64,000 nucleotides of DNA. It comes from a virus. Lineage: Duplodnaviria > Caudoviricetes. The notes beneath the pieces were generated by a model. That model worked only from the letters and a program-made list of their open reading frames with translations. It did no database searches and was not told the origin of the DNA. The stretch is taken from IMG/VR virus record IMGVR_UViG_3300012984_000010; one strand, written 5' to 3'. Shown here piece after piece: positions 1-64,000 of this stretch (within the stretch, counting starts at the first letter, position 1; every line of letters starts with the position of its first letter). The position numbers were made by a program, and so were the translations under genes.

Positions 1-155
1 GTTAGGGTCATTGGTAGGCGCGAAGGGTGTCGGAGTCCTACCGACTCAATGCAGCGAAAGTCTGTCTAGAATGACTCTCACCAGCTGTCATGCGGCACAG
101 CTACGGCCCTCCGTTCTTGTGGTCCTCTGAAAGGTTGCCCAGTCAGAACGCCCAG

Positions 156-226
156 AGCCTCCAACAGGAATCGGACCTGTGTCTGTCCCATACCAAAGGA
201 CGGTACTACCATTGTACTATGGAGGC
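156..226 (-). tRNA. tRNA-Thr(GGT)
   Basis: Acceptor GCCTCCA/TGGAGGC; anticodon arm GTCCT-TTGGTAT-GGGAC; T-arm ACAGG-TCCGATT-CCTGT (variant T-loop). Confidence 0.85.
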
Positions 227-230
227 ATTT

Positions 231-392
231 TCAGACATCCGAGATATGGAGCAGGAAAGCTCTTGCGAGCCAGATTTACCGTCTGGTGCCCGGCCATTGG
301 GCGTCTCCCTCATGTTTCGGCCAAAGGCCTAGTGAAGGAGGCTGGATTCGAACCAACTATTTGCGTGTATGATCCACTGGATGGATGTCTGA
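231..392 (-). ncRNA. Circularly permuted tRNA-Tyr-like RNA (P1)
   Basis: T-arm and 3' acceptor CTCCTTC-A (357-333) lie upstream of 5' acceptor GAGGGAG (311-305), D arm, anticodon arm CCAGA-CGGTAAA-TCTGG and variable hairpin; 10-bp terminal inverted repeat TCAGACATCC/GGATGTCTGA. Confidence 0.75.
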
Positions 393-393
393 G

Positions 394-466
394 AGCTGGT
401 GACTGGATTTGAACCAGCCTAAACCTGATTACGAAACAGGTGCCATCCCAAGATGACTACACCAGC
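394..466 (-). tRNA. tRNA-Thr(CGT)
   Basis: GCTGGTG/CACCAGC acceptor, loop TTCGTAA, T-loop TTCAAAT. Confidence 0.85.
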
Positions 467-622
467 ATAGGCACTGTCGTCACGCCAAACTGTCGCCGTA
501 GCTAAACAGCTCAGAAGCAGGAAGTTGCCGATGTTCTCGGTCGACCTACTGGCCGCGACCTCTTACGAGGCGATGATTGCCCAACTGAGCGGAATGCTCA
601 GCCAATGCGATGGACAAGAAGT

Positions 623-721
623 TGGTCCAAGGTGCAGGATTCGAACCCGCACTAGAGAAGCTGGGAGCTACCCAGGGTCAAACTTCTTGCAGAGGCTCTT
701 ATTCCTCTGGGCTTAGCTTGA
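623..721 (-). pseudogene. Aberrant tRNA-like RNA with 22-nt hairpin-containing anticodon loop
   Basis: Clean T-arm GCGGG-TTCGAAT-CCTGC plus ACCTTGG-A-CCA; stem AGAAG/CTTCT encloses TTTGACCCTGGGTAGCTCCCAG; mismatched acceptor. Confidence 0.5.
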
Positions 722-782
722 CGCTCTCCACCATTCCCGTTGGTCCGTCGGTCTAGCTAGAACCTAAGGCGGGTATCTTGGG

Positions 783-853
783 AGCGACCACCGAGATTCG
801 AACTCGGCTGGCACGGCTTGGAAGGCCGGCTTCTCGCCTAGAGAAATGGTCGC
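783..853 (-). tRNA. tRNA-Gly(TCC)
   Basis: GCGACCA/TGGTCGC, U73, loop CTTCCAA, T-loop TTCGAAT. Confidence 0.9.
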
Positions 854-995
854 ATTGTGATGGTTTCTGGGTCGACTCCAGTTCACGTGTGGGCTTGAAC
901 CATCAACCCGTATGCCTCACTTCGGCAGTTAGCCGCCTAGAGACAGTCACGCTGTATCTCAGCACACCGAATGATCAGTGGAACTGAGTTAGGGG

Positions 996-1067
996 CTCCT
1001 GGAGAAGGGGTCGAACCTTCGATAGGGTGATTAACAGTCACCTGCCTTACCGCTTGGCTACCCAGGA
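996..1067 (-). tRNA. tRNA-Asn(GTT)
   Basis: TCCTGGG/TCCAGGA, G73, GGTGA-CTGTTAA-TCACC. Confidence 0.92.
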
Positions 1068-1068
1068 A

Positions 1069-1140
1069 TGGCCCTGAACAACGGAATCGAACCGCTCTAT
1101 TCGTCTCGCGAAAAACGAACCCTCCCACTGAGGAACAGGA
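1069..1140 (-). pseudogene. Degenerate tRNA-like sequence with expanded anticodon loop
   Basis: T-arm GCGG-TTCGATT-CCGT and terminal G-CCA; anticodon stem TTCGT/ACGAA with 10-nt loop; mismatched acceptor. Confidence 0.45.
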
Positions 1141-1147
1141 TGATTTA

Positions 1148-1290
1148 ACAGAGCCCCGAGGCAGAAGAGCGGGGATATGACGATTTTTCTGATCGTTGCC
1201 TATTCCATTTCGGCTACATCCCCATAGGTTGGAGGGGATGGTTGGATTCGAACCAACATTGCTTGTAGGCTCCTCAAAGAGAGGCTCTGT
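1148..1290 (-). ncRNA. Circularly permuted tRNA-Phe-like RNA (P2)
   Basis: GTTGG-TTCGAAT-CCAAC-CATCCCC-T-CCA, 6-nt linker, then GGGGATG, D arm and ACGAT-CAGAAAA-ATCGT; terminal stem ACAGAGCC/GGCTCTGT. Confidence 0.8.
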
Positions 1291-1292
1291 AG

Positions 1293-1364
1293 CTCCAGGG
1301 GCAGGACTCGCACCCACACTTTTCGAGTTAACAGCTCGACGTGCTACTTTAACACTACCCTGGA
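1293..1364 (-). tRNA. tRNA-Asn(GTT), second copy
   Basis: TCCAGGG/CCCTGGA, TCGAG-CTGTTAA-CTCGA, T-loop TGCGAGT. Confidence 0.88.
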
Positions 1365-1369
1365 ATGCA

Positions 1370-1507
1370 CGATGCTTCGAGAATTGGAGAGCGGGAAATT
1401 GACAGTTGGATATACTGTTGCCTTACCATTAGGCTATTTCCCCATATTAGAGGGGAAACCGGGAATCGAACCCAGATAGCTTGTAGGCACTCCTTAGTGA
1501 AACATCG
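1370..1507 (-). ncRNA. Circularly permuted tRNA-like RNA with non-canonical anticodon loop (P3)
   Basis: CTGGG-TTCGATT-CCCGG-TTTCCCC-T, 7-nt linker, GGGGAAA, D arm GCC-TAATGGTAA-GGC, ACAGT-ATATCCA-ACTGT; terminal stem CGATGTTTC/GAAGCATCG. Confidence 0.8.
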
Positions 1508-1582
1508 TGGAGCGGGTGACCGGAATCGAACCGGCCGAGTTTTCGTTGGCAACGAACTACTCCACCTTGGAGTAACACCCGC
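1508..1582 (-). tRNA. tRNA-Gly(GCC)
   Basis: GCGGGTG/CACCCGC-T-CCA, loop TTGCCAA. Confidence 0.9.
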
Positions 1583-1595
1583 ATCTAACTAACAG

Positions 1596-1667
1596 CACTC
1601 CTGGTTGGACTCGAACCAACATGTTTCCGCTTCGAAGGCGGATGCCCATCCTTTGGACCACAAGAGT
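1596..1667 (-). tRNA. tRNA-Arg(TCG)
   Basis: ACTCTTG/CAGGAGT, TCCGC-CTTCGAA-GCGGA, T-loop TTCGAGT. Confidence 0.9.
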
Positions 1668-1876
1668 ATGGTTGAGTGAAAGGAGTACGGATCGGCCGAC
1701 CCGTAACCCTCTGACGGAACAACACCCGAGTTGTTTCACTCATCGTCTCTCACTACCTGAGATCCGGAAGGCCCTGGGATCTCTTAACCACTTTGGGCAG
1801 TGGTGGCAATGTTTATCCACAGACTCAGAAACACAGCGTTCCCAACGTCATACTGCATGTCCTTACCACGGAGGGG

Positions 1877-1961
1877 CGGAAGCGGAGGGAGTCGAACCCC
1901 CAAGGGTGTTATCCTCGACTGTTTTCAAGACAGGTTCCATCGCCAATTGGATTGCGCTTCC
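1877..1961 (-). tRNA. tRNA-Ser(TGA)
   Basis: GGAAGCG/CGCTTCC, G73, loop CTTGAAA, long variable arm. Confidence 0.92.
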
Positions 1962-1983
1962 ATTAGTTTCCCACACATCCTGA

Positions 1984-2066
1984 TCAATCTGAAGGGCTCG
2001 AACCTCCATCTCCGGCTCCAACTCGCTTACGCTTTGCCGGCGCTCTGCCCGTTGAGCTATCGTCGA
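1984..2066 (-). pseudogene. tRNA-Pro-like RNA with insertion in anticodon loop
   Basis: Canonical D arm GCTC/GAGC and T-arm; stem CCGGC/GCCGG around 19-nt loop ending TTGGA; poor acceptor pairing. Confidence 0.5.
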
Positions 2067-2230
2067 TCAGTTGTTTGTGGGCGTCACCACAGTCGTCACA
2101 ACGTTTGGAAATTCGCTTGAGTTGGCCTGTTCGGGCCCTTCCCCCGACTCACGGTTTTTAATGCGTAATGCGAGTGTTACCAATCCCAAGCGGCCTCTCC
2201 ACAGAGGTTGTACGTGCCGTGGTTACTTAG

Positions 2231-2302
2231 CACCCCCAAGGAGAGTTGAACTCCTATTTTCTGGTTGAGAACCAGACGTCCTAACCATTAGACGATGGGG
2301 GC
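2231..2302 (-). tRNA. tRNA-Glu(CTC)
   Basis: GCCCCCA/TGGGGGT, TCTGG-TTCTCAA-CCAGA. Confidence 0.9.
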
Positions 2303-2595
2303 AAAAGTTGGGGACAGGGGCCGGCTAACCCTCGGAAGAGCTTCGCTGTACCCTGTCGCCCACGGACAAATCCAGGAGAGAATTCCTTGATACCTTCCGA
2401 GGATGGTGCCTCGCTGCCTTTCCGTACCTATCCTTGTGAGGCTAGATCCTACTCGACAGACCATCTGCTCAGCGCCGGCTTCCTTCCGGATGAGTAGATG
2501 ACGTTTTTCCATGCCCTGAAGGAGCCTGGTGGAAACGAACTCAATGTGTCCTGGCTAGATTGTCAGAGAACAGGCCCTTTTTAGGGGGCGTGTAG

Positions 2596-2666
2596 TTCCG
2601 GGAGCTGGGGTCGAACCAACGTTTGCTGAGTCAGAGTCAGCCGTCCTGCCATTAGACGATCCCGGA
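2596..2666 (-). tRNA. tRNA-Gln(CTG)
   Basis: TCCGGGA/TCCCGGA, GCTGA-CTCTGAC-TCAGC. Confidence 0.9.
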
Positions 2667-2819
2667 ATGGTTTATGTTTCTTCGTTGTATCTCTCGCTCA
2701 ATCACTACTCGTCGCCACTCCTCACAGCTCTGAAATTTGAGGAGCATTGCTAAAGTCTTCTTGTCTGCTTCACGTACTTCTTTCAGGAAATCTCGATCGC
2801 TTTCGTGGAGATCCATGAG

Positions 2820-2894
2820 TGGGTGTAGGGGGAATCGAACCCGACCAACTAACCGCTTAAGAGGCGGCTACTCTACCAATTGAGTTATACACCC
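2820..2894 (-). tRNA. tRNA-Lys(CTT)
   Basis: GGGTGTA/TACACCC, loop CTCTTAA. Confidence 0.9.
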
Positions 2895-2916
2895 GTTATT
2901 TGCCAAAAACCTTAAG

Positions 2917-2988
2917 TGGGTCAGACTGGGTTCGAACCAGCGATCGTTCGCTTAAAAGGCGAGTGCTTTACCACTTAGCTACTGACCC
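2917..2988 (-). tRNA. tRNA-Lys(TTT)
   Basis: GGGTCAG/CTGACCC, loop CTTTTAA. Confidence 0.92.
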
Positions 2989-3054
2989 GAGGCGTCAGCA
3001 ACTACGTTTCAATCTCCTTCCTGTGTTTAGGTTTGACACTGTTGTTTTCCTGAG

Positions 3055-3140
3055 TGCGCCCGTCTGGAATCGAACCAGCCCGCCACTTAAGGCCAGAGTT
3101 TTACAGACTCTTGTCGGCACCAGCCAACTATTCCGAGCGC
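3055..3140 (-). tRNA. tRNA-Tyr(GTA)
   Basis: GCGCTCG/CGGGCGC, AGAGT-CTGTAAA-ACTCT, long variable arm, A73. Confidence 0.85.
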
Positions 3141-3156
3141 GTTGTTTTGTGATCTA

Positions 3157-3184
3157 TCTAACGGTCTCTATCTCGAATTCTTAA
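3157..3184 (-). promoter_or_regulatory. Class I promoter-like motif heading the tRNA array
   Basis: TTAA-N15-ACCGTTAGA, same spacing as 15 other copies in the window. Confidence 0.6.
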
Positions 3185-3187
3185 CCC

Positions 3188-3230
3188 CAAAAACGACTAA
3201 GGCCGCCTGGAGTCTTTCTCCGGCGGCCCT
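3188..3230 (-). terminator. Rho-independent terminator / attenuator hairpin
   Basis: GGCCGCC-GGAG...CTCC-A-GGCGGCC followed by TTAGTCGTTTTT. Confidence 0.65.
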
Positions 3231-3254
3231 ACTGATCCTTCTCTTGGTAGAGTT

Positions 3255-3455
3255 TTAGATCCCTGGGCCGCCTCTAACTTCCTCCAAATTCCTGGCGAAC
3301 GAAATGGAGGCTGGTTGGGCATACTTCTGGCTATCCTGGCGGAGGGTGGTCCCACGACCGCTCAAGACTGGCATGCCCAGCTTGACTCCACACCACAGCA
3401 CTGAAGCTGTTAGCTCCGGTTTGCTGGTATGTAGGATGACGGTTTGAGTAGACAT
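3255..3455 (-). CDS. Putative leader peptide ending RGGP-GI
   Basis: 66-aa ORF whose last codons (GGCGGCCC) are complementary to the terminator 5' arm. Confidence 0.35.
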   Translation of the reverse strand: MSTQTVILHTSKPELTASVLWCGVKLGMPVLSGRGTTLRQDSQKYAQPASISFARNLEEVRGGPGI

Positions 3456-3643
3456 GGCCTTTTGCTTCGGATGGGTGCCGGTCGTTTCGACCGACGTCTC
3501 GTATTAACTACAGCTTATAAACGGATCATGCAAGGAGAAAGTTTCGGTCGGCGTCTTTTTTCTTTTCCAGGTTGGCTGCCTGGAGGGGTCTTACACCGAG
3601 AAGGGTGGGGCGATCGGACTAAACCCTACCGCCCCACCATTTT

Positions 3644-4051
3644 TCACGCGAGCACCAGGTCAGGAACCTTGGCGATTTGGAGCTCGTAATGAGCCGCCAT
3701 GCCGACGGTTACCACGATGAGCAAGTGGTCCTTCATCCGTTGGACGATGGGCAGCTTGTCGTAGTCAATCATTTGAGGGTTGGTGAGAGGACCTGCATCC
3801 TTGTCGTCATTCTTGACAGGACCCCACACGTATCCTTGGTCAATCTTACCTTGCAGCCAGCGATCGTGCTCTCCCCGAGGGCTGTAATTGCCGGCGAGGA
3901 CGGATTTCACCATCGCCACCGTGCTGTCCCGTTGCCACTGCTGAGCATCGTCCCACTCCTTGATGGAGTGGTCACCGTGCATCTTGCAGTAGGTTACCAC
4001 TGTGTTGTGAGCTGCCCTGGCGCATTTTTCGATCTTCTCTTCATTTTTCAC
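3644..4051 (-). CDS. RyR-domain protein
   Basis: H..W...K..QGYVWGPVKND...P.MIDYDKLP..QRMKD pattern. Confidence 0.75.
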   Translation of the reverse strand: MKNEEKIEKCARAAHNTVVTYCKMHGDHSIKEWDDAQQWQRDSTVAMVKSVLAGNYSPRGEHDRWLQGKIDQGYVWGPVKNDDKDAGPLTNPQMIDYDKLPIVQRMKDHLLIVVTVGMAAHYELQIAKVPDLVLA

Positions 4052-4152
4052 GTGATCATGAGAACCTTGCCTTTCGTTTGTTCGGGTTCGAGGCAGTCTT
4101 ACACCGTAAGGGAGGCCATCACAAAAAGTCCTTTTGCACCCGCTATAAGGAG

Positions 4153-4779
4153 ATGCCCCATTTCCCAGCAGAAATTCATCAGAATTTGAGAACAGCTTCT
4201 ACAGCTGCACTGAAAAAACGTGCTCAGAAGAGATTCTCGACCAGTATCTGCAGTCCTGAATGGAACCACTTCATCGAGGAATGGGCCCCTAAGTGCTACA
4301 ATTTCGTCGCTCAAGCGCTGGGACCGTACCAACAAGAGCCCATGCAGGAGATCCTTGCCATCCATGATGGGGCTCACTCGGGCGGGGCCAATGCTTCATT
4401 CCAGCCCGACAATGGACAGGTTCGGCTCAGCCCATCTATTGTTGAAGGCAAGCCAGGGACGACGCTTGAGAAGCTGACACACGAGTTCATGCACGCCTCT
4501 TTGGCTGGCTTCCCTGAAGGGGATCCGTTCACCGAGGAGGGTGCGGTCGACTACTCGGTATGGGTTATGGCTCACGCCCCCTTCTGGGGACAATACCAAC
4601 AAGAAATGATCGATGCAGCGGCCTACAACATTGAGTGTCGCCGAGATCGAGCGATGAAGGATCTGTCGGAGTACGATCGTAAGCGTTGGGCGGGAGGCTT
4701 GTTCTACAGTTTGGCGTATGGTCCGTGGATTGTGACTCGACTCAAGCTACGCAAAGCAGAAGGTAACTTCACTTGGTGA
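4153..4779 (+). CDS. Putative zinc metallopeptidase-like protein
   Basis: THEFMH (HExxH) plus downstream EEG; AAGGAG SD before ATG 4153. Confidence 0.55.
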   Translation: MPHFPAEIHQNLRTASTAALKKRAQKRFSTSICSPEWNHFIEEWAPKCYNFVAQALGPYQQEPMQEILAIHDGAHSGGANASFQPDNGQVRLSPSIVEGKPGTTLEKLTHEFMHASLAGFPEGDPFTEEGAVDYSVWVMAHAPFWGQYQQEMIDAAAYNIECRRDRAMKDLSEYDRKRWAGGLFYSLAYGPWIVTRLKLRKAEGNFTW

Positions 4780-4780
4780 A

Positions 4781-5833
4781 TCAAGGTAACGGTCTTGGTT
4801 CCCAACCTACCAGTTGACGTTCACAGGTCTTCAACATGAACTCCAGATTTGACAACAGGGCTTCGGTCTGACCTATTGCCAGTTTCAGGACCTTTTCCCA
4901 ATTAGTGTCACCAGGCGAGTAAGCTTTACCTCGCTGATCGTAGACCACCAATACTTGACCCGATTTCAAGTCTTTGAGGTGGTCCTCCTGATTCGCGATT
5001 TTCTTTTTCAAGTCCGAGACAAAAGCGTCAGCCCCCTCACGAGAAAGCTCAAACGGTGGCCAACCTTGGCCGAAGCAGTTGCCATAGATGGTTCCTGTGC
5101 CAGGTCGCTTGTAACCATGAAGCACCATCCCTGGTCTGGATTTGTCGTGCCCGTGATTACTCCGAGGAACTAGTTTGAAACCACCGAAGCAACATGGGCA
5201 GGTGCCCATATTTTCGGTCATTCTATTCTTCAGGTTCTCCTTGACCTTACGAGCCTTCTCAACCTCTAAAGGCTCCACTCCTAGCTTCTCGTCGACCTGA
5301 GACAGATAGGGTGTCTCAGTCCTAAGCCACTTGATCAGCTCCCCTTGAGGGTAGGATCTGAGGAAAGCATCGTGATCTAGAGTTGTCTGATAGACCTTAT
5401 GGTTGGGAGCTGTGATCCGCACACCAGGAACAGCTTGCCAAGCGAAAGCTTGAAAGTAGGGCTTCCCACTAGGATTCTCAAGGATGGGGCCAATATCCTG
5501 ATAGTATGTTTTGTACTTCTGTAGATTGGTTGGGAGAGAGGTGTGTTCATCAGCCTTGGCTTTCTCCCACATAGCCTCTACGGTCGCCTTAGAGTCAGCC
5601 GAATAGGTTTTCTTTTCTGGTTTGCCGGCATCTTCCCAATGCTCTGGCCGCAGAGTCAGGACCTCTTCGAGCTTGTACCCTCCCAGGTAATCCATAACCT
5701 GAACTAATTCAGGCATTTTCATACCGCTTGAATTACCTTTGCGGATCTTGAGCAGCAAGGCCTGCATCTTTTCCGGCTTCATGGGCCTAGAGGCAGCGTA
5801 CCTGAGGGCTACTCTTGTGGCTTGTTCCGACAT
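4781..5833 (-). CDS. Hypothetical protein with CxxC-HGY-C motif, paralog of 43649-44476
   Basis: GTCPCC...LHGYKRPGTG...GNC; N-terminal RVALRY. Confidence 0.7.
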   Translation of the reverse strand: MSEQATRVALRYAASRPMKPEKMQALLLKIRKGNSSGMKMPELVQVMDYLGGYKLEEVLTLRPEHWEDAGKPEKKTYSADSKATVEAMWEKAKADEHTSLPTNLQKYKTYYQDIGPILENPSGKPYFQAFAWQAVPGVRITAPNHKVYQTTLDHDAFLRSYPQGELIKWLRTETPYLSQVDEKLGVEPLEVEKARKVKENLKNRMTENMGTCPCCFGGFKLVPRSNHGHDKSRPGMVLHGYKRPGTGTIYGNCFGQGWPPFELSREGADAFVSDLKKKIANQEDHLKDLKSGQVLVVYDQRGKAYSPGDTNWEKVLKLAIGQTEALLSNLEFMLKTCERQLVGWEPRPLP

Positions 5834-5859
5834 ATCGAAACAGGCAGCCCAAAAGGACT

Positions 5860-6357
5860 TTATAGGCTCATCGCCAAATCGAACAGGGACCGTTCGTCCT
5901 CAACCCTTAGGCTGGATACAGGCACTTCCCCAATCACATTCTCATATCCCATCAGATAAGCCCGCCATTCCTTGGAATAGAACCCCAAGCTGGGAACACC
6001 TAGATACTGAGTCGAGTTCCACATCCGCACATTACAGGGACAGGCTTGCACCAGGCAATTGATTCTATCCTGGCTGACCGGAACCCCAAGAATCATGACT
6101 ATGGGGGATTCTCTCTCCGATCTGCCGGCAGGCGTCACCTCCACGTACTCGGCCGGTTCTGCCTTGAGTAGTTTGAGGACCGAGGTCAAAGCTGTGATCG
6201 AGCCTTTAAATCGGGGGAACTGCTTCCCCTTACAGGCCACGAACCAAATCTTATCCGAAGCAATCCCCCAAGCTGTGCCTTGAGGGTCAATGACGGTGAA
6301 GGGTTGATTGAACACAGGATCCTCCGATCCTACGAATCTAAAAAGAGAGTCAGTCAT
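5860..6357 (-). CDS. Hypothetical protein
   Basis: Start overlaps MTase stop; C-terminus SLFDLAMSL. Confidence 0.65.
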   Translation of the reverse strand: MTDSLFRFVGSEDPVFNQPFTVIDPQGTAWGIASDKIWFVACKGKQFPRFKGSITALTSVLKLLKAEPAEYVEVTPAGRSERESPIVMILGVPVSQDRINCLVQACPCNVRMWNSTQYLGVPSLGFYSKEWRAYLMGYENVIGEVPVSSLRVEDERSLFDLAMSL

Positions 6358-7624
6358 TCGACATAGCCAGATCAAAGAGATCTTTTTCAGCGTGCGCTTC
6401 AGCATGGTCTGCCCGCACCAGCTCAACCCGCTTGAGGGAGGTCTCATAAGATGGTCGATACCGTTCAATTCCAGTGAAGCTGCAACCTTCCTCAATAGCG
6501 GCATGCAAAGTAGAACCACTGCCACAATAAGGGTCCAGGGTCAGGCCTCCCTTGGGAGTCACCATCCGGACCAACCACCGCATGACCGCCAGCGGTTTCT
6601 TGGTGTTATGTTGGTTCTCGATCCGCCCATCAAGGGTCGCCTCTTTGGTGGAGGTCTTGGGGCAATACATGAACGGTACAGGGAAGACGTTGAAGTACCG
6701 GATCGTGTTGGCCTTCTGGTCTTCCAGCTCAGCTACAGGGCAGCCCAACGCCCCATTGGCATCAACGAACACCAGGTTGGCTGGAACTCGTCCCAATGGA
6801 TGACACACAATCCCATTGCCTGGAGGAGCAGCGATCTTCTTCGCGTCAGGCTTGTGGGTGTTGCCGCTACGCTTCCAGCCGTCAGAACGATCTGGTTCCT
6901 GCCAATCCGTGTAGACACGGCAGCCGTCGATATTGATACCCCCACAACCCCATTTCCTGATGTTCTCCACCACTGTTCCATCCAATGGTTTGCGGAACAT
7001 CATGACAGGCTCCCAAGCGGGCTTGAGATTGGTGTGCCAGCCATCCCACTGTTTGGCTTCCTCGGAAGCAGGAGCAGTGATGGTCAGTTCACCCGTAGGA
7101 CTGTTAGGCGCTCCCGTCGTGTAGGTGCCACCTTTGAGCTTGGTGGACGTCATCGCATTCCCACCGGCCTTGTAGCGATGAATCACCTCACGCTCTAATC
7201 CTAACTCCTTGTCGATCTGCTTCGAGATGTTGAGACCATGGTTCATCCCCATCCCTTGGATCCATTGTAGGGCAGGGTATTCCTCCGACAGGGTGTCCCG
7301 TAGTTCAAAGCCCGCCATTCTGATCCCCATTGAGATCAAGTCCCATGTGCGGGTCCCACCAAAGCTCAGCAGATACCCACCTGGACGAAGGACTCGATAG
7401 GCTTCTTTCCAGACCGCCACTGACGGGATATCCCAATCTGCCTTCATGAAGTCACCCGTCTTCAATGCGGCACCCCCCAAGAAGGCAAGTATTTCTTCAG
7501 GGGTCGGGTCCTTATCACCTAGACCGTACGGTACATCGGTAACAATCGAGTGGTAGGTATTGTCTGGTATTTGTTTGAGTATTTCGAGACAATCACCCAA
7601 CAGAACTTGATTCTCAAACTCCAT
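6350..7624 (-). CDS. DNA N6-adenine/N4-cytosine methyltransferase
   Basis: DVPYG catalytic motif, H.T.KP..VMRWLVRM, LDPYCGSGST SAM-binding motif. Confidence 0.9.
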   Translation of the reverse strand: MEFENQVLLGDCLEILKQIPDNTYHSIVTDVPYGLGDKDPTPEEILAFLGGAALKTGDFMKADWDIPSVAVWKEAYRVLRPGGYLLSFGGTRTWDLISMGIRMAGFELRDTLSEEYPALQWIQGMGMNHGLNISKQIDKELGLEREVIHRYKAGGNAMTSTKLKGGTYTTGAPNSPTGELTITAPASEEAKQWDGWHTNLKPAWEPVMMFRKPLDGTVVENIRKWGCGGINIDGCRVYTDWQEPDRSDGWKRSGNTHKPDAKKIAAPPGNGIVCHPLGRVPANLVFVDANGALGCPVAELEDQKANTIRYFNVFPVPFMYCPKTSTKEATLDGRIENQHNTKKPLAVMRWLVRMVTPKGGLTLDPYCGSGSTLHAAIEEGCSFTGIERYRPSYETSLKRVELVRADHAEAHAEKDLFDLAMSND

Positions 7625-7855
7625 GATTGGAGCCTATACACCAGGTTTTGGCCAAACGCCGTATTCTGTAGCCATCTTTGGCTGTGCCGCCATGAAGGCC
7701 TCCGCACAAGGCAAACAGGGGTGCTGCCAGTAACCATTGAAATCAAGCTTACCAGAGCCGAACGTCAACTCTTCAGCAATACCACTGCTGACCCCACATT
7801 CAAGATTTCCGCATGCTTTAGGTCTGCGCTTGGACATCACCGTCCTAACACCAGA

Positions 7856-8341
7856 TCAATCGTATTCCCCACTCAGTGCCCTGTGTAGGTTTCCGATCGC
7901 ATCCTCAATCGACTTGGCGAAGGCCCAGCTCTCCTCAGCTTGGCGAAGCTTGCCGGCTGTGAAATCAGCCGAGCCTTTGTGATGACGGAACCGATTGTAG
8001 TTCCAATCATCCATCGCCTTCCCCAGCAATTTGGCCGCATCGGCCGCGTCAGTCCCATGGGGAGTACTTACCCGCTTGAGTATCCGATCAGCGTGCTTGT
8101 AGGCCGCCTCACCCTGTTCAAAGATCTTGTCGTAGGCAGTATTGAAGCGCCGCTTGGCAGTCTGGTCGGCATTGTCGACCTTCGACTTGAGCTGCTTCAT
8201 ACCCTCAAAAGTTTTGGTCAGCTGTTTCTCACGTGACTGGGATCGTGCCAAATCTGGGCCGATCCCAGTTTGAGCAGCAAAGCGGTCCACTACTCTTCTA
8301 GAGGCTTTTAGCTGACGGTACCGTCGGACCAGATTTTTCAC
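7856..8341 (-). CDS. Hypothetical protein (RVxxRF motif)
   Basis: ORF coupled to sigma-like gene; SRRVVDRFAA. Confidence 0.7.
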   Translation of the reverse strand: MKNLVRRYRQLKASRRVVDRFAAQTGIGPDLARSQSREKQLTKTFEGMKQLKSKVDNADQTAKRRFNTAYDKIFEQGEAAYKHADRILKRVSTPHGTDAADAAKLLGKAMDDWNYNRFRHHKGSADFTAGKLRQAEESWAFAKSIEDAIGNLHRALSGEYD

Positions 8342-9129
8342 GCAGCATCTCTCAAGTACTTCTGGAGCACTTTCTTGACGCCTGGGATGATGACCGCCTC
8401 AAGTTGATTCACACGAGGAGCCGACACTCCCCACTGGGTCGCAATATCCGAGCCCTTCAATCCTTCCAGCTTGGCCTCAAACCATTCGACCGCCTTGGGG
8501 TGCACTTTCTGAATATCGTCCATGATCCGACCCATCTCCGAATGAGGCAACATATTGTCCAGATGGCGGAATGAGCTGGGATCTGCCAGGTCTATCTGAT
8601 CTCCCATATCATCGGTCAACGAGTTCGGATTACCACGACTCTTCTGCTCACGCTTGATGTCGATCAAGACTCGAAGGGCCGACTGGAACATCATCGATTC
8701 CGATTGCTTGAGATCGTAACCTTCCTTGAAGGTTAGCTTGTGGCGAGCGATGTTCATCATCAACCTACTCAATACTTCCTCAGTAGTGTCCAGGTTGCGA
8801 GTCTTGCTAAGCAGGAAAGCATAGATCTTTTTGCCAAATTCATGCCCATACCCCTTGGGGAGACGATCAGGACCCTTGGGACCTTGGATCTTGTCTTTCC
8901 AAGTCTCGGCCGGTTCCCCATTGATGGGGGGCATGCCCGTCACTCCAGCTTTGATCATCTCAGCGTACACGAGACGTCCAAAGACATCGATGTACGCTGA
9001 AGCAAGCTTGAGGACGACGGTCGCTACCCTGTAACCCCAGGGTAGCGAGGCGTAGATACGACGGCTTAATTGCTGGGCTCTGGCCAGTACGGGGGAGTGC
9101 ATGGGAAGACCTCGAAAAGGTCTTCCCAT
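8338..9129 (-). CDS. Sigma-70-family-like factor
   Basis: Region-2-like TEEVLSRLMM...; C-terminal HTH LKGSDIATQWGVSAPRVNQL. Confidence 0.65.
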   Translation of the reverse strand: MGRPFRGLPMHSPVLARAQQLSRRIYASLPWGYRVATVVLKLASAYIDVFGRLVYAEMIKAGVTGMPPINGEPAETWKDKIQGPKGPDRLPKGYGHEFGKKIYAFLLSKTRNLDTTEEVLSRLMMNIARHKLTFKEGYDLKQSESMMFQSALRVLIDIKREQKSRGNPNSLTDDMGDQIDLADPSSFRHLDNMLPHSEMGRIMDDIQKVHPKAVEWFEAKLEGLKGSDIATQWGVSAPRVNQLEAVIIPGVKKVLQKYLRDAA

Positions 9130-9136
9130 AGAACAA

Positions 9137-10720
9137 TTAGTGGCGGGCCCGCACCTGCTGCTTGGTTTTGGTAACGCTTTCCAAGGCTTCCCTCAGCGTC
9201 ATCCCTTTCTTGGTATTGGCAATCACTTGGTCCAAAACCGCCATCCCAAGTTCCGAGGTTACGTCCAACCCATGACGGCGGATCTCGCTAACCAGGTCAC
9301 ACATGGCTTCCATGGGCATTTCCGAAAGGTCGGCCACACTGTCCTCCCAGGACCCAGATTCCTCCAACACAGCCGCTTTCGTGTAGACCCCCGAACTATC
9401 GGCCGCCAACAAGGTGCTACCATCCAAACCACGCTCCTTGTGTTTTCGGCCTCGGTACCGAAGGATGTTCTTGAAATGGTTCTTGACTGCTCGGGTCAAG
9501 TAGGTCTTAAAGCCACGTTCTGTTGCCTCTGGCCTACAGCGATCGAGGTCTCTGACCTCTGGTAGCAGACCACTAATGTCAAGAGTTTGGAGCTGGGCCG
9601 TGCTGTAGAGTGAAGCCTCATCCATCTCAACGCCTTGGACCGGCTTCAAAGCGAAAGGGGCGGCCAAGACAGCGGCTTGGAAGTCCTGATGGGTGACACC
9701 CAAGAAGCGGAGTGCTTGGGGGTAGGTCATTGTTGAAGGCAATTTGGAAAGGGCCGTGGAGGCAAACTTTTCCAGTACCTTCGCATTCATAAGTTTGAGC
9801 CAGATCTCCTGACAAACGTCATCCAATTCGTCAGAGGTCTTGATCGGCGAGATCCTCTTTACCTGATCAAACAGGTAGGCACCGTACTGGCTCGTCATCC
9901 CTTCGAATGTTCGAGGCAGACCTCGGGGCCACGCTTCCTGCTTCTCTGGGACGATTGCAGGCTGAGGGATCGGCCTCTCCACAACCTCCAGCTTTTCTAC
10001 CATCTGGGGAACCACTGTGACGACGGGCTTGGCCACCTCCTTGGTGGCTTTCAGACCGGCAAGGACCTTGCAGACGTGCTTCTTAAAGGCTTGCGTACGT
10101 CGAGCACACGTAGGCTTTCGAACCAACGCTACTTGAGCCCAATCCATCCTCAACGCAATTTCGAAAATGCTGGGTCCGAATAGGTAGACATCTTCAGAGA
10201 AAAGGTCGTCCCCACCACTCACCACCCATGGCACCAAACTGCTGGCTTGATTGGTCCAGGGAGTAGTTCGGCGTTCACCGTAGCGAGGAGCGTCAATACC
10301 GCCCCATGGCAGATTGCCACCAGCAGCCTTCAAGACGGCCTTCAGGACCTTCTTCCAGCCCGTCAGGTCGGTTCCCAGGGCATTACATACTTCCTTCTGA
10401 GACATGTCGTTCGGCATCGTCTTATCGACGGCGAATCGCTGGATAACGTCCCGTTTCTTCAACTCAAAAATGACGGCCGAGTTAGGTACGCCAAGTCGCT
10501 TGGCGGTTGCCTGAATGTCTTTTCGAAACATCGACCACAGGCCTCGATAGTCAGCAGGCAAGCCTACATGAGCCCTGGGCCCCGTAGCAATCTGCCACTC
10601 ATCGCACAATGTGCGTGACGCAGATGCACTGGTGTTTTGTACCTGTGTCAGCAATAAACCCCTTGTATTCTCACAATTCGCTTTTGGCGCATTAGTTGCA
10701 AAACCAGTAGTCCTACGCAT
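9137..10720 (-). CDS. Large protein with split ECF sigma region-2-like segments
   Basis: DELDDVCQEIWLKLM and FKTYLTRAVKNHFKNILR. Confidence 0.5.
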   Translation of the reverse strand: MRRTTGFATNAPKANCENTRGLLLTQVQNTSASASRTLCDEWQIATGPRAHVGLPADYRGLWSMFRKDIQATAKRLGVPNSAVIFELKKRDVIQRFAVDKTMPNDMSQKEVCNALGTDLTGWKKVLKAVLKAAGGNLPWGGIDAPRYGERRTTPWTNQASSLVPWVVSGGDDLFSEDVYLFGPSIFEIALRMDWAQVALVRKPTCARRTQAFKKHVCKVLAGLKATKEVAKPVVTVVPQMVEKLEVVERPIPQPAIVPEKQEAWPRGLPRTFEGMTSQYGAYLFDQVKRISPIKTSDELDDVCQEIWLKLMNAKVLEKFASTALSKLPSTMTYPQALRFLGVTHQDFQAAVLAAPFALKPVQGVEMDEASLYSTAQLQTLDISGLLPEVRDLDRCRPEATERGFKTYLTRAVKNHFKNILRYRGRKHKERGLDGSTLLAADSSGVYTKAAVLEESGSWEDSVADLSEMPMEAMCDLVSEIRRHGLDVTSELGMAVLDQVIANTKKGMTLREALESVTKTKQQVRARH

Positions 10721-10874
10721 CGACCCTCGATTTCATTTGATGTTGGACCCAACGGCCATGGGTCCGTGAGACTTAAGACCTACCTGACATCCCCCGGAGA
10801 CACAAAAATGTCGCGAAGAAGGTAGCATCGGTCCTACTGAACGGATTGGAGCGAGTCAAGAACGAAAAATAAGT

Positions 10875-11489
10875 GTGAAGGATTCGACACCTTCACCTCA
10901 AGCGGCCGATTGGTTGACCAACAACCAATCAAGCCCTATATTCATGTGTAATATCAGACAGATCAGACCAATGATTGAAGCTAACCTCAGAACTTCGGTG
11001 CCCCAAATTGGGAAGAGCCGAAAGGCCATCGATCTCGCCACCCTCTATTTGGAAAATCCCGAGCCAAAGCTTCGTCAAGAAGCCCTGTTCTGGATCACCA
11101 GATCGTACGAGAAGCAACGAGACCCAATCATTCGTCTGGCCCATCAACAGGTACTGGGCTTGCCCTTGACGGCTGCGAAGCTTTCCGTAGAGGGCCCCTC
11201 TGTTGCTCGTCGGTTCACCTATTTGGCTCAAGCTTGGATGGCTTGGATCAACGGTGAGGATCCCCTCATCAGCTTGGAAGCTGCTCCTAAGAAGCCTGAG
11301 GAGTTTGGAGGAGCTCTTCAATGGATGAGCCTTGATCCCTGGGAACAAGCCATCCGAGCTTTGGTTGACCAAAATACCGTTGAGGCCAAGCGTTTCTTCC
11401 GACGATCCATTCAGCTCGGAACCCAATGTCAAACTGACGGTAACCATGCCATTAGATGGACCTATGTTGCATCTTTCTTCCATTCCTGA
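10875..11489 (+). CDS. Hypothetical protein
   Basis: Divergent 204-aa ORF with normal composition. Confidence 0.6.
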   Translation: MKDSTPSPQAADWLTNNQSSPIFMCNIRQIRPMIEANLRTSVPQIGKSRKAIDLATLYLENPEPKLRQEALFWITRSYEKQRDPIIRLAHQQVLGLPLTAAKLSVEGPSVARRFTYLAQAWMAWINGEDPLISLEAAPKKPEEFGGALQWMSLDPWEQAIRALVDQNTVEAKRFFRRSIQLGTQCQTDGNHAIRWTYVASFFHS

Positions 11490-12199
11490 CCCAAACCTCA
11501 GGTGAGGCTCCGCTCTCTTCAAGAAGCATCGATCTTTCGACGATCCTTCCACCCAACATACTGCTAAACCCGAAGGGTTCATCGTATTAGCTGCTTGACC
11601 ATCATCACTTGCTGCTCTTCCTACTGCTGTTGCTCTATCTGGAGTATTTGGAGGACTTGTTGTAAAAGTAGCTAGAATGATACCTATCAAATGTGTTGTA
11701 AGTAGGTTGAAAGATTGAGGTTTGTTGAGTTTGATGATGGGTTCTCAGACTTCGAAGAGGTCTCAAGATCCAGTGTAGAGAGAAATGGATCTTGTTTGCA
11801 AGAGATGAGGACCGAAGGTCCTTGGATCACTCCTGTTAGGTCTTCTACTTGGCCTTCAGAAGAAAGAGAGACATCCGTCATCTCTCGATGCTTCCTAGCT
11901 AGGGGGTCTGTTTGAATCAGTGACTCCGACTGACAAACATTTTGACTGGGCCCTAGGTCGAGCGATCCTTCCTCATTGGAAAATGAGAGAAGGTCTGAGC
12001 ACTTGGTTTTTGTTGTCACAGGAGAAGACAGCTTCGGAGTAAGCTGCTCCTGTCCTTCCGAAGAAGACACAGAACCTGGTAACTGTGGTGAAAAGTGATT
12101 CATCCTAATTCCGGCCAACCGGTTGGCTAGTCGGAATTTTTAGCTATACATCAGGTGAGGCAGGGTTGCCAAGGCCTTTTAGCAAACAGGTGAGACAAA

Positions 12200-12520
12200 A
12201 TGCTCAGTGTGTTGAAAATTGACGATGTTCACGGAGAACCGAAGGTAAGACTGGAGCTCCCTAGTCTTCTCAGGAAGGGTGATCCGATCGCTCTCCGGTT
12301 TAGACTTGAGAGAGCAAATGGTGGTCGGCATGAGGTGCTCAACGTGAACGGACGCTTCCGCGTCACAGCTGTTGGCCTCGATGCTAGCTTCACGCCACAC
12401 AGGCAGCTCCTGACTGTTGAAGCGTTGGAGGTGGCGCCCATCTGGGTGGCGGTCAAAAAGTCCTCTACGGTGCCTCGTAGGCTCGCCCCAGCGGTCTCGC
12501 CGCGTACCCCTGTCCGTTAA
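12200..12520 (+). CDS. Hypothetical protein
   Basis: ORF with plausible composition; convergent with 12517-12849. Confidence 0.55.
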   Translation: MLSVLKIDDVHGEPKVRLELPSLLRKGDPIALRFRLERANGGRHEVLNVNGRFRVTAVGLDASFTPHRQLLTVEALEVAPIWVAVKKSSTVPRRLAPAVSPRTPVR

Positions 12521-12849
12521 AGACCCAACGCTGCTGCGGCTTCGATCGCTTCCGAGAGAACTTCTTCAAAAGAGGTCTCTAGCTCGGAGAACGGGATGCC
12601 CAGGCTGAGCCGTGCACCTACCAACAAGCGTCCCACCTCTGGCTCCGAATATGCTGCAAGCAGACTTTTGTGGCTGATGTGCGTCTTACGGAGCAGTTGT
12701 TCGATCGGACCCATCTTGCGAGCTTTGAACTGTCGCATCAACGCCGCTTCATCTGCAGCCCAAGTGCTTGGGTCCCCCAGTTCGGTCAACGCCTCTTGTC
12801 GCGTGATCCGTCGTCCGGTCATCTTCTGCTTGCGGAAACTGTTGGTCAT
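12517..12849 (-). CDS. Hypothetical protein
   Basis: 110-aa helical ORF. Confidence 0.55.
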   Translation of the reverse strand: MTNSFRKQKMTGRRITRQEALTELGDPSTWAADEAALMRQFKARKMGPIEQLLRKTHISHKSLLAAYSEPEVGRLLVGARLSLGIPFSELETSFEEVLSEAIEAAAALGL

Positions 12850-13431
12850 CGATCAGCCCTCACTCGTCAATGGTCGTCTGTGCCACCACGATCGCTTTTA
12901 CGGCGTCTTCAACGGTTGGGTTAAGTGATAGGCCGTCGACGTTCTCACGGGTCGTGCGGGGGCAGCTGGGTGCGTAGCCAACAACCTCCGCCCTTGGCAT
13001 CAGTCAGGCCCGCTCTGTACAGGTCTAGCTCTCGCTGTCCTTGTCGTTTACCCGCCAACCAACCGATGCTGATCCCTAACAGGAAAAACACGACGGCTCC
13101 AAGGGCTGAAAGGACAGGCAACATTCACCAGTCCTTTACACCGAATACTCAACCTGGTACTTAACCATCCAACTTCCTATCCGTTAGGGAAGAGGATGGC
13201 GAACCAGAAACTAAAAACTGAGATGAAGGGTCAAACCAGTCGCTGGTGTTGTCGGGCGGAAGCCAAGAAGGCTTCGAAGAAAGCTCGACGCATGAACGAC
13301 AAGCAGGCCGTCAGTTGGTCCAATTCTTGAATGTCTCGGTCAGCTGATCGCCCTGATAGGTTTCCAGCTGACCGCACCAGCGATGTTGTTTGGTGAAACA
13401 GTCCAGATCTTCCTCTGAACCTATTTCCTCT

Positions 13432-13869
13432 TCAGCTGCATGCTTGGGGCACCGAAGTTTGATCGGCTGATCCTTCGACTCGCTCATATCGGTTAAACCT
13501 TGCCAGTTGGATGGATCGCCCATCGTCGGTTTTGACGAGACCGTCTTCAACAGCAAGTACAATAAAAGAGGCTTTACGCCGAGGGTCTTTGGGCCGCCAG
13601 GTTTCTCCCACTGCTGGCGTCAGGCCTCCTTCCTGAACCTCTTGAGCTTCACTCTTTTGGTGAAGTTTTTTCAGCCGGAACGGATTTTCACTAGTAACCT
13701 CGTATTTGGTACCGGTTACGTTGAACCTGGTGCCAACCCTAGTTGAGATCCGTTTAAGAACGTCTTCATCGCTATCTAGCGCCCCAACCCTAACGACCGC
13801 CATGTGGCGGGTACCGTCCGGAAGTCTAACGCCAATTGTTTCTTCAAAGCCTTGATTCTGTGTCTGCAT
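13432..13869 (-). CDS. Hypothetical protein
   Basis: 145-aa ORF in minus-strand run. Confidence 0.6.
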   Translation of the reverse strand: MQTQNQGFEETIGVRLPDGTRHMAVVRVGALDSDEDVLKRISTRVGTRFNVTGTKYEVTSENPFRLKKLHQKSEAQEVQEGGLTPAVGETWRPKDPRRKASFIVLAVEDGLVKTDDGRSIQLARFNRYERVEGSADQTSVPQACS

Positions 13870-13891
13870 TGCGGCGCAGCATAGACACCAC

Positions 13892-14095
13892 CTACGCAGA
13901 AGTCGAGCGTTTGCTCAGGGGTAGTAGATTTTTGAGAACCCACTCGTAGTAGTTGCTGAAACCTATGGTGCCAAAGCGACGGACGTCGTGTAGTTCTTTG
14001 GCTTCCCCACACAACCGTTCGAAATTCTGGTCAGCCTCAGCAGAGCTGACTATTTCGCCTGGGTTCATCACTCCTGTAGGGGTCTCAGCCTTCAT
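13892..14095 (-). CDS. Hypothetical protein
   Basis: ATG 6 nt after class I motif 14102-14129. Confidence 0.6.
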   Translation of the reverse strand: MKAETPTGVMNPGEIVSSAEADQNFERLCGEAKELHDVRRFGTIGFSNYYEWVLKNLLPLSKRSTSA

Positions 14096-14132
14096 GGTAC
14101 ATCTAACGGATCTAACTCAAGTGAGTTAAGAG

Positions 14133-14516
14133 TTACACCGGAGGGGTTGCACGAACAATCTCGTGTCTGGTGACGTCTAGCTCTGGCGTGATGGCGTATA
14201 GGTAGGTGCCCGTGTTGTTGATGGGATCTAGATAGTCGGAGGCGTTGAAGGCGGACCGCCACACAGCGTGGCCGAACGAATTACCTGAGTAGACGAAGTA
14301 GGTCTTCCCATTCTTCTTGGCTGCATAAGCGGCAGCGATCGTCGCACTCTGAAGGTCTCCTTGGCTCTTGGCCGTCAGCTTGATTCGCTTGAGGCCTTCA
14401 GACGCCTTGAGTTCAGGGTGGGCGGGACCCAATGTAAGTTTGGTCCTTGCGGTTCTGTCGTAGGGCCGATCTTGACTAGCCGTCCAATCATAGGAGTACT
14501 TGTCAGTGGTAGTCAT
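14133..14516 (-). CDS. Hypothetical protein
   Basis: 127-aa ORF. Confidence 0.6.
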   Translation of the reverse strand: MTTTDKYSYDWTASQDRPYDRTARTKLTLGPAHPELKASEGLKRIKLTAKSQGDLQSATIAAAYAAKKNGKTYFVYSGNSFGHAVWRSAFNASDYLDPINNTGTYLYAITPELDVTRHEIVRATPPV

Positions 14517-15429
14517 ATTTGACGCCTAGTTCGTTCCAGATTTTTTGCATCTGACTAATGTCCATCTTGGCCGCCACGCTGAGGTTGGCCTTGAGCCAGT
14601 TGTAGAACAGCGGTGCAGTCTTCTTGTCCCTGGAGTGGTAGGCCGTGTCTTGCTTGAACTTGTTCACCTGACCGTCCTCATTCTTGCGTCCCTCAAATTC
14701 CACCGTACTGATTACAGTGAAGTCGGTCAGCTCCGCTTCGATCCGGAGGGTTGGGCTGGTGATTGAGATCTTGGTGGGGGCGCCAGCGGGAGTCACATCG
14801 ATCCCTCTCAGCTCGTTCTGGTTGATCTCGATCTCACCTGGGAAGTCGACCAGCAGATCCTTGAACAAGGACAGCATTTTATCATAGGTCTTGTAGTCCA
14901 TGAGCACTTTGCTCATGTTTTCCAACCACTCTTCCTTATTGCCTGGGTAGCGATGTGTGGGCGAAACACTCATCACACGGACCTTCTTCCCCCGCTTACC
15001 GGCGTTAGTGAGGTCCCAGATCTTGAAGAAATCGGCGAACCGGTGAACACGGGCTGAACCTATTTCGAAGGTCTTCCCAAGCGGAATGTTGGCCTTCTTG
15101 GTGTAACGGGCCACCACTCGTTTCGACATATTCGCTGCCATCTTGTTACCTTCCTGTAAAGCCTTCATCGCATTTTCCTTAACGTCAGCTCGCCAAATCT
15201 TGAACAGTCCCATCACCTTGTTCTGCTTGCGTCCTTTGGGGATAGGCTCGATTTCGATTGTCGGGTTGCCCCAGTGATCTTGAGAGAACGAGACGACTTT
15301 TCCACGGTGGTTCTTGTACTTACCATACAATATTACGTCACCAATACTGAAATAACTGGCGTAGAACCGACGGGCTACTTTGAGAACAAGACTCACGGCT
15401 TGAAGCCCATCCCCAACGTTGGGACCCAC
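14503..15429 (-). CDS. Hypothetical protein with SH3-like N-terminus and RVxxRY motifs
   Basis: IGDVILYGKYKNHRGKVV; KVARRFY; KRVVARY. Confidence 0.7.
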   Translation of the reverse strand: MGPNVGDGLQAVSLVLKVARRFYASYFSIGDVILYGKYKNHRGKVVSFSQDHWGNPTIEIEPIPKGRKQNKVMGLFKIWRADVKENAMKALQEGNKMAANMSKRVVARYTKKANIPLGKTFEIGSARVHRFADFFKIWDLTNAGKRGKKVRVMSVSPTHRYPGNKEEWLENMSKVLMDYKTYDKMLSLFKDLLVDFPGEIEINQNELRGIDVTPAGAPTKISITSPTLRIEAELTDFTVISTVEFEGRKNEDGQVNKFKQDTAYHSRDKKTAPLFYNWLKANLSVAAKMDISQMQKIWNELGVKYDYH

Positions 15430-16181
15430 AAATCATGAGTCATCTCCCACAAGAAAATCTCCTCATCCATCACACAGAAACCACCCTCACCCCACTCCGG
15501 TCCCCAAGAGTTCTTGACCAGAAACCCCAAGCCTTGGATGTGCCCCACCACCACCATCGCGTGCCCACCCAACAGGGTGTCGGTTGGCACCTTCCATGGT
15601 GTCAGGTCTGAGATTTTTTTGAACGCTCGGTTGATCTGGGTTCCGAATGCGATCGGGTGTTTGGACAGTAGAGCCTGCTTCATCGCCTCTATGCGGGCCT
15701 GACCCTCTTCAGTGATTCGGTAATAACTGTGAATCCGATGACCGGTGGCTGCCCGCATGGCCATCATATCGGGTAGAACATCTACCTTCGAAGTATCGTA
15801 GGGCCACCCTCCCGCCCCCATGGCCAAGTCCTCACGACATATCCCAAGGGTGGATAGAATCTGAAAACAGGTCCTCAGATGGGTCCCATCATCACGCGGA
15901 AACGTCTGTTCCAGATTTCTAGCCATACTGTAAACGAACAGTCTGGATAGTTGGACTGGTGGTAGCCCTTGAACAGCGTTCAGAATCTCTACCGAGTCGG
16001 CGGTGGCGTTTCCGGCACAAGACCCTATATCGTACTGATCCTGAACCGTACAGAATGGGCGTAGATCTGAGTCACCTACCCCAATTGTCAATCTAGGAGC
16101 TAGATCGAGGGAAAAACTGCGGTCAGGCTTTTCGCCTGGTACTTTGGGAGGATCGGGACGGTAGCCGTATTGAGGGGCCAT
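15393..16181 (-). CDS. Papain-like cysteine protease (C1 family)
   Basis: QDQYDIGSCAG, GGHAMVVVG, VKNSWGPEWGEGG. Confidence 0.92.
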   Translation of the reverse strand: MAPQYGYRPDPPKVPGEKPDRSFSLDLAPRLTIGVGDSDLRPFCTVQDQYDIGSCAGNATADSVEILNAVQGLPPVQLSRLFVYSMARNLEQTFPRDDGTHLRTCFQILSTLGICREDLAMGAGGWPYDTSKVDVLPDMMAMRAATGHRIHSYYRITEEGQARIEAMKQALLSKHPIAFGTQINRAFKKISDLTPWKVPTDTLLGGHAMVVVGHIQGLGFLVKNSWGPEWGEGGFCVMDEEIFLWEMTHDLWVPTLGMGFKP

Positions 16182-16244
16182 GCCTATCGGATGGGAAAAA
16201 AGGAATCACCATTCTATCGATGGACCGCCGAGGGTGGGTCCCCA

Positions 16245-16580
16245 ATGAAAAGTCTAGTCCTTCTGGTCTCGTTTTGGATGCTTTCGGCTTGTGTCACCAC
16301 TCCTCCAGCGGATTCGATCCCTGAACCGAAAGTCCTACCTGACAGTGAATTGTGTGAGCCTATGTGTGCCCACCTGGCGGAGCTCAAATGCCCTCAGGCT
16401 GAGACCCTTTACAACAATGACCTGCCAGGACCGCCAGATGTCCCTAACCAGACCTGTGGGATGTTCTGCCGTGAGATGCTTAGCAATGGGGTGCCGATGA
16501 ACCCCAAGTGTGTTATGTTGGTCAAATCTTGTGAGGAAATTGAGCCAGCTCGCACCAAAGACCCTACTACTTGTGGGTGA
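16245..16580 (+). CDS. Cys-rich putative lipoprotein
   Basis: Hydrophobic signal with lipobox MLSAC. Confidence 0.6.
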   Translation: MKSLVLLVSFWMLSACVTTPPADSIPEPKVLPDSELCEPMCAHLAELKCPQAETLYNNDLPGPPDVPNQTCGMFCREMLSNGVPMNPKCVMLVKSCEEIEPARTKDPTTCG

Positions 16581-16603
16581 ATAGTTCGGTGTAAAGTTGG
16601 TTC

Positions 16604-17428
16604 ATGGATATTGAACTAACGGCTAGGGTTGGAGGCATCTTTGCCTTGTTGGTATTGGTGCACTTTATCGCCGACTGGGTGTTCCAGTCACACGCTGAGG
16701 CGATGGCCAAACCTAGGGATTGGAAAGTTCGAGCCAAACACTGTTTGATCTATACGGTGCTCTGCTGTGCGATCATCTATCCTTTCAGGGGAGATTGGCT
16801 GATCTTAGCCGTATCAGCCGTACTGTTGTTCTTCAGTCACTTCCTAGAGGACACCTACATCCCTGTTTTCATCTGGGCTCGCCTGATCAGGAAGCCTGGA
16901 CCGATGGACAACCTGGATGACTTCGTGACGTTTGCTGAGACCTCATTGGGTAAGATCTTGCTGATCGTGATCGATCAGCTGGTACATTTGGTTTTCCTTC
17001 TTCCAGTGGCAGTCATGATTGTGTGTCCCCACACCATCTACCTGTGTGGATGGATCGGACTGGTGGGTATTTACGGACTTTGGTCATTGGTTGATGTGGG
17101 GGCACCTTTCCTCAAACCTACCTGGAAGCTTTGGGTAGACGACCAGTTGGATGAAGGGCTACCGGCTCGTCAAACCCCTTCTGGATATCTGGGCGCCAAA
17201 TCTTCTTTGGACGCTGTCAACTTGGTGCGGGCGAAGGGCTTACCGAAATACATGGACTTGGATTTCGACCTAGGAGGAGACGACACAGTGATGATCTTTC
17301 TCAAATGGTTGGAGTCAAATCACCCAGACGGACCTGTCCCTGAATACCGGATTCATTCTGAGAACGTAGAAGGCAGGAAGACTATCGAATCTTTCCTCAA
17401 TAGCTGGAAACGGAGTCTAACCCTCTAA
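16604..17428 (+). CDS. DUF3307 membrane domain fused to cyclic-phosphate-processing receiver (cREC) domain
   Basis: HFIADWVFQ...H...HF.ED...IDQ.VH; LWVDD...MDLDFDLG...IHSEN.EG. Confidence 0.75.
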   Translation: MDIELTARVGGIFALLVLVHFIADWVFQSHAEAMAKPRDWKVRAKHCLIYTVLCCAIIYPFRGDWLILAVSAVLLFFSHFLEDTYIPVFIWARLIRKPGPMDNLDDFVTFAETSLGKILLIVIDQLVHLVFLLPVAVMIVCPHTIYLCGWIGLVGIYGLWSLVDVGAPFLKPTWKLWVDDQLDEGLPARQTPSGYLGAKSSLDAVNLVRAKGLPKYMDLDFDLGGDDTVMIFLKWLESNHPDGPVPEYRIHSENVEGRKTIESFLNSWKRSLTL

Positions 17429-17685
17429 TGCTGGTCATTCAGATCCAGATGTGGCCTAAGGGCGACAAGTCGAAAGCCTATTCGCTTGGGACGTTGACGG
17501 TGGCGTTGAGCAAGGTGTTGACCAAGAACTTCTCCAACCGAGGTTACGATTGGGCGATCACCAAGAAAGGGGATCGCCAGACCTGGAAAACTGGCGAGAT
17601 TACTGGACACAATCCTCGAACCAGGGCACAGTGGGACCTCGTTTACCGAATTCTCAAGCAAGCGGTTGGAGATAGAAACCTGTGA
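17428..17685 (+). CDS. Hypothetical protein
   Basis: Translationally coupled ORF. Confidence 0.65.
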   Translation: MLVIQIQMWPKGDKSKAYSLGTLTVALSKVLTKNFSNRGYDWAITKKGDRQTWKTGEITGHNPRTRAQWDLVYRILKQAVGDRNL

Positions 17686-18458
17686 CACGGACGATATTCA
17701 TTGGAGATGTACATGGTTGTCTGACAGAATTCTTGGAACTCATATGGCTCCTTGATCTGCAACCGGAAGACCAGGTGGTGTGCCTGGGGGATATGATGGA
17801 TAAGGGACCGTGTCCAGCGCCTTGCCTGTCGTTCGTCTACGCAGCGGCTTTCCACAACCCTAACTTCCGATCCATCAAGGGCAACCATGAGGAGCGTCAT
17901 GTCAGATGGCGTCGACATTGGGAGCGTGCTCAGACAGATTCCAAGTATGTTATACCGATGACTCGACCTATGACACCTCAAGATCAGGCAGCCAACTTGG
18001 AACTGGATCTTGGAGTCATCAATTGGGCGGCCAACCTACCTATCACATTGGAGCCAGTCAGCGGATGGTTGGCGGTTCATGGGGGATTACGACCCAACCT
18101 ACCATTGAGAAATCAACCAGAGGATGAGATCATTCGGCTTCGGTTGGTTGACAAGATTACAGGCAAGCACATTCCTACCGACTACGAGAAAGGTACGCCT
18201 CCACCAGAAGGTGCGGTCCATTGGACTGAACTCTATGATGGTTCATACAATGTAGTGTATGGCCACGAAGCCCATAGTCTATCCAAGCCTCGTGTGGATC
18301 ATCGCCCCCAGGGAGTTACCTGTTATGGGATCGATACGGGAGTGGTGCACGGCGGACATCTGACCGCTTTGGTGCTGGAGGGGTCAGATGTGAATTTCGT
18401 TCAGGTCAAGGCCAAAGCCGTGTACATGGAACCGCCACATGGACCGATCCCCGACTGA
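17682..18458 (+). CDS. Metallophosphoesterase (PrpA/ApaH-like)
   Basis: GDVHG, GDMMDKG, GNHE, VHGG, GHE, IDTG. Confidence 0.92.
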   Translation: MTRTIFIGDVHGCLTEFLELIWLLDLQPEDQVVCLGDMMDKGPCPAPCLSFVYAAAFHNPNFRSIKGNHEERHVRWRRHWERAQTDSKYVIPMTRPMTPQDQAANLELDLGVINWAANLPITLEPVSGWLAVHGGLRPNLPLRNQPEDEIIRLRLVDKITGKHIPTDYEKGTPPPEGAVHWTELYDGSYNVVYGHEAHSLSKPRVDHRPQGVTCYGIDTGVVHGGHLTALVLEGSDVNFVQVKAKAVYMEPPHGPIPD

Positions 18459-18460
18459 TG

Positions 18461-19027
18461 TTAGTCCTGATCCAGCTGATTAGTCGGGTCGAAATCTTTC
18501 AGCAATTTATTCTTCCGTAGCTTGAGCAGACAGTTTCTGAATTGAGGGTTATCCAGAGCCACCATACGGTATTTCTGGCTGACCCTCTTTTGCTGCACCC
18601 TGTTGATACATTCGGCACCACTCCAACCGTAGAGGAAATGCAGTGCTAGTGCCGAGACCAATCCAGAACGGTTGATGCCAGCAGCACACGTTACTAGTAC
18701 TTTCTGCCCTTGGTTGACTGCTTCCGCCACTTGTCGCCCCGCATCTACGGCTATTTGCAGCAAGTCTCGTGGGATCTTTTGAGTGTAATCGTCGCTGTTG
18801 GGGGCGTACAGGATCCGGACTCCAGGGTACTCCTCGGCCGGATCTTGCAATTCTTCTGCACAGAACACCAGCATATTGAAGCCAGCCTTCGCTACACTAG
18901 CTTGGACCTTTGGATAAGGACCTTGCCAGAGGTTGGGGACTATTTCGTCTGCCCCCAACCTCTGTAACTCAAGCTCGAAAGCTTTGATCTCAGTCTCCGC
19001 TACCTCTATCAATTTCTTGACGCTCAT
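18461..19027 (-). CDS. Dual-specificity/tyrosine phosphatase-like protein
   Basis: CX5R motif CAAGINRS. Confidence 0.88.
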   Translation of the reverse strand: MSVKKLIEVAETEIKAFELELQRLGADEIVPNLWQGPYPKVQASVAKAGFNMLVFCAEELQDPAEEYPGVRILYAPNSDDYTQKIPRDLLQIAVDAGRQVAEAVNQGQKVLVTCAAGINRSGLVSALALHFLYGWSGAECINRVQQKRVSQKYRMVALDNPQFRNCLLKLRKNKLLKDFDPTNQLDQD

Positions 19028-21005
19028 CTTTGATGTTCTCTTCCCTCAACGACTCAAGTTCAGCCTTGAAGCCACCTGAGAGGATGGGGAACCTACACCA
19101 GGAACGTGGGTCTAGATTCTTGCGGTCGACGTTGAATGCAGGAGCGTACCGCTCCCTCTTCCACTGATTCCGATACCAGAGTGTGAAGAACTTCTCGATG
19201 TGTCGAGCGATAGTCGGCTTGCTACCTTGGCTCTTCAGCGTTCTGTAGACTTCCAGCGGGCTCTTCTTTTCCAGAATCGCCAGGTCCTCAATCTGCTCCA
19301 GGACATCGTACGGCATCAAGTCCGTCTCGTCCGTTTGATTGCTTCCTGGGCGCAGTTCGGCGGTCGGCTGTTGGTTGACCACATGCTTCAAGCAGGGGTA
19401 GTCAAAGAAGGATTGGGTTCTCAACCACTTGAGGAGGAAAGCCTTTCCGATCCCTCCAATGGGGGCGATGCTACCAGAAGTGTCTCCATCCATGGTGCAA
19501 TAGCCAACCGCCGCCTCGGAACGATTGCTGGTTGTGATCAACAACTTCTGCTCGATGTTGGCCACCATCCAAATGCTAGGGGAACGCACTCGGGCCTGGA
19601 TGTTCTGAAGCGCCAAGTCGTCAGTCTCCCAGGACAGGTCTCTTCCCAACGCATGGGCGATCTTTTGCGTGTATTGGTCCACCAGCCCGTCTACGTCGAT
19701 GGCGAGGAACTTGGCCTCAATCCCCTCAGCCACCTTCCTGGCAGCCGTATAGGTCACCTCAGAGCTGTTCTTGGTGCTCTGATACATGCAGGTCAGGATC
19801 TGATTGAATTCGGTATCTGGAGGCAACCTTAAGTGCTTGAGTAATCCTTCTTGGCCGAAAGTATCACACCCTGTATTCCACATCATCTTCACCAAAACCG
19901 CACAAGCAGCGGAATCGGCGCCACCACTGAGAGAGATGACGAACCCTTTGGAATAGGCCTTCCGCATGTAGTCACATAGGGCCAGCGGAATCGCTAATGA
20001 GAAATCTTCAGCGTCCTCTGTGTCGGCTACTCCCAAATCACGGGTAGAAACACTTCCACTGAATTCAGGGATCTCTACAACACCGCGAACAGCCTGGATT
20101 TCGGACACATCTGGCATGAAACTAGCGGTGCTGGATTGTTTGGTCCTAGTAGCGTCGATATCAACCACGGCCGTCGTCAGAGTGACAGGCTTGAAGGAGA
20201 ACCGTTCCCCTCTGGCCACCATACTGCCGTTCGTAGCAATCAGGTTGCCCCCATCGTAGATGGCTCGGCCCGCCTCGTTACCTAGGAGATTGGCGTACAC
20301 GTACGTAACTCCAAAGGCCCTGGAACCCTCCAAGATGAAGCGTTGCCGTACCTGATATTTTCCGAAAGCAAAATGGCTGGCCGACGGGTTGAGGATCAGG
20401 TCCACCCCATGTTGAGAGAGTTTGACCCCAGGACGATTGGCCACCCAAGCATCTTCACAGATCTCGAAGCCAACACGGAAGGCCCTTCTATTTGTATCTT
20501 GTAGGTCAAAGTCGAACAGCAGGTCTCCGATTGGAATAGGGTGTTCAGCATCATCCTGAGATGAGTCGATTCTGCAGAAACCTGAAAGTACCTTCACGCC
20601 CGCCGGCCAGGGTTTGAACCAACGAGGTTCGTAGTGCAGACCGTCGCCCGCCAGATGTTGCTTGGCCACGAACCCCAGCACTTCTCCTGAATCAATCATG
20701 GCTGAGACGTTGTATAGGGCGTTCTGAAACAGGAAAGGGAGACCCACACAGACCTTCATCGAGATGTTGTGTGAATCCATGTATTCGGCAATCTCACGTA
20801 ATGTTTCCAGGGCCCTCTCTTGTACATCGTGTGAATGGAAGTGATCTTCACAACCATATCCAGTGATGCAGAGTTCCGGCAAACAGAGAATGTTGACGCC
20901 GGCCTCCTTTGCGGCATCGATGGCAGAGATGATGTTCTGGTAGTTACCTTCCCAATCGAGAGGGGTTTGATTTAGCGAAGCGGCGCCGACTTTGATGAGT
21001 TGCAT
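18990..21005 (-). CDS. nadE: Glutamine-dependent NAD+ synthetase
   Basis: CN-hydrolase domain (LPELCITGY, EICED) plus SLSGGADS, NIQAR.R, SEAAVGYCTMDGD, PTAEL. Confidence 0.95.
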   Translation of the reverse strand: MQLIKVGAASLNQTPLDWEGNYQNIISAIDAAKEAGVNILCLPELCITGYGCEDHFHSHDVQERALETLREIAEYMDSHNISMKVCVGLPFLFQNALYNVSAMIDSGEVLGFVAKQHLAGDGLHYEPRWFKPWPAGVKVLSGFCRIDSSQDDAEHPIPIGDLLFDFDLQDTNRRAFRVGFEICEDAWVANRPGVKLSQHGVDLILNPSASHFAFGKYQVRQRFILEGSRAFGVTYVYANLLGNEAGRAIYDGGNLIATNGSMVARGERFSFKPVTLTTAVVDIDATRTKQSSTASFMPDVSEIQAVRGVVEIPEFSGSVSTRDLGVADTEDAEDFSLAIPLALCDYMRKAYSKGFVISLSGGADSAACAVLVKMMWNTGCDTFGQEGLLKHLRLPPDTEFNQILTCMYQSTKNSSEVTYTAARKVAEGIEAKFLAIDVDGLVDQYTQKIAHALGRDLSWETDDLALQNIQARVRSPSIWMVANIEQKLLITTSNRSEAAVGYCTMDGDTSGSIAPIGGIGKAFLLKWLRTQSFFDYPCLKHVVNQQPTAELRPGSNQTDETDLMPYDVLEQIEDLAILEKKSPLEVYRTLKSQGSKPTIARHIEKFFTLWYRNQWKRERYAPAFNVDRKNLDPRSWCRFPILSGGFKAELESLREENIKDERQEIDRGSGD

Positions 21006-21008
21006 CGT

Positions 21009-22631
21009 TCAACCTTTCAAACACGCTTGAGCCAGCACTTCTTGCTTGCGTGCTCGGCATTGATTGATCAGACGTTGAGTTTCAGCAGAGAAGACTGGGG
21101 GTTCTCTTCTGATGCTACCTTGGTTCGGCGGCAGCACGTCGTCCGATTCCTTGTCGGTGAGAAGGTAGTAGGAATCGAGGGAGATCTGTTCTCCCTCTTG
21201 AGCGATGATGCTGGCCGGCATCCGATGAGCATCCACACCAGGGCGGATGCGCCAAATCACCGGCATGCCTGGAATTGATTCTTTGGCACTCTTGGGTTCA
21301 TCTCCGAACTTCATTGTTGAGAGACTACCACTCTGAGAAAGCTTCCACACCGCCGCCACATCGTCCCGTGAGAAAGTGGGCCACTCTGGCTTGGTGAAGT
21401 AGCCCCCATATCCGTACGCTTGTCGATCCATCGGCCATCGAACCTGCTTACGCAATTCTTCGAATTCGACCGTCAGTTCCTTGTTCCAACCGCTCTCAAG
21501 AGCTAGACGAGGCTCCAACCCTTTCTCCCTCGCCAACGCGACCGTGTAGGTGTAATGACTGCGGACGTTGGCTTCCGAGTCGAACCGGATCCCCGCATCA
21601 CGTCCGGGGTCTTCCGCGATCACCCGCAACGCACTGGGAACGCCAGACATGAGGGTACTGGTGGTGTCGGGCAGGTAGAAGAGAAAGCCTGGAAACCGGT
21701 CTTTCATCGCCGTATAGGCGGCGTAATCGTCGAGATTGAACCGCTGTGGGTGTTCGTGACCCATCGTTCCGACTGGGATCATGTTGAGTTTTTGAGCCAA
21801 CTCAACGTTAGAGGTACGCAGCACACCCGCGTCCTTGATGGCCTTGAGCACAATCTCATGTTGCTCTGAACACGAGACTCCTCGCATTCCGACCTCGAAC
21901 AAGCGATCAGGGTTTTCCACGATACCTACCAGTTCTTTGGCACGTCGGTAAACCCACTCGTAATAAGCCTGCTCACGAACCTCGATATTGAATTGAGGTA
22001 GGAGTTTGATCTTGGATCCTAGGTCGATTGCTAGAGAATCCAGCGTTTCCAGGATGATGTCCTTTTCTCGCTGACAGGTGGCGAATCGAATACGCTCAGC
22101 CAGCTCGGCAGTCTTCCCCGCCTTGTAGAGTGTCGCGAGCTGGATTCGAAAGTTTAGCTGGAGAGCGGTAGGTTCCAACCAGCTTGAAACCGCACTAGGG
22201 CCCTTGGCGAAAAAAGCTGGCTCCCGATTGTAGAACCAGGAACCCTTCGGGACTGAACTGATGCGTAGATTGTCCTTGAGGGAGAAAGCCTTACGAAAAC
22301 CAGCACCTACCTCATAGTTGTGTTGGCTCAAGTAATCGTAATCGGTAGGATCGTTGATCACGTCAGGTAGGAGGTCTTTCACGAACTTCTTGACATCTAC
22401 CGGCATGTAGTGCCAACCATTGACCCCGCCCTTGCGGTGTGAGTAGCCGAAAGTCTCCTCGCGAAGGGCAAAGCCCGCCTCAGCCATCGAAATCTTGTAT
22501 GCGTCTGTACGTAGCAATTTGGTCATGACCAACATTACACCAAATAATCTGATTTTCCGGCAGGAATCTGCTCTTAAGATCCTGATCCCTATGACCGTAG
22601 GTACATGTGACGGCACTGAAATGCCGTCCAC
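21009..22631 (-). CDS. pncB: Nicotinate/nicotinamide phosphoribosyltransferase
   Basis: LRTDAYK.SM, GTMGHE, PDT, GIRFDS. Confidence 0.75.
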   Translation of the reverse strand: MDGISVPSHVPTVIGIRILRADSCRKIRLFGVMLVMTKLLRTDAYKISMAEAGFALREETFGYSHRKGGVNGWHYMPVDVKKFVKDLLPDVINDPTDYDYLSQHNYEVGAGFRKAFSLKDNLRISSVPKGSWFYNREPAFFAKGPSAVSSWLEPTALQLNFRIQLATLYKAGKTAELAERIRFATCQREKDIILETLDSLAIDLGSKIKLLPQFNIEVREQAYYEWVYRRAKELVGIVENPDRLFEVGMRGVSCSEQHEIVLKAIKDAGVLRTSNVELAQKLNMIPVGTMGHEHPQRFNLDDYAAYTAMKDRFPGFLFYLPDTTSTLMSGVPSALRVIAEDPGRDAGIRFDSEANVRSHYTYTVALAREKGLEPRLALESGWNKELTVEFEELRKQVRWPMDRQAYGYGGYFTKPEWPTFSRDDVAAVWKLSQSGSLSTMKFGDEPKSAKESIPGMPVIWRIRPGVDAHRMPASIIAQEGEQISLDSYYLLTDKESDDVLPPNQGSIRREPPVFSAETQRLINQCRARKQEVLAQACLKG

Positions 22632-22649
22632 AACAGAAAGAAGATACCG

Positions 22650-22862
22650 TTGTCACATAGAGTTGAATCAAATAGCGACTTTCGTAAGATACTAGACGCC
22701 GCCAAGGCTCAAGGTTGGGTGACCGAACACACCAAGAAAGGACATTGGAAGTTCATGGCTCCCAACGGCAAGGACATGGTTCACACTGCCGGTTCGCCCA
22801 GCGACATGCGGGCCATCCGGAACTTCACGGCCCGTTTGCGTCAACGAGGATTGCGGATATGA
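22650..22862 (+). CDS. HicA-like dsRBD-fold protein
   Basis: GW...TKKGHWKF..P.G...V....PSD.RA..N...L...G. Confidence 0.7.
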   Translation: MSHRVESNSDFRKILDAAKAQGWVTEHTKKGHWKFMAPNGKDMVHTAGSPSDMRAIRNFTARLRQRGLRI

Positions 22863-23233
22863 AATGGGATATCGACAAGGCTTTGAAGGCCTTGGAAGAC
22901 GGCAGCCGTATCTCAGGTACGACCGTCAGCAGAATTCAGATCTCAGGAGAAGACCACGCTCTAAAGTTCGGGATCCGTTTCACGGCGGCCGAACGGGAGA
23001 GAGGGTGCGCTTTCGTGTGGTGTTTGGCGTTAGGCATCATACAGCTACCGAAGCTGTTCTTCTACGACCGTGAGATCCACGGCGCATACATCAAGGCCAA
23101 GAAGGCTATCAAGAATCTCTCCGACGATGAACTGCTGTACTACGCCCTCCGAAAGCCCAGGCGGAGCAACAGCTTCATGGCGGCCAAAAGCCTGAAGAAA
23201 CGAAAGCCAAAGGCTCCGTCCGCTTCGGTGTAA
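22859..23233 (+). CDS. Hypothetical protein
   Basis: ATGA overlap with HicA-like stop. Confidence 0.65.
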   Translation: MKWDIDKALKALEDGSRISGTTVSRIQISGEDHALKFGIRFTAAERERGCAFVWCLALGIIQLPKLFFYDREIHGAYIKAKKAIKNLSDDELLYYALRKPRRSNSFMAAKSLKKRKPKAPSASV

Positions 23234-23242
23234 TACCGGAGC

Positions 23243-24202
23243 ATGAGACCAGCAACGCTTACAGGATTGGCTGTGGGGGATTCATTAGGAATGCCCTTTG
23301 AGACACACCACTTCACTTCTGAGGCGTTGCTGGCTTGGGACGGAACCTTCCAGTCGGGCGCCACCAACACCATCCAGCCCAATCTTCGGCCAGGTCAGTG
23401 GACCGATGATACCAAGATGGCGTTGGCGTTGGCCAACAGCCTGATCAGCAGTGAGACCTATGACCCTATCGGGGCTACTCAACACTACATCGAGTGGTAC
23501 GACTCTAACGACCACCGAGGGATGGGTAAAGCTACCAAAGAAGCTTTAGAACGAATCATCCAAGGTCATCATTGGATGAACTCTGGTGTCAAATCACAGG
23601 GTAACGGAACGGCTATGAGGGTGGCCCCTTTGGGGTTGTTCTACCATCATAGCCCAGAGGCTGCTGCTGCTGCTGCTCGTATTGATGCCAGAATCACCCA
23701 CAACTCCCAGCTTTCAATTGAGGGTTCGGTCATTGTGGCGGTGGCGGTGGCGATTTTGGCCAGTGGTGCTCCTAAGGTGGTTGATTCTGCAGATGGGGAT
23801 CATGACTTGATTCGCCGAGTCTTGTATTACTCAGAAACCTGTGCTCTGTGGGATCGACTGGTAGACGTCAGGGAATGTGTTGAAGAACTCCCCGCAGATC
23901 CTACCGATAGACTCAAAGCTTCAATGAAAACCCTTTTGGAGATGGGGACTGGAGCACACGTATTGCAGACCGTGCCCGCCGCTTTTCTCTGCTTCCTGGC
24001 TACCAGTAGCTTTGCAGAAGCGGTCGATTTGGCGGTCCGAGTAGGCGGAGATACCGACACCACCGCCGCCATCACAGGAGCGTTGGCAGGGACGTTTTAC
24101 GGTACTGAACAGGTCAAACCCTATTTGGGTGTGTTGGAAGAAGCTGCTCTGTTGAGCCATTTGGAGAACAGGCTTTTTCTATCCGCTCCCAGAATCCCCT
24201 GA
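23243..24202 (+). CDS. ADP-ribosylglycohydrolase (DraG/ARH family)
   Basis: GDSLG, WTDDT, GNGTAMR, GGDTDT. Confidence 0.93.
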   Translation: MRPATLTGLAVGDSLGMPFETHHFTSEALLAWDGTFQSGATNTIQPNLRPGQWTDDTKMALALANSLISSETYDPIGATQHYIEWYDSNDHRGMGKATKEALERIIQGHHWMNSGVKSQGNGTAMRVAPLGLFYHHSPEAAAAAARIDARITHNSQLSIEGSVIVAVAVAILASGAPKVVDSADGDHDLIRRVLYYSETCALWDRLVDVRECVEELPADPTDRLKASMKTLLEMGTGAHVLQTVPAAFLCFLATSSFAEAVDLAVRVGGDTDTTAAITGALAGTFYGTEQVKPYLGVLEEAALLSHLENRLFLSAPRIP

Positions 24203-24230
24203 CCACGGACCTCGGTGTATAAGCTTGGAT

Positions 24231-24545
24231 ATGTCTAACACCATTCAAGAAATCAAACCCCTACACGACAACGTATTGATCCAGGTTATCGAGAGGGAGG
24301 GGGTGTCGAAAGGAGGGATTTACATTCCTCCTACCGCTAAGGATCATGAACTTTCTTGGAGAGCTTCAGTGATTGCAGTAGGTCCGGGACGTCTCCTTGA
24401 GAACGGTCGTCGGGTGGAACCTAACGTTCGTGTAGGTGAAACAGTACTGTTGGGCAAGTACATGGGTACTGAGCTGGAGATTGAAGGTATCAAGTACGTG
24501 ATAGTCAAGGAAGAACATATCCTTGGCGTCGAAGAGACTGCCTGA
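24231..24545 (+). CDS. groES: Co-chaperonin GroES
   Basis: IKPLHDNVLI...SKGGIYIP...AVGPG...V.VG..VL.GKY.G.E. Confidence 0.95.
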   Translation: MSNTIQEIKPLHDNVLIQVIEREGVSKGGIYIPPTAKDHELSWRASVIAVGPGRLLENGRRVEPNVRVGETVLLGKYMGTELEIEGIKYVIVKEEHILGVEETA

Positions 24546-24784
24546 TGCCATCATTGGATTCCGATCTAGAGACGATGAATCGGGCAGCCTTGCTGACCGA
24601 GATCAAGAAACTCAGGGCAGGAATCCGCAAACACAGGGACGCTACCGGCCATAACTTGTGTTGGTACGTCCCTGAGCTCTGGAATCTGTTACCTGAGAAA
24701 GTTGACCCGAATCCGGAGATCCCACCTCGGGATGAATTTCTCAGGTGTTGCGCTGAATACAGAAAGTCCTTGGGAAATCCGTAA
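24545..24784 (+). CDS. Hypothetical protein
   Basis: Coupled ORF, RKHRD..GH.LCW..PELW.LLPE. Confidence 0.65.
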   Translation: MPSLDSDLETMNRAALLTEIKKLRAGIRKHRDATGHNLCWYVPELWNLLPEKVDPNPEIPPRDEFLRCCAEYRKSLGNP

Positions 24785-25092
24785 TGTCGAACCCCTATGT
24801 AGGCCGTCCTGTGATGGAGGCCAGAAGCTTCGCCCTGACCTCTGAGCTATCGTCTGCTAGGGGTTATAGTTTCTCAGCCACTACGTCAGGTAGTCCAAAA
24901 CGCTGCCCTTGCAAGTATTGCGGTCAGAAGCATCCCAATACTTTGATGGCTGTGTTTTGTTGTCTGTTCGCACCTAGTCCAACGGGTTGGTGTGCTTGGT
25001 GTGGAGAAGAAGTGGGGTTCAGGTGTAGAAGTTTTTGCACAATCGCTTGTGCACACTCTTTCCGTGAAGATGTGTTGATTAGCCGAAAACGC

Positions 25093-25164
25093 GGGGGCGT
25101 AGCTCAGCGGTAGAGCAAGGGATTCTAAAACCCTAGGCCGTGGGTTCGAATCCCACTGTCCCCT
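25093..25164 (+). tRNA. Amber suppressor tRNA (CUA), short variable loop, U73
   Basis: GGGGGCG/TGTCCCC; AGGGA-TTCTAAA-ACCCT with CTA at 25125-25127; T-arm GTGGG-TTCGAAT-CCCAC. Confidence 0.9.
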
Positions 25165-25169
25165 CTCAA

Positions 25170-25260
25170 GCCTTCGTCGCTCAGCGGCCAGAGCAGCAGA
25201 TTCTAAAACTGCGTGAGTCCTCATGGATGAAGATCGTGGGTTCGAGTCCCACCGAAGGCA
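25170..25260 (+). tRNA. Amber suppressor tRNA (CUA), long variable arm, A73 (Leu-like)
   Basis: GCCTTCG/CGAAGGC-A; GCAGA-TTCTAAA-ACTGC with CTA at 25203-25205; 23-nt variable region. Confidence 0.88.
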
Positions 25261-25262
25261 CC

Positions 25263-25589
25263 CTAGGTAAGAGCCAGTGACAACCCTCTGCAAAGCTTCT
25301 TGGCAGCAGGACCCAGCAACGCAACTGCCGTGAGTTCGTTGTTTCGGTCTGGTTCATTGAACGATGCCGAGAATATGTTCCGCATCTAAGCCTTGTCCAG
25401 AAGCACTTTAAGTGTAGGTTCGTCCTCCACTACCAGAAAGGCCAGTGTGTTGGAATCGTGGTACCACTCTTTGAACGGTTCAGGGTGCTGCATACTTAGC
25501 TCTGTCAGCGCGTGAGCCGACTGAACAGCTTGTTGTCCAGGCGACAAGTCAACCCTGGTGATCAGGTACAGTTTAGAGGAGGGTTTCAT
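25263..25589 (-). CDS. PTH2-like peptidyl-tRNA hydrolase with in-frame TAG at 25386-25388
   Basis: KLYLITRVDLSPGQQAVQSAHA ... LLDKA*MRNIFSASFNEPDRNNELTAVALLGP; the domain continues past TAG to give 108 codons. Confidence 0.8.
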
Positions 25590-26040
25590 TTTCCCAAAAG
25601 GATTCGTGCTCTTGGAACGAATCCTCCAATCGTCTGAGGGCCTCTTGCTTCTGTTTGGTGAAATGGTCGGACACCATCTGGATGATGTTCGGAGGTACGC
25701 CGTCCATCTCCAGAGTTTCTTTCCAATGAGCCTTAGGGGTATCCCCATAGGTGCTCTTTTCTCCAACCACGTAACTGCTTTTGCTGCTGTATACTCGACC
25801 TAGATCAGTATCGAGGTACAGATAGAGCCTCAACATGGCGTCAGAGCAGCAGCCACAGCTGTGACGGAGTTCCGCCTCGGTCGCCACCACAGCCGATGAG
25901 ATCAACCTTTCCCATCTGTGTCGATCCGTAACTTTGGCCAGATCTGGGAAACGACTTCTAAGCTGTTCAAGGCGAGCTGCTTCGGCTAGGCTGGCCGTCG
26001 CCTCTTTCTTCAGTCGTTCGATCTCTTTTTCGACGCTCAC
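25573..26040 (-). CDS. Hypothetical protein (amber-gated operon)
   Basis: 155-aa ORF, HSCGCC motif, GTGA-coupled. Confidence 0.7.
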   Translation of the reverse strand: MSVEKEIERLKKEATASLAEAARLEQLRSRFPDLAKVTDRHRWERLISSAVVATEAELRHSCGCCSDAMLRLYLYLDTDLGRVYSSKSSYVVGEKSTYGDTPKAHWKETLEMDGVPPNIIQMVSDHFTKQKQEALRRLEDSFQEHESFWENETLL

Positions 26041-26945
26041 GAGACACCTCCCAAAAGAGCCTTGGCGTACTGTAGGGCGTCACGAATCTTCTCCACATAA
26101 TGTCCTGAGAAGATCTCACTACGATGGGTAACCCCATCCTTGTAGATCACCAGCTTGACCGGTCCGGTCTTGACCGCCCATTCAAAGTCAATCGTGTAAG
26201 GCTGGGTAGGAGTCTTGGAAGCAATCCGCTTGCAGAATCGGCTCTCTTCTAGCTTGAGTTCTGGGGCCCACCCTTCGTAGGTCCAACCAATACCATGGTT
26301 CTTCTCAGGGTTGAAGATAGGGTCTTTCAGCCCTTCAACGAAGGCTAGGTAGAGAGGGTCGTTGTTGAAGAAGTCGGTCCACCAAAGGTCAGACTCTCGG
26401 CGACGATTGGCCCTATTGCGTGTCTCCTCAGCCGAGACCCATAGCTTATCGGCCTCATCGTCTGAGATCATGTCGTACAGCAAATCCTCTTCATTGAAGT
26501 GAATCCGCCCCCACCACGCCACCACCTCATTGTTCGAGAAGTCTAGTGTGGGTCTTTCTTTGGCTCGCTTGTAGTAGCCCTCTGAGTCTTTCTGGTGAGC
26601 ACCCAAAGCTCTCTTCCCACTCTCATCGTAATCGCAATGAGTCCCTACGCTCTCCTGGAAGTCTCGATGACGTCGATACAGTTCTCCGATCTGTTCATCT
26701 TCGAGCCGAACGATTGCGAAGTTGCGGCCAGTCAGATGTCCCTCTTCAACATCTGAGCTCAAACCTACTACTCCGTCCAACACGCATTCGAACCAATGTT
26801 CGTGACCTCCCATCAGGATGACACCAGACAATACCCCATCCCAATAACTGCAGTGCCACAACATCTTGAAATCGACGTCTCGCTTCTTGTGGGGCAGGTC
26901 TCGGATGAGACGGAAGTCGGACTTTGCCTCAGCCAGAGTGGTCAT
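26037..26945 (-). CDS. Hypothetical protein (amber-gated operon)
   Basis: 302-aa coupled ORF. Confidence 0.7.
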   Translation of the reverse strand: MTTLAEAKSDFRLIRDLPHKKRDVDFKMLWHCSYWDGVLSGVILMGGHEHWFECVLDGVVGLSSDVEEGHLTGRNFAIVRLEDEQIGELYRRHRDFQESVGTHCDYDESGKRALGAHQKDSEGYYKRAKERPTLDFSNNEVVAWWGRIHFNEEDLLYDMISDDEADKLWVSAEETRNRANRRRESDLWWTDFFNNDPLYLAFVEGLKDPIFNPEKNHGIGWTYEGWAPELKLEESRFCKRIASKTPTQPYTIDFEWAVKTGPVKLVIYKDGVTHRSEIFSGHYVEKIRDALQYAKALLGGVS

Positions 26946-27433
26946 CAGGCCAACACCCTAGACAGGAGGGATGAGAACCAGTTCTTCGGCTTGACCGGTA
27001 CCACAACCATTGGGGCATCTGGTGGTTGTGAAGTACCCTTCCCATACATCAATTCGTAAATCTGCAAAGGATCCCAAGTGTTGATGACCTGACGCTCTTC
27101 CTCAGTCCAGGTTTTGGCGTCCTCATTGATGCCAAAAGCTCTGTAGATGTGCCACGAAACTGTCTTTGGATACGGAGGTTCTGAACACTTAGCTTCCAAA
27201 TCCTGGTATGGGCGACCACGAAGAATAGCGTAGGCAATGTAGAGGTGTCGGAGCGAGTCTTGTGTACCGTTCACGTAGTCTAGACGTAGCTGATAGCGCT
27301 CTGGACCCGTATCAGCACTGGACGTGACACAGTTCTTCAGCTCATGCAGCTTGGTCCTAAGAACCGGCTTTTCAGCCGAAAGGTCTTTGATCTTCTGTCG
27401 AATGTGGGCAATCGCGGCTTTATGGGAATTCAT
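26945..27433 (-). CDS. Hypothetical protein, first gene after amber/RAPP leader
   Basis: 162 aa, RHLYIAYAILRGRPY..LE; SD AGGAG lies in a hairpin. Confidence 0.75.
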   Translation of the reverse strand: MNSHKAAIAHIRQKIKDLSAEKPVLRTKLHELKNCVTSSADTGPERYQLRLDYVNGTQDSLRHLYIAYAILRGRPYQDLEAKCSEPPYPKTVSWHIYRAFGINEDAKTWTEEERQVINTWDPLQIYELMYGKGTSQPPDAPMVVVPVKPKNWFSSLLSRVLA

Positions 27434-27526
27434 AATCGTCTCCTGTAGATAGCTAGTACACTGAATGGGGGCAGTGTACGCTACAGGAGGGGCTCGCGAC
27501 TTCGGACAATTCAGCTACAAGAACAT
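27434..27526 (-). promoter_or_regulatory. Translational attenuator leader: ATG TTC TTG TAG ... RAPP plus SD-sequestering hairpin
   Basis: Readthrough gives MFL*LNCPKSRAPPVAYTAPIQCTSYLQETI in frame with the 27433 ATG; stems CTCCTGTAG/CTACAGGAG and GTACACTG/CAGTGTAC. Confidence 0.75.
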
Positions 27527-27535
27527 GACCGCACC

Positions 27536-27564
27536 ATCCTACGTTCTTCCGCCCTAACTGTCAA
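27536..27564 (-). promoter_or_regulatory. Sigma70-type promoter
   Basis: TTGACA-17 nt-TAGGAT, 9 nt before the leader ATG. Confidence 0.75.
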
Positions 27565-27566
27565 GA

Positions 27567-27947
27567 TCAACGATGGTATATTTCTACAGGGATGTAGGGC
27601 GAAGCTTCCAACAGCAATTCGTGCATGTGTCGACTACCCTTCCCCAACCCTTTATCCTTGTGGAAGCACACGGCTAGGTCAAAATAGGTGCCGTCCGTGA
27701 AGGGGTGTTCGGTTTTCAGCATATGCTCGTTACGCAAGGGACCGGCCGAGGGCCAGGTTCTCCCATCTGCCTCGGCTGGGTAAGCCCTCACGATGAAACC
27801 TAGACGCTTGCCTACGTAGCCTCCGATCCGGTCAGCTCCCTGACAATCCCCGTGGATCAAAGTACTACCACCAGGCAGCCGGCCCAACACCTCTTCTATT
27901 GAGCGCTGTTCGACCCACTTTCTGGAACCAAAAATCAGTACTTTCAT
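27567..27947 (-). CDS. SLOG-family (DUF2493/YspA-like) protein
   Basis: VLIFGSR.W...LIHGDC.GAD..G...AGPLRN..ML. Confidence 0.8.
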   Translation of the reverse strand: MKVLIFGSRKWVEQRSIEEVLGRLPGGSTLIHGDCQGADRIGGYVGKRLGFIVRAYPAEADGRTWPSAGPLRNEHMLKTEHPFTDGTYFDLAVCFHKDKGLGKGSRHMHELLLEASPYIPVEIYHR

Positions 27948-27988
27948 CTAGTTACCTTACACCAATCACAACTGGTGTAAGGGTCAGC

Positions 27989-28228
27989 ATGCTCCCCAAC
28001 ACTCCCAAAACACGTGACCTCATCAACAATTTCACACAGGACTTGATTGTGCTCGTCCGAGAAGCCTTGCTGGAAGAGGTTCACCTTCGTCTAAAAGAAC
28101 GGAATGCTCAGCCAGCTCTGTCGACGGGCAAACCCCTCAAGAGGTTGGCAGCCAAGCCGACTGTGAAGGCTCTCAAGCCAAAGGCTCGAATCAAAGCTGT
28201 TCCAACCCCCATGTTGATGGCCGTCTAG
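27989..28228 (+). CDS. Hypothetical Lys-rich protein
   Basis: Preceded by GGTGTA motif; followed by hairpin terminator. Confidence 0.55.
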   Translation: MLPNTPKTRDLINNFTQDLIVLVREALLEEVHLRLKERNAQPALSTGKPLKRLAAKPTVKALKPKARIKAVPTPMLMAV

Positions 28229-28293
28229 GGAACAATATTCCACGTGGAAAGGCTCTGTCGGGATCACCCTGCAGAGCCTTTCACATTTTGTTC

Positions 28294-28321
28294 TTAACTT
28301 CCCCCAAACTCTTCCGTTCTA
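28294..28321 (+). promoter_or_regulatory. Class I promoter-like motif (representative copy)
   Basis: TTAA-N15-TCCGTTCTA, 6 nt before ATG 28328. Confidence 0.75.
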
Positions 28322-28327
28322 TCCTGC

Positions 28328-28672
28328 ATGAACCAAATAACCGTCCCCTCGAAGCAAATCGCTTGGTTGACCCGACCGGCCTTCACTAGCCGGAAGCGTG
28401 AAGCAGTTCTGCACGTTGCCAATCAGGTGACGTTCCACAACACGTTCTGGGACGGCGGTAGCAAGAATACCTACAAGGCTGTCAAGATCGAAGACGGCAA
28501 GGTTGCTTCACTCGAAACTGGTTCGTCTCCTTGGACGGCTATTGCAGAAGGTAAGACCGTTACCCTGGAACCTGGGGTCGTGATTGTCGAAGAATCTATC
28601 TTCTGCGGTAAAGTTATGAAACTGCACGTGTACATTCACCCCTCAAACGTCGCTCCTTTGCTCAACCCCTGA
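28328..28672 (+). CDS. Hypothetical protein
   Basis: 114-aa ORF after class I motif. Confidence 0.7.
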   Translation: MNQITVPSKQIAWLTRPAFTSRKREAVLHVANQVTFHNTFWDGGSKNTYKAVKIEDGKVASLETGSSPWTAIAEGKTVTLEPGVVIVEESIFCGKVMKLHVYIHPSNVAPLLNP

Positions 28673-28680
28673 GGTTCCTC

Positions 28681-29346
28681 ATGGATTCTACCAATCACCA
28701 ACACCCGTCTTACGGGCTCGTCTCCTTCAGCCGTTGTTCAGGCAACCCGAAGTTGTTCGGCTCCTCGCTGGACACACATTACAACTACATCAAACTTTCG
28801 ATCAAACACGGTGTGTTGTGTCGATCTGATTCGGGAGATTCCTTCACCGGTCCCTCTGATGGGGATATCCTCGAAGTCCTGTTGTCGTTGTCCCAGTACG
28901 CCGAGCTGCTGACGACCATGAATTGCGGTCTGGGCACTCCTTGCACCATCTCACGGATCAATCGTCAGAAGATCGAACCGCCACCGGACGATCTGATGTC
29001 TGAGACAGACAACATCAAGGCCGAGTTCAGGAAACGTATCCAGGGCATGGTGGCAAGCCTCGCCAAACACCAGGCCGACTTCAAAGAGACGATGTCCAAG
29101 AAGGCCCTTACAAAGGCTGATCGGGACGCTGCCTCGAAAATCCTGGATCGTGCCATTCAAGAGATCGCCGACAACTCCCCACACTTTCTGGCGATGTTCG
29201 AGGAAGCAGCCGGCAAAGTAGTCGCTACCGCGAAAGCGGAAGTGGCCACTTTCATGGCCCTCACCACCAAAGAACGTCCGCCAACGCTGGAGGATATCGA
29301 AAATGTTACCCCAGCCTTGCCAGCCAGCACCGAAACTGGTGTATGA
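28681..29346 (+). CDS. Hypothetical protein
   Basis: 221-aa ORF, HPSYG...LFGS. Confidence 0.7.
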   Translation: MDSTNHQHPSYGLVSFSRCSGNPKLFGSSLDTHYNYIKLSIKHGVLCRSDSGDSFTGPSDGDILEVLLSLSQYAELLTTMNCGLGTPCTISRINRQKIEPPPDDLMSETDNIKAEFRKRIQGMVASLAKHQADFKETMSKKALTKADRDAASKILDRAIQEIADNSPHFLAMFEEAAGKVVATAKAEVATFMALTTKERPPTLEDIENVTPALPASTETGV

Positions 29347-29468
29347 CATACCCAGCTAGGGTTGTTGACTGGCCCACCCCTCAACCACAACAACCCTAGC
29401 TAACTCTAAGTCCTCTGGCGTGGCGCTTCCTTCCCAAAGCTGATACACGTCAGAGGCAATTATTTACC

Positions 29469-29933
29469 ATGGACGAGATAGCATTCACCAGCGTCAGATT
29501 ACCGTTCGGTTGGTTGGGCAACATGTCGCCCTTCCCGCTCGAATATGACGGCCTTCTCTGGAGGACCTCAGAAGCGTTGTTCCAAGCCAGAAGGTTCGGC
29601 AACGAGCTGAGTATTCGTGAGCTGATCCGTGCTGAGAAATCGCCAATGGCAGCCAAGATGGTGGCAAAGAAGTACCACCACTTGATGCAGCTCAAACCGT
29701 GTAGCCCAGAAGATGTGTCGATGATGTCAGAGGTTCTGAACCTCAAGCTGACCCAACACCCGAATCTCCAAGACCAACTTAAGGCAACCTCAGGTCGCCA
29801 GATCATAGAAGATTGTACCAAGCGTCAGCATGGTACTGGTTTGTTTTGGGGAGCTGCCCGACAGGCAGATGGCAGCTGGGAAGGCGCCAACACCCTGGGA
29901 CATCTCTGGATGCGCATTAGAGACACATTATAA
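29469..29933 (+). CDS. NADAR (YbiA-like) family protein
   Basis: GWLGNMSPFP, TSEALFQA.RF, KLTQHP.L, FWG, G.N.LG.LWM.IR. Confidence 0.9.
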   Translation: MDEIAFTSVRLPFGWLGNMSPFPLEYDGLLWRTSEALFQARRFGNELSIRELIRAEKSPMAAKMVAKKYHHLMQLKPCSPEDVSMMSEVLNLKLTQHPNLQDQLKATSGRQIIEDCTKRQHGTGLFWGAARQADGSWEGANTLGHLWMRIRDTL

Positions 29934-30053
29934 GTGGTGGTTCTGAATCAGTCACCAAGGAAACCGGTGACTGTGGTTGGGCTTCGGCTATACCTTGGAG
30001 GCTGATTTAGAACTACCACTTAACTTCGCTGGTGTTGGTCCGTTATACCCAGT

Positions 30054-30650
30054 ATGAACCGAGCCGAATTCTTCGCCAAACTGGACCCTTTTTTCTCTCC
30101 TACCAGTCTGCTACAGATTCAGGTGGCCTACACGTTCGCCAAGTTCGGCCATCGGGCTCAGGTGCGGAAAGAGAAGGATGAGTCTGGCAAGCCCCTTCGG
30201 TACTTTGAGCACGTTCGACGGGTAGCGGTCAACGTTATCGACGATGCCAGGATCCCCCTCCCAGAATTGGTGGTGGCGGGACTGATCCACGATGGTATCG
30301 AGGATACACGAGACCTGACCCCAGAGATGATCCAACACCTCTTTGGGGAAGATGTGGTGCGGATCGTCAAGACTCTGTCCAAAGTGCCGGAACAAGGTTA
30401 TTTGGAACGATTCTATCTGTCGACTGATTGGCGTGCCTACGTCGTCAAAGCGTGTGACCGTCTCGACAATCTCAGGTCTTTGGGCGCCGCCTCTGCGGAA
30501 TTTCAGGCAAAACAGATCAAAGAGACTCGGGAGAAGTACTATCCGCTGTTCGACCGGATGGTTGAGCTTACCCCTCCAGAGTACCTAGCTAGGGTTCGAA
30601 ACCTTCGAGATCTGGTGATCAAGCAGACGGAAGGCCACCGTATTCCTTAG
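30054..30650 (+). CDS. RelA/SpoT-type HD hydrolase (Mesh1/SAH-like)
   Basis: FA.FGH..Q.RK...Y.EH..RVA, LIHD.IED, VKACDRLDNLR. Confidence 0.85.
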   Translation: MNRAEFFAKLDPFFSPTSLLQIQVAYTFAKFGHRAQVRKEKDESGKPLRYFEHVRRVAVNVIDDARIPLPELVVAGLIHDGIEDTRDLTPEMIQHLFGEDVVRIVKTLSKVPEQGYLERFYLSTDWRAYVVKACDRLDNLRSLGAASAEFQAKQIKETREKYYPLFDRMVELTPPEYLARVRNLRDLVIKQTEGHRIP

Positions 30651-31258
30651 CTGTTTCTACCTTCGTAGGACTTAGCTACCGAGAACCTGGGGGATGCGTA
30701 TCCGGTCCCATAGACCCAGATCCAGGCCCCGTGCGTGCGGACACCGTAGCTTCCGACCTCGACACCATTCAGCTCCAGATCAAAACCCATGTCCATAGCT
30801 ATGGGGGTCACTTCTAAGGTAGATGTCCCAGCTATCGATCCAAAGAACGTTTTGGCGTCATTGATCATCTGCTCCAATGCGGAACAGGCCCAAAGGCCTT
30901 TCTTACCACCACGGCTGAGAGCGATGTCTCGGTGAATCTCTATCAACTCGACCTTCATGAAGGCTCGTTGATGTTCCTGATCTAGGCGATCGTCCCTGAA
31001 GCAGGGGGTGACCGCCACATACTTGCCGTCCAGCTTCTGCTCGTCCACAACCGTCATCTGGATGAACGATTGCTCGGCCGAACCAACCAGATCTCCAAAG
31101 ACGCAGGAAATTGGAACGTGGTCCTCAGGGAGAGTTTTCAGTATCGCCTCGCGACTGACCAGCCAAGGCACCTCCAAGTATCTGTATCCAGCCTTGGTGT
31201 AGAATGAGACCGCCTCGGCAATGTGTTGCCAGTCGATCGGAAACACCTCCCTAGTCAC
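30647..31258 (-). CDS. Stand-alone class II aminoacyl-tRNA synthetase catalytic-core-like protein
   Basis: GSAEQ, PCFRDD (motif 2), FMKVEL, EVGSYG, GTG...PR (motif 3); no anticodon-binding domain. Confidence 0.75.
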   Translation of the reverse strand: MTREVFPIDWQHIAEAVSFYTKAGYRYLEVPWLVSREAILKTLPEDHVPISCVFGDLVGSAEQSFIQMTVVDEQKLDGKYVAVTPCFRDDRLDQEHQRAFMKVELIEIHRDIALSRGGKKGLWACSALEQMINDAKTFFGSIAGTSTLEVTPIAMDMGFDLELNGVEVGSYGVRTHGAWIWVYGTGYASPRFSVAKSYEGRNS

Positions 31259-31575
31259 TTCCGATCTCCTGATTCGAAGGCCCGCCTGGTGGCGGCCGCC
31301 ATCTTGGCCAACTCTCCCATATCGGTCCCCAACTGTTCGGCCACTCCTTCCAGAGCTCCGTACAGGTCCGCCAGCTCGCACAGGGCTAGGATACTATTCC
31401 GCTGTTCGAGCGCCTCCTCTAGCTCGTCCAATTCCTCGCGAATCTTCGAGGTCTGCCCATACGTGCCTCGGACGGTGATTGGGCGTAGATGGTAGCCTGG
31501 TTTGGGTTGGTCGGGGAACAACGGAACTGATGAAGCCAACTCATCAGTTCCGACAGGGAGGGTTCTGAACGACAT
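31255..31575 (-). CDS. MazG-like NTP pyrophosphohydrolase
   Basis: KIREELDEL....ELADLYG. Confidence 0.7.
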   Translation of the reverse strand: MSFRTLPVGTDELASSVPLFPDQPKPGYHLRPITVRGTYGQTSKIREELDELEEALEQRNSILALCELADLYGALEGVAEQLGTDMGELAKMAAATRRAFESGDRK

Positions 31576-31608
31576 CCCGCCATTACACCGTGCTGGTGTA
31601 CGATTAAC

Positions 31609-31914
31609 ATGCCCGAACTGGATCCCAGCGTCTGTTACGTCTGCTGTCGGAAGAAAAAACCTACATACGCCAATTTAGGTCTGTGTCGGTTCTGCTATCA
31701 ATCATTGGTGCGCACCGATGGGGCGTTGTCCAATCGTGTAGCATCGATGATGTGGGCTGCCGATCGAGCTAGGAAGGCGCAACGTAAACCGTCCGTTAAA
31801 GCAACGAAATTGCTGAATAAACTGATCAAGACATCTAAAACACCAGCTCCTGTGGACTTGAGCAAGCTCGACCCCTCTTTCTTGGCTAAAGTATTTGCAG
31901 AATCAGGTGAATGA
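31609..31914 (+). CDS. Hypothetical zinc-finger-like protein
   Basis: CxxC...CxxC; divergent TACACC/GGTGTA motif upstream. Confidence 0.55.
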   Translation: MPELDPSVCYVCCRKKKPTYANLGLCRFCYQSLVRTDGALSNRVASMMWAADRARKAQRKPSVKATKLLNKLIKTSKTPAPVDLSKLDPSFLAKVFAESGE

Positions 31915-32612
31915 TGATCAAATATCCCAAGACACCTCGCCTCAAGTCTGTGCTGGAAGACGACAAGCTGCTCAAGTCGTGGCGCAAACATCATACCGTC
32001 ATCTCGGAAAAACTAGATGGGGCGAACGCTGGCATCAGCTTCAGTCCAGAGGGTCTGCTGATGCTCCAAAGCCGGGGCCACGTCCTCACAGGAGGCCATA
32101 GGGAGCGTCAATTCGAACTTTTCAAGCAGTGGGGGCACGGCAATCTGCAGGCCCTCTACGGGGCACTGGGGGACCGTTATGTGCTATTTGGAGAATGGCT
32201 CTATGCCAAGCACAAGATCTTCTACGACGCCCTACCAGGGTACTTCGTCGAGTACGATGTCTACGACAAGGAGAAAGAACACTTCATGTCGACCGAACGG
32301 CGGGCCCAGCTGATTGGGCAACTAGGTATCCCTCCAGCTCCTATCCTTCATCAAGGCACGTTCGGCAAGATCAATAGTTTTGCCAAGTACATAGGAGATT
32401 CGGCTTTCAAGACGGTCGAGTGGAAGCGACATCTTGAATCGTTGGAAGGAACAGATGACTCAACCTTGATGGAGGGTATCTACATCAAGGTTGAAGATGA
32501 AGAGAAGGTGGTTGGCCGAATCAAGTTCCCTCGCCCTGAATTCGAGAAAATAAGGGACGACAACACCGACTGGCTGCGTCGGCCGATCATCAAGAATCTA
32601 CTTCAGGGGTGA
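31911..32612 (+). CDS. ATP-dependent RNA ligase family protein
   Basis: KYPKTPRL, EKLDGAN (motif I), FGEW, FVEYDVY, EGIYIK. Confidence 0.88.
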   Translation: MMIKYPKTPRLKSVLEDDKLLKSWRKHHTVISEKLDGANAGISFSPEGLLMLQSRGHVLTGGHRERQFELFKQWGHGNLQALYGALGDRYVLFGEWLYAKHKIFYDALPGYFVEYDVYDKEKEHFMSTERRAQLIGQLGIPPAPILHQGTFGKINSFAKYIGDSAFKTVEWKRHLESLEGTDDSTLMEGIYIKVEDEEKVVGRIKFPRPEFEKIRDDNTDWLRRPIIKNLLQG

Positions 32613-32893
32613 CAGAGGTCACATGCGGGGCTACTGCAGGCACAGTAAACACCAGCGGTAGTCTTGACCATATCGGGAGGTAGTGATACGGCCTTCAAAG
32701 CAGGAAAGGGCAACGATAGTTGCGGACAACTCTCGTGTTGAGCGATGAAGCTTTCCGAATCGGTCATCACCTGCCCCAGCGGAATAGGAAGTTTCAGTGG
32801 TTCCTCTGTGCCGCATTGTCTGCAATGAAATACTGGCGGTTGAACGTCACACTTGAGTACGATATGTGGAGCCCATTCTCGGATATCTTGCAC
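32603..32893 (-). CDS. Hypothetical Cys-rich protein
   Basis: 96-aa ORF. Confidence 0.5.
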   Translation of the reverse strand: MQDIREWAPHIVLKCDVQPPVFHCRQCGTEEPLKLPIPLGQVMTDSESFIAQHESCPQLSLPFPALKAVSLPPDMVKTTAGVYCACSSPACDLCHP

Positions 32894-32939
32894 AGGAGGC
32901 CTCTCTAGTTGGGGAGTTTGATCTACACCATTCGGTGTA

Positions 32940-33278
32940 TTGATTGATTGTCACATGGCTACTATTCCAGACGAACACAAGAATCTTGATCATATCAACC
33001 TGTTGGGGTGGTACGATCAGAAAGGTACTGCCTATCTATCCACGTGGGAGGGAGAGGGACAGATTGTGAACGTTGTGATCCTAGGTTTGAACGGGCGCGA
33101 CATGCCTCTGTGGAGGACGGCTGTGCCGGACGGATGTGAACTAGAGGTGATCCCTCCTGAGATCACTAGGAAAGACTTCGTCGCATACGCAACCCAGCGC
33201 AACGGAGTCTATGCTTTCGGATTCTATTGCCCTAAAGGGGTGGTTCGATGGAAGTGGGTTGATGACCCTGCTTGCTAG
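32940..33278 (+). CDS. Hypothetical protein
   Basis: After GGTGTA motif. Confidence 0.55.
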   Translation: MIDCHMATIPDEHKNLDHINLLGWYDQKGTAYLSTWEGEGQIVNVVILGLNGRDMPLWRTAVPDGCELEVIPPEITRKDFVAYATQRNGVYAFGFYCPKGVVRWKWVDDPAC

Positions 33279-33469
33279 ATCCGTCATCAGGCCAGCGTCC
33301 TCACCGGGTTTATCGGAGCTTCTAGATCACCCTTTCCAAGCTACGCCTTTCAACGTGTGGTTTTAATCCGCTTTCGCAGACAAGGGATTTTCTAAAGATC
33401 CACCTGCTCAACTGACCTGATGACTAAGCTCGCCCACGTCTAGCTCGCAACGAACCTAGCTGTAGTGTA

Positions 33470-33679
33470 TCACAGTTTGGGTCGCTTGGAAACAAGTTCG
33501 AACTCAGCACTAGAAGGATCGTACTTGTAGGTGTAGCCGTTGTAGGTATTCTTGAGGAGCAGATATTCGAGCTGTTCCGCTTTCCTACGAATGTAGGTCT
33601 CGGCTGACAATTCATCCTGAAACATAGTGACGAGACGTCCCCTTAGGTCCAACACCCAGAATTGGAAAATCCAACGCAT
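33470..33679 (-). CDS. Hypothetical protein
   Basis: Coupled ORF. Confidence 0.5.
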   Translation of the reverse strand: MRWIFQFWVLDLRGRLVTMFQDELSAETYIRRKAEQLEYLLLKNTYNGYTYKYDPSSAEFELVSKRPKL

Positions 33680-34143
33680 TAGGTCTTCGGCTTAGAACTG
33701 GGCTTGCGGCACGGTTCTTGTTTGGGGTCCGACAAGAACCGCCCCCGCTTGTCTAGCTCGACCGCCACCTTGAGGGCCCGCAGAGCCTTGCGGAATTCTG
33801 GCCTTTTAGCCCATCTGTTGGCCAACCGCTCGGTATTCCAACATTGAACCCGTGGCCAGGCGCCGACAGGGAACAGCTGCCCTCCGATAGGGCAAGCTTT
33901 TGCTGATGTTAGCTGACACCCAAATCGGGGGGTTTCCGACATAGGATCGACAATTCGGGCCGGCATACAGCAGAAAGGGCATCTGGCCGGCAGGTCCTCA
34001 GGGCCGTGAACCCATACAAATTCGGCCTCATCCCCTTGGGCGTAGCAAGCCGTCAAACTCTTATGGCAGATAGTGCAATACATCGAATAGCCGGTTCTCA
34101 GGCTATAATTCGTGTAGGGAACTTCTCCACAACAAGTTTTCAT
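33679..34143 (-). CDS. Hypothetical Cys-rich protein
   Basis: Multiple CxxC. Confidence 0.55.
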   Translation of the reverse strand: MKTCCGEVPYTNYSLRTGYSMYCTICHKSLTACYAQGDEAEFVWVHGPEDLPARCPFCCMPARIVDPMSETPRFGCQLTSAKACPIGGQLFPVGAWPRVQCWNTERLANRWAKRPEFRKALRALKVAVELDKRGRFLSDPKQEPCRKPSSKPKT

Positions 34144-34179
34144 GGGATGTTTTTACACCGTCTAGGGAGGAGGTCCCCA

Positions 34180-34449
34180 ATGGAATTTAGAGCGGACACG
34201 AACCTGCCTGAGGAAGAGTTGCTGGAGATCGGCACGTACCTGGGCGGAATCCTCGCCAATGAGTTGAAGCGTAACCCTTCAGAAGTAAGGGTCAGGGTTG
34301 AGATGCAGGAGTCTCCGGAAGATCCTGAAACTATCGACATCCTCTACCATATCAGCATCAACAACCAACCTCCGAACGATCTGGAACTGTACCAAGCCCA
34401 CCAGCTCTTTGAGAAGTTGATGGGTTACGAAGAAACGATGCTCAATTGA
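34180..34449 (+). CDS. Hypothetical protein
   Basis: GGAGG SD before ATG 34180. Confidence 0.6.
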   Translation: MEFRADTNLPEEELLEIGTYLGGILANELKRNPSEVRVRVEMQESPEDPETIDILYHISINNQPPNDLELYQAHQLFEKLMGYEETMLN

Positions 34450-34726
34450 CCGATTGTGGTCGTAGGGCACCTTTGGCTTCTAGGATAACCCTCTCTTCTA
34501 CGGTGAAAAGGTTGGCTGGAAGAAGACTCATTACAAATTCTTCCTTAGCCAGCCTCCCTTCACTGACCTGCTGGGCCGCAGCTTGAAGCCTATCCCAAAC
34601 AGGCTTCTGCAAACCCTCTGGTAACTGTTTGATCATGTCACCAATGGCATCAACAATGTCGGTTGCCTTGAGACTCATGTTGCCTTTTTTCGGGCCTGTA
34701 GGGTCAGTTGACGGATACCTAGGCAT
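34442..34726 (-). CDS. Hypothetical protein
   Basis: Helical ORF. Confidence 0.55.
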   Translation of the reverse strand: MPRYPSTDPTGPKKGNMSLKATDIVDAIGDMIKQLPEGLQKPVWDRLQAAAQQVSEGRLAKEEFVMSLLPANLFTVEERVILEAKGALRPQSVN

Positions 34727-34986
34727 TCTTGGACCACCGCAGTAGAGGCGGCGTCAATGTCGGCTGCCGATTCTGGAGTGATACCTTTCTCCAGCAAATC
34801 GATCAATCGGGTGGATTGCTCTCGAACGGCTCTAGCCCTCTTTAGGCTTTCCTGAGAAGGGAGAGTTTTCAACACACCATGGGCGCCGTCCAGAATGTGG
34901 GAAGCAGCCTCGAAACGCTTTCGAGCTTCCTCGGCATCAGTACCAGGGATTGTTGGGAGCACGCTGCTGTTACGGCGTCGATACAT
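34675..34986 (-). CDS. Hypothetical protein
   Basis: Helical ORF. Confidence 0.55.
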   Translation of the reverse strand: MYRRRNSSVLPTIPGTDAEEARKRFEAASHILDGAHGVLKTLPSQESLKRARAVREQSTRLIDLLEKGITPESAADIDAASTAVVQECLGIRQLTLQARKKAT

Positions 34987-35459
34987 GATAGGGTCCTTTG
35001 AGCAATTTTCTCATACGACACCATACGGCCGTCCTCTATCGTGACTTAAGGAGCCAGGTATTACAGGTGTATCGAAATAATCAAGTCCCAATCACCACCA
35101 AGATCCCTAGTACCACACAAGCGGCCATGAACCCGTGCCAGAAACCCTCTTTGTAGTTCTCCATGGGCGCCACGATAATCTAGGCGGTCTTGAGGGCCAA
35201 GTTTTGGTGTAAGTTGTAAGCAATCCAGAAACGTCGGGGCTGCTTTGGTTTCTGGGGCTGTTGTTGGTCCAGCCCGACCGGCAACGAGATTCTGCATGTC
35301 CAATTTAGACCCGACTGAACGCCAGTCAGAGAAAGACTCTTCCCGAGAGGCGGATGAAATAGCGCTTACCAGGGGGACACCTCCTAGCGAGATAGAAGCC
35401 AAGAATGCTTTCTTGCTCGCTAGCCGAACAATCATACACTGGAAGCGTTCCAAACCTCT

Positions 35460-35711
35460 ATGAACTATCTAGGCTGGCTGGGAGCCGCTCTTTTCACTTT
35501 CGCATCCGTCCCCCAAGTGATCAAAGTTTGGAGGGAAGGGCACGCCCGTGGAATGTCCTGGGGCTACTTGTTGCCCATATGGGTAGGTTTTTGGTGCATG
35601 GGGGTCTACACGATCCAGACCCGTGCTGGTGTAGCTTTGACATACAGCTATACGTTACAGCTCGTCGCCTTCACAGCGATGATTGTCAGAAAACGATTCC
35701 CCAGAGCCTAA
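35460..35711 (+). CDS. PQ-loop/SemiSWEET-like membrane protein
   Basis: ASVPQVIKVWR...GMS, three hydrophobic segments. Confidence 0.8.
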   Translation: MNYLGWLGAALFTFASVPQVIKVWREGHARGMSWGYLLPIWVGFWCMGVYTIQTRAGVALTYSYTLQLVAFTAMIVRKRFPRA

Positions 35712-35786
35712 TCCTTTGGTGTATACTCTATTACGGGTCATCATACCCCAAGGAGAAATCGGAACCTCCGGTTGAAGTAAGTCAGA

Positions 35787-36227
35787 ATGGGAAACAGATT
35801 GTTTGTTGGTAATCTCTCGTACAATACGAGCGAAGATGAGTTGAAGACAGTGTTCGCACAAGCAGGGTCAGTCACCAGTGTGCGGATCATCCTGGATCGA
35901 GAAACAGGACGAAGCAGGGGATTTGCCTTCGTCGAACTGAAATCCGATTCGGAAGCAGCCGAGGCGATCGAAACGCTGGACGGCTTGTTGGTAGGAGGCC
36001 GAGCCTTGTCGGTCCGCGAAGCTGAGGACCGCCCACCCCGTCAAAACGGTGGTGGTACTGGAGGCGCCTACGTCAGTAGGCCAGGACCTTCTATCCCCCA
36101 TCGACCGCAAAGTCGACCCGCCTATGCCGACTCCCCTCCCCCTGAACTGCCACCCACTGGCAGGAAACAGGGTGGGAAGCAGAAGCGAGATCGAGACCGT
36201 CGCAATCGAGACCAAGATTGGGACTGA
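35787..36227 (+). CDS. RRM RNA-binding protein
   Basis: RNP2 LFVGNL, RNP1 RGFAFVE, Gly/Arg-rich tail. Confidence 0.95.
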   Translation: MGNRLFVGNLSYNTSEDELKTVFAQAGSVTSVRIILDRETGRSRGFAFVELKSDSEAAEAIETLDGLLVGGRALSVREAEDRPPRQNGGGTGGAYVSRPGPSIPHRPQSRPAYADSPPPELPPTGRKQGGKQKRDRDRRNRDQDWD

Positions 36228-36276
36228 ACAAAAAGGCCGGACAATCCGGCCTTTTTCTTTTGGTGTATTGACCTGC

Positions 36277-36540
36277 ATGGCGATCAAAGATTTACTCAAC
36301 GAGATTGGCGAAGCGGTAGAAGGCCTGGTAGACGGTATCTTTGATATTGAGGATGACGAGCCCGATCGTCTTGAGGTCTACAAGGAACTGGGGTTGTTGA
36401 CCACCGACAAACCCAAAGATGCGGAACGCCGAGCTTTAGGGATCTACCTCAGCATTGTGCGCCACATCAAAGCGGGCGGATCAGTCAAGTTCCTCAGCCC
36501 CGATGGTAAGATTCGAACCCTCAAGGTACCGTTAAGGTGA
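36277..36540 (+). CDS. Hypothetical protein
   Basis: After GGTGTA motif. Confidence 0.6.
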   Translation: MAIKDLLNEIGEAVEGLVDGIFDIEDDEPDRLEVYKELGLLTTDKPKDAERRALGIYLSIVRHIKAGGSVKFLSPDGKIRTLKVPLR

Positions 36541-36962
36541 TCTACTGGGAAGAGAACTCCGTTGAAGGTAATTGGTTCGACACCCTTTACCGACGGAACG
36601 GCAGCTACGTGTTCGACTTCAGCCGCTGGATTTGGGTTCATCAGCTTGGAACCGTCAAACAAGGGGCCTCAACCTCCTACTACGAACACCCAGAGTTTTG
36701 GGCCGGTGTGGTTGATGTTTTGTCTGACGCCAAGCGAGCGCATGGGCAGAGACTACCAGATCACACGATCGTTCGTTGGAGCTGTTTCTCTGACCCAACT
36801 TCGGAGCAGATTGAGAAGTGTGTTCGTCCAAACAGCACGTTCAACTCTAGATTTGTGCAGATTGCCGTCGCTAGAGTCAATCTTCGACAGGGGGAACCGA
36901 AGCTTTTGAGGAAAGAGTGGGTGGGTCAACCTGATTGGTTCGACAAGCCTGCTCAGTCCTGA
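36537..36962 (+). CDS. Hypothetical protein
   Basis: GTGA-coupled. Confidence 0.55.
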   Translation: MIYWEENSVEGNWFDTLYRRNGSYVFDFSRWIWVHQLGTVKQGASTSYYEHPEFWAGVVDVLSDAKRAHGQRLPDHTIVRWSCFSDPTSEQIEKCVRPNSTFNSRFVQIAVARVNLRQGEPKLLRKEWVGQPDWFDKPAQS

Positions 36963-37266
36963 GACGATCGATTTGTCTCTGTAGGTGAGATACGTACCGG
37001 TCAGTGGCTTCATCGATCGCCTCCTGGGAGGTCATGATGGACCCGTACTCGCTACGGGCTACAATCTGATGTTCCGCGTGGAGCCTGAACCAATTGGGGT
37101 CTAGGTACCGTTCCTCGATCTTCACTGAAAGAGGACTATCGGCCAGGGCCCCGATCTGTTTGGCGTAGGGGATAAGCTCCGCCAACATCGCCCCCATGCG
37201 ATTAGCATTCAGAATGTCGTGTTGATCCGCACAATCGATGCAGTATAGGTGCCAGTATTCACTCAT
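36877..37266 (-). CDS. Hypothetical protein
   Basis: MSEYWHLYCIDC... Confidence 0.5.
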   Translation of the reverse strand: MSEYWHLYCIDCADQHDILNANRMGAMLAELIPYAKQIGALADSPLSVKIEERYLDPNWFRLHAEHQIVARSEYGSIMTSQEAIDEATDRYVSHLQRQIDRLRTEQACRTNQVDPPTLSSKASVPPVED

Positions 37267-37485
37267 TTGGTCAAATGGTACCACATTTGAGCCACCTTGA
37301 CACACTGAAAATTGCGTGATAAAGGAACGGTCGGCCCTTCCTTTGGGCCAGCACCGTCAACCGGTCTTCCCATACAGGACCTTGTTTGATGGCAAAGTGG
37401 GTACGCGCCTGCATGGGATTTTGACTTGGTGCTTCGGATCGGATTGAGAGTATGGGTCTCAGCATCCGATCTTGTCGAGGTCCCA

Positions 37486-38676
37486 ATGTCCAGAAAATTC
37501 AAGAAGCTAGCCCAAGAACTGTCCCAAAAGACTGGCACCTCCTATGCGGGGGCGGTCAATCTGTTGAGGAAAGGTAATCGACGTCCGCCTCAAGCTCCGC
37601 TTACGATCCTCCAGTACTGCGATGAATTAGGGATCGCGCTATATCCAGTCCAACGTTTCATCCTCAAGATGCTTTATCATCTGAAGCTGGACTCCAAAAT
37701 ACCTCGTCACCCCCATAAGCGCATAGTGGTGAGAGACCCTCTAGATCCGTCCAAGAAGCCAAAAATACTTTCCGAGGTTGGGTATCTCAAGTTCTTGTAC
37801 GATGCGGGGCGCTGTAATATTGGAGTGCAGGACCACGCTCGACGCCAAATAGTGGGGGTGTTGGGTCGCCGTTCGGGAAAGACCACCTTGTCCGCTCTGT
37901 TCACTTCATATGAAACCTACCGACTGCTTCAGTTGGGAAACCCTCAAGCACACTACGGTTTGCCTGAAGGTAATCGCATACAGGTATTGGCAGTATCGCA
38001 CGACAAAGATCAAGCTGGATTCTTGTTCAATGAAGTGACCAGCCACATCACCAGGTTAGATTCTTTCAAGGACAGTGTGGCAAGCAATACTCAGACTAGC
38101 CTCAAGTTTCGAACTTCACATGACTTGGAACAGAAAGAGGTGAGGCCCAGCATTCAAGCCAATTTCAAGAGCTGTTTAGCCAGTAGTCTCAGAGGGTATT
38201 CCAATGCGGCGATTGTACTGGATGAGGTAGCGTTTTTCCACACGGGAGAGGATACCTATATGGCTTCAGCGCCTAGCACGGCCTGGTATAGTCAAAAAGG
38301 GGCCGGCAGAATGCTCCTCATCTCTACTCCTGATGGCAAAGAAGGGACGCTGTTCCGGCTACATAGATTGGCCTTGAACGGCCCAATAGAGCAAACAGAC
38401 GACCTGTTGATGCTCCAAATCCCCACGTGGGAAGCCAATCCCAAGTTACCTGATTCGATTTACATGGCCGCTAAAGAACAGGGAACGTTCGCAGAATGGT
38501 CCGCGAAGTTCGTCGCTAAGAAGCCGCCTCCCCCTATTGTGACTCCAATCGTTCAAGATACTGTACAGTCGGATATCAAGCTGCAATTCATGGCTGAGAT
38601 GCTTCAACAGTTGTCGGCTGAGCAGTTGAGTCAGTTGATTCAACTGGCGAATCAACGGCTAAATCAGGTTGTTTGA
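37486..38676 (+). CDS. Terminase large subunit-like ATPase (no evident nuclease domain)
   Basis: Walker A LGRRSGKT, Walker B IVLDEVAF, coupling motif LISTP, PTWEANP. Confidence 0.8.
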   Translation: MSRKFKKLAQELSQKTGTSYAGAVNLLRKGNRRPPQAPLTILQYCDELGIALYPVQRFILKMLYHLKLDSKIPRHPHKRIVVRDPLDPSKKPKILSEVGYLKFLYDAGRCNIGVQDHARRQIVGVLGRRSGKTTLSALFTSYETYRLLQLGNPQAHYGLPEGNRIQVLAVSHDKDQAGFLFNEVTSHITRLDSFKDSVASNTQTSLKFRTSHDLEQKEVRPSIQANFKSCLASSLRGYSNAAIVLDEVAFFHTGEDTYMASAPSTAWYSQKGAGRMLLISTPDGKEGTLFRLHRLALNGPIEQTDDLLMLQIPTWEANPKLPDSIYMAAKEQGTFAEWSAKFVAKKPPPPIVTPIVQDTVQSDIKLQFMAEMLQQLSAEQLSQLIQLANQRLNQVV

Positions 38677-39107
38677 GCCTCAGGGATATTGTTCAGGTCC
38701 ACTTCCGACCAATATCCTGACGGTCCGGCCCACCGCACTAGCGGATTTCGCATAGGGATGACCTCTTGGCGGAAGGAATTGCCGTATTCGTACATGTCTG
38801 AACCATTCAGAATGTGATCGACCTTAACCTTATAGGTCCGACCTGCCGGCTTCGGCTCTCGTCCAACCGTCTTGACGATCGTGCCTTTGACGATCGTCAC
38901 CATCATGCCTGGCTTGATAGGCAGACTGTCATCCGACATGTAGCCGCAGTACTTGGGCAACACCTTGCCGGATTCACGATCTCGACAGCCCAACAGGTAC
39001 CCTTTTTCGTAATAACTACCTGGGTACGCTAGTTTTTCATTGGGATCTTGACCCTGCATACCAGCCAGGTAGCCGTTCGTCAGCGAATCCATTTTGAGCA
39101 TGTCCAT
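38664..39107 (-). CDS. Hypothetical protein
   Basis: After class I motif 39114-39141. Confidence 0.7.
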   Translation of the reverse strand: MDMLKMDSLTNGYLAGMQGQDPNEKLAYPGSYYEKGYLLGCRDRESGKVLPKYCGYMSDDSLPIKPGMMVTIVKGTIVKTVGREPKPAGRTYKVKVDHILNGSDMYEYGNSFRQEVIPMRNPLVRWAGPSGYWSEVDLNNIPEAQTT

Positions 39108-39336
39108 GGCTGATAGAACGGAAGCGGACTTGGAAAGTTAACCTAGTGGCTGGCACAAAAAGCGAAGAACAAACACACCACCGCGATACAGAGTACACAG
39201 CCTAGGTTCTCACCAATTTCCAACGTCACTTCTTTGCGTGGCATCCGCCCCCTATACACCGTAAACCCTTATGGTGCGTGGAGGCCGGCCGTACTGGCCT
39301 AGGCCAATCTCTGGTGTAAGCAAACCTCAAGGAACC

Positions 39337-40239
39337 ATGACCAATACACATACATTCAAACTCAAGCTACTGATACTGACACTCATCCTTACAGCTCTGG
39401 GCTGTGACCGTCGTACGTCGACCAACGTCACCATCACCAATACCGCCCCAGCATCCGTCTCTCCACAGGATTTCGCGTTGGAAACGGTGGTCGGCCTGTT
39501 GAAGGCTGGAGTGGCGGACGCCGCCACTCTTGAAGCCAAGATCAATGATCCCGCCAGCGGTATCAACAATGTTGACATCGACAAAGACGGGAAGGTCGAT
39601 TACATCCAGGTTGTAGAACAACCGATTCCATCTGGGAAGAAGCTAGAACTGATCGCCCAACCGTCCAGCGGCACCATGCCGGAGATGACGATCGCTGCTA
39701 TCAAGTTCGATACCACAGGGCCTGAGTTGGTGGCCGAGGCCGGATTTGCTCCGCTGATCGATCCAGGTGGGGCACACTACTACCGTTCAAGTCTAGCCTC
39801 AGACCTGTTGTTCACCCAATGGCTACTGATGGCCTCTCGCCCCGTCTACGTCGTTCACCCTCGTCCGCTAGGGTATACGTACTACACTCGACGTTCAGCA
39901 CCAGCTTTCACCCAGACCCGAACGACGTTCAGCCAACAGACCCGTATTGCCCCCATCCAGGCTCAACCTCGTCCCGCCACCTTCAATGCAGGGCGACTCA
40001 CACAACCTCCCCGATCGACGCCTCGCCCCGTAGCTACCACTTTGACAGGCGCCTCCCAAGGCGTGTCCAACTTCGCGGTAGACAACCGTCAAAAGGCGGC
40101 CGGCACAGCATTCGGAGCCGCCCCCTCCAAACCTTCCACCACATTCAGCGCTCCTGCCTCCAAACCAGCTGCTGCACCTTCTCGTCCTGCAGCATCCCCA
40201 TCACGTCCCGCCTCTCCGTCTCGCGGGAGGTCTCGTTAA
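39337..40239 (+). CDS. Putative lipoprotein with Pro/Ser/Ala-rich tail
   Basis: Signal ending ALGC; low-complexity C-terminus. Confidence 0.65.
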   Translation: MTNTHTFKLKLLILTLILTALGCDRRTSTNVTITNTAPASVSPQDFALETVVGLLKAGVADAATLEAKINDPASGINNVDIDKDGKVDYIQVVEQPIPSGKKLELIAQPSSGTMPEMTIAAIKFDTTGPELVAEAGFAPLIDPGGAHYYRSSLASDLLFTQWLLMASRPVYVVHPRPLGYTYYTRRSAPAFTQTRTTFSQQTRIAPIQAQPRPATFNAGRLTQPPRSTPRPVATTLTGASQGVSNFAVDNRQKAAGTAFGAAPSKPSTTFSAPASKPAAAPSRPAASPSRPASPSRGRSR

Positions 40240-40240
40240 C

Positions 40241-41257
40241 ATGACCTGGCAAGACGATGTGTTGACACTCTCGGCCATCTACTTGATGGTAGAGCGTGGT
40301 CGCAAGTTTCCTCTCTACCCCACCACAGAGGATGATCGCAACGCAGCGTACGTCTTCAAATTGATGGACCAGAAGGGTATGGTTCGTCCAGTGGGGACCG
40401 AATGGCAGGTCACTGAACTGGGTCGAGAGGCGTTGGTTCGAGCCATCAAAGCTCAAGACATCTTGCGTCAACTGGAGATCTTCAGTGCTGTTGATGTTAC
40501 CCGAAACCTCACGGCGGACGAAGCCAGACCAGAAGATTCTACTCAGGTTCTGGAGTATGTGTGGGATCCACGGTTCAGCGATGCTCTCCCAGAGGCGCAC
40601 GATATGCGGCTGGCCGTCATCACTTGGTTGGGGCAAGTGATCAACAAGAAAGAAGTCTCACCCCACACGATCATCTTCCTACAGAAGCTGGGAAGCGGTC
40701 AGTTTTCAGTAGCCGACTTCTGGAGCAACATCTATGGGGGGTTCGCTGAGGTGGAGGCGATCGTCATCTCCAACTATCGTTGGACCGATATGGCACCAGA
40801 AGATCTGGAGCTCGCCAAGCAGCGGATGCAAGCTCTGTATACGGCCGGCACCATTGAGCAGCAGAAGCGTGAGGGCAGCTCTTGTATAGGATGTCTGATT
40901 CCACTCGTTCTCTACGAACAAGCCGCCGCCCGAGAAGGACAGCAACTCACCAATTGTCCGTCCTGTCAACGGCAGCTCTCTGCTCCCGCCTCGATCGGCA
41001 CCCCAGGGACGGCGACCTGTCCAAAGTGCAGCTCCGTTATCTATGATGGTGAGACCACCTGTGGCGGCTGCGGCGCTCTGATCGACTTCTCATTGCCGGC
41101 AGGTTCAATCCAAACCGACACCATCGAGACCACCACCTATGAGACTGTCTGGAGTAGCAGCTACGGCTATACCTCATACGGCTGGCTGAATCCGTGGGAT
41201 CCCTACGCAGACGCTTTGGCGTTTGGCTTCCTATTCTACGACCCCTGGTACTACTGA
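40241..41257 (+). CDS. Hypothetical protein with zinc ribbons
   Basis: Four CxxC pairs near the C-terminus. Confidence 0.7.
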   Translation: MTWQDDVLTLSAIYLMVERGRKFPLYPTTEDDRNAAYVFKLMDQKGMVRPVGTEWQVTELGREALVRAIKAQDILRQLEIFSAVDVTRNLTADEARPEDSTQVLEYVWDPRFSDALPEAHDMRLAVITWLGQVINKKEVSPHTIIFLQKLGSGQFSVADFWSNIYGGFAEVEAIVISNYRWTDMAPEDLELAKQRMQALYTAGTIEQQKREGSSCIGCLIPLVLYEQAAAREGQQLTNCPSCQRQLSAPASIGTPGTATCPKCSSVIYDGETTCGGCGALIDFSLPAGSIQTDTIETTTYETVWSSSYGYTSYGWLNPWDPYADALAFGFLFYDPWYY

Positions 41258-41293
41258 AGGAGCCTACATGGCGGTGTATAACTGTACGCCGCC

Positions 41294-42139
41294 ATGTCTC
41301 GCATCATTTGGTCGACCGACACTCATCTCAATTTCCTGAAGTTCCCGAACGGAGCTATGGCTTTCGGTGAGTATTTGCGCAAAGAGCAGCCAGCCGACGC
41401 GCTGGTGATCACAGGGGATATCTCGGAAGGGTTAGAGGTAGAACACCATATCAAAGAAGTCCAAAAAGGCTTCGAGAAACCAGTCTACTTCGTACTAGGC
41501 AACCACGACTATTACCGTAGCTCGTTTGCAGAGATTGATCGGAAGATGGCTTCTGTGCCTGGTTGGTTGACCAAGGCTGGAGTGGTCGAAATAGCCGAAG
41601 GTGTGGCGTTGGTGGGGAATGAGGGTTGGTACGATGGGGAGTTTGGGTACCCCTACGCCAGATTTGGGATGGCAGATTGGTCCCTAATCAGTGAGCTGAA
41701 GTCCTACATATCGAGGGACGATTTGCTGGCAAAGATTAGGGCTCGTGCGACTGCGGCTGTGTCGGCTGCTTGCGATGTTTTGGAAGAAGCCGTCTCCAAG
41801 TATCAGCTGGTACTTTTTGCCACACATGTCCCTCCTTTCCGAGAGAGTGCTTGGCACGAAGGTCAAATCAGCAACGACACCTACCTACCTTGGTTCAGCA
41901 GCAAGAGGATGGGGGACATGTTGATGCAGGTGGCGGAGGCTAACCCCACCAAACGTATCCTGGTCCTGTGTGGCCATAGTCACAGCTTCGGAACCTATGA
42001 TGCAGCCCCTAATCTGAAGGTTTTGACCGGTAAGGCGATCTATGGGGCTCCCGACTTGGCGGGTATCCTGGAAATACAGGGTGGAAAGATCAACGTCTCG
42101 ATGCGGGACAATAGCTGGCTGGATATAGGTGTGTTCTGA
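41294..42139 (+). CDS. Metallophosphoesterase (Icc/CpdA-like)
   Basis: TDTHL, TGDIS, GNHD, THVPP, GHSH. Confidence 0.9.
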   Translation: MSRIIWSTDTHLNFLKFPNGAMAFGEYLRKEQPADALVITGDISEGLEVEHHIKEVQKGFEKPVYFVLGNHDYYRSSFAEIDRKMASVPGWLTKAGVVEIAEGVALVGNEGWYDGEFGYPYARFGMADWSLISELKSYISRDDLLAKIRARATAAVSAACDVLEEAVSKYQLVLFATHVPPFRESAWHEGQISNDTYLPWFSSKRMGDMLMQVAEANPTKRILVLCGHSHSFGTYDAAPNLKVLTGKAIYGAPDLAGILEIQGGKINVSMRDNSWLDIGVF

Positions 42140-42518
42140 AACCGTTAGGCGAACCGGTAGTTATTCCGTATCGCCGTTGGAAGCACAAGACACACGGGTA
42201 TACGGCAGAAGTGTTGGGAGTGCACCATCACTTGGGTCAGCATGGGTATTACACGACCGTGACTGTCAAGGGCACACTGCAATCCAAGGTCAAGCAAGCC
42301 ATATGGTCGGCTAGCAGATTCCTCCAGGAATTCAAACCCAGAGGAAAGAAGATCAAACCTGTCTCTCAATGGGGTCATTTGCTGGATGGGTCTTTAGATC
42401 TGATCTAAGCTGGCCGTCAATCTAGCGATGACCTTTGGAGTATTGGTGATACTGTTCGGAATTTGGCTCCTACGGGCAACCCTAAGAATCAGGGTGCCGA
42501 AGAAGCCGACCCTAGGTA

Positions 42519-42926
42519 GTGGAAAATCGGCGGAAATTTCACAACACTGATTACGCCTGGCGTCATAATTTGGTTCGATATAGTTTTAGGGTGCCGACCA
42601 TTTGTAGGATGCACTCACTCTCGGACTACACTGACGGTAAAGAACCGCTACCTTTCATGGTGGAGCTCTCCAAGAGCATCATCTTGGCGGAGCTCCAGAG
42701 TCAGGTTGAGGCCAAGATAGACCCCGCATCTCTTGCGTACGATACTGACTCATTTGTCTGGGAAGCTGGGCAGATCGTGATGATGCTTACCTTTCGAGAT
42801 TCCTCGGGTTTTGCACAGGGTAGGGTCTACATTCAACCTAGCGTGAGTGAGGCTCTCGATGTATGCTTCCTCGTAGATGCCGAGTTCATAGGGTACCTGC
42901 CAACACGCAATGAGGGTCTGAACTGA
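42519..42926 (+). CDS. Hypothetical protein
   Basis: 135-aa ORF. Confidence 0.5.
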   Translation: MENRRKFHNTDYAWRHNLVRYSFRVPTICRMHSLSDYTDGKEPLPFMVELSKSIILAELQSQVEAKIDPASLAYDTDSFVWEAGQIVMMLTFRDSSGFAQGRVYIQPSVSEALDVCFLVDAEFIGYLPTRNEGLN

Positions 42927-42935
42927 TCGACCAAA

Positions 42936-43382
42936 ATGTCTCCGCTACTACCAATCGAACGCACCTCTGACACCCCGATACGTCCCAAAGACATTGACGG
43001 AGATAGTGCCTTCATTGGTGCCTTCAGGCAAAAAGAGCAAGAGCAGGCCGCCATCTGGATAGTACGCTTCTGTCAGGCCCGCCACAGTTGGAAACCGTTC
43101 AAGGTATGCGACCTTGCCAGTTACTCGATGCTGAATGGTGGGGTTGAGGTCTCTGATATAGAAAAAGTTCTGGCCTTCCTTTCCCTGTTCGAGGGTATCA
43201 TCGAACAGTTGTCTGATTGTGGGGTTTTGATTGTGGAGGAAACGGTCACCCTCACTACCGCCTTCGTGGCAAGATGTTATCTGCACGCGCCTGTATTGGG
43301 GTTACCGGTCAAGAAAAGAGTCAGGAAGCCTAAAATAGACACTAGGGTCAGCCGTTATGACCTATTGAAAACATGCTCCTAA
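42936..43382 (+). CDS. Hypothetical protein
   Basis: C-terminal SRYDLL. Confidence 0.6.
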   Translation: MSPLLPIERTSDTPIRPKDIDGDSAFIGAFRQKEQEQAAIWIVRFCQARHSWKPFKVCDLASYSMLNGGVEVSDIEKVLAFLSLFEGIIEQLSDCGVLIVEETVTLTTAFVARCYLHAPVLGLPVKKRVRKPKIDTRVSRYDLLKTCS

Positions 43383-43618
43383 CTTTGCTGACCCTGTTCG
43401 CCACCTGGCTCGTCATCCGCTCTAACCAACTTCATGCCCGAATACCTACCTGTAGGTACCCAGATTTGGGTTCGCTGACTCAGGCGATAGAAGGGCTGGT
43501 CGCCGCCTACATGGGTTGTGCCATCTGCTGTGTGTTCATCCGGCCATGGGGCCTAATATCGGCGGGATGGATTTTGACCTTCGCAGCTATTTGTAAGGTC
43601 AGGAGCCTAGCCTCTTAA
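43373..43618 (+). CDS. Small membrane protein
   Basis: Hydrophobic segments. Confidence 0.5.
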   Translation: MLLTLLTLFATWLVIRSNQLHARIPTCRYPDLGSLTQAIEGLVAAYMGCAICCVFIRPWGLISAGWILTFAAICKVRSLAS

Positions 43619-43648
43619 CCTTTTCCAATCCGATCCGTTATAGGGGTT

Positions 43649-44476
43649 ATGACCACCCTGAAGACCCGCTTCATCGGATTCTGCCCCATCTGCGAAGGAG
43701 ACTTCAAACTCCTTAACCAAAGGCTGGTCCACCACGGCTACCGCCGCCCAGGCTGGGGGTATATCGTCGGGGATTGTCCGTCGGTTCACGAGCTGCCCTA
43801 TGAGCTTTCGAATGAGGTCTGCAAGAAGTACCAGGAGGATTGTCGGAACGCTTTGCAGAACACCAGGACTTACCTAGTCCGCCTCCAAGCAGGTGAGGTC
43901 AAAACCCTTCAGGTACCGGACTACAGCAAGGGCTACAATCGTGATCCCGACATGATGGAGATCACGGTAGTCTACCTGGCCTTCCACCAAGCCTGGGAGG
44001 GCGCCATCTACGTGACCACTCATCGGATCCAGAAGCTCGAAAGTGAGATCGAACGCATGCAGAGCTGGATCGACACTTGGACGCTCAAGCCGGTCCGCAC
44101 CTTCGAGGAGGGGGTGGCTGCCAAGCGGGCTGCTGTTAGTGTCCGCAAAGCCGAGGCTGAGGCCAAGCGAGCTGTCAAGCGGGCCAAGGAAGCGGCTCTC
44201 AAAGCCAAATACGCCGCATGGGAGGAAGAGAAAAAGACCCTCATGGCCAAGTACAAGGGAGCCTTCCTCGAATTGTCTGAGAAGCCGACTGCCAACATCG
44301 TCCTCCTTGAGGCCCGACGGCTCTACGCTGAAATGCGGAAAGCCCAGGGCAAGAAGGGGTACCTACACTTCTACTACCGTGAGTTGGAAATTACGGATCA
44401 GGTTTGGGTCGACTTAGGGTTGGCCGCTTGGGATTCTCGGCCGGGCCTAGACCCCTTCTTGCGATTCAAGTACTGA
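43649..44476 (+). CDS. Hypothetical protein with CxxC-HGY-C motif, paralog of 4781-5833
   Basis: GFCPIC...HHGYRRPGWG...GDC; after class I motif. Confidence 0.75.
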   Translation: MTTLKTRFIGFCPICEGDFKLLNQRLVHHGYRRPGWGYIVGDCPSVHELPYELSNEVCKKYQEDCRNALQNTRTYLVRLQAGEVKTLQVPDYSKGYNRDPDMMEITVVYLAFHQAWEGAIYVTTHRIQKLESEIERMQSWIDTWTLKPVRTFEEGVAAKRAAVSVRKAEAEAKRAVKRAKEAALKAKYAAWEEEKKTLMAKYKGAFLELSEKPTANIVLLEARRLYAEMRKAQGKKGYLHFYYRELEITDQVWVDLGLAAWDSRPGLDPFLRFKY

Positions 44477-44481
44477 GGCGA

Positions 44482-44787
44482 ATGGTCAAGCAATACAGTG
44501 TAAACGGACTGAAGGGATGCGTCGAAATTCGGCGCATCCGTGCCACCAAACTAAAGGTTGGACTGTATTACGGCCCTCAGGCTGGTATTGAATCCGAACT
44601 GAATTATCCTTGGGTGACGGTTTGCGAGCAACATGGTAGTCTTCTCTGTCATGCCACGATGGAACGTGCCAAACAGTCTATTCCGTTCCCCGATTGGTGC
44701 GAGGCCTGTCAAAAAATCCTGTACAAGGAACACAAGACTGCTGAGAAGTACGGTTTGGGGTATATGCAAGGGCGAGGTGCCTCATGA
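44482..44787 (+). CDS. Hypothetical protein
   Basis: CEQH...CEAC motif. Confidence 0.55.
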   Translation: MVKQYSVNGLKGCVEIRRIRATKLKVGLYYGPQAGIESELNYPWVTVCEQHGSLLCHATMERAKQSIPFPDWCEACQKILYKEHKTAEKYGLGYMQGRGAS

Positions 44788-45575
44788 TGAAACGAAGCCA
44801 ATGGGATTCAGTTCTGCTTAGCCCCAACGTTCGGGAGCGTCTGGAAGATGTGCGGACTGAGATCGCCTTGGTGTTTCCGGAAGTGGCGGCAATGGTCGGC
44901 TTTGGCGGAGGTCAGTCGGGCCACAAGGACTTGTGGGAGCACACCAAGCAAGTGGTGTCGCAATGCATCCAGAGCAGGACTATCCGATGGGCTGCCTTGT
45001 TTCACGATGTGGGGAAGGTCCGCTGCTACACCAAGGACAAGGACGGAAAGATCGCCTTCATCGGCCATGAGCACGTCAGTGCCAAACTGTTTGCTCAAGC
45101 GGTCAAACGAGTGAACTTCGGGGTCAATGAACCGTTTTTCACGGCCGAGGAGGCCAAGGATATCAAGTTCTTGGTCTACAATCTGGGGTACGTTGAAGAA
45201 TACGACTCTGGATGGACCGATAGCGCGGTCCGCCGAGTGCACCGTCTAGCGGGTGACTACTTCAACGATCTGGTCGCTCTTGCGAGGGCCGATATCAGCT
45301 CCAAGAACGAGGCCAGGCGGAAACAACATTTCGAGAAGATGAAAGAGTTTCACGATCGAGCCCACAAGTTGGCTGAGATCGCCGCTACCCCACAACCCTT
45401 GATCTCTGGATTGGGTGAGGCGTTGTCCCAGAGTTTCGGCATCCCTCCATCCAAACAGTTGGGCGATTTGGTGAAAAAACTCAAAGCAGCCGTCCAGGCT
45501 GGAGACCTGCCCGTGCAAGCTAGTGTAGAGACAGTGATCGAATTCGTGAGAGAAAATAAGGACACTTACCTGTGA
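44784..45575 (+). CDS. HD-domain protein resembling the C-terminal region of tRNA nucleotidyltransferases
   Basis: HKDLWEHT..V, RWAALFHDVGK, F.GHE..SA, AD. Confidence 0.8.
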   Translation: MMKRSQWDSVLLSPNVRERLEDVRTEIALVFPEVAAMVGFGGGQSGHKDLWEHTKQVVSQCIQSRTIRWAALFHDVGKVRCYTKDKDGKIAFIGHEHVSAKLFAQAVKRVNFGVNEPFFTAEEAKDIKFLVYNLGYVEEYDSGWTDSAVRRVHRLAGDYFNDLVALARADISSKNEARRKQHFEKMKEFHDRAHKLAEIAATPQPLISGLGEALSQSFGIPPSKQLGDLVKKLKAAVQAGDLPVQASVETVIEFVRENKDTYL

Positions 45576-46129
45576 GCAATGTTGCTATCTACGGCGGGTC
45601 ATTCGATCCTGTACATTTGGGTCACGTGATGGTAGTCACTCATCTGTTGCTCAACGATCCTGATGTGGATGAGGTGTTGATTGTGCCTTGTTTTCAGCAG
45701 ACAGGGAAGCGGTTGACCAATTTCGAGAATCGCCTTGACATGTGTCAGCTGGCTTTCGGATGGCTCCCCAGGGTCACTGTGAGCTCGATCGAGGAATACT
45801 TGGGAGGTGAAAGTGTCACTTCTAGGTTGATTCAAGCGCTGGTGATCCGGAACCCCAACGCCAGATACCGTTTCGTCATGGGAGCAGATCTGATGGCACA
45901 TGCTCCCATGTGGGAGGGGTGGCACATCATCGAGGATCTGGCTCCTCCCCTCGTGATCGGCCGTGCTGGTATTGCTCCTTTGGGCCCAGGAGACCCGACC
46001 CCTATCTCTCCAGTGGTCAGCTCTTCGATCGTCAGGGAAGCCCTTCACCGGCAAGACTACCACGCCGCTGAACGGTACCTGCCCCGAGAAGTCACCCAAT
46101 ACATCAAACGGCACCAACTCTACCTATGA
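45572..46129 (+). CDS. nadD: Nicotinate-nucleotide adenylyltransferase
   Basis: YGGSFDPVHLGH, R..M..LA, FVMGAD, SSS.VRE. Confidence 0.92.
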   Translation: MSNVAIYGGSFDPVHLGHVMVVTHLLLNDPDVDEVLIVPCFQQTGKRLTNFENRLDMCQLAFGWLPRVTVSSIEEYLGGESVTSRLIQALVIRNPNARYRFVMGADLMAHAPMWEGWHIIEDLAPPLVIGRAGIAPLGPGDPTPISPVVSSSIVREALHRQDYHAAERYLPREVTQYIKRHQLYL

Positions 46130-46380
46130 CCTGCAGACGCCCAACAGAGGAGGGCTTTCTCTAGTGACCCCAATCCGGAGTTCTAGAGAATGCACATCCC
46201 CGAAGTATTACTACCGTTTGAATCGTTCCGTTACCGAGCCAATCATCTGCGGCGTACTCACGTGTTGCGTTTCTGTGACCGTTGTCTACGTAATCGACGG
46301 CGTTGCCGTGATTCGAAGAAGAACCGGACCAACCACACTATTTCGTGGAAAGCCCACCGTAGTACTCAATACCATCCAAA

Positions 46381-46644
46381 ATGAAAACAGCGGCGGAACG
46401 AGCCAAAGAAGTAGCCCAGGATCCTGAGATCAAGGCATGGATCCGCCGTTTTAAAAAGCTTGCGGCTGAGATGCCTAAATCGATTTGGGTGTATGTAGCC
46501 TCTGGAACACCCCATGTGATGGCTTTTTCGGAAGAATCTCAAGATACTGGTACACAGATTTACGAGAACCCAGATGGGGGTATGACTCAAGAAGCTGTCA
46601 TCGCATCTGTGAGAGGCGGTTCTTGGGACGGCGGAGATTGGTGA
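46381..46644 (+). CDS. Hypothetical protein
   Basis: 87-aa ORF. Confidence 0.6.
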
Positions 46645-46645
46645 G

Positions 46646-47095
46646 ATGAAAATAGAAATCAAACTATTGGGCGACCTAGTTATCGACATTCCGAGATACG
46701 CCACCGCTGGTGCGGCAGCTGTCGACCTTCGGGCGGCCATCAAGGAGCCCTTGACGCTGGCTCCATTGGAGAGGGCTCTGGTGCCCACCGGTATCGCGAT
46801 GGCGATTCCTGAAGGCTATGAGGGGCAAGTACGGCCCCGTTCGGGTCTGGCGCTCAAGAACGGCATCAGCCTCACCAATTCCCCTGGGACGATTGACAGC
46901 GACTACCGAGGTGAGGTGGGGGTGATTGTCCACAACCTGGGCAAAGAACCCTTCATCATCAGCCCTCTGGATCGTATCGCTCAATTGGTGTTCACTAGGG
47001 TTGAACAAGCCGAATTCACCAAGGTGGATCAGCTCAGCGACACAGTCCGTGGGGCCGACGGTTTCGGTTCTACTGGTGTAGGTAAATTAGGATGA
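46646..47095 (+). CDS. dut: dUTP diphosphatase (trimeric)
   Basis: [36 protein letters not shown]. Confidence 0.96.
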
Positions 47096-47625
47096 AACTC
47101 AGCGACCTGTTCTACGTGGATACGCTTGAAGGTAGGCCGACCGAATTGTGGCCGCTCACCCACATTGCCAGCCGAAGGCTAGTCTGGCGATATCGTAAAC
47201 CAGATGGCGCCGCTGTCATCAAATACAGCGAGAATCCAATAGACTTGGAGATACTTCAACAGACCACAGGAAACAGGATCGATCTCGACTATTACCCAAT
47301 GACGGATCAGCAGATCGATCAGAACACCCGAGAACTCTTCCGATACGCCTTATCAGAAGAGCCTGATGTGCGGCTGGTTAGAACTGAGGAGCTGGCCCCA
47401 TTTTTCAAGGAAAGTCTGCGTGGCTTAGCCTATGTGGGCGTAGACGAGTCTCAAAAAGACTTGGACCTTGGAGTCCCAACAATCGTCTTACCCAAGTTCA
47501 CCGTATCTCCGGACCGAGTGGTGGGGATAGGGGTGAAGCACTTGGGAGTAGTTTCCAAGAGTCATGAGGGGGTGGGGATGTTCATGACACTAGGTAAGAT
47601 TCGCAGTGCTTATCTGCGCCAGTGA
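47092..47625 (+). CDS. Hypothetical protein
   Basis: ATGA-coupled. Confidence 0.6.
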
Positions 47626-47823
47626 ATCGACGTCTCGCCTGATGAAACGATAACGGGCCGGATCCATCAGGGTGTCGATCGACACCCTGATGACCGTTGT
47701 AGGCCGTGTGTCGTCCGGCATCCTAACGACACATCGAAGTGGTTCACCCTTCCATGGACGATCCAACACAATGACCTGCCGGCCCTCCGTCAGGTCTTGG
47801 TAGACATACCCTCGCTCAATCAT
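47590..47823 (-). CDS. Hypothetical protein
   Basis: After GGTGTA motif. Confidence 0.55.
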   Translation of the reverse strand: MIERGYVYQDLTEGRQVIVLDRPWKGEPLRCVVRMPDDTRPTTVIRVSIDTLMDPARYRFIRRDVDSLAQISTANLT

Positions 47824-47856
47824 ATGCTGTTCTCTACACCAGTCATCAATGTGGCG

Positions 47857-48360
47857 TTATTGCCCGTCGTTCAGACGTTGGACAACAACTCCTTCCCAAG
47901 CATTGGTGATTAGGGCTTCGAGTTCGGGAGTACCCCCGTATCGACGGACCAATGATTCGAGGTCTTCAATCGACACGTAGGGGACCATTCGTTCAGATTT
48001 GAGACGTGGGATAGGCGTTACTTCCCGCCGAGCGTTCGCCATCTTGGGGCTAAGCACCGCCTCTACATGAACCTCGTTGAGTTCGATCGGTTGGCCGTTC
48101 TTCTCAGCCACGAAGACACGCTTTAGGTTGTGAGCGTCCAAAGCATCCGAATACTTTACGACCCTTCGGGTAGCTTCTGTGAAGCCGACTTCTTGGTTGA
48201 AAGGAAGTTGGTATCGGTTGGCGAACCTATCTGGAATCTTGACCTTCCGCTCGATGAGGATTCGCATCCATTCCTCCGGACCTTGAGGGATGGCCTCTTT
48301 CAGGAGGCACTCGATGTCGTCTTTTTCTTGGGGAGTCAGATGGATAAAGCTGGTGAACAT
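47857..48360 (-). CDS. Hypothetical protein
   Basis: 167-aa ORF. Confidence 0.6.
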   Translation of the reverse strand: MFTSFIHLTPQEKDDIECLLKEAIPQGPEEWMRILIERKVKIPDRFANRYQLPFNQEVGFTEATRRVVKYSDALDAHNLKRVFVAEKNGQPIELNEVHVEAVLSPKMANARREVTPIPRLKSERMVPYVSIEDLESLVRRYGGTPELEALITNAWEGVVVQRLNDGQ

Positions 48361-48590
48361 GTTTTCTCACATGTGGGGCGGCTGATGCCGACGTAGACGA
48401 TTGCTTGTGGGTCATATCCAGCTAGACGGGCGTTCGTTTCAGCCTCAACGTCTGTCGTGGCGTGACACCACCAATTGTTGTCCCCCACTGTCTTGAGCCA
48501 AGCGAAGCCGTCTTCTAGGTTGAAGATCAAGGTCTGCTCATCCCCTACTTGGCTGGGCTTTAGGACATTGTGGATTGCTTTCAGTTCCAT
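48336..48590 (-). CDS. Hypothetical protein
   Basis: MELKAIHNV... Confidence 0.5.
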   Translation of the reverse strand: MELKAIHNVLKPSQVGDEQTLIFNLEDGFAWLKTVGDNNWWCHATTDVEAETNARLAGYDPQAIVYVGISRPTCEKTCSPALSI

Positions 48591-48877
48591 CACTTTGATT
48601 TCCGTTGAGGTCTTCGCTTGTTGACTTTTCGGTAGAGCCCTAGGCCGATGTCGTGAGCACTCTTGATCTCGTATCGCCAACCTTTGTTTCGGGTATAGAA
48701 CCGGAACACGACGTAATACAACCACCCATAGGTGGGGTCTTCTTCAGCATCGACGATAGCTCGTACGTAGTATTTGCCTGGTCTAAATACCAGTTTGGGG
48801 GTACCGTGTCCGATAGCTGGACCTTCAAATACATCCCCGATTTCAGGAGGGGACGGGTTCTTGTCTAACATGATCAA
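48590..48877 (-). CDS. Hypothetical protein
   Basis: Coupled ORF. Confidence 0.55.
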   Translation of the reverse strand: MIMLDKNPSPPEIGDVFEGPAIGHGTPKLVFRPGKYYVRAIVDAEEDPTYGWLYYVVFRFYTRNKGWRYEIKSAHDIGLGLYRKVNKRRPQRKSK

Positions 48878-48879
48878 TC

Positions 48880-49308
48880 CTACATCTCAGCTGGAGCTTT
48901 GACGATCTCGAACCAGTCCGATCCATCGACTCCGAGGATGCGGCTATCGAATGCGTCCAGGATGCGGGTCAAGCCTTCAGTCCAACCGGAATCGTGGAAC
49001 GCCATACGTTCCCAAGCGGTCGCCTCTTTGACGTAATCTTTACCTGCCTTGGGGACGTCTTCCTCACCGTCGAACTCAAGATCGTCTTTCGAGATCAAGT
49101 CCCAGCGTTGGCGAAAGTAGACACCCACGTAGTTCTGAGGAGCGTATATCAGGATGTCGAGATGACGATAACCGTCTTCTTTCTCGGAATCGATCTGCAG
49201 CTTCAGGGAAATCTTCAAGGCCTTTTGGCCTTTACCTTCCTGAAATTTACCGGCTTCCTTCTTGAAGGTCTGAACGATGATGCTGGTCAGGACGCTGTTG
49301 GGGATCAT
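48880..49308 (-). CDS. Hypothetical protein
   Basis: After class I motif. Confidence 0.7.
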   Translation of the reverse strand: MIPNSVLTSIIVQTFKKEAGKFQEGKGQKALKISLKLQIDSEKEDGYRHLDILIYAPQNYVGVYFRQRWDLISKDDLEFDGEEDVPKAGKDYVKEATAWERMAFHDSGWTEGLTRILDAFDSRILGVDGSDWFEIVKAPAEM

Positions 49309-49419
49309 GTCCTATAGAACGGAAGACCTGCTGAGGAGTTAAGGGAAAAAGAAAAGGCGCTTCGAACCATTCGAAGCGCCTTTTCTACGACTACCTAGGG
49401 ACGAGGACTTACACCAGCA

Positions 49420-49686
49420 CTATTGAGCGAAAGTGGGCAGGTGGGGAAGGCGGGACACACAATGCCAGCCGATTCCGTGGAAGGTTTCGGAACCGGAGAT
49501 GGTGGTCTCAGCTCCCACCAAGTCCCCCTCATCCTCAGGACCGTCCACTACGACAACCCAAGTAGCTGTCCCGTAGGCGGTTCGCTCTTGACGGCGGACC
49601 TCGGCCCAACGGGTGGGGTACATGGCGCCGCTGTTTAGTTTGACCAATTGACCGATGGGGAGTTGGTGTGCATGTCGTTGTGTCAT
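49420..49686 (-). CDS. Hypothetical protein
   Basis: After class I motif. Confidence 0.65.
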   Translation of the reverse strand: MTQRHAHQLPIGQLVKLNSGAMYPTRWAEVRRQERTAYGTATWVVVVDGPEDEGDLVGAETTISGSETFHGIGWHCVSRLPHLPTFAQ

Positions 49687-49724
49687 GTGAGATAGAACGG
49701 AAGGGGGTTCAGAAAATTAAGGAT

Positions 49725-49952
49725 CTACAGTGTGAGATGGTGGGGCGCCAGCAAAGCTAGCTTGTGAATTTCTTGATTGGTCCAGCCAAGATTGCGGAAG
49801 ACCCAATATAGTTCCGGTTCTGGCACCACTACATCCAATTCTATCAGACAGAAAGCCGCCCCAGCTGGACCATTTTTGGCAGCATCGTCTTGGAACAGGT
49901 TGAGGAGAGCGAATCTGTCCTTCAGGGACAGCTTCATGAAGTGTTGTCTCAC
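49725..49952 (-). CDS. Hypothetical protein
   Basis: Coupled ORF. Confidence 0.5.
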   Translation of the reverse strand: MRQHFMKLSLKDRFALLNLFQDDAAKNGPAGAAFCLIELDVVVPEPELYWVFRNLGWTNQEIHKLALLAPHHLTL

Positions 49953-50269
49953 GACTCTCCAGTGAGCTCCAAGGCCTTGATGAAAGCCAAGGCTCGCCCG
50001 TAAGCTTCCAAGGATTCGATTCCCGATACGGTAGACGAGCTACCGATCTTGAAGGATCCGTCTTCGAACACATCAATGATGAAAATTCGGTGGAACTGAT
50101 CCCTACCATTGAAACTGACGGTCGCCACACTAGTGCGAACCTCGCCGTTGCGGAAATCGTCGTACCTTCCGATTTCGATTCTGTCCAAAGGGGTCATAAC
50201 TTCGGCCGCCACCACTTGGACGCGCATCATGTTGATCTTAACGTTTTCCGGCTTCTTCGTTTGGGTCAT
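49949..50269 (-). CDS. Hypothetical protein
   Basis: After class I motif. Confidence 0.65.
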   Translation of the reverse strand: MTQTKKPENVKINMMRVQVVAAEVMTPLDRIEIGRYDDFRNGEVRTSVATVSFNGRDQFHRIFIIDVFEDGSFKIGSSSTVSGIESLEAYGRALAFIKALELTGES

Positions 50270-50309
50270 ACCCGACAGAACGGATCGGGGTTCAGAAAGT
50301 TAAGCCGCG

Positions 50310-51113
50310 TCAGTCCAAACCCAAGAATTTCGTGTACCCTGCGTCCGCATATATGAGGTATCCTCGGCCAGAGGTATCACTCACCGCGGGGGTATCGGTA
50401 CCTGCATCAACGTCTACTGTGGTGCCGCCACCGCTCTCAACCGGCTCAGAGGCATCGGTTGCAGGAGCACCTGTTATGGTCCAGTTGCCGCCCGTACCAC
50501 CGTTCACCTCAACATTGGTCGATGAATCGAGGTCCAACCAATGTAGGTTGGTTCCGGAAGGAGCAATACTTTGACGGGCATTCTGGGAAGCTGTCAAAGC
50601 AGCCGCATCACTAATGGTGGTAGCCTGACACCAAAATCCTTTGACGTTACAATCCGGTTGCTCTTCACCGAATTGGTCATTTCCAATATACAGACCGTAC
50701 CCCGCACCAGTGAGAGCTGTAGCACAGTCAATTGAGATTGATGTCCAAGTAGTTACATTCTCTGCCCTGTATCTGAGTGTGTAGACTGTACCTGACCCGC
50801 TATACTGCAACACGAAAGCTCGCCAAGCAGTGTCGGAGCCGCTAACAATCACATGTGTGTCGATACTTCCACCTCCGTTTGCGAAAGTGAATGTTGAAAG
50901 ATCAGTGCTACCTGATGCAACAGCTAGTTGGAAGCCTTGAGAAGCGCCTCCAGTATTACCGAACGCCACAACTGCAGTGTCACCTGCAGGACTATAACCT
51001 CCAGTTCTAACTTGTGACCACCAACCCATATGATAGGCAGCGTTAAGAGTTGGAAGAGTTGTAGTGCTGAGACCGTCCAGAGTAAATCGTACTGAAGTCA
51101 TGCTAATCCCCAA
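50310..51113 (-). CDS. Beta-rich Gly/Thr/Ser-rich protein, probably virion surface (LamG/ConA-like)
   Basis: Composition and position after three paralogous beta-rich genes. Confidence 0.55.
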   Translation of the reverse strand: MGISMTSVRFTLDGLSTTTLPTLNAAYHMGWWSQVRTGGYSPAGDTAVVAFGNTGGASQGFQLAVASGSTDLSTFTFANGGGSIDTHVIVSGSDTAWRAFVLQYSGSGTVYTLRYRAENVTTWTSISIDCATALTGAGYGLYIGNDQFGEEQPDCNVKGFWCQATTISDAAALTASQNARQSIAPSGTNLHWLDLDSSTNVEVNGGTGGNWTITGAPATDASEPVESGGGTTVDVDAGTDTPAVSDTSGRGYLIYADAGYTKFLGLD

Positions 51114-51859
51114 GCTGAGAAGGCTGTGGCACTGAAGATCTTCGGATCATCTTGTTGCCCAGGTGAGTTGTTTTCTCGATAGAACCCTATTCCAGGATTC
51201 CCTATGCGGTAATATGCAGATCGTGCAGGTGTGATTCCTATTTGAGTCACCACACCAGTGGTGGCGCGAACCATCCAAACGGTGACGACTCCTGTTTGAG
51301 TCGTGTCGTTAAGAATCAATTGAGCACGGAGCTTGTCTCCGTCATGCACTCCGTGACTTTGGAAAGCTGATGAGAACTCGTCTACCGTATCAGTACCGTC
51401 GAGAAACCTAGCCACATATCCCAGAATCCCGTACTTACCTTGCAACAGATTGATCTCAATTCCGTCAAAGTCAGTGTCGTTATATTTGGCGTCACCAGGA
51501 TTAGTACCCACGTGACGAACGGGTCCGAACTTGGCTCCCAACAGCAATTCAACCTCAAGATCTCCCACTGGAGTGGCAGTTAGCGAGATGGTTAGTTCAC
51601 AACCGTGGTTATGTGGGAACCCACTGAGGAACGCCTGAGAGTCGTTGTAGACTGGAATGAATTTCTCATCTCCCGTTTGGTTTCCCCAGCAAACACCACT
51701 CCCTTTCTGACAAGCTGGTTGATACGGGCTGCCAGTCGTCCAAACTCCGCCTTCAGAAAGCGGGTTTTCAGCCGAACCGCTGAAAGTGGTTGAGTAAGTT
51801 GGTAGTGCAACCTGGTCTAGTGAAGATCGGTGGTTTAGGTCTACATCAATCAGACTCAT
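51098..51859 (-). CDS. Tandem paralog 3 (MSLIDVDLNHRSS family), probable virion surface protein
   Basis: Shared N-terminus and E.PLSE.G.W...G.PGIGFY pattern. Confidence 0.7.
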   Translation of the reverse strand: MSLIDVDLNHRSSLDQVALPTYSTTFSGSAENPLSEGGVWTTGSPYQPACQKGSGVCWGNQTGDEKFIPVYNDSQAFLSGFPHNHGCELTISLTATPVGDLEVELLLGAKFGPVRHVGTNPGDAKYNDTDFDGIEINLLQGKYGILGYVARFLDGTDTVDEFSSAFQSHGVHDGDKLRAQLILNDTTQTGVVTVWMVRATTGVVTQIGITPARSAYYRIGNPGIGFYRENNSPGQQDDPKIFSATAFSAWGLA

Positions 51860-52605
51860 GGCAACCCCACTGCTGAGAAAGCCGTGATGCAAAACTTCTG
51901 ACGATCAGAATCAGTCGTGTTATCCTGGTTGTAAAACCCGATACCTGGTTGACCAATCAGATAAAGAGATGTGTCGGTATGCGAGCCGAAGATGGTCTCG
52001 GAGCCACCACGCTTCATCGAAACGGTGACGGTCCCTGTCAGATCAGTATCGTTAAGCACCAACTGGGCACAGAAGATATCGCCGTCGTTGGGGATACCCC
52101 AGGAGGTGCCCGCCGCACTCAGGTCTAGACCTACGTTGTCGAGGAAACGGTAGATACCTACGAAGATTCCGAATTGTCCAACGGCGAAGTTGCACTCACA
52201 TACGTTGGTGTGTGTGGGACCATAGAACGGCGTCGGGCTTCTGAGGGCCCCCACCGAAGCTCCCAGCAAACACTCAACCTCAAGATCACCACTCCAACTG
52301 GCTCCCTTGTGGATGGTGATCTCCACTCGTTGGTTACGGCTATAGAAAACATTAGGCGAAAGCCAAGCTTGGGAATCGTTGTACTTCCCTGGAGTGCCGT
52401 CAGGTTGTTGGTACTCCAGCCCTGATTGGGTGTTGAAAGCTAATCCATTTGCAGTCTTAACGACTGTCGATAATGAATCGGCTCCAGTAATCCACGCACC
52501 TGACTCAGAGATAGGGTTCTCTGTAGCACTGAAAGTGGTACTGAAAGTGGTGGGCACCGCATCCAGTGATGACCTGTGATTTAGATCCACGTTAATCAGG
52601 CTCAT
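51856..52605 (-). CDS. Tandem paralog 2 (MSLINVDLNHRSS family)
   Basis: As above. Confidence 0.7.
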   Translation of the reverse strand: MSLINVDLNHRSSLDAVPTTFSTTFSATENPISESGAWITGADSLSTVVKTANGLAFNTQSGLEYQQPDGTPGKYNDSQAWLSPNVFYSRNQRVEITIHKGASWSGDLEVECLLGASVGALRSPTPFYGPTHTNVCECNFAVGQFGIFVGIYRFLDNVGLDLSAAGTSWGIPNDGDIFCAQLVLNDTDLTGTVTVSMKRGGSETIFGSHTDTSLYLIGQPGIGFYNQDNTTDSDRQKFCITAFSAVGLP

Positions 52606-53261
52606 AGGGTTGTCGCCTGGAAGTGGGTGAATCCGTATTTGTTGCCGGCCGGCGATCCCTCAGAATAGAAGCCTATGCCAGGTGCACCACTGGTGAACTG
52701 TGTATCAGTTCCGCTAGCGATCGGACTACCGTTTAGGTATACGTTGATCGAACTGCCAATGATTGTGGCGCTAAAAATGTCTCCGTCATTGACCCCACCC
52801 GATACAGGATTGCCTGAGCTGACCCATGTGAAGTCGCCCAGAGTGGTGCCTTTGCCAGATGTCGGCCATTTGATGATCTCGGCATACCCACCGTCATGGG
52901 CAAGGTTACATTCATATCCGTAGGAGACATGAGGGCCATCGACCCAACGAAGCAAGATTTCCGTCTCTTGGAAGTTGCTAGTTCCTGATGCCTTGTGGAT
53001 CGTGACGCTGACCGATTGATTGGGCCCGAAGCCCATCCCGGCCAAGATGGCGTATGAGTCATCGAAACCGTTAGTTCCGGCCTGAGTGCCGTACGCAATA
53101 CCGCCGGACTTGATGACGTTGGTCCAATCAAGTCCATGGTTCTGCCAGACCCCACTTTCGGACAGCGGGCTTTCCGAGCCAATGAAGTTGGTCGAATAGC
53201 TGACAGGCGCTACATAGTCTGTAGATGACCTGTGGTTAAGGTCTACATTGATCAAGGACAT
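52602..53261 (-). CDS. Tandem paralog 1 (MSLINVDLNHRSS family)
   Basis: As above. Confidence 0.7.
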   Translation of the reverse strand: MSLINVDLNHRSSTDYVAPVSYSTNFIGSESPLSESGVWQNHGLDWTNVIKSGGIAYGTQAGTNGFDDSYAILAGMGFGPNQSVSVTIHKASGTSNFQETEILLRWVDGPHVSYGYECNLAHDGGYAEIIKWPTSGKGTTLGDFTWVSSGNPVSGGVNDGDIFSATIIGSSINVYLNGSPIASGTDTQFTSGAPGIGFYSEGSPAGNKYGFTHFQATTL

Positions 53262-53355
53262 GGGAACACCCCATTCCTTGATCGGCAGTTATGTTGCTCG
53301 TGAATCACCATGGCCTTCGAAATGGCCGTGGCAAAAGAGCACTATTGAGCTTTGA

Positions 53356-53862
53356 TTAAGCCCAGAATGTGTAGATAGATTCCTTCAGACGGGCCGCAAC
53401 ATCTTGGATCCCCAAGAAATTGGTCAAGGCCAAGACCGTGAAGGGGACTTCCCCTCTGAGATGTGGGTAAATCCCCACCTCTAGTTCAGCATAGCGAGGT
53501 TCCAGCTCGTTTTTAGCTGTTGATTCTGAATAGTAGTCGATCGAATCATCGTACCGTCGAAGTTCTGGGTGTCCAGGAGGGATAAGTTGCAACACACCTT
53601 CAATCCCGAACTCTTCATCGTGAATCACACAGTCCCCCAAGCGTAACTTCTTGGCCGAATCTTTCAAAAGGCACTCGAATAGCACCAAGTCTGTCCTGAA
53701 CGAGGGGGTTTCCGGCGGCAACTGCCGGCGGTTCTTCTTGATCCAGCCTAGGAACTGCTGAAGAGAGCAGTCCCAGGCCCGTTCCTGGATGTCTCGCCAA
53801 TCTTTGGGCGGTACAAAGTCCTGCACACCGTATCCGACCGACTTGTGTATTCGAATGCCCAT
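53356..53862 (-). CDS. Hypothetical protein
   Basis: 168-aa ORF. Confidence 0.65.
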   Translation of the reverse strand: MGIRIHKSVGYGVQDFVPPKDWRDIQERAWDCSLQQFLGWIKKNRRQLPPETPSFRTDLVLFECLLKDSAKKLRLGDCVIHDEEFGIEGVLQLIPPGHPELRRYDDSIDYYSESTAKNELEPRYAELEVGIYPHLRGEVPFTVLALTNFLGIQDVAARLKESIYTFWA

Positions 53863-54010
53863 CAGCTGTTCAGAATTATCAGAATCAAATGAACGGTCAC
53901 TGAAGCTGTGCAGCCTATCGCCGCCAGAGCAACCTCATATCGCTCAGCCGCCACTGCCAGCAAACCAATCGACATCGAGGTTAGTCCAACACCCGCCCAA
54001 TGATAAGACT

Positions 54011-54391
54011 TCATGGGATAGGTACGTCCAAATGTTGGGCAAAACTAACAGGGGGCTTCGAATCCCAAATGCCTTCGATAGACCTCAAGTTCTGTCGATA
54101 GATAGCGTGCAGCCCTTTTCCCACCGGCATCAGCAGGTGCAAGAATGAAGTGTCGTCCAAAATCTCATGGTTGACTACTTCTACGGCGGTCCCCATCAAG
54201 ATCACTTCCTGAGGCTCGTCAAGATTAATCTCTGGGAAGAGTGCGTTCCGCTGCAAATACAGCATCGTACCGATTGGAAAATCTTTCGTCAAAGAGAGGG
54301 CTGAGGTCAGTAACCCAATATTTTTCAACCCATGCTCCAACCCATCAAGCAGCTGTTGGAGTTTGGTTACACTTTCCGACAGGTCAGCCAC
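54011..54391 (-). CDS. Hypothetical protein
   Basis: 126-aa ORF. Confidence 0.55.
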   Translation of the reverse strand: MADLSESVTKLQQLLDGLEHGLKNIGLLTSALSLTKDFPIGTMLYLQRNALFPEINLDEPQEVILMGTAVEVVNHEILDDTSFLHLLMPVGKGLHAIYRQNLRSIEGIWDSKPPVSFAQHLDVPIP

Positions 54392-54803
54392 CTAACGGCC
54401 CCATCAGCGTCAAGGTTCTCTCTAACACATCGACGGTGTTGCGTGAGGTCATGCAGTCTGACGGGTATTCCCCCATCAGCTTAACGATTCCAGATGGGGA
54501 AGTGTAGAAAACCTCCATCCTCAACAAGGAATCCTGCATCTGAAAAGAGACGGTTGCGGGCTGTCCTTGGGCAAACGATATCGTCACAGTGAAGTTGACG
54601 TCTTGGTCGATGATCAGGAAACGTTCCGGCACCCTGAGTTCCAGGTACTTCTCAGCCGTTGGCCGGATGACCGCTTTGAAGCAAAACAGCTTTCGTGACC
54701 TGGCTTCATCCGGTCCCAATTGGATCTTTGGTATAGCCGAGTTGTAGACTGCGGCTCGGTTTTGGATGTAGGCTTCTTCTTCGGGCGTTAAGTGCGGTTT
54801 CAT
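54384..54803 (-). CDS. Hypothetical protein
   Basis: Divergent TACACC/GGTGTA motif upstream. Confidence 0.6.
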   Translation of the reverse strand: MKPHLTPEEEAYIQNRAAVYNSAIPKIQLGPDEARSRKLFCFKAVIRPTAEKYLELRVPERFLIIDQDVNFTVTISFAQGQPATVSFQMQDSLLRMEVFYTSPSGIVKLMGEYPSDCMTSRNTVDVLERTLTLMGPLGG

Positions 54804-54836
54804 GCACCTGATTTACACCGCGGTGTACGACGTAAG

Positions 54837-55157
54837 ATGGGACCTTTTCGAATCAAGCCGTCCGAGTATAGGGTCGAGATCTCTGGCGAGATACACTTCA
54901 TTTGGCAATGGGGTGTAGAACTTGTATTCCCCATTGGAGGTGTGGTGGGAGACAAGTTCCCCGCCGACCGATGGCTCCATCAGGTCACAGTAGACGAAAA
55001 TGGCAACATTTCTACTAGAACCGACGAAGACCCCGCCCCTGAGGACATTCTGGTCACTGCCGAGATTGAAGGCATTCGGAATCTGGTAGTGATCGCTCCA
55101 GATCGGATGAAAGAGGCCAGAACCGTGGTGATGCTCAAAGAGGTACGGTTGTTCTAG
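54837..55157 (+). CDS. Hypothetical protein
   Basis: After GGTGTA motif. Confidence 0.55.
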   Translation: MGPFRIKPSEYRVEISGEIHFIWQWGVELVFPIGGVVGDKFPADRWLHQVTVDENGNISTRTDEDPAPEDILVTAEIEGIRNLVVIAPDRMKEARTVVMLKEVRLF

Positions 55158-55687
55158 CAGGCGACTTGTCGGAAAGTCAGGTTCAAGCGAGGCCCTGATT
55201 TCTTGCTGGTGCGAGGGATGCTGTGCTGCCACTCTTCTTGGACGCCAGGCGGCATGAATAGAATCGACCCGTGGTGGAGGTCAAAAGATTGTTTGACCTG
55301 ATGATCGTCCTTCCGGCGAAGCTTGAAGGTCCTGGTCGCCCCTAACGACAGGCTAGCAACCGCCATCGGCGAAACGAAGATCTTCTCATCGTCTGAATGC
55401 CAGCCGACCGTGTCATTACCGTCTCGGTAGTAGTTGAGCAACACCGCGTTGTACTGCTGTTCGGTCATCTGTTCGACCCGACCCTTTAGGTCCAAGATGA
55501 TGGAAGGCATCTGGTTCGGCTCCCAAACGATGCCCGAATAGGCGTACCGTTTGGGGCCGTACCACTGGGTCAGTCGTGGTTGAGGGTAGACCTCTCCGTA
55601 CACGGTAACGGACCGCTGTTCGAGTGTCACCGCCTCTAGAACGCCCTCTAGACTCAAGTCGGACAAGGTTCCGACGATACGGGTCAT
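55154..55687 (-). CDS. AlkB-family 2OG-Fe(II) dioxygenase
   Basis: QPRLT.WYG, LLNYYRDG.D.VGWHSDDE, WQHSIP, RLNLTFR. Confidence 0.92.
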   Translation of the reverse strand: MTRIVGTLSDLSLEGVLEAVTLEQRSVTVYGEVYPQPRLTQWYGPKRYAYSGIVWEPNQMPSIILDLKGRVEQMTEQQYNAVLLNYYRDGNDTVGWHSDDEKIFVSPMAVASLSLGATRTFKLRRKDDHQVKQSFDLHHGSILFMPPGVQEEWQHSIPRTSKKSGPRLNLTFRQVAC

Positions 55688-55941
55688 GATTCACCAAAGA
55701 ATTCACGCTTGGACGAGCTGGTGTCAATGACCTCCAGACGCGGGTCACCCGTCAGAATGTTCAGGTTGATTTGAAGCCATGTCAGCCCGTAACCTTCCCT
55801 GGACTGTATCTCAAGGTAGGGAGGATATTTACCGGGGCCTGCCGCTTCCAGTTCTGGGAAAGGGGAGGTACCTTCGATTTGAATCGAGATTTTGTCTACA
55901 TGCCCAGGACGAAGGATTAGAGTTACCTTTTTGATCTTCAT
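55684..55941 (-). CDS. Hypothetical protein
   Basis: Coupled ORF. Confidence 0.55.
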   Translation of the reverse strand: MKIKKVTLILRPGHVDKISIQIEGTSPFPELEAAGPGKYPPYLEIQSREGYGLTWLQINLNILTGDPRLEVIDTSSSKREFFGES

Positions 55942-55980
55942 GGAATCTCTAACGGCCGTTAGTCGGAATCCCTAAAGCCC

Positions 55981-56232
55981 TCAACCTCTTTGGCCGAACT
56001 CAAACGTAAAAAAGTGGAATCCCCACCGCCTAGGTAGCAGCGACCCTGGAACCCGCTTGATCAGTCCAGGCCGGTTACGAAACAGGCCGACAGGGGAAAT
56101 GTAAGCCCGCCTTCGAAACAGGTTCCTGACCTGAGCCTTGAAGATCCACCAAGGACCAATGCGGAAAGGCCAGCAGATAGACCCATCGTCCCGACGTCTG
56201 CAGAAGCCGATACGAAGAAGCAGAGACATCAT
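55981..56232 (-). CDS. Hypothetical basic protein
   Basis: Coupled ORF. Confidence 0.45.
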   Translation of the reverse strand: MMSLLLRIGFCRRRDDGSICWPFRIGPWWIFKAQVRNLFRRRAYISPVGLFRNRPGLIKRVPGSLLPRRWGFHFFTFEFGQRG

Positions 56233-57581
56233 TGATTAGTGTCCTCTTCGTCATCCGCCGAATCGTCTTCGTCTTCCTCCCACCTGCCTTTGATCTTCAA
56301 CAGCTCGGTGAGGAAGGCGCGGTGTTCTTTCCAGTTACCTTCTTGGCCGGAGTTGGAGGTGGGGTGCCACTGTCCGTGGATATTGGAGTACGCCCATTGG
56401 ACGTAGATTGTTTCTGCCAGATTTCGGACATAATCTCGCAAATCGTCGGGAGAAGTTGAGGTGTCGATCGCGAAACGGAAAGCCTCACGGAAAGAGAATC
56501 CAGACACTCCTTCACTGCCACGCAAAGAGGCCGCGAAAATGTTCTCACGGGGAGACACGTCGTCGCTTCTTTTAAGGGACAACCTAAACAATCCAGACTC
56601 ATCGCCCTTGGCCACTAAGACCTTCAGTTCTTCTCGGATCGCCAGTTCCTTGTCCAAGGCCGCCACCGCCGACTCCCTGAAACTGTCGATGTTGTAGGAA
56701 CCCACCCAAGACTTGATGGGGGTGTTGAGCAAGATTTGCCACACATCCTCACGAATCATCGCTTGGGAGACAGGTCGGGGTTCACGCCAATAGTCCTCGA
56801 CTTCATGCTGGGTACGGATGAATACGTTCGGGTCGGTGCTGGGCAAGGGAGCTACCAGAACCTCAGCCTTGTTGCTGTAGGAGCCTGAACCGGCTGTGAG
56901 CATAGCCGCGTACCCTCCCCCGTGCAGGACCGACAGGATCGATTCCAACCCTTCTTGGACTCCTAGCTCACATCGGCGGATACGGACGAACCCTGTACCC
57001 ACATCATCGATCAACAGCCCAGGATCAAAGTTGCCGGCCGACAGCTTTAGGCCAGCATCCGTCAACAGCTTTTCAATACGCTGAAACGTAGGGACCCCCT
57101 GTGCCGGCTTGTAGAGGTCTGGAGTATAGATGGCGGCAAGCCTGGAAGGCTTGCCGGTCAGCTCCTCAAGCTTCTGATCCAGTTCCTTGGCTTCCTTGTA
57201 CCGGCGGTTCTGAGCTCGACTGTCGTCAACTTTTACCCGTCCTTCCCACAAGGCGTTGAGCCAACTATCTTGATCCATGTCGGTTCGGACTGCAGGATCG
57301 TGACAAGAATTGTCACCAACTCCGATCTCGACCGCAGATAACGCCAAGCCTTCGAAAAACACCCTTGTGGTGAAGGATTGCTCAATCCTCTCTACTGAGC
57401 CGTAATCGTTGTACTGACCCTTGATTGGGACTCCGTGGAGTTGCCAGCGGCCGGTGACGTAGCATTCGTGCCCGTTACCGTCAGGAGAGAAGGCATTCCT
57501 GGCAAGGGCTAGGAAGCGGACCGGCGTCCCAGCCTCGATCGGAAGATTGGAGACGATGCAGGTGGCGTTGAAAGAACCCAT
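56229..57581 (-). CDS. Hypothetical protein
   Basis: 450 aa, MGSFN.TC.VS.LPI..G..V. Confidence 0.75.
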   Translation of the reverse strand: MGSFNATCIVSNLPIEAGTPVRFLALARNAFSPDGNGHECYVTGRWQLHGVPIKGQYNDYGSVERIEQSFTTRVFFEGLALSAVEIGVGDNSCHDPAVRTDMDQDSWLNALWEGRVKVDDSRAQNRRYKEAKELDQKLEELTGKPSRLAAIYTPDLYKPAQGVPTFQRIEKLLTDAGLKLSAGNFDPGLLIDDVGTGFVRIRRCELGVQEGLESILSVLHGGGYAAMLTAGSGSYSNKAEVLVAPLPSTDPNVFIRTQHEVEDYWREPRPVSQAMIREDVWQILLNTPIKSWVGSYNIDSFRESAVAALDKELAIREELKVLVAKGDESGLFRLSLKRSDDVSPRENIFAASLRGSEGVSGFSFREAFRFAIDTSTSPDDLRDYVRNLAETIYVQWAYSNIHGQWHPTSNSGQEGNWKEHRAFLTELLKIKGRWEEDEDDSADDEEDTNQ

Positions 57582-57616
57582 CCGTCTTCATACACCGTGA
57601 TGGTGTATAGGGGGCG

Positions 57617-58660
57617 ATGATCAAATTCATTGTTGATGAGATGGCTAACCAGAAGCGGGCCTCCAAACCCATTTGGAGAGCTGAGAACGGCCTGTCAGTA
57701 CCCAAGACTATCCAACGAGTCCTTAGAGGGAATGTGCCTGAGGCGTACGGAGCCAATCTGCCAGATATCATCCCTGCCCGCTCACACGCCTTGATCGAGG
57801 CGATGACGCTCGCCTACGAGGATCACTATCCGCTCGTCTTGAGTCCCGACGATATCTGGATGGTTCTTTCTCAGAGCTTTGCCAAACACGTGGATCAAAA
57901 CGCCGAGAAGCTTCGCCACCAGTTCGTCCAGCATGAAGGAAAGGTGAAGATTGTCTGGCGGAACGATTCCTTGGTCAAAGGATCACCAGACAACAACTGG
58001 ATGGACGGCTTCCACTTCTTTGCCGACAAGATCAAAGAACACATCGGTAAGAAACACGACCTGCTGACCGCCAATTTCACCACCTCGGGCCCAATTGAGA
58101 TTGCTGCTTCTCAGGTGGTGTTGATGGAAGCGATGAAGCATTACTTCGAGTACGGGGTAATGACCATGTGCGGAATCCCAGAAATCACGCTCCTGGGAGA
58201 GACCTCCGATTGGCAGAGCATCCGTAATCGTGTACAGACATTTGCCGAATTCAATGGATTGGCTGCGTGGAGCAACCGGTTGGACCCAATCCTGGCTGAG
58301 TTCGTCAACGCCTCTCAGGGAAATATCAACCAAGCCTTTTGGAAGGATATCTACAAGGTAGATCATGCAGGCAGCGGAGGACCAGACATCAGTGGTTGGG
58401 CCAACGCATTGTTCCTCTACATCGAGAGCTACAGAAGAGGTGTACAACTGAACCCTGTTGCCCTCGATCCTAATTCTGATGATTACCCTAGCTCTGGCAT
58501 GTACCCCTCCGGCATCTCAGCTGTGCCGTTCGAATGGGAGTACTACGCTGCGAAGTACGACTACGAATTCCTAGCTGGGTTCGTAGGGATTCACCAAGAT
58601 CCTGAGACGTTGGCGGTTAGAGCTGGGCTGGGTTGGGCCGTCCGAGAAGCTGCCAAGTGA
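57617..58660 (+). CDS. DUF4419-like protein
   Basis: AY.DHYPL.LSPDDIW, FTTS, Y...TMCGIP.ITL.G...DW. Confidence 0.8.
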   Translation: MIKFIVDEMANQKRASKPIWRAENGLSVPKTIQRVLRGNVPEAYGANLPDIIPARSHALIEAMTLAYEDHYPLVLSPDDIWMVLSQSFAKHVDQNAEKLRHQFVQHEGKVKIVWRNDSLVKGSPDNNWMDGFHFFADKIKEHIGKKHDLLTANFTTSGPIEIAASQVVLMEAMKHYFEYGVMTMCGIPEITLLGETSDWQSIRNRVQTFAEFNGLAAWSNRLDPILAEFVNASQGNINQAFWKDIYKVDHAGSGGPDISGWANALFLYIESYRRGVQLNPVALDPNSDDYPSSGMYPSGISAVPFEWEYYAAKYDYEFLAGFVGIHQDPETLAVRAGLGWAVREAAK

Positions 58661-59034
58661 CAACCGTCAACCTCTGGATGGTTCACGACAATTTGGCGGG
58701 ACTCATCATTCCCGCCAAAAGCGGGGTGACCTATACCCAACAGGCGTGCGGCCTAAGTTGCCAACATCCAGAACTGGAGGGCTCCTACGTCCCCTGCGTG
58801 TACCATTTCAACGAAATCCCCCACGTCGGCTGTACGATGTCGTTGGGCAGTGCAGAGGCCGTTGAGCTGAACGATTTCTTTGAGAAGAGTCACGCTTATC
58901 GAGGTCTGACGGTAGACCCTGGCATGCTTAAGGAAAGCATGGAAGCCTGGATCTGGGTCTTGGTGGGACCCGATTATCAGGTGTTGGACGGCTATACAGG
59001 TCCAGCCGTTTTGACGTACCCTAACTGCGATTGA
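58657..59034 (+). CDS. Hypothetical protein (DUF6210-like)
   Basis: GLII...SGV.Y.QQACG..C.HP..EG; ends YPNCD. Confidence 0.6.
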   Translation: MTTVNLWMVHDNLAGLIIPAKSGVTYTQQACGLSCQHPELEGSYVPCVYHFNEIPHVGCTMSLGSAEAVELNDFFEKSHAYRGLTVDPGMLKESMEAWIWVLVGPDYQVLDGYTGPAVLTYPNCD

Positions 59035-59374
59035 CTCGCCAGTTATATCTCATGTGGTTGTGGGCCGTCCAGTAATTCTGGCTGTAGTCCTCGGTATTGA
59101 GACCCTTGTCTCCCACGTAGATCACCACTGCCGCCGCTTCGAACGGATCCTCGACTGAGCGGACGATTCGGTTGAACATCCAATTCAGATCCCGACGACG
59201 GTCTCCGTCCAGATCGTAGTACCTAGCAATGATCAGTTGACTCAAGCACCAAAGATCTTTGGTGCGTTGATCGCACTGCCAAGTTGCAGGCTGACCTTCC
59301 CGCAATTTGGCCTCGTAGGTGTCTCGTAAAGGTTCGAGTAACTCTCGAACCAAGTGGGCGTTGTATGATTCCAT
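59021..59374 (-). CDS. Hypothetical protein
   Basis: ATGA-coupled. Confidence 0.6.
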   Translation of the reverse strand: MESYNAHLVRELLEPLRDTYEAKLREGQPATWQCDQRTKDLWCLSQLIIARYYDLDGDRRRDLNWMFNRIVRSVEDPFEAAAVVIYVGDKGLNTEDYSQNYWTAHNHMRYNWRVNRS

Positions 59375-59616
59375 CAATGGTCCGTGGCGGCCAACAACTT
59401 TTTGAAGTGCTGGATCTGCAGGTCCAATCCTTGGGCTGGACACTTGTCGTAATGACGTCCCTGGATCGATAGCTCGGGATCGTAGATCCCGCAACCTTTG
59501 CAGCTCCAGTAGGGGTTACTACCACGGGCAGGTCTACGGAACGATTCTTGGCGCAATTCGAGGCCAGAGATGCGTTGTCGGAGACGCTCCCGCTGGGGGA
59601 TGTGATTCTTTTTCAC
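59374..59616 (-). CDS. Hypothetical protein
   Basis: CxxC...H..C. Confidence 0.55.
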   Translation of the reverse strand: MKKNHIPQRERLRQRISGLELRQESFRRPARGSNPYWSCKGCGIYDPELSIQGRHYDKCPAQGLDLQIQHFKKLLAATDH

Positions 59617-60221
59617 GAGTTACTCCCAGCCCTGAAGGGCCAGACGGGCCTCTTCACGCTTGGCCTCGCGATTGCGTTGACGTTTCACCCGTTGATTGGA
59701 ACGACTGATGCGACCCGTCCAATCTCTGGACGAACGGGTCGCTTCTTCCTCGTGACAACGGTTAGCTAGTTTGCGGTATTGGTTCATGCTCATAGAACGG
59801 AACCTTTGGTTTGGAATTAAGCAGTTTCTTCCAATTCAACCGGCCCATAGAAACAAGCGGGCGATCCCTGGAGCCGTCTCAAGGGAAATGTGGAGAGATA
59901 CCCGATGTAGTATAGGCCGTTGGGTTCTTGGCGGATCTCCACCAACTCAGGCCTCAAGTCTGAGTGTCGTTGGCAGATGTATCGCCCAGGCCGGTCTGGG
60001 AAGGGGCAAGGCTTCAGGTGTTCCATCACTTACCCCCATAGCCGTTTGCCGGTCCCTCGTTCCAGACTTTCTTGTGGCTCATCGTGAAGTCTCGGCGGAG
60101 AAGACCTTGCCTCTGAAGCCTCCTACGGTTCCAATTCGTGACTCGTTGGCGCCGACAAGCCTTGGCACCCCGATATTGTTCGTAAGCCATTTCGAACTTT
60201 TTCATGGTATTCCTGGATTGT

Positions 60222-60500
60222 TCAAGATTGGGTACAGGTAGCGCACAGAATGCTGCCTGGTTCGGCTGGATCGTCGTCGCATCCAGCACAACGTGGAGGT
60301 TCCCCCTGTTCGATCGAACGAGCGATATGTTCACAGCTGATCTCGAAATCGAACTTGGTGGTACCATTCCAATCAGTCGTGTATTCCGCGGCAGCGTTGC
60401 GGAATACACTCGCCATTCTAATACGCTCAGCTTGGATCGCTTGAGCGACGGCCTGTTGGACCAATTCTTGGATCTGTTGTTCGGTCATGGGTTGCTCCAT
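60222..60500 (-). CDS. Hypothetical protein
   Basis: After class I motif. Confidence 0.6.
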   Translation of the reverse strand: MEQPMTEQQIQELVQQAVAQAIQAERIRMASVFRNAAAEYTTDWNGTTKFDFEISCEHIARSIEQGEPPRCAGCDDDPAEPGSILCATCTQS

Positions 60501-60545
60501 TCGACCTATAGAACGGATTCAACAATCTAGAGTTAAGGAATCCGT

Positions 60546-61022
60546 CTACTCTTCTTCATTTTCGGCCCAACCTACATCTTCTGGGTCGACGTCCCAGCCA
60601 GCCTGACAGGCCAACTGGATCACTTGCTTGAGCGGGTCCTCACCGGCTGGAGTGTGTTTGGCCAACCAAGCGACGATCCGAAGACCGTCCAATTCCGCAT
60701 GCCTGATGGCGTTGCGGTCCGCACCAGCTTGGAGCAGTTCACGAGGATCTTTCCAGTTTTGTTGATCTCTGAGTTGACGCTCATAGTCTTGTTGAGCATC
60801 ACGATATTCCCAAGTGCGTCCGAAATCTTCCTCTTTGGGCGGGACAGGAGGAGCTGGCTTCTTGGTAGGTGGCTCGGGCCTGAGTCCGTATAGCTCATTG
60901 ATAGCCCGCATTTCATCGCGGGTCAGGGCGAGGGCACCGAAGGTTTGGGCACCCAGCAATTGGGCCAAAGCGGCCGCCCTGGGGGTGGTGGCCATACTGG
61001 TTGGGGTCTTGGGACGTTTCAT
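60546..61022 (-). CDS. Hypothetical protein
   Basis: Long ORF. Confidence 0.65.
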   Translation of the reverse strand: MKRPKTPTSMATTPRAAALAQLLGAQTFGALALTRDEMRAINELYGLRPEPPTKKPAPPVPPKEEDFGRTWEYRDAQQDYERQLRDQQNWKDPRELLQAGADRNAIRHAELDGLRIVAWLAKHTPAGEDPLKQVIQLACQAGWDVDPEDVGWAENEEE

Positions 61023-61029
61023 GAGATTC

Positions 61030-61254
61030 CTACGCGGCAACGAGTCGATTGGCCTGTGGGCCGGTCAAAGTCTCATACCCCCAAGGGGCACGAATGGTGA
61101 TGGTAACGTGTTGAGGGTTGGAGAAGATGATGGCCTGCACCAGCACCTCTTGAGGAATTTGGCCCACCATGGGGGCATAATAGGCTGATTCTCCGTCTTT
61201 GATCAGATCCCCAGATCGGGTGATATAACCACCACACATTCCTTCGAACATCAT
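61030..61254 (-). CDS. Hypothetical protein
   Basis: In operon-like run. Confidence 0.5.
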   Translation of the reverse strand: MMFEGMCGGYITRSGDLIKDGESAYYAPMVGQIPQEVLVQAIIFSNPQHVTITIRAPWGYETLTGPQANRLVAA

Positions 61255-61263
61255 AGTCTCCGA

Positions 61264-61509
61264 TCAGAGAGGTTGAGCACCGAAGTCGACCAACACCTGT
61301 TCACGTTCCCACGAATGTGCTCCAAAGCCGGGGGCGATCACATTCCTATGTCCGCAGAAGAAGGCCACCAAGCGCCCTTCTGGGGTGAGTACGTTGGCAC
61401 CGTTACCGTACGACTTAGCGCTCAGGCACGCCTCGAACAAGGTGTGTCCCTCAGACTTGAGACCCTGATTGTCGAGAGCTACGCGGTACTGCCTGTTGTG
61501 GTCGGTCAT
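61264..61509 (-). CDS. Hypothetical protein
   Basis: After class I motif. Confidence 0.6.
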   Translation of the reverse strand: MTDHNRQYRVALDNQGLKSEGHTLFEACLSAKSYGNGANVLTPEGRLVAFFCGHRNVIAPGFGAHSWEREQVLVDFGAQPL

Positions 61510-61540
61510 ACCCCCCTAGAACGGATACGTCTTGAGACAA

Positions 61541-62032
61541 TTAAGGGAAAGGTAACAACAAAAGATCGTATCGTGACGATCTCTCCACAGGAACGATCGG
61601 CGGCTGTGGAGTAGGTTTCGACACCCCCTGTTCGGAAATGGGGTAGATGATACTTCCAATGGGAATTTCCATTGAAATAGCTTCTGGGTTGTCGATGAAC
61701 CGGAAATCGATCATGGCTTGCCACGTGTGCTGATCTCGCCTTGCCATCCACCCATTGGCAACACAATGTTGCCAATGGTCTGCCCTGGAATTCAGACGGT
61801 AGATGGGTGCGCTATCGGGCGCCATAAGGGCAACCAAATCCCCTAACATGAGAGGAACAGCCCTCATCTCGTCATGGCCTACGATGGTTTGAACAAATAT
61901 GGTACGTCCCTGTAGGTCGTGGACTACAAGTGGGCTGTGGACTACAAGTGGGCCGTTAGTGTGTTCCGCCCTTAGACGGATCGACGATATCAGATGCTGG
62001 AAGTCCTCATTTCGGATCACATAGGACGCCAT
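61541..62032 (-). CDS. Hypothetical protein
   Basis: C-terminal SSRYDLL. Confidence 0.6.
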   Translation of the reverse strand: MASYVIRNEDFQHLISSIRLRAEHTNGPLVVHSPLVVHDLQGRTIFVQTIVGHDEMRAVPLMLGDLVALMAPDSAPIYRLNSRADHWQHCVANGWMARRDQHTWQAMIDFRFIDNPEAISMEIPIGSIIYPISEQGVSKPTPQPPIVPVERSSRYDLLLLPFP

Positions 62033-62080
62033 AGGAAATAGACACCGGGGCCACTTCGTTCGGAAGGGCCCCGCTACATC

Positions 62081-62665
62081 TCACATCGAGGCTTGCAAGC
62101 TCGCCTTACGGATCCGATCCATGGCACGGCTGTGCAGCTGGCTGATTCGGGGTTCCGATACCCCCATCTGGAGCGAAAGGTCCTTGAATTTCACGCCTTT
62201 CATGTAGTGTTGGGTGATGATGTAGCGCTCACGTTCGGGTAGCTGTTCGATCACCTCGGAAATCTGTTCCATCAATGCTTTGAGGTGTAGAGTCTCCTCC
62301 GAATGGCCTGCTTCCTGCAGGCACTTGTTCTGCTCATACTCCGAGACGTCATCGAACCGAACCACAGCAGGCACACTGGAGTTACTGTCGATCGACAAGG
62401 CCTTGCGGGCCCGACGGGGCAACCAGTCCTGGTGCCGTAGCTCGTCCAAGATGGCGCCACGGACGCGAACACGGACGTACCACTCGAAGCCTTCCGCTGG
62501 CGTCTGGTCTTGCTTGCGAACCGCATCCCACAAGCCACTCATGCCGGCGGCGATCAGGTCTTCGCGAAGGACATGGCAAGGAACCTTGCGTTGGAAGGCC
62601 CCCGCTATTTGGCGGACCAAGGGTTCGTATTGGGCGATCAGAGCTTGATGATTGACGTTTTGCAT
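62081..62665 (-). CDS. FliA/WhiG-like (sigma-28) RNA polymerase sigma factor, lacking most of region 3
   Basis: Y.PLV..IA, EDLI..GM.GL.DA, F..Y...RVRGAILDELR..DW.PR, LPERER, GVSE.RISQLHSRA. Confidence 0.93.
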   Translation of the reverse strand: MQNVNHQALIAQYEPLVRQIAGAFQRKVPCHVLREDLIAAGMSGLWDAVRKQDQTPAEGFEWYVRVRVRGAILDELRHQDWLPRRARKALSIDSNSSVPAVVRFDDVSEYEQNKCLQEAGHSEETLHLKALMEQISEVIEQLPERERYIITQHYMKGVKFKDLSLQMGVSEPRISQLHSRAMDRIRKASLQASM

Positions 62666-62760
62666 TTTGATATTTCTTACTTGAGACGCTCAAGGTTCGT
62701 TTGAGCGTCGTGTCATGTACCGTAGAACGGAAGCCCTCAGGTTAACTTAAGGGGTCTGGA

Positions 62761-63030
62761 TCACTTTTCCAACAAATCTTGGATCACTGCGTTGAGGTAT
62801 TCAGATTGAGGAGTGTTGGTGCTGTAATTCTGGTACAGTGTCAATGCCCCTTGGAGCCGGATGAAAGCGGTCTCAGCCTTCTTGAAGTCGATGAAGCTGA
62901 CTCGTACCAGACCTTTGTCGTTCAACGAACCGTCTTCATTGACCGGCATACAGCTGAGACGTACTTCGTTCTGCTCCAGCAACATCACTAAACTGGCCTT
63001 GGAAGTTCGGTGAGAATTGATGATGGTCAT
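62761..63030 (-). CDS. Hypothetical protein
   Basis: After class I motif. Confidence 0.65.
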   Translation of the reverse strand: MTIINSHRTSKASLVMLLEQNEVRLSCMPVNEDGSLNDKGLVRVSFIDFKKAETAFIRLQGALTLYQNYSTNTPQSEYLNAVIQDLLEK

Positions 63031-63053
63031 GGCTGATAGAACGGATGCCAGGT

Positions 63054-63275
63054 CTAAGGATTAACCTGTTTCCCATTCCGATCAACAAGTCGGAAGAATT
63101 TTCCGTCTCGGAACCGGACCAGGAAGCCGACCCGCCAATCAGGATTGTTGGTTTCGATCAAATCCTCGAACCACACCTTGGCCGCTTTCTTGCTAGAGAA
63201 CACCAACGGTTCACCCAGAAGATAAAAATCCCGCCAGGTACTTCCGTCCACACTGTCTTGAACTATTGTTCGCAT
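63054..63275 (-). CDS. Hypothetical protein
   Basis: After class I motif. Confidence 0.65.
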   Translation of the reverse strand: MRTIVQDSVDGSTWRDFYLLGEPLVFSSKKAAKVWFEDLIETNNPDWRVGFLVRFRDGKFFRLVDRNGKQVNP

Positions 63276-63305
63276 GGTCGGTAGAACGGAATCAGCTACG
63301 GGAAG

Positions 63306-63884
63306 TTAACCCTCAGCTTGGAGCAAATAGTCCAGCCGCTGCCAAGACCACTCACAGAGGCCTGGCCGCCATACCGCCGCTCGAAAGGTGGCTGCTTCCT
63401 GACGGTACATTTTGAACAAGTGGGGGTAATTGACGGAGGATTGTAAGACATTTGCCATACGATCACAGGTCTTAACGACCAACACAATCTGATCGACGAC
63501 CAACGAGGCTTGGAGCTTCCCAAGCCGGTCATAAAGAGCCGCCTTACGTTCCTTGCGACTCTTCCCAGGAGGGTCAGCCAAGAGGTTCGCACAAGCCGCC
63601 ACCGTGGCGCCTAACTTGGCTTCCACGGCATCTTGCGACACCTCGGTGTCTTCAAGGATGTCGTGAATGTAGGCAGTCGCCACCGCATCCTCCAACGTCC
63701 CGAAAATCATCTGAGCATTCCCGATCTTGGACAGACAGGTGTGATACTCGTACATCACCAGATCGGCCACCTCGTCCAGATGTACGGCATATGGCAGATC
63801 TCCGTACTGTTGGGTTCCGTGGGCCTGGATGGCGAATTCACGGGCGGAGATGATAGTTTGGATTAATGTCATTGGAATTTTCAA
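63306..63884 (-). CDS. RelA/SpoT-type HD hydrolase, second copy
   Basis: FA..AHG.Q.YG..PY.VHL..V, AYIHD.LED, VK.CDRMAN. Confidence 0.85.
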   Translation of the reverse strand: MKIPMTLIQTIISAREFAIQAHGTQQYGDLPYAVHLDEVADLVMYEYHTCLSKIGNAQMIFGTLEDAVATAYIHDILEDTEVSQDAVEAKLGATVAACANLLADPPGKSRKERKAALYDRLGKLQASLVVDQIVLVVKTCDRMANVLQSSVNYPHLFKMYRQEAATFRAAVWRPGLCEWSWQRLDYLLQAEG

Positions 63885-64000
63885 TCGTCACGGTAAGTGC
63901 CTCGTAAGAGGCTTTCCATTTTAGCGATACGGTAAAAATGGGAATCGATCGACTTATCCGTTGCCGATAGGATGGCTGACTCCCAATCGTTCTCTACCGA

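What the first reader, a model, noticed from the sequence alone, without database searches (positions are those of the whole stretch)
25093..27564. Candidate new system: an operon gated by amber readthrough, facing its own suppressor tRNAs
Seen in sequence: (i) a perfect TTGACA-17-TAGGAT promoter; (ii) a leader with TAG at codon 4, then a RAPP motif and a hairpin over the SD of the next gene; (iii) three coupled hypothetical genes; (iv) a PTH2-like gene broken by an in-frame TAG; (v) two convergent tRNAs with CUA anticodons. Established: RAPP/RAGP-type motifs (ApdA, ApcA, ApdP, SecM) stall bacterial ribosomes, and PTH2 recycles peptidyl-tRNA. Inference: UAG readthrough acts as a double switch that turns on the operon and completes PTH2. 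The module could sense suppressor-tRNA charging versus RF1 activity, or act as a timing or anti-defence device. The rest of the window uses the standard code, so this is local gating rather than genome recoding. I know of no described system with this architecture.
Basis: partly seen in the sequence, partly recalled or inferred. Interest (0 to 1): 0.95.

Follow-up and report, generated by a model that had tools for sequence, protein, structure and literature searches.

The report
Stop-codon-gated ribosome-arrest switch in phage
A huge soil phage carries a small operon that can probably be translated only when the phage's own stop-codon-reading tRNAs read a UAG codon, a design that recurs in dozens of related phages and has not been described as a natural gene switch.

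Summary
Comparison with about 100 related phage loci supports its reading.

The window comes from a roughly 475-kb soil phage. On the minus strand it carries, in order:
- a TTGACA promoter
- a start codon placed where transcription should begin
- the leader M-F-L-UAG-(6 codons)-R-A-P-P
- a hairpin that buries the ribosome-binding site of the next gene
- four overlapping genes, the last a PTH2-like hydrolase with an in-frame UAG
- two CUA-anticodon tRNAs

Evidence from relatives:
- 35 distinct leaders keep this plan.
- The R-[A/G]-P-P codons vary only at third positions, apart from the Ala/Gly change, so the motif is translated.
- In 30 of 30 leaders with a tRNA in the locus, the gate codon matches the tRNA: UAG-CUA 19, UAA-UUA 9, UGA-UCA 1, UUA-UAA 1.
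- The PTH2-like gene carries an in-frame stop in 11 loci at about 8 positions, always of the matching type where that can be checked.

UAG is otherwise an ordinary stop here, so this is local gating, not recoding. The physiological role is unresolved and nothing has been tested at the bench. This scan reached the same switch earlier on four other genomes. Seven literature searches found no published description.

The parts
27536..27564 (-). Sigma-70-type promoter: TTGACA, 17 nt, TAGGAT
   Evidence: In relatives a TTGACA box lies 29-32 nt before the leader's start codon in at least 12 of 16 leaders (four of these were re-read by eye, in one case with a GTG start).
27515..27526 (-). Short ORF ATG-TTC-TTG followed by the gate codon TAG (27517-27515). 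The ATG begins 10 nt after the -10 box, so the mRNA is probably leaderless.
   Evidence: The gate codon matches the tRNA anticodon in 30 of 30 related leaders.
27485..27514 (-). Six codons after the gate (L-N-C-P-K-S), then the arrest core R-A-P-P (27496-27485)
   Evidence: Among relatives the motif codons CGN G[C/G]N CCN CCN vary only at third positions. RAPP and RGPP are the strongest known arrest cores (PMC12992588).
27440..27489 (-). Two-tier hairpin. The 5' arm (27489-27481) overlaps the Pro-Pro codons. The 3' arm (27448-27440) contains the ribosome-binding site GGAG of the next gene.
   Evidence: -23.0 kcal/mol, z about -4. In relatives each 5' arm fits its own ribosome-binding-site region better than those of other leaders.
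26945..27433 (-). First regulated gene, 162 aa. Conserved family of unknown function, all-helical in the model.
26037..26945 (-). 302-aa protein made of two domains of unknown function. Its start overlaps the previous stop (ATGA).
25573..26040 (-). 155-aa protein of unknown function. Its start overlaps the previous stop (GTGA). A homologue lies in L005.
25263..25589 (-). PTH2-like hydrolase gene with an in-frame TAG at 25388-25386 and a terminal TAG at 25265-25263
25093..25165 (+). tRNA with anticodon CUA, 73 nt, short variable loop, U73
25170..25262 (+). tRNA with anticodon CUA, 93 nt, long variable arm, A73. Its 3' end abuts the stop codon of the PTH2-like gene.

Best explanation
The locus is a translational switch that reports whether the phage's own amber-suppressor tRNAs are decoding UAG.

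Proposed mechanism:
1. Host RNA polymerase starts at the TTGACA promoter and makes an mRNA that begins at or next to the leader's ATG.
2. Ribosomes translate M-F-L and reach UAG.
3. Without a working suppressor tRNA, release factor ends translation there. The hairpin stays folded and hides the ribosome-binding site of the 162-aa gene.
4. With a charged tRNA(CUA), the ribosome reads on for six codons and stalls at R-A-P-P, with the second Pro codon in the A site.
5. The stalled ribosome covers the 5' arm of the hairpin. This frees the ribosome-binding site, and the 162-aa gene and the coupled genes behind it are translated.
6. The last gene, a PTH2-like hydrolase, needs a second UAG read-through to be completed.

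Shown here: the anatomy, its conservation, translation of the motif (codon-level conservation), co-variation of gate codon and anticodon, and recurrent gating of the PTH2-like gene.

Inferred: the stall itself, the leaderless start, which amino acids the tRNAs carry, and the purpose. My preferred purpose is that the operon is made only when, and in proportion as, stop-codon read-through is active. It would then either contain the side effects of read-through or feed back on it.
For: Anatomy in the window.

Conservation:
- PTH2-like genes of related huge phages almost always have a stop-codon-reading tRNA within about 1 kb.
- A strict search for the whole plan gave 35 hits, all on the PTH2 strand upstream of that gene. 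There were none on the opposite strand in 103 loci totalling 854 kb.

The motif is translated:
- Across the first 16 distinct leaders all four CGN Arg codons and all four CCN Pro codons occur, while first and second positions are fixed apart from Ala/Gly. Of the 35 leaders only L073 uses AGA for Arg.
- No ATG, GTG or TTG lies between gate and motif in 34 of the 35 leaders. L012 has an in-frame ATG directly after its TAA.

Co-variation:
- Gate codon against anticodon: TAG-CUA 19, TAA-UUA 9, TGA-UCA 1, TTA-UAA 1, with no mismatch.
- The PTH2 tree needs at least 2-3 independent TAG/TAA switches. L005 (TAA/UUA) and L023 (TAG/CUA) are sisters with near-identical leaders.

Geometry:
- The end of the Pro-Pro codons lies 45-62 nt (median 53) before the next start codon.
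- The core of the ribosome-binding site is paired at 3 or more of 4 bases in 26 of 31 leaders, against 99 of 197 control genes.
- Leader regions are more structured than 778 control 5' regions (p = 2e-7).
- Each 5' arm pairs with its own ribosome-binding-site region at a mean of -15.8 kcal/mol, against -11.5 for other leaders' regions (permutation p = 5e-5).

Second gate: in-frame stops occur in the PTH2-like gene of 11 loci at about 8 positions. They are TAG where the tRNA is CUA, and TAA in L053/L068, where the leader gate is TAA. L050 also has TAA, but its fragment holds neither leader nor tRNA. The conserved residues downstream are intact.

Published work: RAPP and RGPP give the most robust arrest, tolerate varied and short N-terminal contexts, and are not relieved by EF-P (PMC12992588; PMC10951233).
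Against: - There is no experimental evidence of any kind. No RNA run holds this phage.
- UAG remains a normal terminator: 8-11 of 72-82 ORFs in the window and about 26% in relatives. A strong general suppressor would therefore be costly, so suppression must be weak, timed or context-dependent.
- The PTH2-like gene's own terminator is also UAG.
- In the window and its closest relative L009 the tRNAs are convergent, not co-transcribed with the operon as in most relatives.
- Both tRNAs have an A31-A39 mismatch, and their charging cannot be judged from sequence.
- The Pro-Pro codons also act as the anti-ribosome-binding-site sequence, so part of their conservation could be at the RNA level.
- Known RAPP leaders are released by secretion force. 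This peptide is only 13 residues long at the stall and has no signal sequence, so release is unexplained.
- Exceptions: L011 has the tRNA and the operon but no recognisable leader. L027 has a RAPP leader without a matching gate. More distant clades lack the leader altogether.
Confidence: 0.78

Rival explanations
1. The switch reads host release-factor activity rather than tRNA supply. Read-through at the gate rises when RF1 (or RF1/RF2) is depleted or inhibited during infection, and the phage tRNA is merely a constant partner.
For: Read-through always reflects competition between the tRNA and the release factor, so sequence alone cannot separate the two inputs. Of the 38 gate codons, 29 are followed by C or A and only 2 by T. 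From general knowledge, this suggests a context tuned for weak termination.
Against: The gate codon follows the phage tRNA's anticodon through at least 2-3 independent switches, and includes a sense-codon case, TTA with anticodon UAA. This shows that the tRNA is the matched partner. It does not exclude release factor as a second input.
Confidence: 0.1
2. The element works at the RNA level only. The hairpin is a thermosensor or protein-binding operator, the short ORF always ends at UAG, and the R-A-P-P reading is a by-product of the CCUCC anti-ribosome-binding-site sequence.
For: The Pro-Pro codons form the 5' arm that pairs with GGAG. The hairpin is strong on its own.
Against: The Arg and Ala/Gly codons are not needed for the pairing, yet they are conserved with free third positions. 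In several leaders the pairing sequence lies after the motif, not in it. The start codon, gate and motif are always in one frame. The gate matches the tRNA in 30 of 30 cases. The plan was found 35 times on one strand and never on the other.
Confidence: 0.06
3. Part of the genome is recoded so that UAG is read as an amino acid, as in Lak and crAss-like phages. The two UAGs are simply sense codons in a recoded block.
For: Suppressor tRNAs are the hallmark of recoded phages. Only 64 kb of a roughly 475-kb genome was visible.
Against: In the window only the PTH2-like gene needs read-through. In the three other candidates that have domain hits, the matches lie wholly on one side of the TAG. TAG ends 11-26% of ORFs. 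Relatives use UAA or UGA gates with matching tRNAs. As far as I know, UAA recoding has not been reported in phages.
Confidence: 0.04
4. The PTH2-like gene is a recent pseudogene and the leader's UAG is a chance stop. The neighbouring suppressor tRNAs serve some other purpose.
For: The TAG falls in a variable column of the family. The closest homologues, at 50-60% identity, are mostly uninterrupted.
Against: Eleven loci carry an in-frame stop at about 8 positions. None has a frameshift or a second defect, and the stop is of the type read by the local tRNA or leader gate wherever that can be checked. All invariant residues after the TAG are kept.
Confidence: 0.02

Closest known systems
RAPP/RGPP-type regulatory arrest peptides (ApdA, ApdP, ApcA; SecM with RAGP; Streptomyces RAPP/RGPP uORFs)
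   Same: A short upstream ORF ends in or contains R-[A/G]-P-P. The regulated gene lies downstream in the same orientation. Its ribosome-binding site sits in a stem-loop that a stalled ribosome would open (PMC7897499, PMC10951233, PMC12992588).
   Different: The arrest motif here lies behind an in-frame stop codon (or a rare codon) that only a phage-encoded tRNA can read, so the input is decoding of that codon. There is no signal peptide or membrane segment, and the nascent chain is only 13-25 residues long. The start is probably leaderless. The regulated genes are a PTH2-like operon, not Sec/YidC components.
bldA control in Streptomyces (tRNA-Leu(UAA) and TTA-containing target genes); from general knowledge
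   Same: Expression of particular genes depends on one dedicated tRNA that reads a codon the cell otherwise handles poorly. The L013/L014 variant uses exactly TTA with a UAA-anticodon tRNA.
   Different: In bldA control the codon lies inside the target genes and no arrest peptide or hairpin is involved. Here the codon gates a leader and is usually a stop codon.
Stop-codon-recoded phages (Lak megaphages, crAss-like phages) with suppressor tRNAs
   Same: The phage encodes tRNAs that read a stop codon, and read-through is needed for phage genes.
   Different: Those phages carry in-frame stops in many, mostly late, genes. Here one leader and one gene are affected, and the same codon remains a common terminator.
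Synthetic feed-forward loop using a suppressor tRNA (PMC7969014)
   Same: One promoter drives both a suppressor tRNA and an amber-containing target gene, which removes leaky expression. Most relatives of this locus have the tRNA downstream in the same orientation as the gated operon.
   Different: That circuit was engineered in E. coli and has no arrest peptide. The system here is natural and adds a control step at the ribosome-binding site.
Autoregulation of release factor 2 (prfB) by an in-frame UGA (from general knowledge), and AMD1 read-through followed by arrest (PMC13025110)
   Same: The fate of a ribosome at an in-frame stop codon sets the output. In AMD1 the ribosomes that read through then stall downstream.
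   Different: prfB uses a frameshift and senses RF2. AMD1 is eukaryotic and uses near-cognate read-through. Neither involves a dedicated suppressor tRNA.

Membership tests
RAPP-like regulatory arrest-peptide leaders | R-A-P-P or R-G-P-P core in a short ORF upstream of the regulated gene, in the same orientation | tested here: met
   RAPP at 27496-27485, ending 51 nt before the next ATG. The motif is RAPP or RGPP in all 35 related leaders.
RAPP-like regulatory arrest-peptide leaders | The downstream ribosome-binding site is held in a stem-loop whose 5' arm lies within reach of the stalled ribosome | tested here: met
RAPP-like regulatory arrest-peptide leaders | N-terminal signal peptide or membrane segment, so that secretion force releases the stall ('monitoring substrate') | tested here: not met
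   The peptide is 13 residues long at the stall and has no hydrophobic segment. Related leaders are 10-25 residues long.
RAPP-like regulatory arrest-peptide leaders | Demonstrated ribosome stalling (toeprint, peptidyl-tRNA accumulation) | not testable with these tools
   Inferred only from published behaviour of RAPP/RGPP (PMC12992588).
PTH2 peptidyl-tRNA hydrolase (PF01981) | Sequence match above Pfam's gathering score, and a profile match to solved PTH2 structures | tested here: met
   27.4 bits against a cut-off of 23, spanning the TAG. The family profile hits 2zv3, 1wn2 and 1q7s at E-values from 9e-9 to 1.5e-5.
PTH2 peptidyl-tRNA hydrolase (PF01981) | Catalytic residues of archaeal PTH2 (the Lys in the G-K motif, and the Asp and Thr of D-A-G-x-T; recalled from memory) | tested here: inconclusive
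   In the alignment to 2zv3 the phage family lacks two residues at the G-K position and has E-P-D where archaeal enzymes have D-A-G. Activity and substrate are unknown.
Amber suppressor tRNA | Cloverleaf that passes the Rfam tRNA threshold, with anticodon CUA in a 7-nt loop | tested here: met
   66.3 and 52.8 bits against a threshold of 29. The loop is UUCUAAA in both tRNAs.
Amber suppressor tRNA | The tRNA is aminoacylated and inserts an amino acid at UAG | not testable with these tools
   Indirect support only: matching gate codons and gated PTH2-like genes.
Stop-codon-recoded phage genome | In-frame copies of the reassigned stop codon in many genes, and loss of that codon as a terminator | tested here: not met
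   One interrupted gene in 64 kb. TAG ends 8-11 of 72-82 ORFs in the window and 26% in relatives. The rest of the genome was not visible.

The most novel reading that the evidence does not exclude
The module may be a self-setting read-through homeostat. In this reading the PTH2-like enzyme, alone or with the 162-aa protein, acts on the suppressor tRNA's aminoacyl or peptidyl form. Because both its translation start and, in many phages, its own reading frame depend on read-through, the phage holds stop-codon suppression at a set level, in the way RF2 sets its own level through an in-frame UGA. This would mean that huge phages deliberately run infected cells in a controlled state of partial read-through. 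It would also explain why 'orphan' suppressor tRNAs sit next to PTH2-like genes in Bxz1 and Myrna (mycobacteria), and why XacN1 (Xanthomonas) carries both, though far apart in its genome.
Probability: 0.3. Interest if true: 0.95.

Novelty: new variant of a known kind. Interest (0 to 1): 0.9.

Why it matters
Suppressor tRNAs are common in large phages whose genomes are not recoded, and their purpose has been an open question. The XacN1 authors found no target for that phage's two CUA tRNAs (PMC5852040).

This locus and its relatives provide a concrete, conserved target: a leader and a gene whose expression needs exactly the codon that the local tRNA reads.

If the mechanism holds, it would be:
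- a natural gene switch driven by stop-codon read-through
- a new sensing mode for ribosome-arrest peptides
- a ready-made, compact part for synthetic biology and genetic-code-expansion work, because it reports suppressor activity in vivo

It also links a PTH2-fold enzyme to the control of read-through. Possible counterparts in the cultured phages XacN1, Bxz1 and Myrna make it testable at the bench.

Tried and rejected
- Close relatives of the 162-aa and 302-aa proteins in IMG/VR and GenBank phages: none found by the direct searches. Relatives were reached through the PTH2-like gene instead.
- Whole-genome search: no genome is held for this window, so the other roughly 410 kb could not be checked for in-frame TAGs.
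- One alignment of all 31 leaders with a consensus fold gave no consensus structure, because the stems differ too much to align. It was replaced by single folds and the test of own against foreign arm pairing.
- Function of the 162-aa family: no hit in Pfam or PHROGs. Foldseek against PDB and AlphaFold clusters, and the ESM Atlas, gave nothing convincing. A helical-hairpin likeness to the tRNA-binding arm of SerRS (7u2b) is too generic to use.
- ESM Atlas gave nothing for the 155-aa protein.
- RNA evidence: no RNA holder is listed for this stretch. Only soil DNA contigs could be laid on it.
- A RAPP found after gp146 of Bxz1 is a GC-rich, terminator-like hairpin behind a TGA, not a leader.
- L034 (LR756500.1, 24% GC) was not analysed beyond its tRNAs and one stretch upstream of the PTH2 match.
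- The amino-acid identity of the two tRNAs could not be settled from sequence.
Full report
**What is in the window.** The window is phage-like, with about 53% G+C and 13 tRNA genes. Genes near the finding include NAD-salvage and ADP-ribose enzymes and GroES. The N-terminal fragment of its PTH2-like gene occurs on a 475,623-bp contig, so this is a huge phage. Four soil metagenome runs hold the stretch.

- TTGACA, 17 nt, TAGGAT. This is the only such site in the window, and the -10 box matches the consensus at only 4 of 6 positions.
- ATG-TTC-TTG-TAG, six codons, then R-A-P-P.
- A two-tier hairpin. Its outer 9-bp stem joins the Pro-Pro codons to the GGAG of the next gene (-23.0 kcal/mol, z about -4).
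- Four genes that overlap at their junctions.
- A PTH2-like gene whose Pfam match spans an in-frame TAG at 25388-25386.
- On the other strand, two CUA-anticodon tRNAs that score 66 and 53 bits against Rfam tRNA.

Two details should be added. The leader frame runs into the 162-aa gene without another stop. The PTH2-like gene's own terminator is also TAG.

The sequence is letter-identical in separate assemblies, and soil-run contigs show no variant, so the TAGs are real.

**Not genome recoding.** Reading TAG as sense lengthens no other credible gene in the window. In the three candidates that have domain hits (a methylase, a phosphoesterase and a 2OG oxygenase), the matches lie wholly on one side of the TAG. 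The other three candidates had no hit to judge by. TAG ends 8-11 of 72-82 long ORFs in the window and about 26% in relatives.

**Relatives.** The 162-aa protein has no close homologue in the databases. The PTH2-like protein does: 52 database hits, the window's own fragment among them, with the others 48-61% identical, nearly all of full length, and many on contigs of 200-470 kb. The window's TAG aligns with a variable column just after an invariant Ala, and all invariant residues downstream are kept.

I fetched loci around these homologues:
- 3 by exact look-up
- 24 from IMG/VR
- 75 from metagenomes

Nearly every locus long enough to show it has a tRNA that reads a stop codon within about 1 kb of the PTH2-like gene. 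Most of these tRNAs lie downstream on the same strand, with anticodon CUA, UUA or UCA. A homologue of the 162-aa protein usually opens the operon.

**The leader is conserved and translated.** Upstream of that first gene, 35 distinct leaders share one plan: start codon, 1-12 codons, a gate codon, 1-14 codons, R-[A/G]-P-P, then 45-62 nt (median 53) to the next start codon.

A strict search for the whole plan gave 35 hits on the PTH2 strand, one per locus and all upstream of PTH2. It gave none on the opposite strand across 854 kb.

The motif codons are CGN G[C/G]N CCN CCN. All four third positions vary freely, while first and second positions are fixed apart from the Ala/Gly change and one AGA Arg codon in L073. 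That is the signature of selection on the peptide. In 34 of the 35 leaders no ATG, GTG or TTG lies between gate and motif, so the motif can be reached only by reading the gate. L012 is the exception: an in-frame ATG directly follows its TAA gate.

Only RAPP and RGPP occur. A 2025 study found these two to be the most robust arrest cores. They work with varied and short N-terminal contexts and are not relieved by EF-P (PMC12992588).

Where the leader frame ends is not conserved. It runs into the gene in 8 leaders, overlaps the start codon in 8, and stops within one codon of RGPP in 3. This fits a functional end point at the motif.

**Gate and tRNA change together.** In all 30 distinct leaders whose locus also holds the tRNA, the gate codon is the one that tRNA reads:

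| Gate codon | tRNA anticodon | Leaders |
|---|---|---|
| TAG | CUA | 19 |
| TAA | UUA | 9 |
| TGA | UCA | 1 (L052) |
| TTA | UAA | 1 (L013, a 74-nt tRNA in a 62% G+C phage) |

- L005 (M-S-K-F-T-TAA, UUA) and L023 (M-S-K-Y-T-TAG, CUA) have almost the same leader and are sisters in the PTH2 tree.
- That tree needs at least 2-3 TAG/TAA switches.
- Three leaders have two TAGs. Two of those loci have two CUA tRNAs, and the third has one CUA tRNA plus a second tRNA whose anticodon ARAGORN left unresolved.
- The codon after the gate is nearly always CTN, ATN or GTN.

**Hairpin and start geometry.**
- In single folds the 5' arm begins at or just after the Pro-Pro codons, and the 3' arm holds the ribosome-binding site.
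- Leader regions are more structured than 778 control 5' regions (p = 2e-7).
- The core of the ribosome-binding site is paired at 3 or more of 4 bases in 26 of 31 leaders, against 99 of 197 controls.
- Each 5' arm pairs better with its own ribosome-binding-site region than with those of other leaders (-15.8 against -11.5 kcal/mol; 0 of 20,000 permutations reached the observed value). The stems therefore co-vary.
- In at least 12 of 16 leaders the start codon lies 29-32 nt after TTGACA, which is 6-9 nt after the -10 box. This predicts a leaderless mRNA (four of the twelve were re-read by eye, one with a GTG start).
- The phage's own abundant promoter-like motif, TTCCGTTCTAT then 4-7 nt (mostly 5) then ATG, also predicts leaderless mRNAs.

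**The second gate recurs.** The PTH2-like gene carries an in-frame stop in 11 loci at about 8 alignment positions:

| Stop | Loci |
|---|---|
| TAG | window, L009, L016, L024, L028, L042, L059, L074 (all with CUA tRNAs) |
| TAA | L050, L053, L068 |

The leader gate is TAA in L053 and L068. L050's fragment holds neither leader nor tRNA. No locus has a frameshift or a second defect. A pseudogene reading cannot explain this pattern.

**Mechanism and purpose.** The best reading is a two-step switch:
1. UAG read-through in the leader leads to a stall at R-A-P-P.
2. The stall opens the hairpin and lets ribosomes start on the operon.
3. A second UAG read-through completes the PTH2-like protein.

The stall, the leaderless start and the charging of the tRNAs are inferred. 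The purpose is open. Because most relatives have the tRNA downstream in the same orientation, and so probably on the same transcript, the design resembles a feed-forward loop (a synthetic analogue is PMC7969014). Because the output is a PTH2-fold enzyme, feedback on read-through, or clean-up after it, is plausible.

The phage family hits solved PTH2 structures (E = 9e-9) but lacks the G-K segment of archaeal enzymes, so its substrate may differ. The 162-aa family is helical and has no informative fold match.

**Novelty.** Seven literature searches found no natural system of this kind (one search returned the arrest-peptide literature). The XacN1 paper states that no target was found for that phage's two CUA tRNAs. 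This scan had already reached the same switch on four other genomes. Those are unchecked AI notes that agree with this report and are not independent proof.

New in this report:
- the recurrent gate inside the PTH2-like gene
- the TGA/UCA and TTA/UAA cases
- the leaderless geometry
- the test of own against foreign stem pairing
- leads in cultured phages

**Leads in cultured phages.** In Bxz1 and Myrna the PTH2-like gene is followed by a tRNA(CUA), directly in Bxz1 and after one other annotated tRNA in Myrna. It is preceded, 30-32 nt after a TTGACA box, by NTG-TAG-GTG. In XacN1 the PTH2-domain gene ORF364 has an in-frame ATG-AAG-TAG with a good ribosome-binding site 21 nt upstream of its annotated start.

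Noticed in passing
window, e.g. 28312, 39123, 49324, 49702, 59802, 62732, 63291: A phage-specific promoter-like motif, (c)TTAA(c/t)T, about 13 nt, then TTCCGTTCTAT, recurs at least 13 times. An ATG follows 4-7 nt (mostly 5) later, so many genes of this phage look leaderless.
   Followed up: partly
L033 (Bxz1) 4930-5733; L035 (Myrna) 4930-5534: In cluster C mycobacteriophages the PTH2-like gene (gp154, gp84) is followed by a tRNA(CUA): directly in Bxz1, where it is annotated as tRNA-OTHER, and after one other annotated tRNA in Myrna. The gene is preceded by TTGACA, then 30-32 nt later NTG-TAG-GTG in frame with it. This may be an amber gate at codon 2 in a cultured, tractable phage.
   Followed up: partly
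L112 (XacN1) 3736-3759: ORF364, whose C-terminus is the PTH2-like domain, has an in-frame ATG-AAG-TAG with an AGAGGA ribosome-binding site 21 nt upstream of its annotated ATG, which has no such site. This is a candidate target for the two CUA tRNAs of XacN1, for which the authors found none.
   Followed up: partly
L013/L014 6606-6705 and 7787-7860: In a 62% G+C phage the gate position holds the Leu codon TTA (the rarest Leu codon there, 13 of 462). The neighbouring 74-nt tRNA has anticodon UAA and lacks the long arm of true Leu tRNAs. This is a sense-codon version of the switch, seen in one lineage only.
   Followed up: partly
A3 (family of window 26948-27433 and relatives): Ten of 15 members of the 162-aa family end in Ala-Ala, for example -EEAA, -EVAA and -EQAA. 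This recalls the ssrA-type degradation tag and suggests a short-lived protein. The window's own copy ends -VLA.
   Followed up: no
L027 4308-4700: Two tRNA(UCA) genes are followed by a short ORF, M-R-T-R-A-P-P-T-R-E-G-I-K-G-TGA. This is a RAPP leader with no gate before the motif and a TGA after it, and its relation to the switch is unclear.
   Followed up: partly
L010 621-1306: Here the gated leader (M-E-H-TAG-...-RGPP) is followed by an HNH/endonuclease VII-like gene instead of the usual first gene. The HNH gene may be a mobile insertion.
   Followed up: no
window 26037-26945: The 302-aa protein consists of two separate domains (about 1-160 and 168-300). Each occurs alone or in other combinations in hundreds of uncharacterised proteins (416 hits), and neither has a Pfam family.
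   Followed up: partly
window 25093-25262: The two CUA tRNAs have unlike bodies but the same anticodon loop (UUCUAAA) and the same A31-A39 mismatch. They resemble the tandem CUA pair of XacN1 in the D and T arms.
   Followed up: partly
window 21009-24545 and 27567-31381: The switch sits among NAD and ADP-ribose genes: an NAPRTase-like gene, NAD synthetase, ADP-ribosylglycohydrolase, NADAR and a SLOG/YspA-like gene. Also nearby are GroES, an HD-domain protein and a 244-aa class II aminoacyl-tRNA-synthetase-like core without an anticodon-binding domain. ADP-ribosylglycohydrolase also lies next to the PTH2-like gene in L005 and L007.
   Followed up: partly

Follow-up and report, generated by a model that had tools for sequence, protein, structure and literature searches.

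Tandem putative amber suppressor tRNAs beside a PTH2-like gene with an in-frame TAG in a Caudoviricetes phage

Architecture and paralogy of the two tRNA(CUA) genes

In this work, we analyzed a 64,000-nucleotide stretch of DNA from a Caudoviricetes virus (IMG/VR record IMGVR_UViG_3300012984_000010), hereafter the window, whose GC content is 52-53% throughout. ARAGORN identified 13 tRNA genes in it. Eleven form an array on the minus strand (155-2988), and two with a CTA anticodon were called on the plus strand (25093-25165 and 25170-25262), about 22 kb away, in agreement with the initial annotation, which had placed this pair far from the main array and on the opposite strand. ARAGORN, Rfam and reading of the sequence delimit the first gene, Sup1, as a class I tRNA(CUA) of 72 nt (25093..25164, plus strand). 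The second, Sup2, is a tRNA(CUA) of 91 nt with a long variable arm (25170..25260, plus strand), as indicated by ARAGORN, Rfam, its MFE fold and its orthologs. The spacer read between them is CTCAA (25165..25169, plus strand), and this 5-nt gap implies a single precursor transcript for both tRNAs. The Rfam model RF00005, with a gathering score of 29, gave 66.3 bits (E 3e-12) for Sup1 and 52.8 bits (E 2e-8) for Sup2.

Upstream of the pair and on the same strand lie genes for an ADP-ribosylglycohydrolase (ARH; PF03747, E 7e-71) and GroES (PF00166). The initial annotation had described a hicA-ARH-groES transcript ending in the tRNAs; ARH and GroES were recovered by Pfam, whereas none of the upstream ORFs matched HicA. 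A scan for sigma-70 promoters and intrinsic terminators near the tRNAs gave nothing above shuffled sequence. In INPHARED, near and distant DNA searches using the locus retrieved no related phage genome and only tRNA-sized matches; in IMG/VR, the 302-aa neighbour protein had no match and the ARH gene retrieved one distant locus, which lacks tRNAs. The window further encodes a NAD synthase, a DNA methylase, an RNA ligase (31911-32612) and phosphoesterases.

Sup1 has a G-rich acceptor stem, formed by GGGGGCG and TGTCCCC with G-U at two places, the discriminator U73 (25164) and a variable loop of 5 nt. Its CTA anticodon occupies 25125-25127; position 32 is U, and A31 (25122) and A39 (25130) are unpaired. 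In Sup2, the acceptor strands are GCCTTCG and CGAAGGC, the discriminator is A73 (25260), positions 8 and 9 are U8-C9, and the variable region comprises 23 nt (25213-25235); the anticodon is found at 25203-25205, and A31 (25200) and A39 (25208) are again unpaired. An 11-mer, GATTCTAAAAC, identical in both genes, contains A31, U32, U33, the CUA anticodon, A37, A38 and A39. As A31 and A39 are unable to pair, the anticodon stem of both tRNAs is reduced to 4 bp and the loop extended to 9 nt. The initial annotation had reported two CUA tRNAs sharing an A31-A39 mismatch on differing bodies, one with a short variable loop and U73 and the other with a long variable arm and A73, and had named ARAGORN as a check. 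ARAGORN called both, Rfam and the reading of the sequence agree with it, and the differences between the bodies are read directly in the sequence.

As read in the sequence, the canonical tRNA elements (U8, G18G19, U33, A37 and the T loop) are all present in the two genes, and in each of them the CUA at positions 34-36 is framed correctly by U33 and A37. Both genes lack an encoded CCA. The MFE fold of Sup2 is a cloverleaf; its anticodon stem has 4 bp, and its small variable hairpin, the weakest of its family, forms 4 bp or, with a C-A mismatch, extends over six positions. The MFE fold of Sup1 is not a cloverleaf, although both ARAGORN and Rfam accept this tRNA. ARAGORN labelled the genes as tRNAPyl, a label that follows from the CTA anticodon alone. 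tRNAPyl is characterized by a 3-nt variable loop, a 6-bp anticodon stem, a tiny D loop without G18G19 and an atypical T loop. This assignment was ruled out, since the variable regions here measure 5 and 23 nt, the anticodon stem comprises 4 bp, GG is present in the D loops (AGCGGTA and AGCGGCCA) and the T loops read TTCGAAT or TTCGAGT.

Within the window, Sup1 and Sup2 are mutual best matches (54/72 identical positions), and their D arms and T arms are almost identical. The "unrelated scaffolds" of the initial annotation are contradicted by these observations. Judged by sequence, Sup1 and Sup2 appear to be paralogs that have diverged, like the tandem pair of the Xanthomonas jumbo phage XacN1, and the identical anticodon block within the pair may accordingly be inherited or gene-converted, and not convergent. 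The four other pairs of the anticodon stem all differ between the two tRNAs, in contrast to 31/39 and the loop, which are unchanged.

The nearest database relatives of the pair are indeed two adjacent tRNA-Sup genes of XacN1 (AP018399), a standard-code jumbo phage in which two CUA tRNAs lie 7 nt apart and match those of the window in their D and T arms. The Sup2 of XacN1 and that of the window share 61/73 positions and the acceptor stem type GCYTTCG. The two phages differ in several respects: (i) in XacN1, only the acceptor stem and the discriminator distinguish the two tRNAs, whereas those of the window also differ in the anticodon stem and the variable region, (ii) positions 31/39 are unpaired as C-A in XacN1 and as A-A, with U32, in the window, and (iii) both XacN1 tRNAs are 76-nt class I molecules with encoded CCA and A73/G73, whereas the window combines a class I with a long-arm tRNA and U73 with A73. 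Phage Xoo-sp13 and Pectobacterium phage CBB carry single CUA tRNAs. tmRNA genes adjoin the suppressor tRNAs in XacN1 and in the loci L017, L021, L181 and L196.

Orthologs of Sup2 with U8-C9, the same D arm, A31 and the UUCUAAA loop were found in the loci L035, L219/L222 and L169. Throughout this family (window, L035, L219 and L169) the fold is kept, and 11 of its 24 pairs have undergone compensatory changes, among them pairs of the variable hairpin, which is clear and covarying in L035, L219 and L169. No close ortholog of Sup1 was found, and the analysis of compensatory changes covers the Sup2 family. Pairs of a class I and a long-arm tRNA were seen again in L009 and L035/L053.

tRNA identity and the open 31/39 pair in phage CUA tRNAs

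Two CUA tRNAs were present in 16 loci, nine of which are tight tandems (gap of at most 10 nt; 0-10 nt in the pairs of the other phages). L179, L183 and L226 were inspected by eye, since ARAGORN had placed a tRNA start 1 nt too far upstream in them, and of these three only L226 is a tight tandem. Eight of the nine tight tandems combine A73 with G73 (XacN1, L009, L017, L035, L163, L178, L185 and L226), the window combines U73 with A73, and no pair has equal discriminators (0/9). Overall, the discriminators of 98 CUA tRNAs comprise 46 A, about 30 G, about 16 U and about 5 C. These comparative data fit two identities per pair, in line with the earlier suggestion that the two tRNAs may insert different amino acids. 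With two identity sets, U73 plus a short loop and A73 plus a long arm, UAG would probably be read by two independently charged species, and Sup1 and Sup2 possibly bring two different amino acids.

The identity of each tRNA is less readily assigned. The initial annotation had termed Sup2 Leu-like. With 23 nt, its variable region has the length of a class II arm, the hairpin being weak in the window. Its D arm, a 4-bp GCTC/GAGC stem, is however that of its class I partner Sup1, and canonical class II D arms are present in other phage suppressors (L171 and L186). The discriminator of the Sup2 family is A73 in the window, L219 and L169, and G73 in the ortholog L035. A masked nearest-neighbour test against 238 sense tRNAs of phage loci pointed to no single isotype for Sup2 and tied Sup1 between Trp and Lys (56/72). 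Taken together, these results give no support to the Leu-like label. The best full-length phage matches of Sup1 include tRNA-Trp(CCA); for the 5' half of Sup2, the sole matches likewise include tRNA-Trp(CCA), and the best blastn ones are tRNA-Trp. Comparison with the E. coli genome was uninformative (best match tRNA-His, E = 6).

Among the classical E. coli suppressors, Su7 is a tRNATrp with a CUA anticodon that is mostly charged with Gln, and the class II suppressors supF and supP insert Tyr and Leu, respectively. The YUCUAAA loop followed by A39 that is known from tRNATrp-derived suppressors is found in both Sup1 and Sup2. In other features the resemblance is partial: the tRNATrp-derived suppressors have G73 and A1-U72, whereas Sup1 has U73 and G1-C72, and Sup2 shares A73 and a long arm with the Leu and Tyr suppressors supP and supF but has a D arm of the class I type.

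The open 31/39 pair extends beyond the window. A first sample, obtained with two IMG/VR patterns (D arm plus anticodon loop, the second with positions 38 and 39 free) and one metagenome scan, comprised 49 distinct CUA tRNAs, with 107 sense tRNAs of the same loci for comparison. The matches listed for the metagenome scan were mostly due to chance, and only L035 and L053 among them were real; the remaining loci were used as controls. Positions 31/39 were unpaired in 22/49 CUA tRNAs versus 5/107 sense tRNAs (Fisher p 4e-9, a value that is merely indicative and overstates the support, given the kinship among the sampled tRNAs). The 22 mismatches occur as C-A (nine), A-C (six), A-A (three) and other forms (four), C-C being also seen. 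In the same sample, pairs 28-30 were never mismatched, the mismatch rate at 27-43 was equal in CUA and sense tRNAs, and all ten CUA tRNAs with U32 were mismatched at 31/39. The observation was replicated in a sample selected via the neighbouring protein and not via the tRNA, in which 20 of 51 CUA tRNAs were unpaired at this position. The overall rate is thus 39-45% of phage CUA tRNAs versus 5% of sense tRNAs, an enrichment of about 8-fold that is position-specific, takes several chemical forms and spans many unrelated contigs.

The mismatch might nevertheless have no function, having been inherited or gene-converted along with the duplication, so that the tRNAs would work despite it. Such a neutral origin would account for the identical 11-mer and the nearly identical D and T arms of Sup1 and Sup2, and the XacN1 paralogs, too, have identical anticodon arms. 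In addition, U39 pairs with A31 in L169, the closest ortholog of Sup2, and the mismatch is therefore not universal even within the Sup2 subfamily. It explains less well why 31/39 and the loop persist while the other four pairs of the anticodon stem differ completely, why the roughly 8-fold enrichment recurs in unrelated contigs as C-A, A-C, A-A and C-C, and why all ten CUA tRNAs of the U32 type in the first sample are mismatched. On this evidence, we regard a functionless mismatch as unlikely. The mismatch appears to be under selection, as the initial annotation had proposed, in a broad, family-wide sense (22/49 and 20/51 versus 5/107); convergence on unrelated scaffolds is not supported, and the roles then offered, tuned low readthrough or nuclease resistance, are speculation.

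Published work makes position 31/39 a plausible site of tuning. The stability of the 31-39 pair switches amber suppressors between LysRS and GlnRS, a weak or flexible pair favouring Lys and C31-G39 favouring Gln (Fukunaga et al. 2006, PMC1483225). That study concerns the same position, also in CUA tRNAs, although its variants were engineered from yeast tRNATyr and E. coli tRNALys and carried Watson-Crick pairs, whereas natural mismatches are described here. Short anticodon stems have likewise been tied to stop-codon reading and to a relaxed wobble of C34 with A (PMC13092985; Schultz & Yarus 1994 therein), which, as proposed, would allow a CUA tRNA to read UAA as well (PMC13092985). The Blastocrithidia-like tRNATrp discussed there combines a 4-bp stem with stop-codon reading, as the Sup pair would do; it has an open top pair (27-43) and a 7-nt loop, in contrast to the open bottom pair (31-39) and the 9-nt loop of Sup1 and Sup2. 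Assignment of the Sup pair to this class was rejected, as the 27-43 pair is closed in Sup1 and Sup2 alike and their anticodon is a full cognate of UAG. That work left aside stems with an open bottom pair, and phages were outside its scope (PMC13092985).

The adjacent PTH2-like gene and the genetic code of the window

Convergent with Sup2, and beginning 3 nt beyond its A73, lies a gene with a peptidyl-tRNA hydrolase 2 (PTH2)-like fold (25263..25589, minus strand), recognized by Pfam, profile comparison, AlphaFold and Foldseek. A TAG interrupts the gene in frame at codon 68 (25386-25388), and the gene also ends in TAG (25263-25265). This context was absent from the initial annotation and is the most informative one of the locus. 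The read-through product matches PF01981 with 28.6 bits (cut-off 23) across the TAG, the 40 residues past the TAG match the family profile (E 3e-11), and the AlphaFold model of the read-through product has a pLDDT of 95.2. Foldseek matched this model to the Pth2 structures 2zv3, 1q7s, 3erj and 1xty (TM 0.76-0.82), and the family profile retrieved Pth2 structures from the PDB at E 3e-15. PF01981 matches were obtained for 7 of 11 family members, and the NCBIfam Pth2 equivalog models score far under their cut-offs for this family. The protein of the window retains T87, the Q..HA motif and an acidic residue, E79, that aligns to the Pth2 Asp. In place of the Lys of the Pth2 GK motif, the phage family has Q, Y, A, S or N (Q19 in the window), and the loss of this Lys means that hydrolase activity is not assured. 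In a product ending at the codon-68 TAG, the final two strands would be missing, as would the conserved acidic residue.

The PTH2-like gene is linked to suppressor tRNAs well beyond the window. It was present in 21 of 42 viral loci fetched by the tRNA pattern alone and in 0 of 118 control loci. Conversely, a search of IMG/VR retrieved 260 relatives of the protein, and in 63 of the best 80 of these 260 loci a suppressor-type tRNA lies no more than 3 kb away, amber in 47 loci, ochre alone in 4, opal-type alone in 11 and irregular in 1. In these best 80 of 260 loci, the tRNA usually lies directly downstream of the PTH2-like gene and on the same strand. In the genome collection, the family was found on MAG contigs only; 17 were fetched and 15 scanned, all 15 carry a CTA tRNA, and in most of them it is the sole tRNA of the locus. 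No PTH2-like gene was detected beside the CUA tRNAs of XacN1, Xoo-sp13 or CBB, and the literature searched yielded no paper connecting phage suppressor tRNAs to Pth2.

An in-frame stop breaks up the PTH2-like gene not only in the window but also in about nine other lineages, at no fewer than seven different positions: codon 68 in the window and residues 3 (L205/206 and L232), 30 (L219/222), 37 (L176), 38 (L256 and L264), about 59 (L169), 66 (L257) and 94 (L177). All of them are TAG, with no instance of TGA or TAA, and sequence conservation persists downstream of them. That the stops of a linked gene are always TAG is sensible only if UAG is decoded, and we consider these recurrent TAG codons the best indirect sign, drawn from sequence comparison, of UAG decoding by these tRNAs. 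At the TAG sites, the alignment columns are dominated by E, Q and K, residues with codons a single mutation away from TAG; such columns are compatible with Gln insertion and not diagnostic of it. The PTH2-like gene is the most probable cis target of Sup1 and Sup2.

The tRNAs might instead be non-decoding, serving as decoys for host tRNA-targeting nucleases or for the PTH2-like protein, acting as regulators, or being decaying copies. Genes of the RNA-repair type in the window, namely the RNA ligase and the phosphoesterases, and the lack of an encoded CCA in both tRNAs would suit such a reading. Nonetheless, the complete set of canonical elements, the compensatory evolution among Sup2 orthologs and the exclusive use of TAG among the in-frame stops of the linked gene all argue against this explanation, which we hold to be very improbable.

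Among 91 crude self-trained gene calls, 56 end in TGA, 19 in TAA and 16 in TAG. The frames past the 16 TAG stops are short and non-coding, with one exception, a chance in-frame neighbour that is the methylase; fusion of the methylase (6350-7624) to the in-frame, TAG-terminated upstream ORF was rejected, as homology support is absent. TAG sites with an open frame and coding signal on both sides turned out to be antisense artefacts. The only homology-supported in-frame TAG within the 64-kb window is that of the PTH2-like gene. As TAG is not depleted as a terminator and the extensions are non-coding, we conclude that the standard code is used in the window; a genome-wide recoding of TAG (code 15) was discarded there, with TAG ending 16/91 genes. 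One further site deserves mention. A mini-ORF, ATG-TTC-TTG-TAG (27515..27526, minus strand), noted by sequence reading and by its frame relation, has an ATG that precedes that of the gene 26945-27433 (ATG at 27433) by 31 codons in the same frame. Pfam found no match in the read-through product, and the mini-ORF is a possible second UAG-dependent element.

In recoded phages (crAss-like and Lak phages, in which TAG encodes Gln, code 15), a phage CUA tRNA charged by the host reads in-frame TAG (PMC9523058). These phages have a low GC content; in the window, the GC content is not low, TAG ends 16/91 genes and one in-frame TAG is backed by homology. A partial or genome-wide recoding of this type is still to be weighed, in which late or structural genes elsewhere would use TAG as a sense codon and the TAG of the PTH2-like gene would be one of many. 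Recoding correlates with the presence of suppressor tRNAs in phages, and suppressors can be gained first, in relatives that have the standard code (bioRxiv 10.1101/2021.08.26.457843); moreover, one in-frame TAG is certain here and the inspection covered 64 kb. The undepleted use of TAG as a terminator in the crude gene calls, the antisense nature of the two-sided open frames, the methylase fusion devoid of homology support and a GC content unlike that of the low-GC recoded lineages nevertheless weigh against recoding, as does XacN1, for which reading through 18 amber stops uncovered no targets according to its authors (PMC5852040). Recoding therefore appears to us quite improbable for this phage, although relatives with a TAG-interrupted PTH2-like gene might be genome-wide TAG-recoded phages. 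Since the standard code is kept, Sup1 and Sup2 would act as partial suppressors and not as agents of genome-wide recoding.

A candidate suppression module

Altogether, the comparative evidence makes it probable that Sup1 and Sup2 are functional paralogous amber suppressors that act partially and form, with the PTH2-like gene, a conserved phage suppression module. We picture its operation as follows. Both tRNAs would be processed from one precursor and receive CCA, two host synthetases would charge them, and the charged species would compete with release factor 1 at UAG. The open 31/39 pair, with its 4-bp anticodon stem, may tune the choice of synthetase or the decoding step. A full-length, foldable PTH2-like protein would be made only upon readthrough of the UAG at codon 68, that is, when suppression is active. 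Two roles can be envisaged for this protein: it might hydrolyse the aminoacyl- or peptidyl-tRNA of the suppressor and so limit readthrough, as a negative feedback, or it might clear the peptidyl-tRNA made when ribosomes pass stops. In its most specific form, the proposal is of a dedicated stop-codon suppression module in which one or two suppressors with an open 31/39, often of dual identity, are joined by a UAG-gated enzyme of the PTH2 fold that sets its own readthrough by feedback; as a whole we put this forward tentatively, as conceivable yet on balance doubtful.

Phage amber suppressors and the XacN1 tandem pair are already known. In the literature searched, the pairing of a class I with a long-arm tRNA, the complementary discriminators, the open 31/39 as a family trait and the amber-gated PTH2-like partner appear to be undescribed. 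The suppressor tRNAs of standard-code phages have long been annotated without a known purpose, and the PTH2-like gene, which gained an in-frame UAG repeatedly and independently, offers a natural target for them. The dual discriminators and the open 31/39 in about 40% of phage CUA tRNAs make dual identity and tuned suppression directly testable. The findings bear on the debate about short anticodon stems and stop-codon reading, and on genetic-code expansion, for which natural amber suppressor scaffolds that are distinct from one another are sought. They also bear on the onset of stop-codon reassignment in phages: if the feedback module is true, it would explain how suppressors are tolerated in standard-code phages and would represent a stage before full stop-codon recoding.

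Amber stops beyond the internal codon

The gene for the PTH2-like protein, which lies convergent with the second of the paired amber suppressor tRNA genes (Sup2), also uses TAG as its terminal stop (25263-25265, minus strand). Were this stop suppressed, the reading frame would continue for another 13 codons, antisense to the 3' half of Sup2, and then meet a TGA. A further TAG closes the mini-ORF ATG-TTC-TTG-TAG (27515-27526, minus strand), located 31 codons 5' of the beginning of the next gene (26945-27433, minus strand) and sharing its reading frame. Readthrough there would result in an N-terminally extended protein, or in leader translation; the extended product gave no Pfam match.

Other tRNA-like and protein-coding genes in the window

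Within the main tRNA array of the window, Rfam matches revealed two additional tRNA-like genes missed by ARAGORN: a class II tRNA of 85 nt that has G73 and whose anticodon loop carries TGA (Ser) (1877-1961, minus strand, 35.7 bits), and a partial match at threshold (1991-2059, minus strand, 29.2 bits). PHROG matches on the plus strand identified phosphatase or phosphoesterase and RNA ligase genes (17682-18458, 31911-32612 and 41294-42139) which are a candidate set for the repair of tRNA or RNA. A 416-aa ORF (37426-38676, plus strand) matched the terminase large-subunit profiles over an internal part only (phrog_2, positions 352-435 of 807); possibly the terminase is split or has diverged strongly. 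Reading TAG as sense did not extend this ORF. On the minus strand (18990-22631), a 540-aa ORF is directly followed in the same frame, after a TGA, by a glutamine-dependent NAD synthase of 671 aa; the two constitute an NAD salvage pair, the NAPRTase match of the upstream ORF being weak.

Opal and ochre tRNAs, and the modules on MAG contigs

Many PTH2-like genes of the comparison loci are followed by tRNAs, often in tandem pairs, that ARAGORN labelled with "anticodons" of two or four bases, or as Glu(TTC). Their loop reads A/C-U-U-UCA-A, and they are opal (UCA) suppressors with a non-standard loop or stem register; examples, among others, are found in L210 (3332-3407), L217 (3975-4123), L228 (4321-4473), L220 (2726-2876) and L216 (3752-3825). 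Ochre (TTA) tRNAs occur 3' of the PTH2-like gene in L180, L188, L195 and L215. Separately, ARAGORN assigned a four-base anticodon (ggaa) to a tRNA at 1944-2020 of L009, a 607-kb phage contig that also bears a CUA pair of long-arm and class I tRNAs.

In the prokaryote genome collection, all modules of a PTH2-like gene and tRNA(CUA) (L249-L265) reside on MAG contigs whose assigned phyla differ widely and include archaea, and one of these contigs (425,361 bp) is the same contig as a viral entry in IMG/VR. These are probably mis-binned phage contigs.

tmRNA genes near amber suppressors

Several phages carry a tmRNA gene within approximately 0.5-3 kb of their amber suppressor tRNAs; such neighbourhoods are present in the Xanthomonas jumbo phage XacN1 (L001, 5148-5568), L017 (985-1384), L021 (7834-8163), L181 and L196. 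This proximity suggests a wider gene neighbourhood for termination and rescue around phage amber suppressors.

What the first reader, a model, noticed from the sequence alone, without database searches (positions are those of the whole stretch)
25263..25589. PTH2-like hydrolase with an internal TAG, adjacent to the amber tRNAs
The ORF track ends this protein at 25386 (LLDKA*). The same frame continues MRNIFSASFNEPDRNNELTAVALLGPAAKKLCRGLSLALT, which resembles the C-terminal half of PTH2-fold proteins (EPD...T.VA..P). Total length is 108 codons, typical for PTH2. Leu would fit at the TAG (KA-L-MR), matching the Leu-like suppressor. The true end is also a TAG, 2 nt from the 3' end of the second tRNA.
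Basis: partly seen in the sequence, partly recalled or inferred. Interest (0 to 1): 0.85.

Follow-up and report, generated by a model that had tools for sequence, protein, structure and literature searches.

The report
Stop-codon-gated phage PTH2-like gene
A giant soil phage that otherwise uses the normal genetic code keeps a UAG stop codon in the middle of a small tRNA-hydrolase-like gene, right beside two phage tRNAs that read UAG, so the enzyme is probably made only while those tRNAs override the stop; this gives the puzzling 'orphan' suppressor tRNAs of large phages a concrete target.

Summary
On the minus strand, 25589-25263 encodes a 108-codon PTH2-like protein broken only by TAG at codon 68 (25386-25388). 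Read through, it passes Pfam's PTH2 threshold, aligns end to end with more than 50 homologues and folds as a complete Pth2 domain. The TAG is identical in independent soil assemblies.

It is not a genome-wide code change. Code 11 gives about 91% ORF coverage and TAG ends about 20% of ORFs. In 47 kb of synteny with the closest relative, this is the only gene with an in-frame stop, and the relative carries its own TAG at another codon.

Across 71 related loci, 49 have a suppressor tRNA near the gene and 40 of these have a matching in-frame stop, either in the gene or in an upstream leader ending in R[A/G]PP. Stop codon and anticodon change together: TAG with CUA, TAA with UUA, TGA with UCA. This window has such a leader (TAG at codon 4, RAPP, hairpin over the next gene's ribosome-binding site), conserved in the relative.

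Best reading: an operon whose expression depends on the phage's own amber suppressors.

The proposed Leu at the TAG is not supported. The protein is PTH2-like, not a proven Pth2. This scan noted the same arrangement before on other genomes; I found no published description.

The parts
25263..25589 (-). PTH2-like gene, 108 codons. ATG 25589-25587, in-frame TAG at codon 68, terminal TAG 25265-25263.
   Evidence: Pfam PTH2, 26.9 bits over residues 6-101. (homologues span the TAG). (AF2 pLDDT 95.8; Foldseek top hits are Pth2 structures, TM 0.78-0.81).
25386..25388 (-). In-frame UAG (codon 68), followed by A (UAG-A). It lies at the C-terminal end of helix 57-69 and upstream of strands 73-79 and 85-92.
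   Evidence: Identical in 4 assemblies and in 4 runs' contigs.
25221..25262 (-). Possible 13-codon extension, ending at TGA, if the terminal UAG is also suppressed. It is antisense to tRNA-2.
   Evidence: Read from the sequence. Inference only.
25093..25164 (+). Amber suppressor tRNA-1: 72 nt, anticodon CUA in loop UUCUAAA, A31-A39 mismatch, discriminator U.
   Evidence: (Rfam tRNA, 66.3 bits).
25170..25260 (+). Amber suppressor tRNA-2: 91 nt, long variable arm, same anticodon loop, discriminator A. Orthologues sit next to the TAG-interrupted PTH2-like genes of G001 and L045.
   Evidence: (52.8 bits).
25573..26040 (-). Operon gene 3 (155 aa, no known family). Its end overlaps the PTH2-like start by 17 nt. 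Homologues lie directly upstream of the PTH2-like gene in 7 other loci.
26037..26945 (-). Operon gene 2 (302 aa, no known family). Start and stop overlap the neighbouring genes.
26945..27433 (-). Operon gene 1 (162 aa, no known family). Its ribosome-binding site lies in the 3' arm of the leader hairpin.
27434..27526 (-). Leader ORF: ATG 27526-27524, UAG at codon 4 (27517-27515), Arg-Ala-Pro-Pro at 27496-27485. Hairpin arms 27489-27481 and 27448-27440; the 3' arm holds the GGAG of gene 1.
   Evidence: peptide conserved in G001 with synonymous changes; -23 kcal/mol; z = -2.9; same leader type in 24 loci; its stop covaries with the anticodon.
27536..27564 (-). Promoter-like site TTGACA-17-TAGGAT, 9 nt upstream of the leader ATG. 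Both hexamers are conserved in G001 (TTGACA, TAGTAT).
   Evidence: A consensus match only.

Best explanation
The PTH2-like gene is intact. Its UAG at codon 68 is a programmed gate that is decoded by the phage's own amber-suppressor tRNAs, which lie convergently 0-170 nt beyond the gene's end.

The gene closes a four-gene operon (27564 to 25263, minus strand) that carries a second gate at its 5' end. This is a leader, Met-Phe-Leu-UAG-...-Arg-Ala-Pro-Pro. When the leader's UAG is read through, a ribosome should stall on RAPP directly over the 5' arm of a hairpin that otherwise sequesters the ribosome-binding site of the first gene.

Without suppression, the leader ends after three codons, the hairpin stays closed, and any PTH2-like translation stops at residue 67. 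That leaves a fragment lacking two central beta-strands and the invariant Glu-Pro-Asp and Thr.

With suppression, the operon opens and the full-length protein is made. The amount of PTH2-like enzyme is therefore tied to how strongly UAG is being overridden.

Shown: gene integrity, fold, conservation, the link to the tRNAs, and covariation of stop and anticodon. Inferred: actual readthrough, the RAPP stall, unmasking of the ribosome-binding site, the residue inserted, and what the enzyme does.

My inference on function: because the enzyme is placed downstream of suppression, it most likely deals with a consequence of suppression (dropped-off peptidyl-tRNA) or limits it.
For: 1. Intact domain across the TAG. 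Pfam gives 26.9 bits for the read-through product against 20.5 for the N-half alone. 51 homologues span the TAG. The invariant residues E79, P80, D81, T87 and A88 lie downstream and are kept. The AF2 model has pLDDT 95.8 and a Pth2 fold at TM 0.78-0.81.

2. Purifying selection downstream. Against the closest relative G001, synonymous sites are saturated (pS 0.76). The non-synonymous proportion is 0.17 downstream of both TAGs and 0.31 upstream.

3. Recurrence. In-frame TAG inside the aligned part of the gene (here 'mid-gene') occurs at four different columns in five lineages: window codon 68, G001 codon 58, L060 same column as G001, L017, and L045. All are TAG, never TAA or TGA, and all have a CUA tRNA in cis. 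About 32 of 71 loci also carry an early stop at codon 3-7 with no alternative start after it.

4. Gene specificity. Window and G001 are syntenic over about 47 kb, and only this gene has an in-frame stop in the conserved frame. Across five sequences (about 960 kb), 153 TAG-ending ORFs had an extension of at least 20 codons. Only the PTH2-like gene has an extension that many (82) other sequences match across the stop; the other 8 hits rest on one or two matching sequences. TAG-split ORF pairs are no commoner than TAA or TGA controls.

5. Link to the tRNA. 47 of 69 IMG/VR loci have a suppressor tRNA, 40 of them within 1.5 kb. In 23 loci it is the only tRNA within 10 kb either side. In G001 and G003 it sits with the PTH2-like gene, far from the tRNA arrays. 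G002 (203 kb) has a single tRNA, and it is the CUA one.

6. Lock and key. 40 of 49 loci with a suppressor have a matching gate: CUA 36/41 with TAG, UUA 3/7 with TAA, UCA 1/1 with TGA. Loci without a suppressor show 5/22, TAG only.

7. Leader. The peptide and hairpin are conserved in G001. Leaders of this type give 25 hits on the PTH2-like strand and 2 on the other. RAPP and RGPP are experimentally established arrest motifs (PMC10951233, PMC12992588; their abstracts as listed).

8. Context. Gating TAGs are followed by A in 34 of 57 cases and by T in 1 of 57. Terminal TAGs are followed by A in 55 of 158 and by T in 24 of 158 (chi-square p = 0.002, not corrected for relatedness). The window's gate is UAG-A.
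Against: Nothing here is experimental. Expression and charging of either tRNA, readthrough, and the RAPP stall are all unshown.

TAG ends about 20% of ORFs in the window and in four relatives. TAG-ended genes have no excess of nearby back-up stops. A strong, constitutive suppressor should therefore be costly, so suppression must be weak, timed or context-dependent.

All sampled copies of this phage are identical. There is no within-population evidence of selection on this particular TAG.

In the window an ATG follows the TAG directly, preceded by AAGG, so reinitiation cannot be excluded for this copy.

The G001 hairpin is weaker (-13 kcal/mol, one C-A mismatch).

Only 64 kb of a contig of about 475 kb is visible, so the rest of this genome's coding is inferred from relatives.
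Confidence: 0.74

Rival explanations
1. Recent pseudogene. A nonsense mutation killed a PTH2-like gene that happens to lie near suppressor tRNAs because such genes usually sit near phage tRNAs.
For: A single TAG is the simplest possible lesion. All sampled copies are identical, so the event could be recent. TAG is an ordinary stop in this genome.
Against: The closest relative has its own TAG at a different codon of the same gene and nowhere else in 47 kb of synteny. Five lineages carry mid-gene TAGs and about 32 carry early stops, with no TAA, TGA or frameshift lesions inside the aligned gene and no TAA/TGA gate in a locus whose tRNA does not match it. The stop type follows the neighbouring anticodon. 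The region downstream of the TAG is better conserved than the region upstream.
Confidence: 0.07
2. Split gene. Translation ends at UAG and restarts at the adjacent AUG (25385-25383). This would give 67-aa and 40-aa pieces that assemble, or only the N-terminal fragment would be used.
For: In the window, TAG is followed at once by ATG, and an AAGG lies 5 nt upstream of it. Met is not seen at this column in homologues.
Against: In the other four mid-gene cases the next codon is CTG, GTA, TTC or CTC, none of them a start codon. The cut would separate two central strands from the rest of a 108-residue single domain. The family-wide covariation of stop and anticodon has no role in this model.
Confidence: 0.05
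3. Ordinary genome-wide code change (TAG reassigned, as in code-15 phages). This gene would be just one of many recoded genes, the others lying outside the window.
For: Phage suppressor tRNAs are the hallmark of recoded phages, where recoding concentrates in late genes (bioRxiv 10.1101/2021.08.26.457843). Only 64 kb of about 475 kb is visible here.
Against: Code-11 ORF tiling covers 91.5% of the window and 90-94% of four relatives. One of these is a 392-kb contig rated 91% complete, whose only low bins lie at about 180-220 kb, the part that holds the PTH2-like gene and its suppressor tRNA (I take it to hold the tRNA arrays too, by analogy with G001; not mapped). TAG ends 17-23% of ORFs. No other homology-supported readthrough was found.
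Confidence: 0.07
4. Tolerated drift. With suppressor tRNAs present, TAG mutations are nearly neutral in any gene expressed together with them. The TAG in this gene would then have no regulatory meaning.
For: Published work proposes that suppressors 'detoxify' in-frame stops before recoding spreads. The gating codons sit at tolerant positions: the N-terminus or variable columns. The tRNAs belong to many identity classes.
Against: Drift should scatter TAGs over many genes, yet they are confined to this gene and its leader in every genome examined. The early-codon position and the leader design (stop, then an arrest motif over a hairpin) recur across distant phages. The A-rich context after gating TAGs suggests selection for readthrough.
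Confidence: 0.07

Closest known systems
Stop-codon-recoded phages with phage-encoded suppressor tRNAs (TAG read as Gln, 'code 15'; crAss-like, Lak and others; bioRxiv 10.1101/2021.08.26.457843)
   Same: A phage-encoded suppressor tRNA lets in-frame stops be translated. In-frame stops are proposed to delay expression of particular genes until the tRNA is made.
   Different: Here the genome keeps the standard code. TAG still ends about a fifth of ORFs, and only one small operon (leader plus PTH2-like gene) carries in-frame TAGs. The target is not a lysis or structural gene, the tRNA classes are heterogeneous, and no PTH2-like partner is mentioned in that work.
RAPP/RGPP ribosome-arrest leader peptides (ApdA, ApdP and relatives; PMC7897499, PMC10951233, PMC12992588)
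   Same: A short upstream ORF ends in Arg-Ala/Gly-Pro-Pro and is placed so that a stalled ribosome would open a hairpin over the next gene's ribosome-binding site.
   Different: Known examples sense protein export (Sec/YidC). Here the arrest motif can only be reached if a UAG at codon 4 is read through, so the sensed quantity would be suppression itself. The leaders are only 12-21 codons long.
prfB (RF2) autoregulation through an in-frame UGA
   Same: An in-frame stop inside a translation-factor gene ties that gene's output to how efficiently the stop is decoded.
   Different: prfB uses a +1 frameshift and senses release-factor level. Here the stop is read by a dedicated tRNA and no frameshift is needed.
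Archaeal and eukaryotic Pth2 peptidyl-tRNA hydrolases (2zv3, 1q7s Bit1, 1wn2, 3erj, 1xty), and the PTH2 genes noted in jumbo phages and cluster C mycobacteriophage tRNA arrays (PMC7824862, PMC5966550)
   Same: Same fold (TM 0.78-0.81) and size. Shared motifs ...Q..HA in helix 1 and ...T.(V/I)A..P in the last strand. Encoded near phage tRNAs.
   Different: The Lys of the Pth2 'GK' motif aligns to Gln20, and the Asp of 'DAG' aligns to Glu79 within an invariant Glu-Pro-Asp. Two loops are shorter. The NCBIfam Pth2 equivalog scores 18.8 bits against a cut-off of 126. The papers found by my searches do not note the link to suppressor tRNAs or the in-frame stops.
Orphan suppressor tRNAs of standard-code jumbo phages (XacN1, Atu_ph07, phiKp24; PMC5852040, PMC6102473, PMC8386662)
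   Same: Large phages with the standard code, CUA, UCA or UUA tRNAs, and a peptidyl-tRNA hydrolase gene.
   Different: Those studies found no target for the suppressors: in-silico readthrough of 18 amber stops in XacN1 gave nothing. Here a specific target is identified.

Membership tests
PTH2 (Pfam PF01981) | Profile score above the gathering threshold (23 bits) | tested here: met
   26.9 bits over residues 6-101 for the read-through product; the 67-aa N-terminal fragment alone scores 20.5.
PTH2 (Pfam PF01981) | Pth2 alpha/beta fold | tested here: met
   AF2 pLDDT 95.8, pTM 0.88. The top 13 Foldseek PDB hits are Pth2 chains, TM 0.71-0.81, E down to 1.6e-08.
Pth2 enzyme (functional equivalog) | Catalytic residues of characterised Pth2: the Lys of the GK motif and the Asp of DAG. 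Their catalytic role is recalled from the S. solfataricus Pth2 literature and was not re-read here. | tested here: not met
   In the profile-to-PDB alignment the Lys aligns to the near-invariant Gln20 and the Asp to the invariant Glu79 (Glu-Pro-Asp). The Lys is absent and the Asp is replaced by an acidic Glu.
Pth2 enzyme (functional equivalog) | NCBIfam equivalog NF003314 score above its cut-off | tested here: not met
   18.8 bits against a cut-off of 126.
Pth2 enzyme (functional equivalog) | Hydrolysis of peptidyl- or N-acetyl-aminoacyl-tRNA | not testable with these tools
   Needs a biochemical assay.
Amber suppressor tRNA | Canonical cloverleaf with CUA at positions 34-36 in a 7-nt loop, with U33 and a purine at 37 | tested here: met
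   Rfam tRNA 66.3 and 52.8 bits against a gathering score of 29. Both have loop UUCUAAA; both have an A31-A39 mismatch.
Amber suppressor tRNA | Expressed, aminoacylated and accepted by the ribosome at UAG | not testable with these tools
   No RNA run holds the locus. The identity class is unresolved: U73, and a type II tRNA with A73.
Stop-codon-recoded phage (code 15-like) | Many genes with in-frame TAG, low code-11 coding density, TAG rare as a terminator | tested here: not met
   Code-11 ORF tiling covers 91.5% of the window. 23 of 117 ORFs end in TAG. One gene has an in-frame TAG within 47 kb of synteny. The four relatives behave the same way.
RAPP/RGPP arrest-peptide leader | Short upstream ORF ending in R-A/G-P-P, upstream of a regulated gene | tested here: met
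   Leader at 27526-27434 with RAPP at 27496-27485. It is conserved in G001, and the same type occurs in 24 loci on the PTH2-like strand.
RAPP/RGPP arrest-peptide leader | The stall site overlaps an RNA structure that masks the downstream ribosome-binding site | tested here: met
   A 9-bp stem pairs the Pro-Pro-Val codons with the GGAG of gene 1: -23 kcal/mol, whole-leader z = -2.9. The G001 stem is weaker, -13 kcal/mol. In silico only.
RAPP/RGPP arrest-peptide leader | Ribosome arrest demonstrated | not testable with these tools
   Needs toeprinting or reporter assays.

The most novel reading that the evidence does not exclude
The leader, the PTH2-like enzyme and the suppressor tRNAs form a self-contained control loop for stop-codon readthrough. 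The operon measures UAG suppression through its two gates, and its product acts back on the suppressor, for example by hydrolysing aminoacyl- or peptidyl-tRNA(CUA). This would hold readthrough at a level useful to the phage but tolerable in a genome where TAG still ends a fifth of the genes. It would be a translational homeostat with no described counterpart, and it would explain why standard-code giant phages carry 'orphan' suppressor tRNAs.
Probability: 0.18. Interest if true: 0.9.

Novelty: new variant of a known kind. Interest (0 to 1): 0.74.

Why it matters
Suppressor tRNAs are common in large phages that use the standard code, and published analyses could not find what they decode (XacN1, PMC5852040). 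This locus and its relatives give a specific, conserved target: a small operon that keeps stop codons matched to the neighbouring tRNA's anticodon, in its leader and in its PTH2-like gene.

That makes an open question testable. Reporter fusions, toeprinting and mass spectrometry on a 2.5-kb cassette would show three things: whether stop-codon override is sensed and coupled to a tRNA-processing enzyme, which amino acid goes in, and what the enzyme does.

It may also represent the earliest stage, or a stable alternative, of the route to full stop-codon reassignment in phages. It would also supply compact suppression-dependent genetic switches.

Tried and rejected
- Near-identical DNA in GenBank phages: none.
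- RNA evidence: no RNA holder listed among public runs. The four runs laid are DNA contigs, three of them possibly the source samples.
- No whole genome is held for the window, so the remaining roughly 410 kb of this phage could not be examined. Relatives G001-G004 were used instead.
- Crude ORF counts after dropping each stop in turn, and a codon-usage score, were not discriminating and were replaced by tiling with controls.
- Raw tblastx lists were dominated by off-frame HSPs and had to be filtered to the best frame.
- An apparent in-frame TAG in a second G001 gene (aligned to window 34168) lies upstream of the likely start codon and was dismissed.
- The terminase family PF03237 was not found in G001-G004.
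- The three upstream operon proteins have no Pfam, PHROG or NCBIfam match, and the Atlas gave nothing usable.
- Back-up stops after TAG-ended genes are not enriched.
- tRNA identity: the nearest non-suppressor relatives of tRNA-2 are Leu tRNAs at only 65-68% identity, with Ser at 65%, so no assignment was made. I recalled a D-loop and anticodon-stem resemblance to E. coli tRNA-Tyr but did not test it, and it is not used.
- Complex prediction and the representative-library search were not used. No claim here depends on them.

Full report
**What is there**

The feature lies on the minus strand. An ATG at 25589 opens a frame that reads 67 codons to a TAG at 25386-25388. It then continues for 40 more codons to a second TAG at 25263-25265.

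Two tRNA genes with anticodon CUA lie convergently on the plus strand. tRNA-1 is at 25093-25164 (72 nt, discriminator U). tRNA-2 is at 25170-25260 (91 nt, long variable arm, discriminator A). Both score well above Rfam's tRNA threshold, at 66.3 and 52.8 bits. Both share the loop UUCUAAA and an A31-A39 mismatch.

The gene's terminal TAG directly abuts the 3' end of tRNA-2. If it were also read through, 13 more codons would be added before a TGA.

**Is the read-through product a real protein?**

Yes.
- Pfam PTH2 scores 26.9 bits over residues 6-101 for the read-through product. The N-terminal 67 residues alone score 20.5 bits, below the 23-bit cut-off.
- A search of 5.8 billion proteins returned 51 homologues (plus the window's own 67-aa fragment), most of them 103-118 aa long, at 48-61% identity. 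Most cover 94-99% of the query, so they span the TAG.
- In the alignments, E79, P80, D81, T87 and A88 are invariant in both, F77 in one and L105 in the other. All lie downstream of the TAG and all are kept in the window.
- An AlphaFold2 model built on the alignment has pLDDT 95.8. The TAG falls at the end of helix 57-69, and two central strands (73-79, 85-92) follow it.
- Foldseek's top hits are all Pth2 structures (2zv3, 1q7s, 1wn2, 3erj, 1xty) at TM 0.71-0.81.

A 67-residue product could not form this fold.

**Is the TAG an error?**

No. The 67-aa fragment is called on 10 contigs. Four independent assemblies are 100% identical over 561 nt, including both TAGs and both tRNAs. Logan contigs of four soil runs show no difference at the site, with depths of 2.4 to 25. 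Three of the runs may be the source samples, so they are not fully independent.

**Is it a genome-wide code change?**

No, as far as can be seen.
- Under code 11 a simple ORF tiling covers 91.5% of the window, and 23 of 117 ORFs end in TAG.
- The closest relative, G001 (IMG/VR contig of 155 kb), is syntenic with window positions 1 to about 47,000 at 50-80% amino-acid identity. In the conserved frames, the only in-frame stops in either genome are in this gene. The two TAGs are at different codons: 68 in the window, aligned to Arg AGG in G001, and 58 in G001, aligned to Thr in the window.
- TAG-split ORF pairs are no more frequent than TAA or TGA controls.
- Three further genomes with TAG-interrupted homologues (203, 392 and 143 kb) also tile at 90-94% under code 11, with TAG ending 17-23% of ORFs.
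- Across the five sequences, 153 TAG-ended ORFs had an extension of at least 20 codons. Only the PTH2-like gene has an extension that many (82) other sequences match across the stop; the other 8 spanning hits rest on one or two sequences, mostly with a stop at the same place. Only 41 of the 153 had any foreign homologue, so this test has limited power.

**Family-level evidence**

A scan of IMG/VR gave 80 loci, 69 of them distinct, mostly on contigs of 140-510 kb.

Link to the tRNA:
- 47 of the 69 loci hold a suppressor-type tRNA: 39 CUA, 7 UUA and 1 UCA.
- 40 of these lie within 1.5 kb of the gene. Nearly all are downstream and on the same strand.
- In 23 loci the suppressor is the only tRNA within 10 kb on either side.
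- In G001 and G003 the suppressor sits beside the PTH2-like gene and not in the large tRNA arrays. G002 has one tRNA in 203 kb, and it is the CUA one.
- Cultured mycobacteriophages show the same neighbourhood. In Cane17 (Bxz1-like) a CUA tRNA lies 250 nt downstream and is annotated tRNA-OTHER. In Myrna one lies 130 nt downstream.

In-frame stops in the gene:
- Four more lineages have a TAG within the aligned part of the gene (here 'mid-gene'), at other positions.
- After earlier notes of this scan pointed to very early stops, I rescanned the starts. About 32 of 71 genes open with ATG, 1-5 codons, then a stop, with no alternative start before the conserved body.

**The leader**

The window's gene is the last of four overlapping genes: 27433-26945, 26945-26037, 26040-25573 and 25589-25263.

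Upstream lies a promoter-like TTGACA-17-TAGGAT. Nine nucleotides later a leader reads Met-Phe-Leu-TAG-Leu-Asn-Cys-Pro-Lys-Ser-Arg-Ala-Pro-Pro-Val-Ala.

The Pro-Pro-Val codons form the 5' arm of a 9-bp stem. Its 3' arm contains the GGAG of the first gene. The stem is worth -23 kcal/mol, and the whole leader has z = -2.9 against shuffles.

G001 keeps the promoter hexamers, the identical first five codons including TAG, and Lys-Ser-Arg-Ala-Pro-Pro-Val-Ala. It does so with synonymous changes and an in-frame indel. Its stem is weaker, at -13 kcal/mol.

A pattern search (start, 1-6 codons, stop, 2-20 codons, R-[A/G]-P-P) gave the following:
- With TAG as the stop, 25 hits on the PTH2-like strand and 2 on the other strand.
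- TAA leaders in three loci whose tRNA is UUA.
- A TGA leader in the one locus whose tRNA is UCA.

**Stop and anticodon change together**

Combining gates in the gene and in the leader, 40 of 49 loci with a suppressor have a matching gate:

| Neighbouring tRNA | Loci with a matching gate |
|---|---|
| CUA | 36 of 41 (TAG) |
| UUA | 3 of 7 (TAA) |
| UCA | 1 of 1 (TGA) |
| none detected | 5 of 22 (TAG only) |

RAPP and RGPP are experimentally established arrest motifs (PMC10951233, PMC12992588).

**Mechanism proposed**

- Without suppression, the leader ends after three codons and the hairpin keeps the first gene's ribosome-binding site closed. Any ribosome that reaches the PTH2-like gene stops at residue 67.
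- With suppression, a ribosome reads on to RAPP, stalls over the 5' arm and opens the site. The downstream UAG is then also read, and full-length protein is made.
- The operon's output, and the PTH2-like enzyme in particular, would therefore track the level of UAG override.

The steps from 'readthrough occurs' onward are inference.

Two further observations fit this model. Gating TAGs are followed by A in 34 of 57 cases and by T in 1 of 57, unlike terminal TAGs (p = 0.002, uncorrected for relatedness). A 3' A is the context known from E. coli genetics to favour amber suppression (my own knowledge). Against G001, the part of the gene downstream of both TAGs has a non-synonymous proportion of 0.17, against 0.31 upstream, with synonymous sites saturated.

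**Which amino acid?**

Not determinable here. The TAG column is variable and never Leu in 33 homologues. The other gated columns favour Ala/Ser or Glu.

The suppressor tRNAs next to these genes are heterogeneous. Among the short ones, the discriminator is G in 22, A in 20, U in 7 and C in 4. Eight have long variable arms. The gate therefore seems to sit where any residue is tolerated.

By E. coli rules a type II tRNA with A73 could be Leu or Tyr.

**What does the enzyme do?**

It has the Pth2 fold, but the Lys of the Pth2 'GK' motif aligns to Gln20 and the Asp of 'DAG' aligns to Glu79 of an invariant Glu-Pro-Asp. The NCBIfam Pth2 equivalog model scores far below its cut-off. I therefore call it PTH2-like.

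Because it is placed downstream of suppression, I infer one of two roles. It either clears a by-product of suppression (dropped-off peptidyl-tRNA) or limits suppression by acting on the suppressor tRNA.

The cost argument favours some form of restraint: TAG ends a fifth of the genes, and there is no excess of back-up stops.

**Rivals**

- A recent pseudogene, a split gene restarting at the ATG that follows the TAG, an ordinary code change, and neutral drift under suppression are each given 5-7%.
- The split-gene idea is specific to this copy. The other four mid-gene cases have no start codon after the TAG.

**Literature and earlier notes**

- PTH2 genes in jumbo phages and in cluster C tRNA arrays are published (PMC7824862, PMC5966550).
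- Orphan suppressor tRNAs in standard-code jumbo phages are published as unexplained (PMC5852040, PMC6102473, PMC8386662).
- The stop-codon recoding preprint I searched does not contain the word 'hydrolase'.
- My searches found no paper that links the two or notes the in-frame stops.
- This scan, however, has noted the same arrangement repeatedly on other genomes: 90 notes in at least 59 genomes. The claims I took from those notes (early stops, the RAPP leader, matching of stop and anticodon) were re-tested here on my own loci.

**What is particular to this window**

- The gate lies mid-gene (codon 68) rather than at codons 3-7.
- Two structurally different CUA tRNAs lie in tandem.
- The tRNAs are convergent with the gene and its stop codon touches the tRNA's 3' end. 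In most relatives the tRNA is downstream on the same strand.

Noticed in passing
window 30647-31381 (-): A 244-aa stand-alone class II aminoacyl-tRNA-synthetase core lies 5.4 kb from the suppressor tRNAs. It matches PHROG 4806 'histidyl tRNA synthetase' (E 1.5e-39), Pfam tRNA-synt_2d (26.5 bits) and weakly pheS. No anticodon-binding domain was detected. It could charge an atypical tRNA. It is conserved near the module in only a few loci.
   Followed up: partly
L009, L013, L035, L037, L042, L055, L056, L063, L070, L078, L086, L010, L047, L084 (next to the PTH2-like match): Where no suppressor tRNA is present, the tRNA closest to the PTH2-like gene often has an unusual anticodon. Some have A34 (aaa, aat, aag, ata). 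Others are ARAGORN calls with 4-nt or 2-nt anticodons (ccta, ttca, ctta, ta, gg, ga). The gene may be linked to non-standard decoders in general.
   Followed up: no
window 23243-24202 (+): An ADP-ribosylglycohydrolase gene is a recurrent neighbour of the module. Homologues at 41-68% identity lie within about 0.3-2.7 kb beyond the PTH2-like gene, on the opposite strand, in 7 other loci (about 8.5 kb upstream in an eighth).
   Followed up: partly
window 155-2988 (-), also 1877-1961 and 1991-2059: An array of 11 tRNAs called by ARAGORN, plus two extra Rfam tRNA matches that ARAGORN missed. It lies 22 kb from the suppressors and on the other strand. In G001 the syntenic array continues to 42 tRNAs.
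   Followed up: no
G001-G004 and window, all ORFs of at least 100 aa: T is depleted as the base after terminal TAG (24 of 158, 15%). The figure is 39% after TAA and 30% after TGA. This is unexplained. It may reflect selection on the termination context in genomes that carry amber suppressors.
   Followed up: no
L001 (Mycobacterium phage Cane17) 2974-2982: The annotated GTG start of the 'peptidyl tRNA hydrolase' is directly preceded, in frame, by ATG-TAG. It may be a degenerate or alternative form of the early gate in a cultured phage.
   Followed up: no
L041: A mismatch case. The leader and the early gate are both TAG, but the only suppressor found in the locus is UUA. A CUA tRNA may lie outside the locus or may have been missed.
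   Followed up: no
window 18990-22631 (-): NAD synthase (CN_hydrolase plus NAD_synthase) and neighbouring NAD-salvage-like genes lie next to NADAR, an HD-domain hydrolase and an RNA ligase. This looks like an auxiliary metabolic and anti-defence region of the phage. The Pfam hits come from the precomputed table for L003.
   Followed up: no
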